A stretch of DNA of 34,084 bases, taken from contig JADEYG010000006.1 of assembly GCA_016906335.1 (NCBI GenBank), positions 62,001 through 96,084 of the forward strand, in the 5' to 3' direction. The notes under the pieces are model-generated. The model was given only the letters and a program-made list of their open reading frames with translations, made no database searches and was not told the origin of the DNA. Of this stretch, positions 1 through 34,084 are shown one piece after another. The stretch comes from Novakomyces olei (Eukaryota). Within the stretch, counting starts at the first letter, position 1. The number at the start of each line of letters is the position of its first letter. A program made the translations under genes and the position numbers.

Positions 1-1565
1 AAATATCAAATTATAAATAAATAAATATAAATATAAATATCAAATTATAAATAAATATATATATATATATTAATAAATATCTATTTAATATTTAATAAGT
101 AAATATTATATAAATAAATCTATAATTATATTTAATAAATTAAGATGTAAAATATTAAAAATTAATATAAAAAATGTAATGTTTTTAATTATTATTAAAT
201 ACGATAATTAAACTTTGTATGTAATATCAAAGTTTAATAATATATATATATATATTTATCAAATACTTATTATTTAATATAAATATATATAGTATATTTA
301 TTTATCAAATGCTTATTATTTAATATAAATATATATAATATATTTATCAAATGCTTATTATTTAATATAAATATATGTTTATTTAAACACCTATCATTAT
401 CTATAACTTATTATATATTTATAATTAATAATATACTTATTAATATATAGTTAGTATAAATATAATATATTAATTTAGTTAAATATTAAATAAATAACTA
501 ATATTATAAATGTTAACTGTTAAGTTGGAGCAAAAAAATTAAATATTATTTTTTATTTAAAGTAAATATAAATATACTTAAATATAAATATATTTAGACA
601 TAAATATACTTAAATATAAATATATAAAATATAATATTTAATATATCTAATATTTAGTATATAATTTAATATTTTATATATATAATTTAATTTCTTGTAA
701 ATATAATTTAGTATGTATAATAAATATATTATAATTTATAGCTATAAGTATATATTATTAAATATATTATATTAATAATAAATAGAATATATATATATTA
801 TATTATAATATAAATATTTATATGTTTATTAACTTTCTATTACATAGAAAGTTAACTAATTTAATATAAATTAATTAAAAACTTTGATTAATTTATTTAT
901 TAATCATTTGAAATATTATTAAACATTATATTATAATATATTTCAAACTTTTATATATATTTTAGATATTAAATATATTATATATACATATTATATTAGA
1001 TAGTAGATAGTAGATATTATATAGTAGATATCATATAGTAGATATTAAAGATAGTAGATATTATATTTTATATATTTATATTTTTGCACCGGAACCTGTA
1101 CCAACTTAAAATATTTAAAATATTTAAAATATTTAAAATATTTAAAATATTAAGCTTGTCGATTTAATATCATTAAATTTTATTAATTTATTAATTTACT
1201 TATCTTTACTATTATTATAATATATTTAATAATATTTATTTAATAAATACTTATAAATGTTATAAAAGATTTATTTAATATTATATTTTATTTATAAGAG
1301 ATTTATTTTATTATATTTTATTTAATAGATTAATAATATTGTATCTTTATTTACTTATTTATTCATTATTATTATAATAATTATTATAATTTTATATATA
1401 TATATATATTAAATATCTAATAAGATATTAAATAAATATTAATATGAATTGTTTTATAATATAAATAATTATTTAGTGAATATTAAATATACTTTATATT
1501 AATATTAATATTAACTTTCTATTACATAGAAAGTTAACTAATTTAATATATATTAATTAAAAACA

Positions 1566-1643
1566 TTTACTATTTACTATTTACTATTTACTATTTACTA
1601 TTTACTATTTACTATTTACTATTTACTATTTACTATTTACTTT
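1566..1643. repeat. (TTTACTA)n tandem repeat, ~11 units
   Basis: Seen directly. Confidence 0.9.
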
Positions 1644-1828
1644 AAAGTATATTTAATATTAATATAATTTAATATTATATTTTATAAACTTTTATATAAC
1701 TTTTAAAGTTGATATTATATTCTTTATATATAACTAATATTATATATATATATATTATTAAGTATGATATAATACATATATTATCAAGTATAATATAATT
1801 TATATATTATTAAGTATAATATATAAAA

Positions 1829-1902
1829 GGGTTGATCGAATAATAGGTTAATTCATAGATCTTTTAAATCTATAAATATAAGTTCAAATCTTATTCAACC
1901 TA
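1829..1902 (+). tRNA. trnK: tRNA-Lys (UUU)
   Basis: Acceptor GGGTTGA/TCAACCT, anticodon arm TAGAT-CTTTTAA-ATCTA, T arm ATAAG-TTCAAAT-CTTAT. Confidence 0.93.
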
Positions 1903-2517
1903 GTTAATTAATTATTTATATATAATATAATATAATAAAATATAAAGTAAATGTTTTAAATTATTGTATATAAAATAAAATATAAAGTAAATGTTTTAAA
2001 TTATTGCACCTATCGGTAAGTAAACTTTCTATAAAATAGAAAGTTTATTAAATATATATATATTATATATAAACAATAAAATACTATTAAATATTATATA
2101 ATATTATATAACATTTATATATATAATAAATAATTTGATATACTGTTTATATATTAATATAATATATAGAATAGATAAAATATTTGATAATATTTATTAA
2201 TATTAGATATTATTTAATAAAATAATTTGATATTAATATATAAAATAATTAATAAAAGAGTATTATAGAATATAATAATATTTAATTTTATAAAAAATAA
2301 ATGTTATATAATATTAATAGATTTAATAAAAGTTTTAAATTAATTTATATAAATAAAAATAAATATAATATTAGTTTATTTTTATAAAATAAGTTAATAA
2401 GTTTATATAATAATATATAATATAGATTAAAATAAGTGAGATATATTAATTAAGATATAAGATTAAAAATTGTATATATAAATATTAAAAATATTTAATA
2501 ATATTATTAATAATTTA

Positions 2518-3303
2518 ATGTTAAATAATATATGTATTTATATATTAAACAATATATTATTAATAAATAAGATACAATTAGATGTACCTGAAGCTTGAGC
2601 TAAATATTTCCAAGATAGTTGTAGTCCTAGTTCTGAAGGTATAGTAGAATTACATAATAATGTAATGTTTTATTTAGTTGGTATAATAGTATTTGTATTT
2701 TATATGTTAATAACTATAATGATAACATATCAATATAAATATACTAATAATATAGTATATAAATATTTAAATCATGGAACTTTATTAGAATTAGTTTGAA
2801 CAATAACACCAGGTATTATATTAATATTAATAGCATTTCCATCATTTAAATTATTATATTTAATGGATGAAATAATATCACCAAGTATGACTATTAAAGC
2901 TATTGGTAATCAATGGTTTTGGTCTTATGAATATAGTGATTTCTTAGATTTAGATAATCAACCAATACAATTCGATTCTTATACTAAACCAGAATCAGAT
3001 TTAGAATTAGGTGAATTAAGATTATTAGATGTTGATCAATCATTAATTGTACCATATGATACTAATATTAGATTAATAGTTACTGCTAATGATGTTATAC
3101 ATAATTTCGCTTTACCTAGTGCTGGTATTAAATTAGATGGTTATCCTGGTAGATTAAATCAAACATCTTTATTAATTGAAAGACCTGGTATCTTTTATGG
3201 ACAATGTAGTGAATTATGTGGTGTAGGTCATAGTAATATGTCTATTGTTGTTGAAGCTGTTTCTATAGATAAATTCTTATCTTTCTTAGATAATCAATTA
3301 TAA
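2518..3303 (+). CDS. cox2: cytochrome c oxidase subunit 2 (261 aa, no intron)
   Basis: With TGA=Trp the ORF-track frame extends upstream to ATG 2518 (MLNNICIY...LDVPEAWAKYFQDS...NHGTLLELVWTITP). It contains QWFWSYEY, DVIH and the CuA motif CSELCGVGHSNM. Confidence 0.97.
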
Positions 3304-3786
3304 TTATATTATACTTAAATAAAATATAATATATATAATAAGATTATAATATAATTATTATAATTTATTAAGTTATTTTATATAATATTAATAATGATAA
3401 TAATAATTAATAAAAGTTTATTTTATAACAATTTATAAATAATAATATTTATATTAAGTTATTAAATAATAATATTTATATTAAGTTATTTAATATAATT
3501 GAAGTTCTAGTGCAAAAATTTTAGATTTAATATTTTAATATTTATATATTATTATATTATTTATCTTTTGTTTTAGATAAAAATATTATAATTATAATTA
3601 TAATTATATCAAATTAATTAAATATATAATATTTAATCTAATCTATAATCTATAATCTATCCTAGGAATTAATTAAAATTAAAGTATTTAATAAAAGTTT
3701 AATATTTATAATTAATATATATAAATAAATATATAATAATATAAATAAACTTTATTTCTTTTTTACACAATATATGTATATATAAA

Positions 3787-4179
3787 ATGAAATTATTAAA
3801 AAGACATGTATTATTGAGTTTATTAAACTCTTATATAATAGATTCACCTCAACCTTCGTCAATAAGTTATATGTGGAATTTTGGTTCATTATTAGCTTTA
3901 TGTTTAGGTATACAAATAGTAACAGGTGTATTATTAGCTATGCACTATGCACCAAATATTGATTTAGCATTTACCTCTGTAGAACATATTATGAGGGATG
4001 TGTCCGGTGGATGGTTAATAAGATATTTACATGCTAATACAGCATCATTCTTCTTCTTATTTGTTTATTGTCATATGGGTAGAGGTATTTATTATGGTAG
4101 TTATAGAAAACCTAGAATATTATTATGGATTATTGGTGTAATAATTTTCTTAGTTATGATAATTACAGCATTCTTGGGT
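3787..4179 (+). CDS. cob: apocytochrome b exon 1 (codons 1-131)
   Basis: WNFGSLL, HIMRDV, heme ligands YLHAN and CHMGRG; ends ...TAFLG (GGT) at the cob393 group I insertion site. Confidence 0.97.
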
Positions 4180-4276
4180 TAATATTTAATATTTAATATT
4201 TAATATTTAATATTAATTGGCCCAAAATTATATAATAAAAGTTTGTAAAAATAATAAAAGTTTTAGATATAAATAA

Positions 4277-5158
4277 ATGACAAAAAACAATTTAATATTA
4301 TGAGAAAATAATATAATATATGATAATTTAAATTTATTAAAAGTTAGAGAATTAATAAAAAATAGTACAAAAGATATGATAGGTATATATGTTATATATA
4401 ATAAAATAACTGGTCATATTTATATAGGTTCAAGTTATAAAAATATAAGCATAAGATTTTTTAGACATATGATATATTTAACTGGTTCAAAGAAAGTAAA
4501 AAAATCAATAATAAATTATGGATTAGAAAATTTTCAATTTTTAATTATAAATTATGAATATATACATGATAATAATAATAATAATAATAATATAAATGAT
4601 TTATCATTATCAGATATAAATATGAAAAAGAAAGCTTTAAGAGATTTAGAAGAATTATTAATATTAAGATATAAACCAGAGTATAATACAATAATATGAA
4701 GTAAAAAATCAGATAAAAAGATTTTAAATTATAATGAAGATGTATTAAAAAAAATGATAAATAATTATTCTTTAGAAACAAAATTAAAAATAAAAAATGA
4801 AAATTTAAATAAAAGTTTTAATTTTAATTTTAATTTTAATCAAATTCATAGAGAAAATTTAAGTATATCTGCAAAATTAATACATAAAAATAATCCATTT
4901 AGTGAATCAATAATAAGTAAATGTATTAGTAATACAAAACCTATAAAATTATATATATGTAAAAATAAAAATGAAATATTAAAAGATAAATATTATATTT
5001 ATAATTCTATAAAAGAATTAACTATTGATTTAAATTGTTCATATAAAACTATAAATAGAGCATTAAAATATAATAAAGGATTTTTAAAAAAAGAATATTA
5101 TAGTATGTCTGCTAATATTAAATCTTATTTTTATATTGTTGTTGATAATATTAATTAA
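4277..5158 (+). CDS. free-standing intron-encoded GIY-YIG homing endonuclease (293 aa)
   Basis: With TGA=Trp, ORFs 4376-4699 and 4754-5158 join and extend to ATG 4277. Motif GIYVIYNKITGHIYIGSS, conserved R and E...YN, and a C-terminal NUMOD1-like helix-turn-helix (YNSIKELTIDLNCSYKTINRAL). Not in frame with exon 1. Confidence 0.9.
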
Positions 5159-6148
5159 ATTTCATAAATAATATTAAAATTAAATTAATATAAAAATTTA
5201 ATAAATATTTTATCTTTTTATAAACTTTTATATTATCTTATATTAAAAACTTTGCTTTTATATTATCTTATATTAAAAACTTTGATATTTATATTTATAT
5301 TTATATTTATATTTATATTTATATTTATATTTATATTACAAACTTTTATCTATCTTATCTTTATCTTATTTTTATCTTTATTTTTATCTTTATCTTATCT
5401 TAAATATTTGTTATAATTATTATATAATAGTCCCACTCACATATATAATAAGATTATATAATAATAAAAATATATATATATATATAAATATATTAACTAT
5501 TAAATAAAAATAATTAAAATAATAAAAAATAGTTATGTATAAATATTAATATAATATAAGGGGCGACACTAGTGAAAACGATCAACAAATTAGTTATAAA
5601 ATTTTAGAACGTCGGTGATATAATATTAATAAATTAATATATATGAATATTAATAAATTAATATATATGAATATTATAAAATATTATTAAATATTATTAA
5701 ATATTATTAAATATTATAAAATATTATATAATCGCTACAGACTGGATAACACACTAGTGGGTATTATAAATTAATCAAAGTTTTTAAAATAAAATAAAAT
5801 ATTGTATTTATATTTACATTTATATTTATATTTATATTTATATTTATAATAAAAGTTTTTAGATATATTTTATAATGCTTAATGTACAGTCGATATTTTT
5901 CATAAGTATTTAATAATTACTTGTGTAATGTAATTCATTTATAAATAAAAATATAAGAAAATAAACTAAAAGTTTTAATTTTAATTTAAAATATATTGTT
6001 TAATATTAATTTTAATATTAATTTAAAATTTTATCTTATGTAAGAATATATTTTAATATATTTTAATATATTAAATATATTTTAGTTATATTAATATAAA
6101 TATATATATATAATATAATGTTTTATATAAATGAATTACATTGTTTAC

Positions 6149-6237
6149 TATATAATTATAACAAATAATAAGAATTAGTATATAATTATAACAAATAATA
6201 AGAATTAGTATATAATTATAACAAATAATAAGAATTA
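6149..6237. repeat. 30-bp tandem repeat x3 (TATATAATTATAACAAATAATAAGAATTAG) near the 3' end of cob intron 1
   Basis: Seen directly. Confidence 0.88.
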
Positions 6238-6315
6238 CTATAAAAGTTTGTAAAATAAAATAAAAGTTTGTAAAATATATTAAAAATATTAAGATATATA
6301 GTAAATAAAAATATG

Positions 6316-6351
6316 TATGTATTACCATATGGTCAAATGAGTTTATGGGGT
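6316..6351 (+). CDS. cob: apocytochrome b exon 2 (36 nt, YVLPYGQMSLWG, codons 132-143)
   Basis: Conserved cytochrome b residues between the intron-terminal G (6315) and GGT (Gly143). Confidence 0.95.
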
Positions 6352-7287
6352 AAATTAAAAAGTACCATTACCATTGCCCCAAATGTGTTAAATATTTATT
6401 ATTTATTATATTTATATAATATAACTCTTTTTTATATATGTTATACTTATAATTCATTTACAGATTTACTTAATAATAATTTTATATATTCCTTTTTTAT
6501 ATTGTCAAGGAGATCTGTATCATTATCATTATCATTAAGTAGATCAATATCAACATCAACATCACTCAGAATAGGAAGTAATTTTAATTTAAATTTAAAT
6601 AAACATGATGTGAATAATAAAATAAGTTGTATAAATAAAGATTTATTAGAGTTTATAACAGGTTCCTTATTAGGTGATGGTTATTGTGAGAGAATATTAA
6701 GTAATAATAAGAATAATAGTATAGATAAAAGAGGATCAAGAATTTGTTTTTATCAAGAAGGAAGTCATAAAGAATATTTATTGTATTTACATAATTTTAT
6801 ATCTAGTAGAGGTTATTGTAATCCAAAATTACCAAAGTTAACAAGTAGAATAACTAAAGGTAACAAGTATAGATATGTAATAAGATTTCAAACATATACT
6901 TATACTTATTTCAATACTATACATGATGATTGGTATATAAATAATATAAAAGTAATACCAAAGAATATATATTTTTATAATAGTTTTACACCTTTAGCAA
7001 TAGCAATATGGATAATGGATGATGGATATAAATCATCCAAAGGTTTGAAATTATTAACAAATAGTTTTAGTAAAGATGATGTATTATATTTATCATATAT
7101 ATTAAAAGAAAAGTATTTGATAGATTCTAGAATTCATTATGTAGGTAATGGTAATGGTAATGGTATTAACGATCAATATTGTTTATACATATTAAATAAT
7201 TCAATGACTACTTTATGAGAGTTAACAAAACCTTATATTATACCTTCGATGAAATATAAGTTTGGTGATTATATAAATATAAAATAA
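6352..7287 (+). CDS. exon-fused LAGLIDADG endonuclease/maturase (I-SceI-like, LAGLIDADG_2 type)
   Basis: In frame with cob exon 2; motifs FITGSLLGDG and AIWIMDDG. TGA 7216-7218 reads as Trp, giving the typical PYIIPSMKYK tail and stop TAA at 7285-7287. Confidence 0.9.
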
Positions 7288-7917
7288 TATATATTATAAA
7301 CATATAGTCTAACATAGAGTTTAGTTTATATACATAATATATATAATATAAAATAAAAATTAAATTTATTGATTTTATACTACTAATTAAGTTATAAGTT
7401 TAACAATGTATAAATATATATATATAATATAAACAATGCTAAGTTTAAGAGATAATATATAAATAGAATCTTAAATTAACAATGTTAGGCAACATAATTG
7501 AAAACAGGTCAAATATATTAAGTTATTATATAGAGACCGTAGGTATTTTATAGTATCTCTACAGAATAGTACAATTATGGGTGTCTGAAATGATGCTTAA
7601 TGTTTATTCGGAATCTATTATATTATATATAATTATATAATATATCTAGGGCTATAATCATAGTAATAATTTAAGTAATTATGTCTAATTAATAAAATAG
7701 TAACAGTTAAATTAAATTGAAAATAATATTAATTATTAAAAATAATAAACTATAATTTAATTAAATATAAAGGTTATTAAATATAAAGTTTATTAAATAA
7801 AATAAAATAAAAGATATTAATTAATTATAGTACAGGATATACTTTAAAATAACATAATATGTATGTATATATAAGTTTAATATATATAATATATATTTGA
7901 AGTATATTATAGATTTG
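6352..7917 (+). mobile_element. group I intron (subgroup ID) at cob position 429
   Basis: P1 TGGGGT/GCCCCA. Core GGCAACATAATTGAAAACAGGTC (~7488), CTACAGAATAG (~7559), AATGTTTATTCGG (~7599). Terminal G at 7917 precedes GCA ACA GTA. Confidence 0.9.
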
Positions 7918-8652
7918 GCAACAGTAATAACAAATTTAATGAGTGCAATACCATATTTAGGAAATGATATAGTACAATTATTATGAGGAGCATTTAGTGT
8001 AGGAAATCCAACATTAAATAGATTTTTTAGTTTACATTATTTATTACCATTTATATTAGCAGCATTAGTATTAGGACATATGATAGCATTACATGAACAT
8101 GGATCAAGTAATCCATTAGGTATAACAGGTAATATAGATAGAATACCAATGTCACCTTATTTCTTATTTAAAGATTTAGTAACAATATTTGCTTTCTTTA
8201 TTGTTTTATTAACATTTGTATTTTATTATCCTAATAATTTAGGTCATTCAGATAATTATATACCTGCTAATCCTTTAGTTACTCCTATGTCTATTGTACC
8301 AGAATGGTATTTATTACCATTTTATGCTATATTAAGAAGTATACCTGATAAATTATTAGGTGTTATAGCTATGATATCTGCTATATTAATTTTATGTATT
8401 TTACCTATTGTTGATACATCTAGAATTAGAGGTAACCAATTTAGACCTTTAGGTAAAATATTATATTGGTTATTTATAGCAAATTTCTTAATATTAATGT
8501 TTATTGGTAGTCAACATGTTGAATATCCTTTTATTGAAATTGGACAATTTGCTACAGTTTTCTATTTTGCTTACTTCTTATTCTTTGTACCTATATTAGG
8601 TTTAATAGAAAATACTATCATTGATATTACTTTAAATAAATATAATAAATAA
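7918..8652 (+). CDS. cob: apocytochrome b exon 3 (codons 144-387)
   Basis: [13 protein letters not shown]...[13 protein letters not shown]...HEHGSSNP...[16 protein letters not shown]. Spliced CDS is 1164 nt. Confidence 0.97.
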
Positions 8653-8961
8653 TATATATTAACATATATATATATATTAACATATATATATATCTTTATT
8701 TTAATTTATATTTATTTAAAAAACTTTGATTAAATTTAATTTAATTTAATTTAATTTAATTAATAAAATATTATATATATATTAATTTCTATTATATATC
8801 TATTATTATACTTATTTAAATTAATTTATAAATAATAATAATAGTATTAAATATATTTTTATATATATATTTAATAAGCCAAACATTTATCATAATTATT
8901 AAATAAATAGAATAGTTAAAAGTATTATTAATTATTATATATAAAATATTATATATAAAAA

Positions 8962-9045
8962 GGATAAATAGTCAATAGGTAAGACAAAACATTTGCTATA
9001 TGTTAATGATCAAACATTTTATGGGTTCAATTCCCATTTTATCCG
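8962..9045 (+). tRNA. trnS: tRNA-Ser (GCU)
   Basis: GGATAAA/TTTATCC acceptor, AACAT-TTGCTAT-ATGTT anticodon arm, long variable arm, G73. Confidence 0.92.
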
Positions 9046-12000
9046 TATCTATAATATACATATTAATAAAAGTTTGTAAAATTATTTAACATTATTATTT
9101 ATAAATTATATATATTTAATGATAATAATATATATATAATTAATTATAAATTAAATTATATTTTATAATATTTTATAATATTTTATAATATTTAATAATA
9201 TTTTATAATATTTTATAATATTTTATAATATTTAATAATATTTTATAATATTTAATAATATTTAATATTTTTGCACCGGAACCTGAACCTGAACCTGAAC
9301 CTGCACCAAACTTATATTTCTAAATAAAATAATAAAAATAATATTGAAACTTTTAATAAACTTTTAAATATATATAATATTATATAATAATATACATAAT
9401 ATTATATAATAATATACATAGTTTTATATAATAATATAAATAATAATATGAATAATAATTATATATATATTATATTATTATTTATAAATAATAATTATAT
9501 ATATATTATATTATTATTTATAGAGAATGAGAATAGATATTTTAAATTTAAATTTAATTTTTATTTTAATAAAATGTATTGCTTTTAATTATAAATAATA
9601 TAAAATACATATATTTTATAAAATACATATCATATATATTGTCAATTTATATGTATATTGATGATATGTGATAAATATTTATTATAAGTAGACATACATT
9701 TATTATAAATAGACATGATATACATTTATATAATATTAAATATATTATATAAAAATACATACCTATATTTTATATCTATATCTATACCTATCTTATATCA
9801 ATATCTATCTTATATTTATACTTATCTTATATCTATATCTATATTTTATATCTATATCTTATATCTATATCTATCTTATATCTATTAGCCAATAAATATA
9901 TAATATTATTATACAAACTTTTATATATAATATATAATATATAATATATATTATATAATATAAGATATTTGTTGATTGATATTAAACATTAAATATTAAA
10001 TATTATATTATAAATATTATATTATAAATATATTATTATTATAATGTTTAAGAATATATAAATTAAATTATTATATATATTAATCATTTTGATAATTATA
10101 AAAATATTTAGTTAATTATAATTAATATAAATACATATCATACATTAGATCAATTTATATGTATATTGATGATATGTATTAAATTAATAATTTATATCTA
10201 ATAAATAATTTATATTTAATAAATAATTATATTTAATTTAATTATTAAATTATACACAATTAATAATATATAATAAATAATTTTAATATTTTTATATCTT
10301 ATTATAAATACTAAATATATTTTATATTTTATATTTTATAAGAAATGCATTTTATATTTTATATTTTATATTTTATATTTTATATTTTATCATAAATGTA
10401 TTTTATATTATATATCTTATCTTATTATAACTTATTATATTTAATTATATTAAATTATATCTAATTATATATTTGTGATAATAAATTAAGTATTATATGT
10501 ATATATTTATGTATATATAAATTATAATAATTATTATAATATAAATATAAAAAATATAAAATATATATCATACATTTGATATAATTTGATATATATATAT
10601 AATCTATAGAGTATAACAATCTGTAAAAATATTTGTTTTTTTACTAATATAATATTATTAATTAATATTAGTAAAATATAATTAAATAAAAATTTAATTA
10701 TAAAATGTTTTATAAAGGAATAATTAATTAAAGTATGCGAATTTATATAGAATATAGGTGTATAATATTTCAAAATATTTTATATATTAAAATTATAATA
10801 AATTAATTTATTATAAATAATTAATAAGATAAAAATATAACCTAAATGTGAAAACATATAAATAAACTTATTGAATTGAAATATCTTAGTAAATAAAGGA
10901 AAATAAATCAAAATATAAGAGATTATAATAGTAGTTAAGAACGAAATTATAATAGCCATTATAATATATATTTTATATATATTATAAATTAATTAAATTT
11001 GCTAATAATTAGTGGATTGAATAAAAGGTGAACTATCATCAAAGGCTAAATACTATATAAATATCGATAGTGAAAAGTACTGTGAAGGAAAATACTAAAA
11101 AAGTTATTCTATAAGCATATAAAGATTATAATAAAATTATAATTGATATAGTAACTTTTGTATAAGCGGTCAATAAATCTTATATTTATGCAAGATAAAA
11201 TAATAAATAATCAATATAATAATATATATATAAGTATAAATATAAGAACGCGAAACCTAATGATCTTAATTAATATAAGAGTTAAGTCTGAACCGGTGAT
11301 TGTGGCAATAATCTCGGATAATATTAGTTAAGTAGTGAAATGTTAAACGTATTAGGTTATAGCTCGTTTACAGCGAAATATATCTAAGTATAGTAATAAT
11401 ATTTATAATTAATAATGATAATGCTATTTATTATATTAGGCTTTAATATAAAAATTACTATTATAATATAATCAATGAATTATAATTAATTTAATTTATT
11501 ATTAATCAGGTTATTAGTGATAAGGTTATAATCAAATTGGAAACAACCAAACACATATAATAAGGTCCTTAAAATATTATTAAGTGTTTTTAAAGAATAA
11601 TTATAGTTTATACAATTTAAATATTAGCTTGGAAACAGCTATTATATAATGAACACGTAATAGTGTATAAATCCATTTATCTTATATATATATATTATTA
11701 TATATATATAATTAATATTATAATTAACTGAAAATTTATCGGGACTAAAATAATATACCGAATTTATGTATATTATTTTAAATATAAATAAAACTATTTA
11801 ATTTAATTAATTTAGTTTAAATAATAATATATTTATTATAATATGGTAGCTGTATATACAATATATGTATGATGTATAATAATTATAATATTATATTGAC
11901 ATATTTGTAGAAAGAATTTTGACATGAGTATTGCATAAAAGATTAATATATATAATATATATATAATTATTATAAATAAAAAAAAATAAATAATAATTAT

Positions 12001-12549
12001 AAAATAATCTTCACCTAAACTCTAAAGATTTAATAAGAAATGTTAAAATCATTTAAAGATAACAATAAACGGTATCTAAGTATAATATCGATAGATATAT
12101 ACGATGATAAAATATTTTATTTATAAAATTATATAAAATAAATATATAATCAGGAAAAATTAAATAAATATAAACCGTACTTTAAACCGACACAGGTAGA
12201 GTAAAAAGCATAAAAGTGCAACGGTGTTCAGATAACTATTATAAAGGAACTCGGCAAATTAAGGACGTAACTTCGGGAAAAGTTCTGATTATTATAATAA
12301 TATATTATATTATATTTTATTTTATTCTATTATTATAATGGTTTCAATAAAGCTTGTTTATACAACTGTTTATAAAAACATAGCACTTTGCAAAAAAGTT
12401 AATTTTTAGTATAAAGTGTGATACCTGCTCAATGCTATTAAATAATAAATATATTATATAAATTTATATCTATTTATTTATATATAATATTTATGTAATA
12501 TATATTAAACAATAGTAAATGGCAGTCTTAACTATAAGGATTCTAAGGT

Positions 12550-13579
12550 AAATTAGATTATCGTTGCCTTAATTATAAATTCCACTATATGCTAAGAAAA
12601 TCTTATAAATATATATATACAATAAATTTATTTTATTATTATATTAAATATAATATATTATTAAATATAATATATTAACTTAAACTATTATATTTTACAA
12701 TAAATATATTATTAAATATTAAATATATTATTATATATTATTAAGTATATAATACTAAAAGTATATAATTAAATGTTTAATATAAATATTATATAATAAT
12801 TATAGTTATTAATAATATATTTAATATGTATAATAATTTATGATAATAATCATAATCATAATAATAATAATAAATTATATAATAATATAATAATATAAAT
12901 AAAATAATAACAAATATTATAAATGTTAACTGTATATTAGGTGCAAAAAATTTTAAATTTTTTTAATAAGATATTTGTTATATTTATAATATTAATATTA
13001 TTAATTATTATTAAATATTTAATTTAATTAATATCAAATAATATATAATATATTTATTTAATATAAATAATATAATAAATTTAATATTTATAAATCAATT
13101 AGCAGGAAACTTATAATAATATAATAAAGATATAATATATATTTAATAATAATATTTTATTAATATATATATGTATATAAGTTATATTATATATAAGGAT
13201 CCTCAGAGACTATACGTGGATAATATAATATATATATAAATTAAATAAATGTTTTTATATTATAAATAAAATAATAAAGTAAAGATTATAGATATATTAT
13301 ATTATATTAAGAAATAGTCCAAAATATTTAAAATAATTATTTATTTGATATTTTATTTATAAATAAGTTATTAAATTTCTAGTGCAAAAATTTTAGTTTT
13401 AATTTTAATTTTAATTTTAATTTTAATTTTAATTTTAATTTTAATTTTAATTTTAATTTTAATTTTAATTTTAATTTTAATTTAAAATCTAATTTAATTT
13501 AATCTAATTTTTTTTGCATGGTAATAGCATTTAAATAAATGAAATAATTAAACCAAAAATAATTTAAATATTTCACTAG
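12550..13579 (+). mobile_element. ORF-less group I intron (IB-like) in rnl at ~L1931
   Basis: Interrupts CTAAGGT|AGCGAAAT. Core TCCACTATATGCTAAGAAAA, AATCAATTAGCAGGAAAC, CCTCAGAGACTATACGTGGA, AAGAAATAGTCC; ends in G. Confidence 0.88.
13397..13485. repeat. (TTTTAA)n microsatellite, ~14 units, inside rnl intron L1931
   Basis: Seen directly. Confidence 0.9.
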
Positions 13580-14389
13580 AGCGAAATCTCTTGTCCACTA
13601 ATTATGGTCCAGCATGAATGGCGTAATGATATAAACACTGTCTCTATAATAGACTGAAAGAAATTGGAATGGTTGTGAAGATACAATCTTATTACGGTTA
13701 GACGAGAAGACCCTAAGCATCTTAAATACTAATAAAGATTGATTATTTAATATATTTATTAACTTATTCATAATATTATATTAATATAGATAAAAATCTT
13801 TAATTTATCATTTAATTTAATATTTCATAAGTTATTATTAGTAATCTTATTGTTAAAGATTTTAATTAAAAATAATAAAATATTTTTAATAGTTTTGTTT
13901 TTAACATAAATATTAATAGTTATATTTTATTTAATATAATAAATAAAATACTATGACAATCTTTATGAGGTATTTTAATTGGGGCAATTGCTTCATAAAA
14001 AGAAATTGAAGTTACCAAATATTCATATATATTATATTAATATTTATATTAATATAATACAATATAATAATATTAGTATTATTATATATATTAATATATA
14101 TTATGATAAGATATAGTATAAATAAAATGGTAATTTATAATTAATAATCTTAATTTAATAAATTTAAGATATTATCAATATAATTAATTGATAAAGATAA
14201 TTAATAATATTTAATTGTAGAACTATGTCTAACTTAAAGATTGACAAATCGATAAGATTCGTAAGGATGGAATAATAAACCTAAACTAATAAATAGAAAT
14301 GGTTTAGATAAAGATATAAGATACGCTAGGGATAACAGCCTAATTGCTTAAGATAGTACATATTGGCTATAGCAGTTTGGGACCTCGAT

Positions 14390-15128
14390 TTGAATATAAA
14401 TATTAATATAAATATAAATATAAATATAAATATAAATATAAATATAAGAGTTAAAGTTGAGGTAAATATTATATATAAATAGAATATATAATAATAAATT
14501 GGGTTAATTGACAAGAATAACTTATTATTTATATAAATATAATAAGTCAACTTGCAGCGAAACTATATATAATATAAATATATAATAACTTTGTATATAA
14601 ATATATAATATAATATAAATATATAATAACTTTGTATATAAATATATAATATAATATAAATATATAATATAAATATAAATATAAATATATAGAACGTTCA
14701 ACGACTAGTTAATAAATAAAATTAACCATGAAATCCAATAATTAATAAAAGTTTGGTTTGATAAATAAATAAATTTATTAATTAAATACATAGTCTGAAC
14801 CTTTTAGTGATAAAAGGAAATAAAGATTAAAATTCTTTATGATAACAAAGAATTATTTAGTATAGAAATAAGTATAATATTGTTAATAAAAATAAAAATA
14901 TTTAAATAAACAAAAATCATTAATAGATCATTTATTTAATATATTTGATTCTTATACTCTAAGGATAAGGGATAAGGGATAACAAAATGTATTATTATTT
15001 AATAATAAATGATTATAAAAAATTAAATGACTTTGCTTATTATCATCAAATATTTTTATTTTTATTATTATTATTATTATTTTTATTATAATTTAAATAT
15101 AAATTTTATACTAAATAATAAATAATTG
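14390..15128 (+). mobile_element. ORF-less group I intron (IA-like) in rnl at ~L2504
   Basis: Interrupts GACCTCGAT|GTCGACTC. IGS GTTGAGGT (~14456) pairs with ACCTCGAT. Core CAACTTGCAGCGAAAC, GTTCAACGACTA, ACATAGTCTGAAC; ends in G. Confidence 0.88.
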
Positions 15129-15207
15129 GTCGACTCTACGTACCTATTGGTGTAGTAACTAATAAGGGTATGTTTGTTCAACATTTAAAACGTAACGTGA
15201 GTTGGGT

Positions 15208-16629
15208 TAATTCTTAGCCCCATATATATATATATATATGTTAACTGGATAAAAACGGTGAAGGTTATAATAAAGATTATAAATAACACCGTGGTAATCA
15301 TAATAATAAATAAATATGACACTGTAACGACTAAATAAAATAAAATAAATTTGACTAACAAGTTATATATAATATATTATATATAAAATAATAGTTGGTA
15401 ATACTTCCAGCAACAATATAATAATATGGTTATTTATATATTTTTGAATATATATATCCTTATTAATTGTATATAATATAGATAATTAATAAATAAAAAA
15501 TAATAAAACAAATAATGATAAAACAAAGAATATTAGAATATTAGAAGATTTAATAAAATTAAGATTAATAACACCATTAAAACCATTATCAAATGATATT
15601 TTAAAGATAATAGAAAAAAACTTATTAAAATATAAAATATTAAATGTAGATAATATAAATGATGAGTATATAAGTGGTATAATACAATCAGATGGTAGTT
15701 TTTCATTAACTATAAGAAAAACAAGAGATTATATACATATAGTACCAAAATTTACATTAAGATTAAATAAGAATAATAAAGATTTGATATTAAAAATTAA
15801 AAGTGTATTAGGTGATGTAGGTAATTGAAGTTTAAATAAGAAAGATAATACAATATGTTATGAAGTGACAAAATTAAAAGATTTAGATCAAGTAATAATA
15901 CCTTTTTTTACAAAAAATGATTTAAAAAGTAATAAACATTTAAATAGTTTTATAATATTAAAATACATTGTATCAATAATGAAAAGAAAACTTCATATTA
16001 AGGATAATAGATTATTGTTAGATATGATAATATTAGGTAGTAAAATGAATGATAATTATTTGTATAAAGATATACATAAAAAATCAATAAATATAATTCA
16101 TAATGATGAAAAATATAAAAAAGATATGATGAAATATGTAAGATATTTAAATAAAAGTCAACAAGATATTGTAATAGATCAATTATTAACAAAAAATACT
16201 GAATTAGAAATAAATAATATGATGTATAATTATAATCCTACATCATTTAACGCAATGTATTTGCATGGTTTAATAGATGGAGATGGATCTATTATAATAT
16301 ATAACTCTTTATCTAAATATGTAAGATTTACTATAAGTATAGCACAAGATTATACAAATTTAACATTACTTAAAGATTTATATAAATATTTTGGTGAAAT
16401 AGGTAGTATAACTAAAATATCAAATAAAGGTTATAGATATGATATAAAAAGTAAAAAGGATATTATAGAAAAAGTAATACCTTTATTAGAATACAAATAT
16501 AATAATAATATTCATTTAGGTGTATTAAAAGGTTATAAATTAATATTAATGAAAATAATATGGGATATAAAAAATATATAATATATATAAATAATTTATA
16601 TATTGTTGAAGATATAGTCTAAATAAAAG
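15208..16629 (+). mobile_element. group I intron (IA-like, probably IA3) in rnl at ~L2584
   Basis: Interrupts GAGTTGGGT|TAAGAACGTCG. P1 GGGT/GCCC. Core CTGGATAAAAACGGTGAAG, AACACCGTGGTAA, CTGTAACGACTA, GAAGATATAGTCT; ends in G. Confidence 0.88.
15493..16581 (+). CDS. double-motif LAGLIDADG homing endonuclease (~362 aa, start uncertain)
   Basis: With TGA=Trp the frame is open from ATA 15493. Motifs YISGIIQSDGSF (~15667) and YLHGLIDGDGSI (~16258). No in-frame ATG precedes motif 1. Confidence 0.85.
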
Positions 16630-17103
16630 TAAGAACGTCGCGAGACAGTTCGGTTTCTATCTGCCGTAATATATATAATAAAATATCAAATTTTCCTTTA
16701 GTACGAAAGGACCAAGGTAAAATTAACCAATGGTGTTATTGTTATTTATATTTAATATTAATAAATTAATTATTATTATTATATCTATAAGTATCTCGCA
16801 ATAAAGCTAAGTTAATAATAAATAATTATTGAAAGCATATAAAATATAAGAAGTTAATTGATGGATTATTTATAAAAATACATTATAGATTATAATGAAT
16901 ATAATATATATATATAAAATAATATATATATATATAAATAGGTAATAATTGTAAATATAAAATCTATAAAATATAGAAATTATAATTGTTTATAATTAAT
17001 AATAATTATAAATAATAAAGATATATTATACTAATTTATAATATTTTAACTAAAATATCACAGATTGTTATCATAAATAAAATATAAAATATAAAATATA
17101 AAA

Positions 17104-17176
17104 GTCTAATTAATTTAATTGGTAAAATGCATATCTTGTAAATATGTTACTAATAGTTCGATTCTATTATTAGACA
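17104..17176 (+). tRNA. trnT: tRNA-Thr (UGU)
   Basis: GTCTAAT/ATTAGAC acceptor; CATAT-CTTGTAA-ATATG. Confidence 0.93.
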
Positions 17177-17407
17177 ATATAAAATATAAAATATTATAAA
17201 AAATAAAAATATTAATATTTTTTAATATTGGATAACTTATATTTATAAATAAAAGTTTGATAAATATTTCATATTTATTTTCTAAGAAATAATAGTTTAA
17301 TAAATAAAAAAGATTTTAATTTTTAATAAACAAAGACAAATATAAAATACAAATCAAAGTCTTTAATAAAATATTAAAAATATTAAATTTTAAGTTAATA
17401 ACCAATA

Positions 17408-17497
17408 GAACAAATGACCGAGTCAGGTTTAAGGTGCTATACTTGAAATATAGTGTAATATAATCTATTACCACGTGTTCGAATCACGTTTTGTTCG
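17408..17497 (+). tRNA. trnS: tRNA-Ser (UGA)
   Basis: GAACAAA/TTTGTTC acceptor; CTATA-CTTGAAA-TATAG; long variable arm; G73. Confidence 0.94.
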
Positions 17498-17697
17498 TTA
17501 ATATAAATTATATAATAATATTTATCATTAAATATAATATAATATCATTAAATATCATTAAATATCATATTTTTAATAGATATTATAGATTTAATATTTT
17601 ATTTTATTTTATCTATCGACTTTGGTTTTAATATACAATTAATAAATATTAAATATATTATATATCTTATATAATAATAATAATAATATAAAATAAG

Positions 17698-17770
17698 GGG
17701 GATATAATTTAATAGGCTAGAATATTGTAATTGCACTACAGTTATATGGGTTCAAATCCCATTATTTCCA
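17698..17770 (+). tRNA. trnA: tRNA-Ala (UGC)
   Basis: GGGGATA/TATTTCC acceptor with G3:U70; TTGTA-ATTGCAC-TACAG. Confidence 0.92.
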
Positions 17771-17851
17771 TATTAAATAATATAAATTTTATTTACCATA
17801 AATAAACATAAACAATTAATAACTACTATTAATATTAATATAATAAAATAA

Positions 17852-17923
17852 GCCTGATTAACTTAATGGTTAAAGTGTGATATTGAAGATGTTAATATAG
17901 TGGTTCAATTCCATTATTGGGCA
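17852..17923 (+). tRNA. trnF: tRNA-Phe (GAA)
   Basis: GCCTGAT/ATTGGGC acceptor; TGATA-TTGAAGA-TGTTA. Confidence 0.92.
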
Positions 17924-17958
17924 TAATAATAATAAATTTAATATAATATATAATATTA

Positions 17959-18046
17959 ATGGTTATGATGAAATTGGTAGACATGTATAATTTAGGATTA
18001 TATAATAATAATAAATATTATATGGGTTCAAATCCCATTAACCATA
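17959..18046 (+). tRNA. trnL: tRNA-Leu (UAG)
   Basis: ATGGTTA/TAACCAT acceptor; TATAA-TTTAGGA-TTATA with a 7-nt loop; long variable arm; A73. Confidence 0.92.
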
Positions 18047-18661
18047 ATTATTATTAAAATAATATAAATATAATTATAATAATAATAATAATATAAAAGT
18101 TTAAAATAAAAAATATAAAAGTTTTTAAAATAAAAAATATAAAAGTTTTTAAAATAAAAAATATAAAAGTTTTTAAAATAAAATTTTTTCACTAGAAATC
18201 TTTGTTTATTGGTAAGATTATATTAAATATATAAAATATATGTATATATAAATATATTTGATAATATTTGATAAATATCATATAAATATATTATATAATA
18301 TTTTATAAATATAATATTTAATAATAGGTATCAATTATATAATATTTTATAAATATAATATTTAATAATAGGTATCAATTATATAATATTAATAATAAGT
18401 ATTAATAATAAATATAAATATATAATAAGTTAATATGACATTGTTTTATTTTATAGAATACTTATAGGTGCAAGCACCTTAACATCAGTTATATATTGAA
18501 ATTAATATTTTAACTACTTTATTTATAATGTTAAATATATATATATATATCTTAATACATATTATTAAGTTAATAACTAAAATAATTTATAATATTATAT
18601 ATATCTTATTATAATATAAATATATATATCTTATTATATTATTATATAATAATGTATAGTA

Positions 18662-18733
18662 GCAGATATAGGTTAATTGGTAAACTCAATGATTTCCATT
18701 CATTTGTTGTCTGTTCAAGTCAGATTATCTGTA
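18662..18733 (+). tRNA. trnG: tRNA-Gly (UCC)
   Basis: GCAGATA/TATCTGT acceptor; AATGA-TTTCCAT-TCATT. Confidence 0.93.
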
Positions 18734-18935
18734 AATATTATTATTAAATATTTAAATTTAATATAATTTCTTTAAATTGTTTATTAAATAATATTATTAA
18801 TTGTTTAGTTTACTAAAAGCTAACTATTATATAATATATGAAATATATTATATCTATTATTTAATAATAATTTGATATAAAACATTTTATTTAATTGTAT
18901 TAAATATATTATTTATATATTATCACAATATTTTA

Positions 18936-19008
18936 GGGTTAATAACTTAATTGGTAAAGGGTTTATTTGTCAGATAAATAGATGCTCGTTCGAATCGGGT
19001 TTAGCTCG
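18936..19008 (+). tRNA. trnD: tRNA-Asp (GUC)
   Basis: GGGTTAA/TTAGCTC acceptor; TTTAT-TTGTCAG-ATAAA; G73. Confidence 0.93.
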
Positions 19009-19407
19009 ATTAATATATATTATATATTATATATTATATATTATATATATACTTATATCTATATTATATATATGCTGCTTATATTTATATTATAAATATC
19101 TAATTATATTTAAATATAAATAATTAATAATTAATAATTAATAATATGATATTAAAATTACTTTAATTAATTAAATATTAAAATTTTTATTGCAAAAGCT
19201 TTATATTTTATTAATTAAAATAAAAGCATATTATTTAATTTAATATTAAAGATATTTGAATATATCTTATTTAATATTTGAGATATATAATATTATATAT
19301 ATATTGTTTATCAAAGTATAAACTATTAAAATATATTGTATTATATAATATTATAATTAATAATATATTTATATATATGATATATGATATAATATTATTA
19401 TATTTAT

Positions 19408-19479
19408 GTTACCATAGCTCAACGGTTAGAGCATGATACTGTTAATATTATGATATTGGTTCGATTCCAATTGGTGACT
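19408..19479 (+). tRNA. trnN: tRNA-Asn (GUU)
   Basis: GTTACCA/TGGTGAC acceptor; TGATA-CTGTTAA-TATTA. Confidence 0.94.
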
Positions 19480-19544
19480 TAATTTTAATATATTATTATT
19501 TAATATATAGAATAGATAAATATATTTAAACTTAATAAATATTA

Positions 19545-19627
19545 ATCTACATGCAGAAATTGGTAGACTGGCTAATCTTAAGATTTAGTATTGTATAAAT
19601 ATATGGGTTCAAGTCCCATTGTAGATA
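19545..19627 (+). tRNA. trnL: tRNA-Leu (UAA)
   Basis: ATCTACA/TGTAGAT acceptor; CTAAT-CTTAAGA-TTTAG; long variable arm. Confidence 0.92.
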
Positions 19628-19670
19628 TTTTAATATATATATTACATAGATATTATATTTAATATATTTG

Positions 19671-19743
19671 ATAATATAATATAATATAATATAATATAAT
19701 ATAATATAATATAATATAATATAATATAATATAATATAATATA
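19671..19743. repeat. (ATAAT)n microsatellite, ~14 units
   Basis: Seen directly. Confidence 0.9.
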
Positions 19744-19948
19744 TCAAAGTCTTTAAATAAGTAATATATAATAATAATTTATTATTATATAGATAATATA
19801 TATATATATATATTTAATAATAATATTAAATATTATAATTATAATAGTGTGTTATAATAATAATAGAAAGTTATATTTCTATGAAATAATTATATATGTA
19901 ATATAAAATAATATTATATATATAAATAAAAATAAATAAAATAATAAA

Positions 19949-20173
19949 ATGTTACAAGCAGCAAAATTCATAGGATCAGGTTTAGCAGCTATTGGTTTAG
20001 CTGGAGCAGGTATTGGAATTGGTATAGTATTTGGTAATTTATTATCAAGTACAAGTAGAAATCCAGCATTAAGAGCTCAATTATTTAGTTATGCTATATT
20101 AGGTTTCTCATTAGTTGAAGCTACAGGTTTATTCTGTTTAATGTTATCATTCTTAATATTATATGCAGCTTAA
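19949..20173 (+). CDS. atp9: ATP synthase F0 subunit c (74 aa)
   Basis: [10 protein letters not shown] glycine motif, RNP loop, proton-binding Glu in [11 protein letters not shown]. Confidence 0.98.
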
Positions 20174-20763
20174 TTTAATTATATAATTAAATTATCTAAT
20201 AATAATATTAAAAAACAAAATATATATTTAATATTTATTGTAAATGATATAATAACTTTTATATATAATAATTAATTAATAATAATTTAATTGTTTATTT
20301 AAATTGATATCTATATCTAATCAATATATATGTATTATTATATATTAAATTAATAAGCCCTATTTATATAATTAAATATTAAAATTTTATATAAATAAAA
20401 AAATAAAAAAATAAAAATAAATTAAACTAAATAGATAATATATAATTATATTTATAATATATTGTAATTAATTTAATTAAATTATATTATATATAATAAT
20501 AAATAATATAATATCTATAAATAATAAATAGTATAGTTTAAATATATATATATATATATACAAATTATATAAATAAAAGTTTATTTTAGTTTATAAATTA
20601 AAAATAATCTATTTTATTTAATTTAATTTAATTTAATTTAACAAACTTTTATAATAAATAAAATATATTTATATAATTTAATATACATAAAATATAATAA
20701 AACTTTTATTATAATTATAATCAAACTTTTATTATAATTACTTATAAATAAAAATATAATAAA

Positions 20764-21036
20764 ATGAATACAGGTATATTATTATATATAATTGGTTTAT
20801 ATGGATTTATTAGTAATAGAAAAAATATAATAATTATGTTAATAAGTATAGAAATTATTTTAATATCAACTACTTTTATGTTATTATTAAGTAGTTATTA
20901 TTATGATGATATATTAACACAATTATATAGTATATATATAATATCTATTGCTGGTGCAGAATCAGCTATAGGTTTAGGTATTATTGTTAGTTATTATAAT
21001 ATTCATGGTAATGTTATAATACAAAAATATCAATAA
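20764..21036 (+). CDS. nad4L: NADH dehydrogenase subunit 4L (90 aa)
   Basis: NRKNIIIMLISIE and AGAESAIGLG motifs. Confidence 0.97.
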   Translation: MNTGILLYIIGLYGFISNRKNIIIMLISIEIILISTTFMLLLSSYYYDDILTQLYSIYIISIAGAESAIGLGIIVSYYNIHGNVIIQKYQ

Positions 21037-21475
21037 ATATTATTTATAATTTAATATTATATATATATATTTATATATATATTATTATCAAATATTTAAT
21101 ATTTATTATATTATCAAATTATTTAATTAAAGTATATATATGATTATGATTATGATTATGATTATAATTATCATTATTATTATAATTATGATTAAATATA
21201 TTGTATATTAATATAAAATAAATTATATATAAAATATAAATTTATAATAATGAAGTTTGTAATATAACTTAGGTTTATAAATAAAAAAATTAAAAATTTT
21301 TATTTAATAAAATATTTAACTCATTTATTGATATAAATATTAAATATATTTAGTATTTTATTAAATGTTATATATTTAATATAATTTAATATAATTAAAT
21401 ATGAAATATATTAAATATAAATGATATATTTGATTTGATATAAAAGGATATATTATATATTAAAATATATCTAAG

Positions 21476-21546
21476 TTATTTTTATTGTTATTTTTATTGT
21501 TATTTTTATTGTTATTTTTATTGTTATTTTTATTGTTATTGTTATT
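21476..21546. repeat. (GTTATTTTTATT)n x5 in the nad4L-nad5 spacer
   Basis: Seen directly. Confidence 0.88.
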
Positions 21547-22021
21547 AAATTAAATGAAATAATAATATTATTATAATTAAAATTTTAATTTGTATTTTTG
21601 TAGAAAGAATTAATAAATAAAATATTAAATAAATTAATTTAATTAAAAGTAAAAGCTTTTATTATTTTTATTATATTTAATTATTATAATATAATATACA
21701 ATATTAATAACATATATAAAAGTTTGTAATATATAATATTAATAATATATATGATATAAAAGTTTGTAATATACAATATAAATAATATACCATATTGATT
21801 TGATAATATAATAAATATTAAATATTAGATAATAATATATATTATATATATAATATTAAATTATAGATAATAGGTTGTTATATATTAATATATAATAAAT
21901 AAGAGTTTGTAAAATAAATATACTAATTTATAAGAATAATAGTTTACTTTATATATATGTATATATATATAATAAATATATTATAATTATATGATAATAA
22001 AATAAAAATTTTAAAGAATAA

Positions 22022-23665
22022 ATGTATTTATGTATATTATTATTACCATTATTAAGTTCAATATCGAGTGGATTATTAGGAAGAAAGATAGGTATAAGAG
22101 GTAGTCAGATATTATCAAGTACATTTATGATAATATCAATGTTAATAACATTATATACATATAAACATATAGTAATTGATGATAATATAATAACAATAAA
22201 TATAATAAATTGATTAAATATAGAATCATTAAATATAAATTATTTAATATTATTAGATTCTTTAAGTATATCAATGTTAATACCAATAACAATAATATCA
22301 ACATTAGTACATATATATACAATATCATATATGAGTAGTGATCCTCATCAACAAAGATTTTTAAGTTATATATCATTATTTACATTTTTTATGATGTTAT
22401 TAGTAACAGGTTCAAGTTATTTAATAATGTTTATAGGATGAGAAGGTATAGGTGTAAGTTCATTTTTATTAATAAATTTCTGGTTTCAAAGTATAGAATC
22501 AAATAAATCAAGTATTAGTGCTATATTAGTTAATAGAGTTGGAGATATATTTATAACAATATCAATAGCTTTAATATATTATACTTATGGTAATCATAAT
22601 TATAATACAATTAATAGTATAAGTATTTATATAAATAATAATACAATATTATTTACAATAGGTTTATGTTTATTATTAGGTAGTATGGCAAAATCAGCTC
22701 AAGTACCATTAAATAAATGGTTACCAGAATCTATGGTAGCACCAACACCTACATCTGCTTTATTACATGCAGCTACTTTAGTTACTGCTGGTGTATATTT
22801 ATTAATTAGATCTTCTTATATTATAGAATTAAATGATACTTTATTAATTATTATTATGTTTGTTGGTGGTTTAACAACTATTATTAGTGGTTTAATTGGA
22901 GTATTACAATATGATGTAAAAAGAATAATAGCATATAGTACTTGTAGTCAAATTGGTATGTGTTTTGTTTCTATAGGTATATCTAATTATAATTTATCTT
23001 TATATCATTTAATTAATCATAGTATGTATAAAGCTTTATTATTCTTATGTGCAGGTATAATAATTCATTCATTAAATGATGAACAAGATATTAGAAAAAT
23101 GGGTGGTTTAATAAATTATTTACCATTTACTTATAGTTGTATGTTAATAGCTAGCTTTTCTTTAATGGCTATACCATCTTTAAGTGGTTATTATAGTAAA
23201 GATTTAATTATAGAATTAACTTATGGTAAATATTGTATAAGTTCAATAATATGTTTTTATTTAAGTTTAATTAGTGCTATAACAACTAGTTTATATTCTA
23301 TGAAAATATTATATAATATTTTTTTAAATATACCAAATAATAGTAGAAAATTTAATTATATTAATTGTTTAGAAAGTGATATATTTATGATAATACCTTT
23401 AGTTTTATTAACTTTATTAAGTATATTTATTGGATATTTAACTTCAGATATATTTATTGGACCAGGTTCAATATTATATTCAGATACTTTATTTAATAAA
23501 CCTTTTAGTAATAATATATTAGATTTAGAATTTAATATACCAATTTATATAAAATTATTACCATTAATTGGTAGTATATTTTTTAGTTTATTATTATTAT
23601 ATTCATATGAAATATTACAAAATAAATTTATTAAAAATAAATATAATAATATTGATATAAATTAA
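22022..23665 (+). CDS. nad5: NADH dehydrogenase subunit 5, main frame (547 aa, stops before the conserved C-terminal segment)
   Basis: Continuous with TGA=Trp: [55 protein letters not shown] at 23663-23665. Confidence 0.96.
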
Positions 23666-24024
23666 GTAATATAAATTATATATTAAAAAGTAATAAATTA
23701 ATATTAAATATTTTTACATTTATTAATCAAAGATTTTATCATGATATTATATATAATAGATATTTAACTATTACACCTTTAAATTTAGGTTATGTATATT
23801 ATAATATATTTGATAAAGGTATAATAAATAAAATAGGTCCAAATGGATTATATTATACTTTAAAAAATTATTCATCTAATATTATTTATCTTAATAATGG
23901 TAAATTATTTAATTATATTATTTACTTATTATTATTAATTATATTAAGTTTTTATATAAGTTTCTTTAATATTTCTGATCAATTATTCTTATTATTCTTT
24001 ATTATATCTTTATACTTTATATAA
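23650..24024 (+). CDS. nad5: nad5 C-terminal segment in a shifted frame (lateral helix and last TM region), no ATG
   Basis: Open frame reads ...NIFTFINQRFYHDIIYNRYL...LGY...FDKGIINKIGPNGL...NNGKLFNYIIYLLL..., matching the fungal Nad5 C-terminal pattern (FxNQRF, YN, DKG, GPxG). TAA at 24022-24024. Confidence 0.9.
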
Positions 24025-24154
24025 TTATTATTATTATTACTCTTTTATTTAATATTTAATAATATAATATAATATTATTTAATAATATTTATAATTAAAG
24101 TATATAAATATAATATTTAATAATAATTATTAATGGTAATAAACCATAAACACT

Positions 24155-24226
24155 TATTTTATAGTTAAATAGGTATAACATAATACTTCTAATATTATAT
24201 TATAGGTTCGAGTCCTATTGAAATAA
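24155..24226 (+). tRNA. trnR: tRNA-Arg (UCU)
   Basis: TATTTTA/TGAAATA acceptor; TAATA-CTTCTAA-TATTA; ATAGG-TTCGAGT-CCTAT. Confidence 0.92.
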
Positions 24227-27200
24227 GAAATAAGAAATAAGTAATAAATACCTTTAACTATATTAAATATATTAATATATAATAATTCATAATAAATAAA
24301 TATATTAATTATATATTAAAAATACTAAATATATTAATAATATATCTTATTATTTATTTATATAATATAATATAATATAATATCAAAGTCTTTAAAATAC
24401 ATATAAATATATATATAAATATCAAAGTCTTTAAAATACATATAACATATAACATATACATATAACATATAACATATACATATAACATATAACATATACA
24501 TATAACATATAACATATACGTATATTATACTTAATATTATATTAATTTATAGTTAGTTATAATAGTATTAATAATAATATATAATAATATATGAAATATA
24601 TAATTATTATATACAAATATATAAGATATGAATATATATAAATATATAAATATATTTAATATAATATATTTACTTTACAGTAGGTATATAATATATAATT
24701 AATAATTTAATATTGATAAATATAAATATTAAATAATATAATATAATATATTGCATATATTATATTCACTATATTAAAGTTTATAAAATATAAAAACATT
24801 AGATTTATTTATACATTTATATTATAGTTTATAATATCAAATATCTAAATATAATATATATATCTTATAATATCAAATATCTAAATAATATATATATATA
24901 TTAACTATATAATAGTAACATTTAATATACATATACATATAATATTTAATACTTATATAACATTTAATATACATATAACATTTAATATAAATATTAATAT
25001 CAAAGTCTTTAAAATACATTTAATATACATTTAATATACATATCTACAATATATAATATAGTTTATTTAATAATATAGTATATTTAATAATATAGTATAT
25101 TTAATATAATATATTTTAGTTTATTTAATATATTATTATATTTAATATAATATATAATACTTTTAAAATAAGTATATTACTATTAATAATAACTTATAAA
25201 TAATATTTAATATTAAATATATGGTATTTATTATATAATAAAAAATGTACTATTCTATTAAGTAGGATATATCTATCCTTTGTAATCAATAATGTATAAT
25301 ATTAGTAAAACATTAATATAATCTTGATAAACATAGCATAGCATAGGTAAAAACTTGTTAAATATTAGTATAATATATAAATATATTGATATAGATATAT
25401 AAATATATAAATATATAGGTATAGGTAGATATAGATATATAATATATATATAATAATAATAGATATAGATAGATAGATATAGATAATAATATATAATATA
25501 GATATAGATAATAATATAATAATATATATAAATAATATAATATATAATATAAATAATATAATATATAATATAAATAATATAATATATAATATATATAAGT
25601 ATAATAATATATAAATATAATATCTACTGATATAATAGAATATATATATATATTATATAATAATTATACATAATATAATATCTAGTAATATAATATATTA
25701 CATATATTATATCTAATAATAATAGATAAATATAAAACATTAGATAATATTATACTTAATAATTAATATATATAATATAATAATATACCCTTATAATTAA
25801 TATATTATAATATAATATATCTTATATATATATATAATATCTTATAAATAAATAATATAAGTATAAGTATATAATAATAAGTATATATACATTACTATAA
25901 TAAGTATATACATAAATATATAATAAGATATACATATAATAGATATAAATAATATATTAAATATATAACCAATATATATTAAATATAAATAATATTATAA
26001 TAAATATAATATTACATGTATAATATAATAATATATAAACATATAAATATATAAATATATAAATATAAAGTTTATATGTTAAACATCATTTAACCATACC
26101 TGAACTATAATATTAAAGAATATACAATATATTTATTTATAGTAATAATATTAAAGAATATACAATATATTTATTTATAGTAATAAAATAATTAATTATA
26201 TATATATACAACATATACATATATTAATTTATATATATATACATATTAATTTATATATACATATTAATAAATAATATATTTAATATAATAATATATTCTT
26301 AAATATAAAAGTAATATATATTAAAATAATTAATAATTATAGTTATAATAATAATAATTAATATTATTATAGTAATAATTTAAAGATAATTATAATAAAT
26401 AATATCAAATAATATAATATATGTAATATATTATATCTAATAATAATATATAAAGTATAAAACATTTGTTATTATAATTAATTATATCTATAAATTATAA
26501 ATATATTATTAATAAAATAATAATAATTTATATAAATTATATTTATATATAATATACATATACATATAATATACATAGTTAATATTTTATATACATATAT
26601 AATATCCATAGTTAATATTTTATATACATACTAAATATTTAGTACATATATATAATATAGATATATTTTATATAGATATTAATATATAATATAGATATAT
26701 ATATATATAATATATATAAAGATATAAAGATGTAATATACATATATAAATATAATATAGATATATAAAATATTAAATAAATATATTAAATATAGTATATA
26801 TATTAAATATAAATCTAAATATAATATATTAATATAATCCAGTAAATATAATTCAACCATACTTGAATAATAATATTAAAGAACTTATTAAATATAATAA
26901 TATATTAAACATAATAATTTATTAAATAATATAATATAGATAAATATATAAAATATATTAAATATCATAATTTATATATATAATTATAATTCTAATTGTT
27001 ATAATTATAATTTATATTGTTATTATATAAATTATCCATTAACTATAATTATATAATAAATCTAATAAAATAATATAATATATTGCATATATTATATCTA
27101 ATAATAATAAATAAATATAAAAACATTTGATATTTTATTTATTAATAATATTTATATTTATTAATAATATATAATTTAACTATAAATATATAAATATATA

Positions 27201-28328
27201 ATATAGATATATAAATATGATATATGATATATAATATATATATATATAATATTAAAATAAATATATCTTTTCTATTATTTACAATAGATAAATATATTAA
27301 ATATAATAAATATAAAATAATATAAAATAAATATAAATAAAAAATATAAATAAATTTAAAGTCTTTGATTATATTAATAAGAATCAATATATAATTTAAA
27401 AGATCTTAGATTATATATAATATATATAAATTATAAATTAACATTACCTTTCCTTTATAGTAAATTATAAACTATATTAAATAATATATATTATAATATA
27501 CTTAATATAATATACTTTATATTAAATATTAAATATAATATATTAAATATTTAATATTTAATAATATAATCTAATATAATCTAATATACATATACTTTTA
27601 TATTAAATAAAATAATATAAAGTTAATATCTAATCTAATATATTAAATAAAATAATATAAAGTTAATATATAATATATATAATAATAATGTATATTAAAT
27701 ATATATATATATAATATTTAGATAATATACTTTATCTATAAAGTTAATAAATATAATATCAAATAATATAATATATTGCATATATTATATCTAATAGTTA
27801 TAGATATATGTATAAAAACATTAGATATTTTAATAAAATATATAAATAATATATACAAATATATATATACATATAAATAATATATTTATAAATATAAATA
27901 TAATATCTATAAACTAATAAATATAAAATATAAATAAATTTAAAGTCTTTGATATAATATAAAATATAAATAAATTTAAAGTCTTTGATATAATATTAAT
28001 TATAAATAAATTTAAAGTCTTTGATATAATATTAATAAGAATCTATATATTATTTAAGAAATATTAAATTAGATTTAATATAATAAATAATAATATATAA
28101 TATAATATAATATAATATATTAAATATAATATATATAAGATAATATTAATAGTATAAATAACATTATATAAATATAATATATATATATATTTTAATAAGT
28201 AATAAATAATAAATAATAAATAATAATATATAAATATTAAATATATATAAAGATATAAATATTATTATTCTATAAAGATAGAATGATAGTAGGAGCAAAA
28301 ATAATAACTATAAAAATAATAGTTATGT

Positions 28329-28433
28329 AAATAATTATATAAATAAAAATAATTATATAAATAAAAATAATTATATAAATAAAAATAATTATATAAATAA
28401 AAATAATTATATAAATAAAAATAATTATATAAA
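28329..28433. repeat. ~18-bp tandem repeat (ATAATTATATAAATAAAA) x5-6 bracketed by inverted GGWGCAAAAA motifs
   Basis: Seen directly. Confidence 0.85.
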
Positions 28434-29543
28434 TTTTTTGCACCATAACTTATGTTTATATTAAAACTATATTTTATAGACTCATCATATATTTTATAGA
28501 TTTATCTATTATCATATATATATTAAATATATATATATATTAATTATTTATATTTATAATATTATACTTTATATAATATATTATTAATATATCAAATCAA
28601 ATACTTAATATTTTATACAATATACAATATAACAATATAATATAACAATATATTTAATATTAAATAAAATAATATAATACTTAATATAAGTTAAGTTATA
28701 TATATTATAATATATATAATATATTACATATATTATATCTAATATCTATATAAAGATATATAAAAACATTAGATTTATTTAATTAAATTAAATTAGATTA
28801 ATAACTTATAAAACTATTAATTAAAACTATATTAATATTTTAAAGTTATTATTAAATATAATAATATATAATAATATATAATAATATATAATAATATTTA
28901 ATAATATATAATAATATTTAATATAAGCTTATTATTATATCATAATAATATATTTGATATATATATATATATATATATAATTATTATAATAATATAATAT
29001 ATAATAATAATATATTTAATATAATTATAATATAAGATATATATATAATAATGATAGTAATAATATATAAGTTTATAAAATAATACATATATTAAATATA
29101 TGTATATGTATATAATATAAATATAAATATAAATATTAATAATTAATATATAAATATAAATATAATATTAATATAAATATAAATATAAATTATAGAGATA
29201 TATAATTAAATATATAAATATAAATATAAATATAAATTATAGAGATATATAATTAAATATATAACTTGATATCTGGTGAAAAAAATTTATATCTAAAATT
29301 TTTGCACCTACTTTAATATAACATTTATAATATTTTATTCATTAACTATATACAAATATTTTATTTATTATTTATTAAACTTAATATAAATACTTTATTA
29401 AAACTTAATATAAATACTTAATTAATAATTAACAATGATCAATTTATATAATTATTTATTTTTAAAATAAAATAAAAGTTTTTAAAATAAAATAAAATAA
29501 AATAAAAGTTTTTAAAATAAAATAAAATAAAATACAATAAATA

Positions 29544-29620
29544 CATTATCATTATCATTATCATTATCATTATCATTATGATTATCATTATTATTATCAT
29601 TATGATTATCATTATGATCA
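29544..29620. repeat. (ATTATC/ATTATG)n microsatellite
   Basis: Seen directly; explains the spurious minus-strand poly-Ile/Met ORF. Confidence 0.88.
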
Positions 29621-31409
29621 TATATATAATATATATATATAATTTAATTAAATAATAGGTTTTAAATAAAAATATATATATTATTTATTAATTTTAACAA
29701 TAAATTAAATACAATTACTAATAATTATATTTAATACTAATAAATAAACATTATAGTATTAATTAATCTTTAATTATGGTGCAAAAAAATATTTATTATT
29801 TTTTAATATTATTTATAATAATCATATTATTTATAATAATCATATTATTTATAATACTAAACTAATATCATTAATTATATTAAATATTATCCATTAATTA
29901 TATTAAATCAAATATTATCATTAATTATCATTAATTATATCGAATATATTATAATTATTATATATTTAATATAATATATAATATATAACTTATTTTAAAA
30001 TAAAAGTTTTAATATTTAATAATGGTTTTAATTAATAAATAAAATATAGTAATTTATTTTTTTATAATATTTTAAAGAAGTCTTAGTCTATAATATATTT
30101 AATATTTAATATAATATATTTAATATAATATAATATAATAAAATAAACATTATAGTATTAATTAATCTTTATTTAAAAGCATTAAGTATATTTATAATTA
30201 TAATTATTTTATAATCTTATTAAAATATTATTATTTATTACTATGATCTAATACTAGATATTATTAATATTATTTAATAATATAATATTATCCAATTATT
30301 ATATATAATATAATAATAATAATAATCTATTTAATAATTTAATGATATTATATTTTTACAAACTAAACTAAAATAAAATAAAATAAAATAAAAGTTTTTA
30401 AAATAAAATAAAATAAAATAAAATAAAATAAAATAAAATAAAATAAAAGTTTTTAAAATAAATTAAATTAAATTAAATTAAACTTTAATAAATTTATATT
30501 AATAATTTAAGATATGTTTAAATAAACATTATATTAATAATTTAAGATATGTTTAAATAAACATTATAATATTAATTAGTCTTTATTTAAAAGCATTAAG
30601 TATTTATTTATATTATATATAACTTATATTAAAATTAAAAAGTAGATTATATTAAATATAATATAATATAATATAATAAAGTTTATACAATTATATATAT
30701 ATATTAATATAAATATAAGATATATATTAAACTATAGATAATTTATTAATATTATTGTTAATATATATATTATATTAAATATTAAATATTAAATATATTA
30801 TATGTATATTATATTGTAATTAAATATTATGAAATATTATTAAATATATTATTAAATATTATGTAATATTAAATATTATCATTAAATATATATATATATA
30901 TATATTTAGTATAATATAATATATAATAAACATTAAATATTAATTAATCTTTATATCTGGTGCAAAAAATTTAAAATTTAAATTTTTTATATTATTTATA
31001 TATTACAAACTTTTATATCATATATATAATATATGTAATATATTATATATATCCATTATATCTTTATTTATTGATTGGTTAATATACAATATTATTAAAT
31101 ATACATACATATCTATAATAATAATCTATTATTATATTATTATACTATTTCAATATATATATATATACACATATATATAATATATCTATATTATATAATT
31201 AATATTTTATTTATAAGATTTTATTAAATATATTTATAATTAATTATTTTATATATATTTTTCTATAACTATATAATGGTTTATATTAAATATTATTATT
31301 ATTAAAGATATTATTATTAAGAATATTATTATTAAAAATATTATATAATATTAATTGTTATTATTATTATTATCATTTATTTAATATATTTTAATATGTA
31401 TATATAGAA

Positions 31410-31485
31410 GAGAAATTAGTCAAGTTTGGTTTAAGGCATTATCTTTACACGATAACATACATAGGTTCAAATCCTGTATTTCTCA
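31410..31485 (+). tRNA. trnV: tRNA-Val (UAC)
   Basis: GAGAAAT/ATTTCTC acceptor; TTATC-TTTACAC-GATAA. Confidence 0.93.
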
Positions 31486-31903
31486 AATATTATAGTTAAT
31501 TTTATTAATTATAAATTTATTATAATACTTTAAAATATAATAAATATAATTAATAATTATAATAAATTATAATGTTAAAATAATTAATTAATAATAGTAG
31601 CTTATATTTAAAATTAATATTATATGATATTTTATCATTTAATATTTAATATAAAAGTTATAAATTATATATTATTATTTTATATTATTAAATAAAAATA
31701 TAGAAGGTTTTATAAGTTAATAAAAACAAAACTTATATATTTTAAAATATATATTATAGATATATATATTATTATATTATATTTAATAATATTTAATAAT
31801 AATTATATATTTTATTTAGAAATGTTTAAAATAATAAAGTATAATATATTTATATTTTATTTATAAAACAATTCAATTATTATAAAATTTATAAATAATT
31901 TAA

Positions 31904-32050
31904 ATGCCACAATTAAATCCAGCATATTTTAATAATTTAATTATATTTGGTTTATTATTATTATTATTATTAGTATATATTAGTAGTTATTATATTTTAC
32001 CATCTATTTTAAAATTATATTTAAGTAGAAAATACATTAGCAAATTATAA
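31904..32050 (+). CDS. atp8: ATP synthase F0 subunit 8 (48 aa)
   Basis: MPQLNPAYFNNLIIFG...YILPSILKLYLSRKYISKL; below the ORF-track length cut-off. Confidence 0.97.
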   Translation: MPQLNPAYFNNLIIFGLLLLLLLVYISSYYILPSILKLYLSRKYISKL

Positions 32051-32349
32051 TTAATTTATAATTATTTTAAATAAAATTAATAAAAGATTTAATAAAGTTA
32101 ATATAAATCTTTTTCTATATAATTATTATTATATAATATAATTATAATTATAATATATAATTATAATAATATATAGTTTTTAAATAAATAAAGTTTATAA
32201 AATAAAAGTCAATAATATTATAAAAATATTATTATTATAATAATTATAATAATTATAATAAATATAATTAAATATATAATAATATAAAATATATTATAAT
32301 ATAATATTAGATAATTTTATAAATAAATAAATAAATAATATAAATAAGA

Positions 32350-33150
32350 ATGTCAAATAATATAATAATAAGTTCACCATTAGAACAATTTGAGATAATA
32401 AATTATATAGGAATAGATGCACCAATATTATTTAATCAAAGTTTATATATAACAAATTATAGTTATCATTTAATATTAAGTATAATATTCATAACATTTT
32501 TTAATATGATATATACAAGTAATAATAATAAATATGGATTATATAATCATAATTTAATAAGTAATAAATTAAGTATAGTAAATGAATCAGTATATATGAC
32601 AGCAGAGAACTTAGTTACAGGTCAAATGGGAAATAATAAGAAATATACAATATATTTACCATTAATATATTCATTATTTACATTAATATTAATTGGTAAT
32701 TTTGTAGGTATGATACCATATTCATTTAGTATAAGTTCACATTTAATATTTACATTAGGTATGAGTATAACAATATTAATAGCAGTAACTATAATTGGTT
32801 TTGAAACTCATGGTATAAAATTCTTTTCTTTCTTTGTACCATCTGGTACTCCTTTAGCTTTAGTACCTTTATTAGTTTTAATTGAATTTGTTTCATATAT
32901 TGCTAAAGGTTTAAGTTTAGGTATAAGATTAGGTGGTAATATTATTAGTGGACATTTATTATTACATATTATTAGTGGGTTTATTTTACAATTTATGAAA
33001 TCAGGTATAATTGGTTTCATATTTAGTTTATTACCTTTAACTATTTTAATATTAATGTTTGGTTTAGAATTAGCTATTAGTTATATGCAAGCTTATGTTT
33101 TCGCTATATTAACTAGTATCTATATCTCTGATTCTATTAATTTACACTAA
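32350..33150 (+). CDS. atp6: ATP synthase F0 subunit a (266 aa)
   Basis: SPLEQF after a short propeptide, FVPSGTPLAL, SLGIRLGGNIISGH with the essential Arg, QAYVF. Confidence 0.98.
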   Translation: MSNNIIISSPLEQFEIINYIGIDAPILFNQSLYITNYSYHLILSIIFITFFNMIYTSNNNKYGLYNHNLISNKLSIVNESVYMTAENLVTGQMGNNKKYTIYLPLIYSLFTLILIGNFVGMIPYSFSISSHLIFTLGMSITILIAVTIIGFETHGIKFFSFFVPSGTPLALVPLLVLIEFVSYIAKGLSLGIRLGGNIISGHLLLHIISGFILQFMKSGIIGFIFSLLPLTILILMFGLELAISYMQAYVFAILTSIYISDSINLH

Positions 33151-33495
33151 TTTATTATCTTATTTATTCTCATATATTATTATTATTATTAAAATATACT
33201 AAATATAAATATAAATATTAATATAAATATATATAATATAAATAAATATTATTTAATATTATATTAAATATTAAATATAAAGTTTTTAAAATATATTTAA
33301 ATATAATAATAATATATAATTTATAGATAAATCTATAAAATATTAAATAATATAAAATATATTTTAATATAAAACATTAGATAATATAAAATATATTTTA
33401 ATATAAAATATTAAGTAATATAAAATATATCAAAGTCAATAAAAATAATATCTATTATTTTTAATTTAACTTAACTTGCTAAAAATAGCAAAATA

Positions 33496-33568
33496 GGTAA
33501 TATAGTTAAATAGGTTATAACAATCAATTGTGGTTTGATTATTTACAGTTCAAATCTGTATTTTTACC
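33496..33568 (+). tRNA. trnH: tRNA-His (GUG)
   Basis: ATCAA-TTGTGGT-TTGAT; TACAG-TTCAAAT-CTGTA; GGTAA.../...TTACC ends with an imperfect acceptor stem. Confidence 0.88.
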
Positions 33569-33602
33569 CTTAATAATTATAATAATTATAATAATAATAA
33601 TA

Positions 33603-33643
<41 letters not shown>

Positions 33644-33871
33644 TTAAAATACTATATTATATGATATCATATCATATGATATCATATCATATCATTAAAA
33701 AGTATATTAATATATTAATATATTATAGATAATATATAATAATAATAATAATAATAATAGTTAATATATTTAAATCAAATCAAATCAAATCAATCAAATC
33801 AAATCAAATCAAAGTTTTTATATTATATAATAATAATATATAATAATATATAATAATATTATAATATATTA

Positions 33872-33944
33872 GACCTTATCGTATAACGGTAAATACTTTG
33901 TACCTTCAATGCAAAAATCTCGGTTCAACTCCGAGTAAAGGTTA
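33872..33944 (+). tRNA. trnE: tRNA-Glu (UUC), atypical (C33, bulged acceptor stem)
   Basis: 5' GACCTTATCGT and 3' AAGGTTA resemble fungal mt tRNA-Glu. The stem TTGTA/TGCAA closes loop CCTTCAA, which centres TTC. Confidence 0.78.
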
Positions 33945-34084
33945 TAAATAATAATAATAATAATAATATAATAATAATATTTATATATATATTTTATTTA
34001 TATAAAAGTTTTAGTTATTATAAAAACTTTATTTTTATAAAAAATAAAAGTATAAGCTTGTCTATTTAAATATATATATATATA

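Follow-up and report, generated by a model that had tools for sequence, protein, structure and literature searches.

A frame break at the edge of a 47-nt linker insert in the mitochondrial nad5 gene of Novakomyces olei

The mitochondrial nad5 gene of Novakomyces olei carries the complete domain set of Nad5/ND5 (Proton_antipo_N, Proton_antipo_M, then NADH5_C), but the set is split over two reading frames, and the frame break coincides with the 5' edge of a 47-nt insert. No positive sign of programmed recoding was found in the window, by which we mean the whole 34,084-nt stretch analysed (contig JADEYG010000006.1, positions 62,001 to 96,084 of the forward strand); all positions below are those of the window and all features lie on its plus strand. 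The explanation that we favour, with its chances about evenly balanced, is a single lesion at the 5' edge of the insert, which we infer to be unprogrammed.

Results

The Nad5 coding sequence is divided between two frames

The frame-0 part of nad5 (22022..23662), delimited by the ORF listing, Pfam and tblastn, comprises 547 codons; its last codons are GAT ATA AAT, followed by the in-frame stop TAA at 23663..23665. It contains the Proton_antipo_N and Proton_antipo_M domains, with Pfam scores of 227 and 62 bits, and aligned with residues 1-546 or 1-549 of 34 out of 40 homologs at 51-54% identity (tblastn). A second tblastn match was obtained for all 40 homologs tested, and it lies in the -1/+2 frame. 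This tail frame (23650..24024) encodes the NADH5_C domain and a final hydrophobic segment and has its own TAA at 24022-24. NADH5_C scores 39.9 bits against a cut-off of 28.2 and covers residues 3-102 of the tail (Pfam). The frame is open over 23650-24021 (124 codons read with table 4, including a single TGA at 23653), and neither ATG, GTG nor TTG occurs anywhere in it. Stops account for 9-15% of off-frame and intergenic codons, and the openness and conservation of the tail are far beyond chance. The sequence-only reading had described a main frame of 547 codons ending at TAA 23663-65 and a conserved Nad5 tail without ATG in the -1/+2 frame from 23650; all the coordinates given there were confirmed, and the domain match and the 40 homologs bear out the tail. 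Upstream of nad5 lies an intact nad4L (20764..21036), an ORF whose identity rests on its translation only. A tRNA-Arg(tct) gene (24154..24227) follows 130 nt 3' of the tail stop.

The tail is under normal constraint

The ratio of tail to N-part identity is 0.607 here, compared with 0.646 +/- 0.05 in 88 comparably distant homolog pairs. Among columns at least 90% conserved in 120 homologs, 17/28 are kept in the tail and 203/282 in the N-part. In plant Nad5 chains the tail aligns with residues 553-645 and in chain 7zm7_5 with 549-663; its counterpart in solved Nad5 structures is a discrete module at the C-terminus, residues about 550-660. The conservation of the tail is what a working Nad5 would be expected to show, with no relaxation. 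Since the tail is a constrained Nad5 C-terminus, either the frame changes within 23650-23670, or one base is short there, or the lesion is recent; the lack of relaxation fits a break that is recent or unreal.

The break coincides with the start of a coding-like insert

The 47 extra bases (23663..23709) have a length of 3n+2, are lacking in nearly all fungal Nad5 genes and consist of A and T bar two G. They are positioned in the linker preceding the conserved C-terminal domain. This linker has 19 residues in 113 of 120 homologs; longer linkers are tolerated, with 30-41 residues in 6. One and the same homolog residue aligns both to Asn547 (AAT 23660-62) and to the tail-frame AAT at 23707-09.

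Several features suggest that the insert is translated in the tail frame. It is open in that frame, as are just 17-18% of 16-codon off-frame or intergenic windows. Its codon-usage score falls at the 28th percentile of true coding windows, a value that 4.8% of 1879 open intergenic windows and none of 539 open off-frame windows attain. It also contains an internal tandem repeat (23664..23708) with a local alignment score of 30, equalled in 6/3000 dinucleotide shuffles; the two units (23664-87 and 23688-708) differ by a 2-nt and a 1-nt indel and are thus 24 and 21 nt long, both multiples of 3. From this openness, codon usage and repeat structure the insert looks translated in the tail frame, so that only a 1-nt discrepancy at its 5' edge would be left to explain. 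As the tail frame is shut by TAA at 23647-49, frame 0 is shut at 23663-65 and the insert is apparently translated, the change of frame or a missing base must fall within 23650-23670, a zone with both the A-AAT-TAA site and, after it, the nearest AAT (23668-70).

The 10-nt direct repeat noticed in the first reading (23655..23678; copies at 23655-64 and 23669-78, period 14) is present as described, and the two period-14 copies are identical at 12/14 positions. Some exact repeat of at least 10 nt arose in 747/3000 dinucleotide shuffles of 23640-23720, and one with a frame-restoring period spanning the stop in 118/3000; the repeat is real, yet marginal against local shuffles. A second copy of the 47-mer was absent from the 34-kb window, where the best other match was 27 nt at 93%. 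We also considered the insert as a diverged tandem copy of upstream coding sequence. The alignment score of 36 exceeded all 897 background pairs from other genes, but 414/2000 local dinucleotide shuffles reached 36 as well, so the signal is compositional and this origin was rejected. Support at the peptide level is weak too, as 174/5000 order shuffles match the fit to the linker profile of the 16 tail-frame residues that precede the conserved Asn-Ile-Phe.

No signal for programmed recoding is found at the break

No X XXY YYZ slippery heptamer occurs in 23640-23665, and 23650-23665 offers only a single-tRNA slip (A-AAT). The region 23640-23730 folds at -7.4 kcal/mol, no better than shuffled sequence (z = +0.47; 136/200 shuffles fold as well), in agreement with the initial remark that a hairpin is not evident. 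The only local hairpin near the break has 7 A-U pairs; a weak outer stem pairs 23647-56 with 23697-706. The sequence CTGY is lacking at the break, where the shift needed is -1/+2. Neither a tRNA nor any other processing signal lies between the two nad5 parts.

AAT triplets are found at 23660 in frame 0, at 23668, 23674, 23692 and 23707 in the tail frame, and at 23696 and 23700 out of frame. The first AAT 3' of the stop in any frame is thus the one at 23668-70, in the tail frame, an observation of pattern alone. Matched AAT codons for take-off and landing had been put forward as a sign of bypassing. AAT makes up 6.5% of codons and a run of 16 codons has a probability of 0.66 of including it, so the match is not significant and chance suffices to account for it. 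The genome has a GC content of 12.6%, at which codon matches and short direct repeats flanking a break are nearly worthless as evidence. The commonest among 1650 codons are TTA (237) and ATA (176).

Other frame breaks were absent from cox2, the cob exons, nad4L, atp6, three intron ORFs and the first 547 codons of nad5. The 7620 nt of other coding sequence contain 0 frameshifts in spite of 497 homopolymer runs of at least 3 and 54 runs of at least 5.

Three simple ways around the stop were rejected. Readthrough is unable to rescue nad5, since frame 0 holds 5 stops in the 16 codons that follow. Group I and group II introns are far larger than 47 nt, and the insert is too short to be either. Transcriptional slippage at the A5 run 23633-37 would occur upstream of the tail-frame stop at 23647-49.

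Close relatives are lacking in the collections searched

No close relative of this nad5 was recovered from the protein, metagenome, viral-contig or prokaryote-contig collections searched. In protein searches, the best match of the N-part was 53-54% identical, and no match was obtained for the tail within longer proteins. Against 1.84 billion representative proteins, the best match of the tail was 45% identical and 2 matches reached E <= 1e-10. Some of the 150 best matches of the 124-residue tail query were 80-250 residues long, be they stand-alone tails or gene-calling fragments. The metagenome scan gave no match with the tail and a single contig (L001; 44-56% identical, 32% GC) with the last 187 residues of the N-part; this contig ends before the break. 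Viral contigs and prokaryote genome contigs gave no match. For Cox2, one relative is 81% identical and the next at most 64%. A fungal nad5 with such a break was not described in the literature searched, which is weak evidence of its being unpublished.

Discussion

An unprogrammed lesion is the favoured explanation

We favour an unprogrammed lesion because no recoding signal is present, the break is a one-off, the insert is coding-like, Nad5 tolerates longer linkers and the tail is unrelaxed. On this explanation, nad5 would be a normal, constrained complex-I gene with a lineage-specific low-complexity A/T stretch in its linker, which the tail frame would translate into a loop of about 16 residues. 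The sequence as given would be one base short (equivalently 2 or 14 long) within 23650-23665, for example in the A-run 23659-61. The lesion may be a true mutation by recent slippage in the isolate that was sequenced, a possibility that taken on its own is unlikely, or an error of consensus or assembly, which is somewhat less likely still. A recent mutation would leave a 547-residue Nad5 without its C-terminal domain and a tail not yet decayed. Also in favour of an unprogrammed lesion, a survey of mitogenomes from Saccharomycotina yeasts reported no byp elements outside Magnusiomyces (PMC10701893).

Several considerations weigh against a lesion. With an assembly that is otherwise clean, it is a priori unlikely that an error or slippage should strike a 3-nt run and spare the long ones. 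A random lesion in a 2-kb gene would fall at the insert about 3% of the time, and a frame-breaking insert (3n+2) would directly explain why break and insert coincide. The fixation of a recent, strongly deleterious mutation in a well-kept complex-I gene would be a rare event. A fresh 14-nt duplication was rejected as the lesion, since the repeat copies differ at 2/14 positions.

Possible re-pairing of tRNA-Asn at the stop

The break may instead be real and long-standing, a frame-breaking A/T insert in the linker being tolerated because the mitoribosomes of this poorly sampled fungal lineage allow re-pairing of tRNA-Asn at A-AAU-UAA by -1, +8 or +47 nt; taken over all three distances, we hold this somewhat short of even chances. 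Re-pairing over a short range, with the DNA correct as given and the tail frame restored at this site, is a little less likely than that and distinctly less than probable. Peptidyl-tRNA-Asn on AAU 23660-62, facing UAA in the A site, might slip one base to AAA 23659-61 or move by +8 to AAU 23668-70, a proposal to which we give the same guarded standing. The product would have 664-667 residues, with a linker about 15 residues over the usual length, and decoding would resume with UUA or AUA in the A site, the most frequent codons of the set above. The -1 slip and landing at AAT 23668 fit the evidence better than landing at AAT 23674, another cognate codon in the tail frame.

In support of short-range re-pairing, the 3n+2 insert starts exactly at the stop, so that the break would be a property of the insert rather than a separate event. 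The insert keeps its coding-like character in the tail frame all the way to 23662-70, and the nearest downstream AAT in any frame falls in the tail frame. The fully constrained tail and the clean assembly elsewhere point the same way. Against it, the window provides no stimulatory structure, no tandem slippery site and no second case, and on AAA the Asn anticodon would presumably lose its third-position pair. Unaided hops are inefficient, which also counts against this proposal. Natural mitochondrial frame corrections on record are mostly +1, and -1 is described as rarer (PMC8748643).

Two precedents are relevant here. Synthetic E. coli constructs have established that hops occur between matched codons around a stop, as reviewed in PMC5009743. 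As there, matched codons flank the stop in nad5 (AAU-UAA-GU-AAU), and re-pairing would take place a few bases off without an elaborate signal; a cognate codon (AAT 23668-70) does stand a few nt past the stop in the continuing frame, as a sequence pattern only. The E. coli stop-hops and shifty stops, however, are low-efficiency reporter events, whereas a hop in nad5 would have to supply all functional Nad5 and change frame. The same review holds that no natural in-frame stop-hop is known (PMC5009743). The second precedent is the nad5 of the strepsipteran insect Dipterophagus daci, in which a one-base deletion produces an early TAA with an open downstream frame and leaves the same choice between frameshifting and truncation (PMC8748643). 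That deletion was Sanger-confirmed in several individuals and is located in an animal gene, close to its 5' end (PMC8748643), whereas the present break, read from an assembly, belongs to a lineage-specific insert towards the 3' end.

In Kazachstania, a fungal mitochondrial frame defect is likewise tolerated by translation, in that case one extra C at CTGY corrected by a +1 shift (cited in PMC10701893); nad5 needs -1/+2 and has no CTGY at the site. The slippery heptamer and significant downstream structure of canonical -1 frameshifting are both missing at the break.

A byp-like bypass of 47 nt is improbable

Bypassing of the whole insert, with take-off at AAT 23660-62, landing at AAT 23707-09 and resumption at ATT 23710, would yield 651 residues with the canonical 19-residue linker; we regard it as improbable. 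It would make the protein collinear with 113/120 homologs by skipping exactly 47 nt, and the last 17 residues of the N-part fit the linker profile, with a score reached in only 1/5000 order shuffles. The weak outer stem favours it as well. The length is near byp size, for which the means are about 37-39 nt (SD 5-6; PMC13461519). Like the byp elements of Magnusiomyces capitatus and M. clavatus, the nad5 insert amounts to tens of extra nt in a fungal mitochondrial protein gene, lacking in byp-free homologs, with identical flanking codons (AAT 23660 and AAT 23707) and a non-decodable codon (TAA 23663) in the A site after the first of them; the frame is disrupted and the downstream part conserved.

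Against this, the matched codons are expected by chance (P = 0.66), and three cognate in-frame and two out-of-frame AATs precede the landing site 23707. The fold of the region is no better than that of shuffles. Byps occur by the dozen per genome, 81 in 12/15 genes or 43 (PMC5009743, PMC13461519), with related copies across most protein genes, whereas the nad5 insert is single-copy, with no dispersed family and no related copies within 34 kb. Their commonest take-off codon is GGA, whereas the single case here would take off at AAT. Byp blocks are untranslated, and here the block to be skipped is open and coding-like in the downstream frame with repeat units of 24/21 nt, which leans against bypassing; the joint chance of the first two features is roughly 0.17 x 0.05. 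Phage T4 gene 60 offers a similar picture at this distance: ribosomes leave a codon that precedes a stop and land on a matching codon after a gap of about 50 nt. Gene 60 uses a take-off hairpin and a nascent-peptide signal, whereas nad5 has no stable take-off stem-loop, its fold being no better than shuffles, and several cognate codons inside the gap.

The least supported of the candidate readings, and a very improbable one, is a split gene in which a 547-residue Nad5 ends at the TAA and the C-terminal domain is made by non-ATG re-initiation, for example at ATA 23671. The tail frame is open from 23650 and constrained, the tail is a discrete module of solved chains, and the possible starts of table 4 include ATA, ATT and TTA; against these points, the tail has no ATG, GTG or TTG, no tRNA or other processing signal separates the parts, and a separately made C-terminal subunit of Nad5 is not known to us from fungi.

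Implications

An error or a fresh mutation would make the case an ordinary annotation problem, with nad5 to be recorded as frameshifted and its lesion assigned to 23650-23665. A real and conserved break would show that a fungal mitoribosome is able to correct a net -1 defect or to hop a stop without a dedicated signal. Should tRNA-Asn re-pairing prove true, fungal mitochondria outside Magnusiomyces would have their first natural case of a signal-less stop-hop or -1 correction, and bypassing would extend beyond the Magnusiomyces byp family. Such re-pairing would represent a minimal, ancestor-like form of bypassing, born of local repeat slippage and not of a mobile element, and, with one site, one tRNA and 8-47 nt, would be a very simple system in which to study the origin of bypassing.

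A 47-nt insertion at the break in nad5

The break in nad5 coincides with a lineage-specific insertion of 47 nt, a length of the form 3n+2. The sequence-only reading had described a gene interrupted by an in-frame stop, and all features of that description were confirmed. Frame 0 (22022-23662, the N-part) runs for 547 codons, closes with GAT ATA AAT and meets TAA at 23663-23665; the -1/+2 frame, which encodes the C-terminal tail, is without a stop over 23650-24021. In the N-part the Pfam domains are Proton_antipo_N and Proton_antipo_M. The claim that the conserved Nad5 tail lies in the other frame holds, with NADH5_C matched there at 39.9 bits (cut-off 28.2). The tail aligns with residues 553-645 of plant Nad5 chains and residues 549-663 of chain 7zm7_5, a region that we take to be the lateral helix and the last transmembrane helix. 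In tblastn searches the frame-0 alignment ended exactly at 23662 for 34 of 40 homologs (5 ended at 23602-23617 and 1 continued through stops), and a further match, in the tail frame, was obtained for every one of the 40.

The linker from the last N-part helix to the conserved Phe-x-Asn-Gln/Gly-Arg/Lys motif was measured in 120 homologs. It is exactly 19 residues long in 113 of them, the others having 18 (one), 30 (four) or 40-41 (two). The final 17 frame-0 residues match the linker profile gap-free, with a score equalled by 1 of 5000 order shuffles, and the last three linker positions, Asn-Ile-Phe, are encoded by the tail frame at 23707-23715. Frame-0 AAT 23660-23662 and tail-frame AAT 23707-23709 align to one homolog residue, so the window has an excess of 47 bases at 23663-23709, a length of 3n+2 that ties the frame break to the insertion.

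Coding-like character of the insertion and constraint on the tail

Read in the tail frame, the insertion has the look of coding sequence. That frame crosses it without a stop; frame 0 and the third frame meet five and three stops, respectively, over the same stretch, and of 16-codon windows taken off-frame or between genes only 17-18% are stop-free. Among windows that are likewise open, 4.8% of 1879 intergenic and none of 539 off-frame ones reach its tail-frame codon-usage score of 11.4, which falls at the 28th percentile for true coding windows; the off-frame comparison is biased, since that set trained the model. The insertion contains a tandem repeat (23664-23687 and 23688-23708; score equalled in 6 of 3000 shuffles) whose units of 24 and 21 nt differ by one 2-nt and one 1-nt indel, together frame-preserving. 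Openness, codon usage and repeat lengths together favour translation of the insertion in the tail frame, which would confine the frame change to 23650-23670 and would speak against skipping of the entire 47 nt. An origin of the insertion by tandem duplication of upstream coding sequence was withdrawn, its score being reached by 414 of 2000 local shuffles. The frame-0 coding sequence just 5' of the break is itself repetitive, with 1.9 tandem copies of a 15-nt unit at 23613-23642 (93% matches), and the entire nad5 linker region is slippage-prone.

The tail is under normal constraint by two tests. The ratio of tail to N-part identity to 20 homologs is 0.607, and 88 comparably diverged pairs of homologs give 0.646 ± 0.05; of the columns with conservation of 90% or more across 120 homologs, the tail retains 17 of 28 and the N-part 203 of 282. 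A tail so constrained leaves three possibilities for the break: that it is recent, not real, or compensated.

None of the relatives found is close enough to inform on the break. The closest Nad5 sequences are 53-54% identical and the closest tail 45%; the closest Cox2 among 5.8 billion proteins (81%) is a single protein from a contig of 1.7 kb, followed by sequences of at most 64%. When metagenome, viral and prokaryote contigs were scanned, the only match was one metagenome contig, from a distant fungus, which ends before the break. The lineage is hardly sampled.

The mitochondrial genome around nad5

The window belongs to a fungal mitochondrial genome in which TGA is read as tryptophan and TAA is the stop of every gene. 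Translated ORFs identified cox2 (2518-3300), cob (at least three exons, with intron ORFs), nad4L (20764-21036), nad5 and atp6 (32350-33147). There are 15 tRNAs; since tRNA-Leu(tag) is present, CTN is leucine and table 4 applies. The G+C content of 12.6% is very low for a mitochondrial genome encoding complex I. Fungal nad4L and nad5 are usually adjacent or overlap by one base; here the gap (21037-22021) is an A/T spacer of ~1 kb. Three intron ORFs are intact, their types judged from translations only: those at 4277-5158, 6274-7287 and 15493-16581 comprise a cob ORF with a GIY...YIG-type motif, a cob ORF with LAGLIDADG-type motifs fused to the upstream exon frame, and a third ORF in the large rRNA region. 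Rfam recognised a piece of large-subunit rRNA at 11169-11923 (model positions 619-1301 only, 73 bits), the remainder of rnl being too divergent or too A/T-rich for Rfam scoring; small-subunit rRNA was not recognised across the window. From trnR to trnV (24259-31400, ~7 kb) all ORFs of at least 90 aa are low-complexity and an Rfam search gave no match at E ≤ 0.01; degenerate A/T tandem arrays (periods 14-116, ~60% matches) extend over 24259-29264.

Origin of the frame change

An unprogrammed lesion within 23650-23665 would break the nad5 frame, and we give it an even chance. It may be a recent slippage mutation, in itself rather unlikely, or a consensus error, slightly less likely still. Indirect evidence on artefact versus real break is divided. 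Outside the break, 7620 nt of coding sequence with 497 homopolymers of at least 3 nt and 54 of at least 5 nt contain no frameshift, so the assembly is accurate and a mistake at a run of only three A would be surprising. No exact repeat of at least 101 nt occurs in the window. Runs X1 and X2, possible sources of the sequence, contain 0.97 of 108 sampled words from 23200-24150, which would fit one discrepant site, technical or not, and is at most a mild nudge.

Short-range re-pairing of tRNA-Asn at A-AAU-UAA, by -1 or +8, is a tentative second candidate. The first AAT 3' of the stop in any frame (23668-23670) lies in the tail frame, and the two most frequent codons, ATA and TTA, are those that would next occupy the A site after a hop and a -1 slip, respectively, a pattern compatible with a hop. 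No signal of programmed recoding was found. The break has no tandem slippery heptamer, a one-tRNA slip being possible only at A-AAT, and the 91-nt fold around it is not better than shuffles (z = +0.47; 136 of 200 fold as well). The matched AAT codons flanking the stop, put forward earlier as a bypass signature, are present, but AAT is the fourth commonest codon (6.5%) and a match within 16 codons is expected in 66% of cases. The 10-nt direct repeat (23655-23664 and 23669-23678) likewise exists but is marginal: 118 of 3000 local shuffles yield a frame-restoring, stop-spanning repeat of at least 10 nt, and such repeats occupy ~2% of coding positions genome-wide. Taken over 14 nt, its copies mismatch at 2 of 14 positions and are therefore not a fresh duplication.

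A bypass of the whole 47 nt, like that of the byp elements of Magnusiomyces mitochondria, is improbable, given that the insertion looks translated in the tail frame, that the 47-mer has no dispersed copies in the window and that no other gene there is broken. A split gene is, if anything, more improbable; other explanations take the remainder.

Comparison with known recoding systems

M. capitatus has byps, which are inserted blocks, at 81 sites across 12 of 15 genes, with an unused A-site codon and a match that is sometimes imperfect (PMC5009743); those of M. clavatus number 43, with mean lengths of ~37-39 nt and GGA as the commonest take-off codon (PMC13461519). A Saccharomycotina yeast mitogenome survey reports no byps elsewhere and only +1C frameshifts in Kazachstania (PMC10701893). 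An insect nad5 carries a Sanger-verified one-base deletion of unresolved mechanism, and the authors of that study regard -1 cases as rarer than +1 cases (PMC8748643). The multi-copy feature of byps was tested for in the window and not found, so the nad5 break is not a member of that family. Matched-codon stop-hops are described from synthetic constructs, with no natural in-frame stop-hop known according to the review (PMC5009743). The nad5 break could nonetheless operate as a minimal hop.
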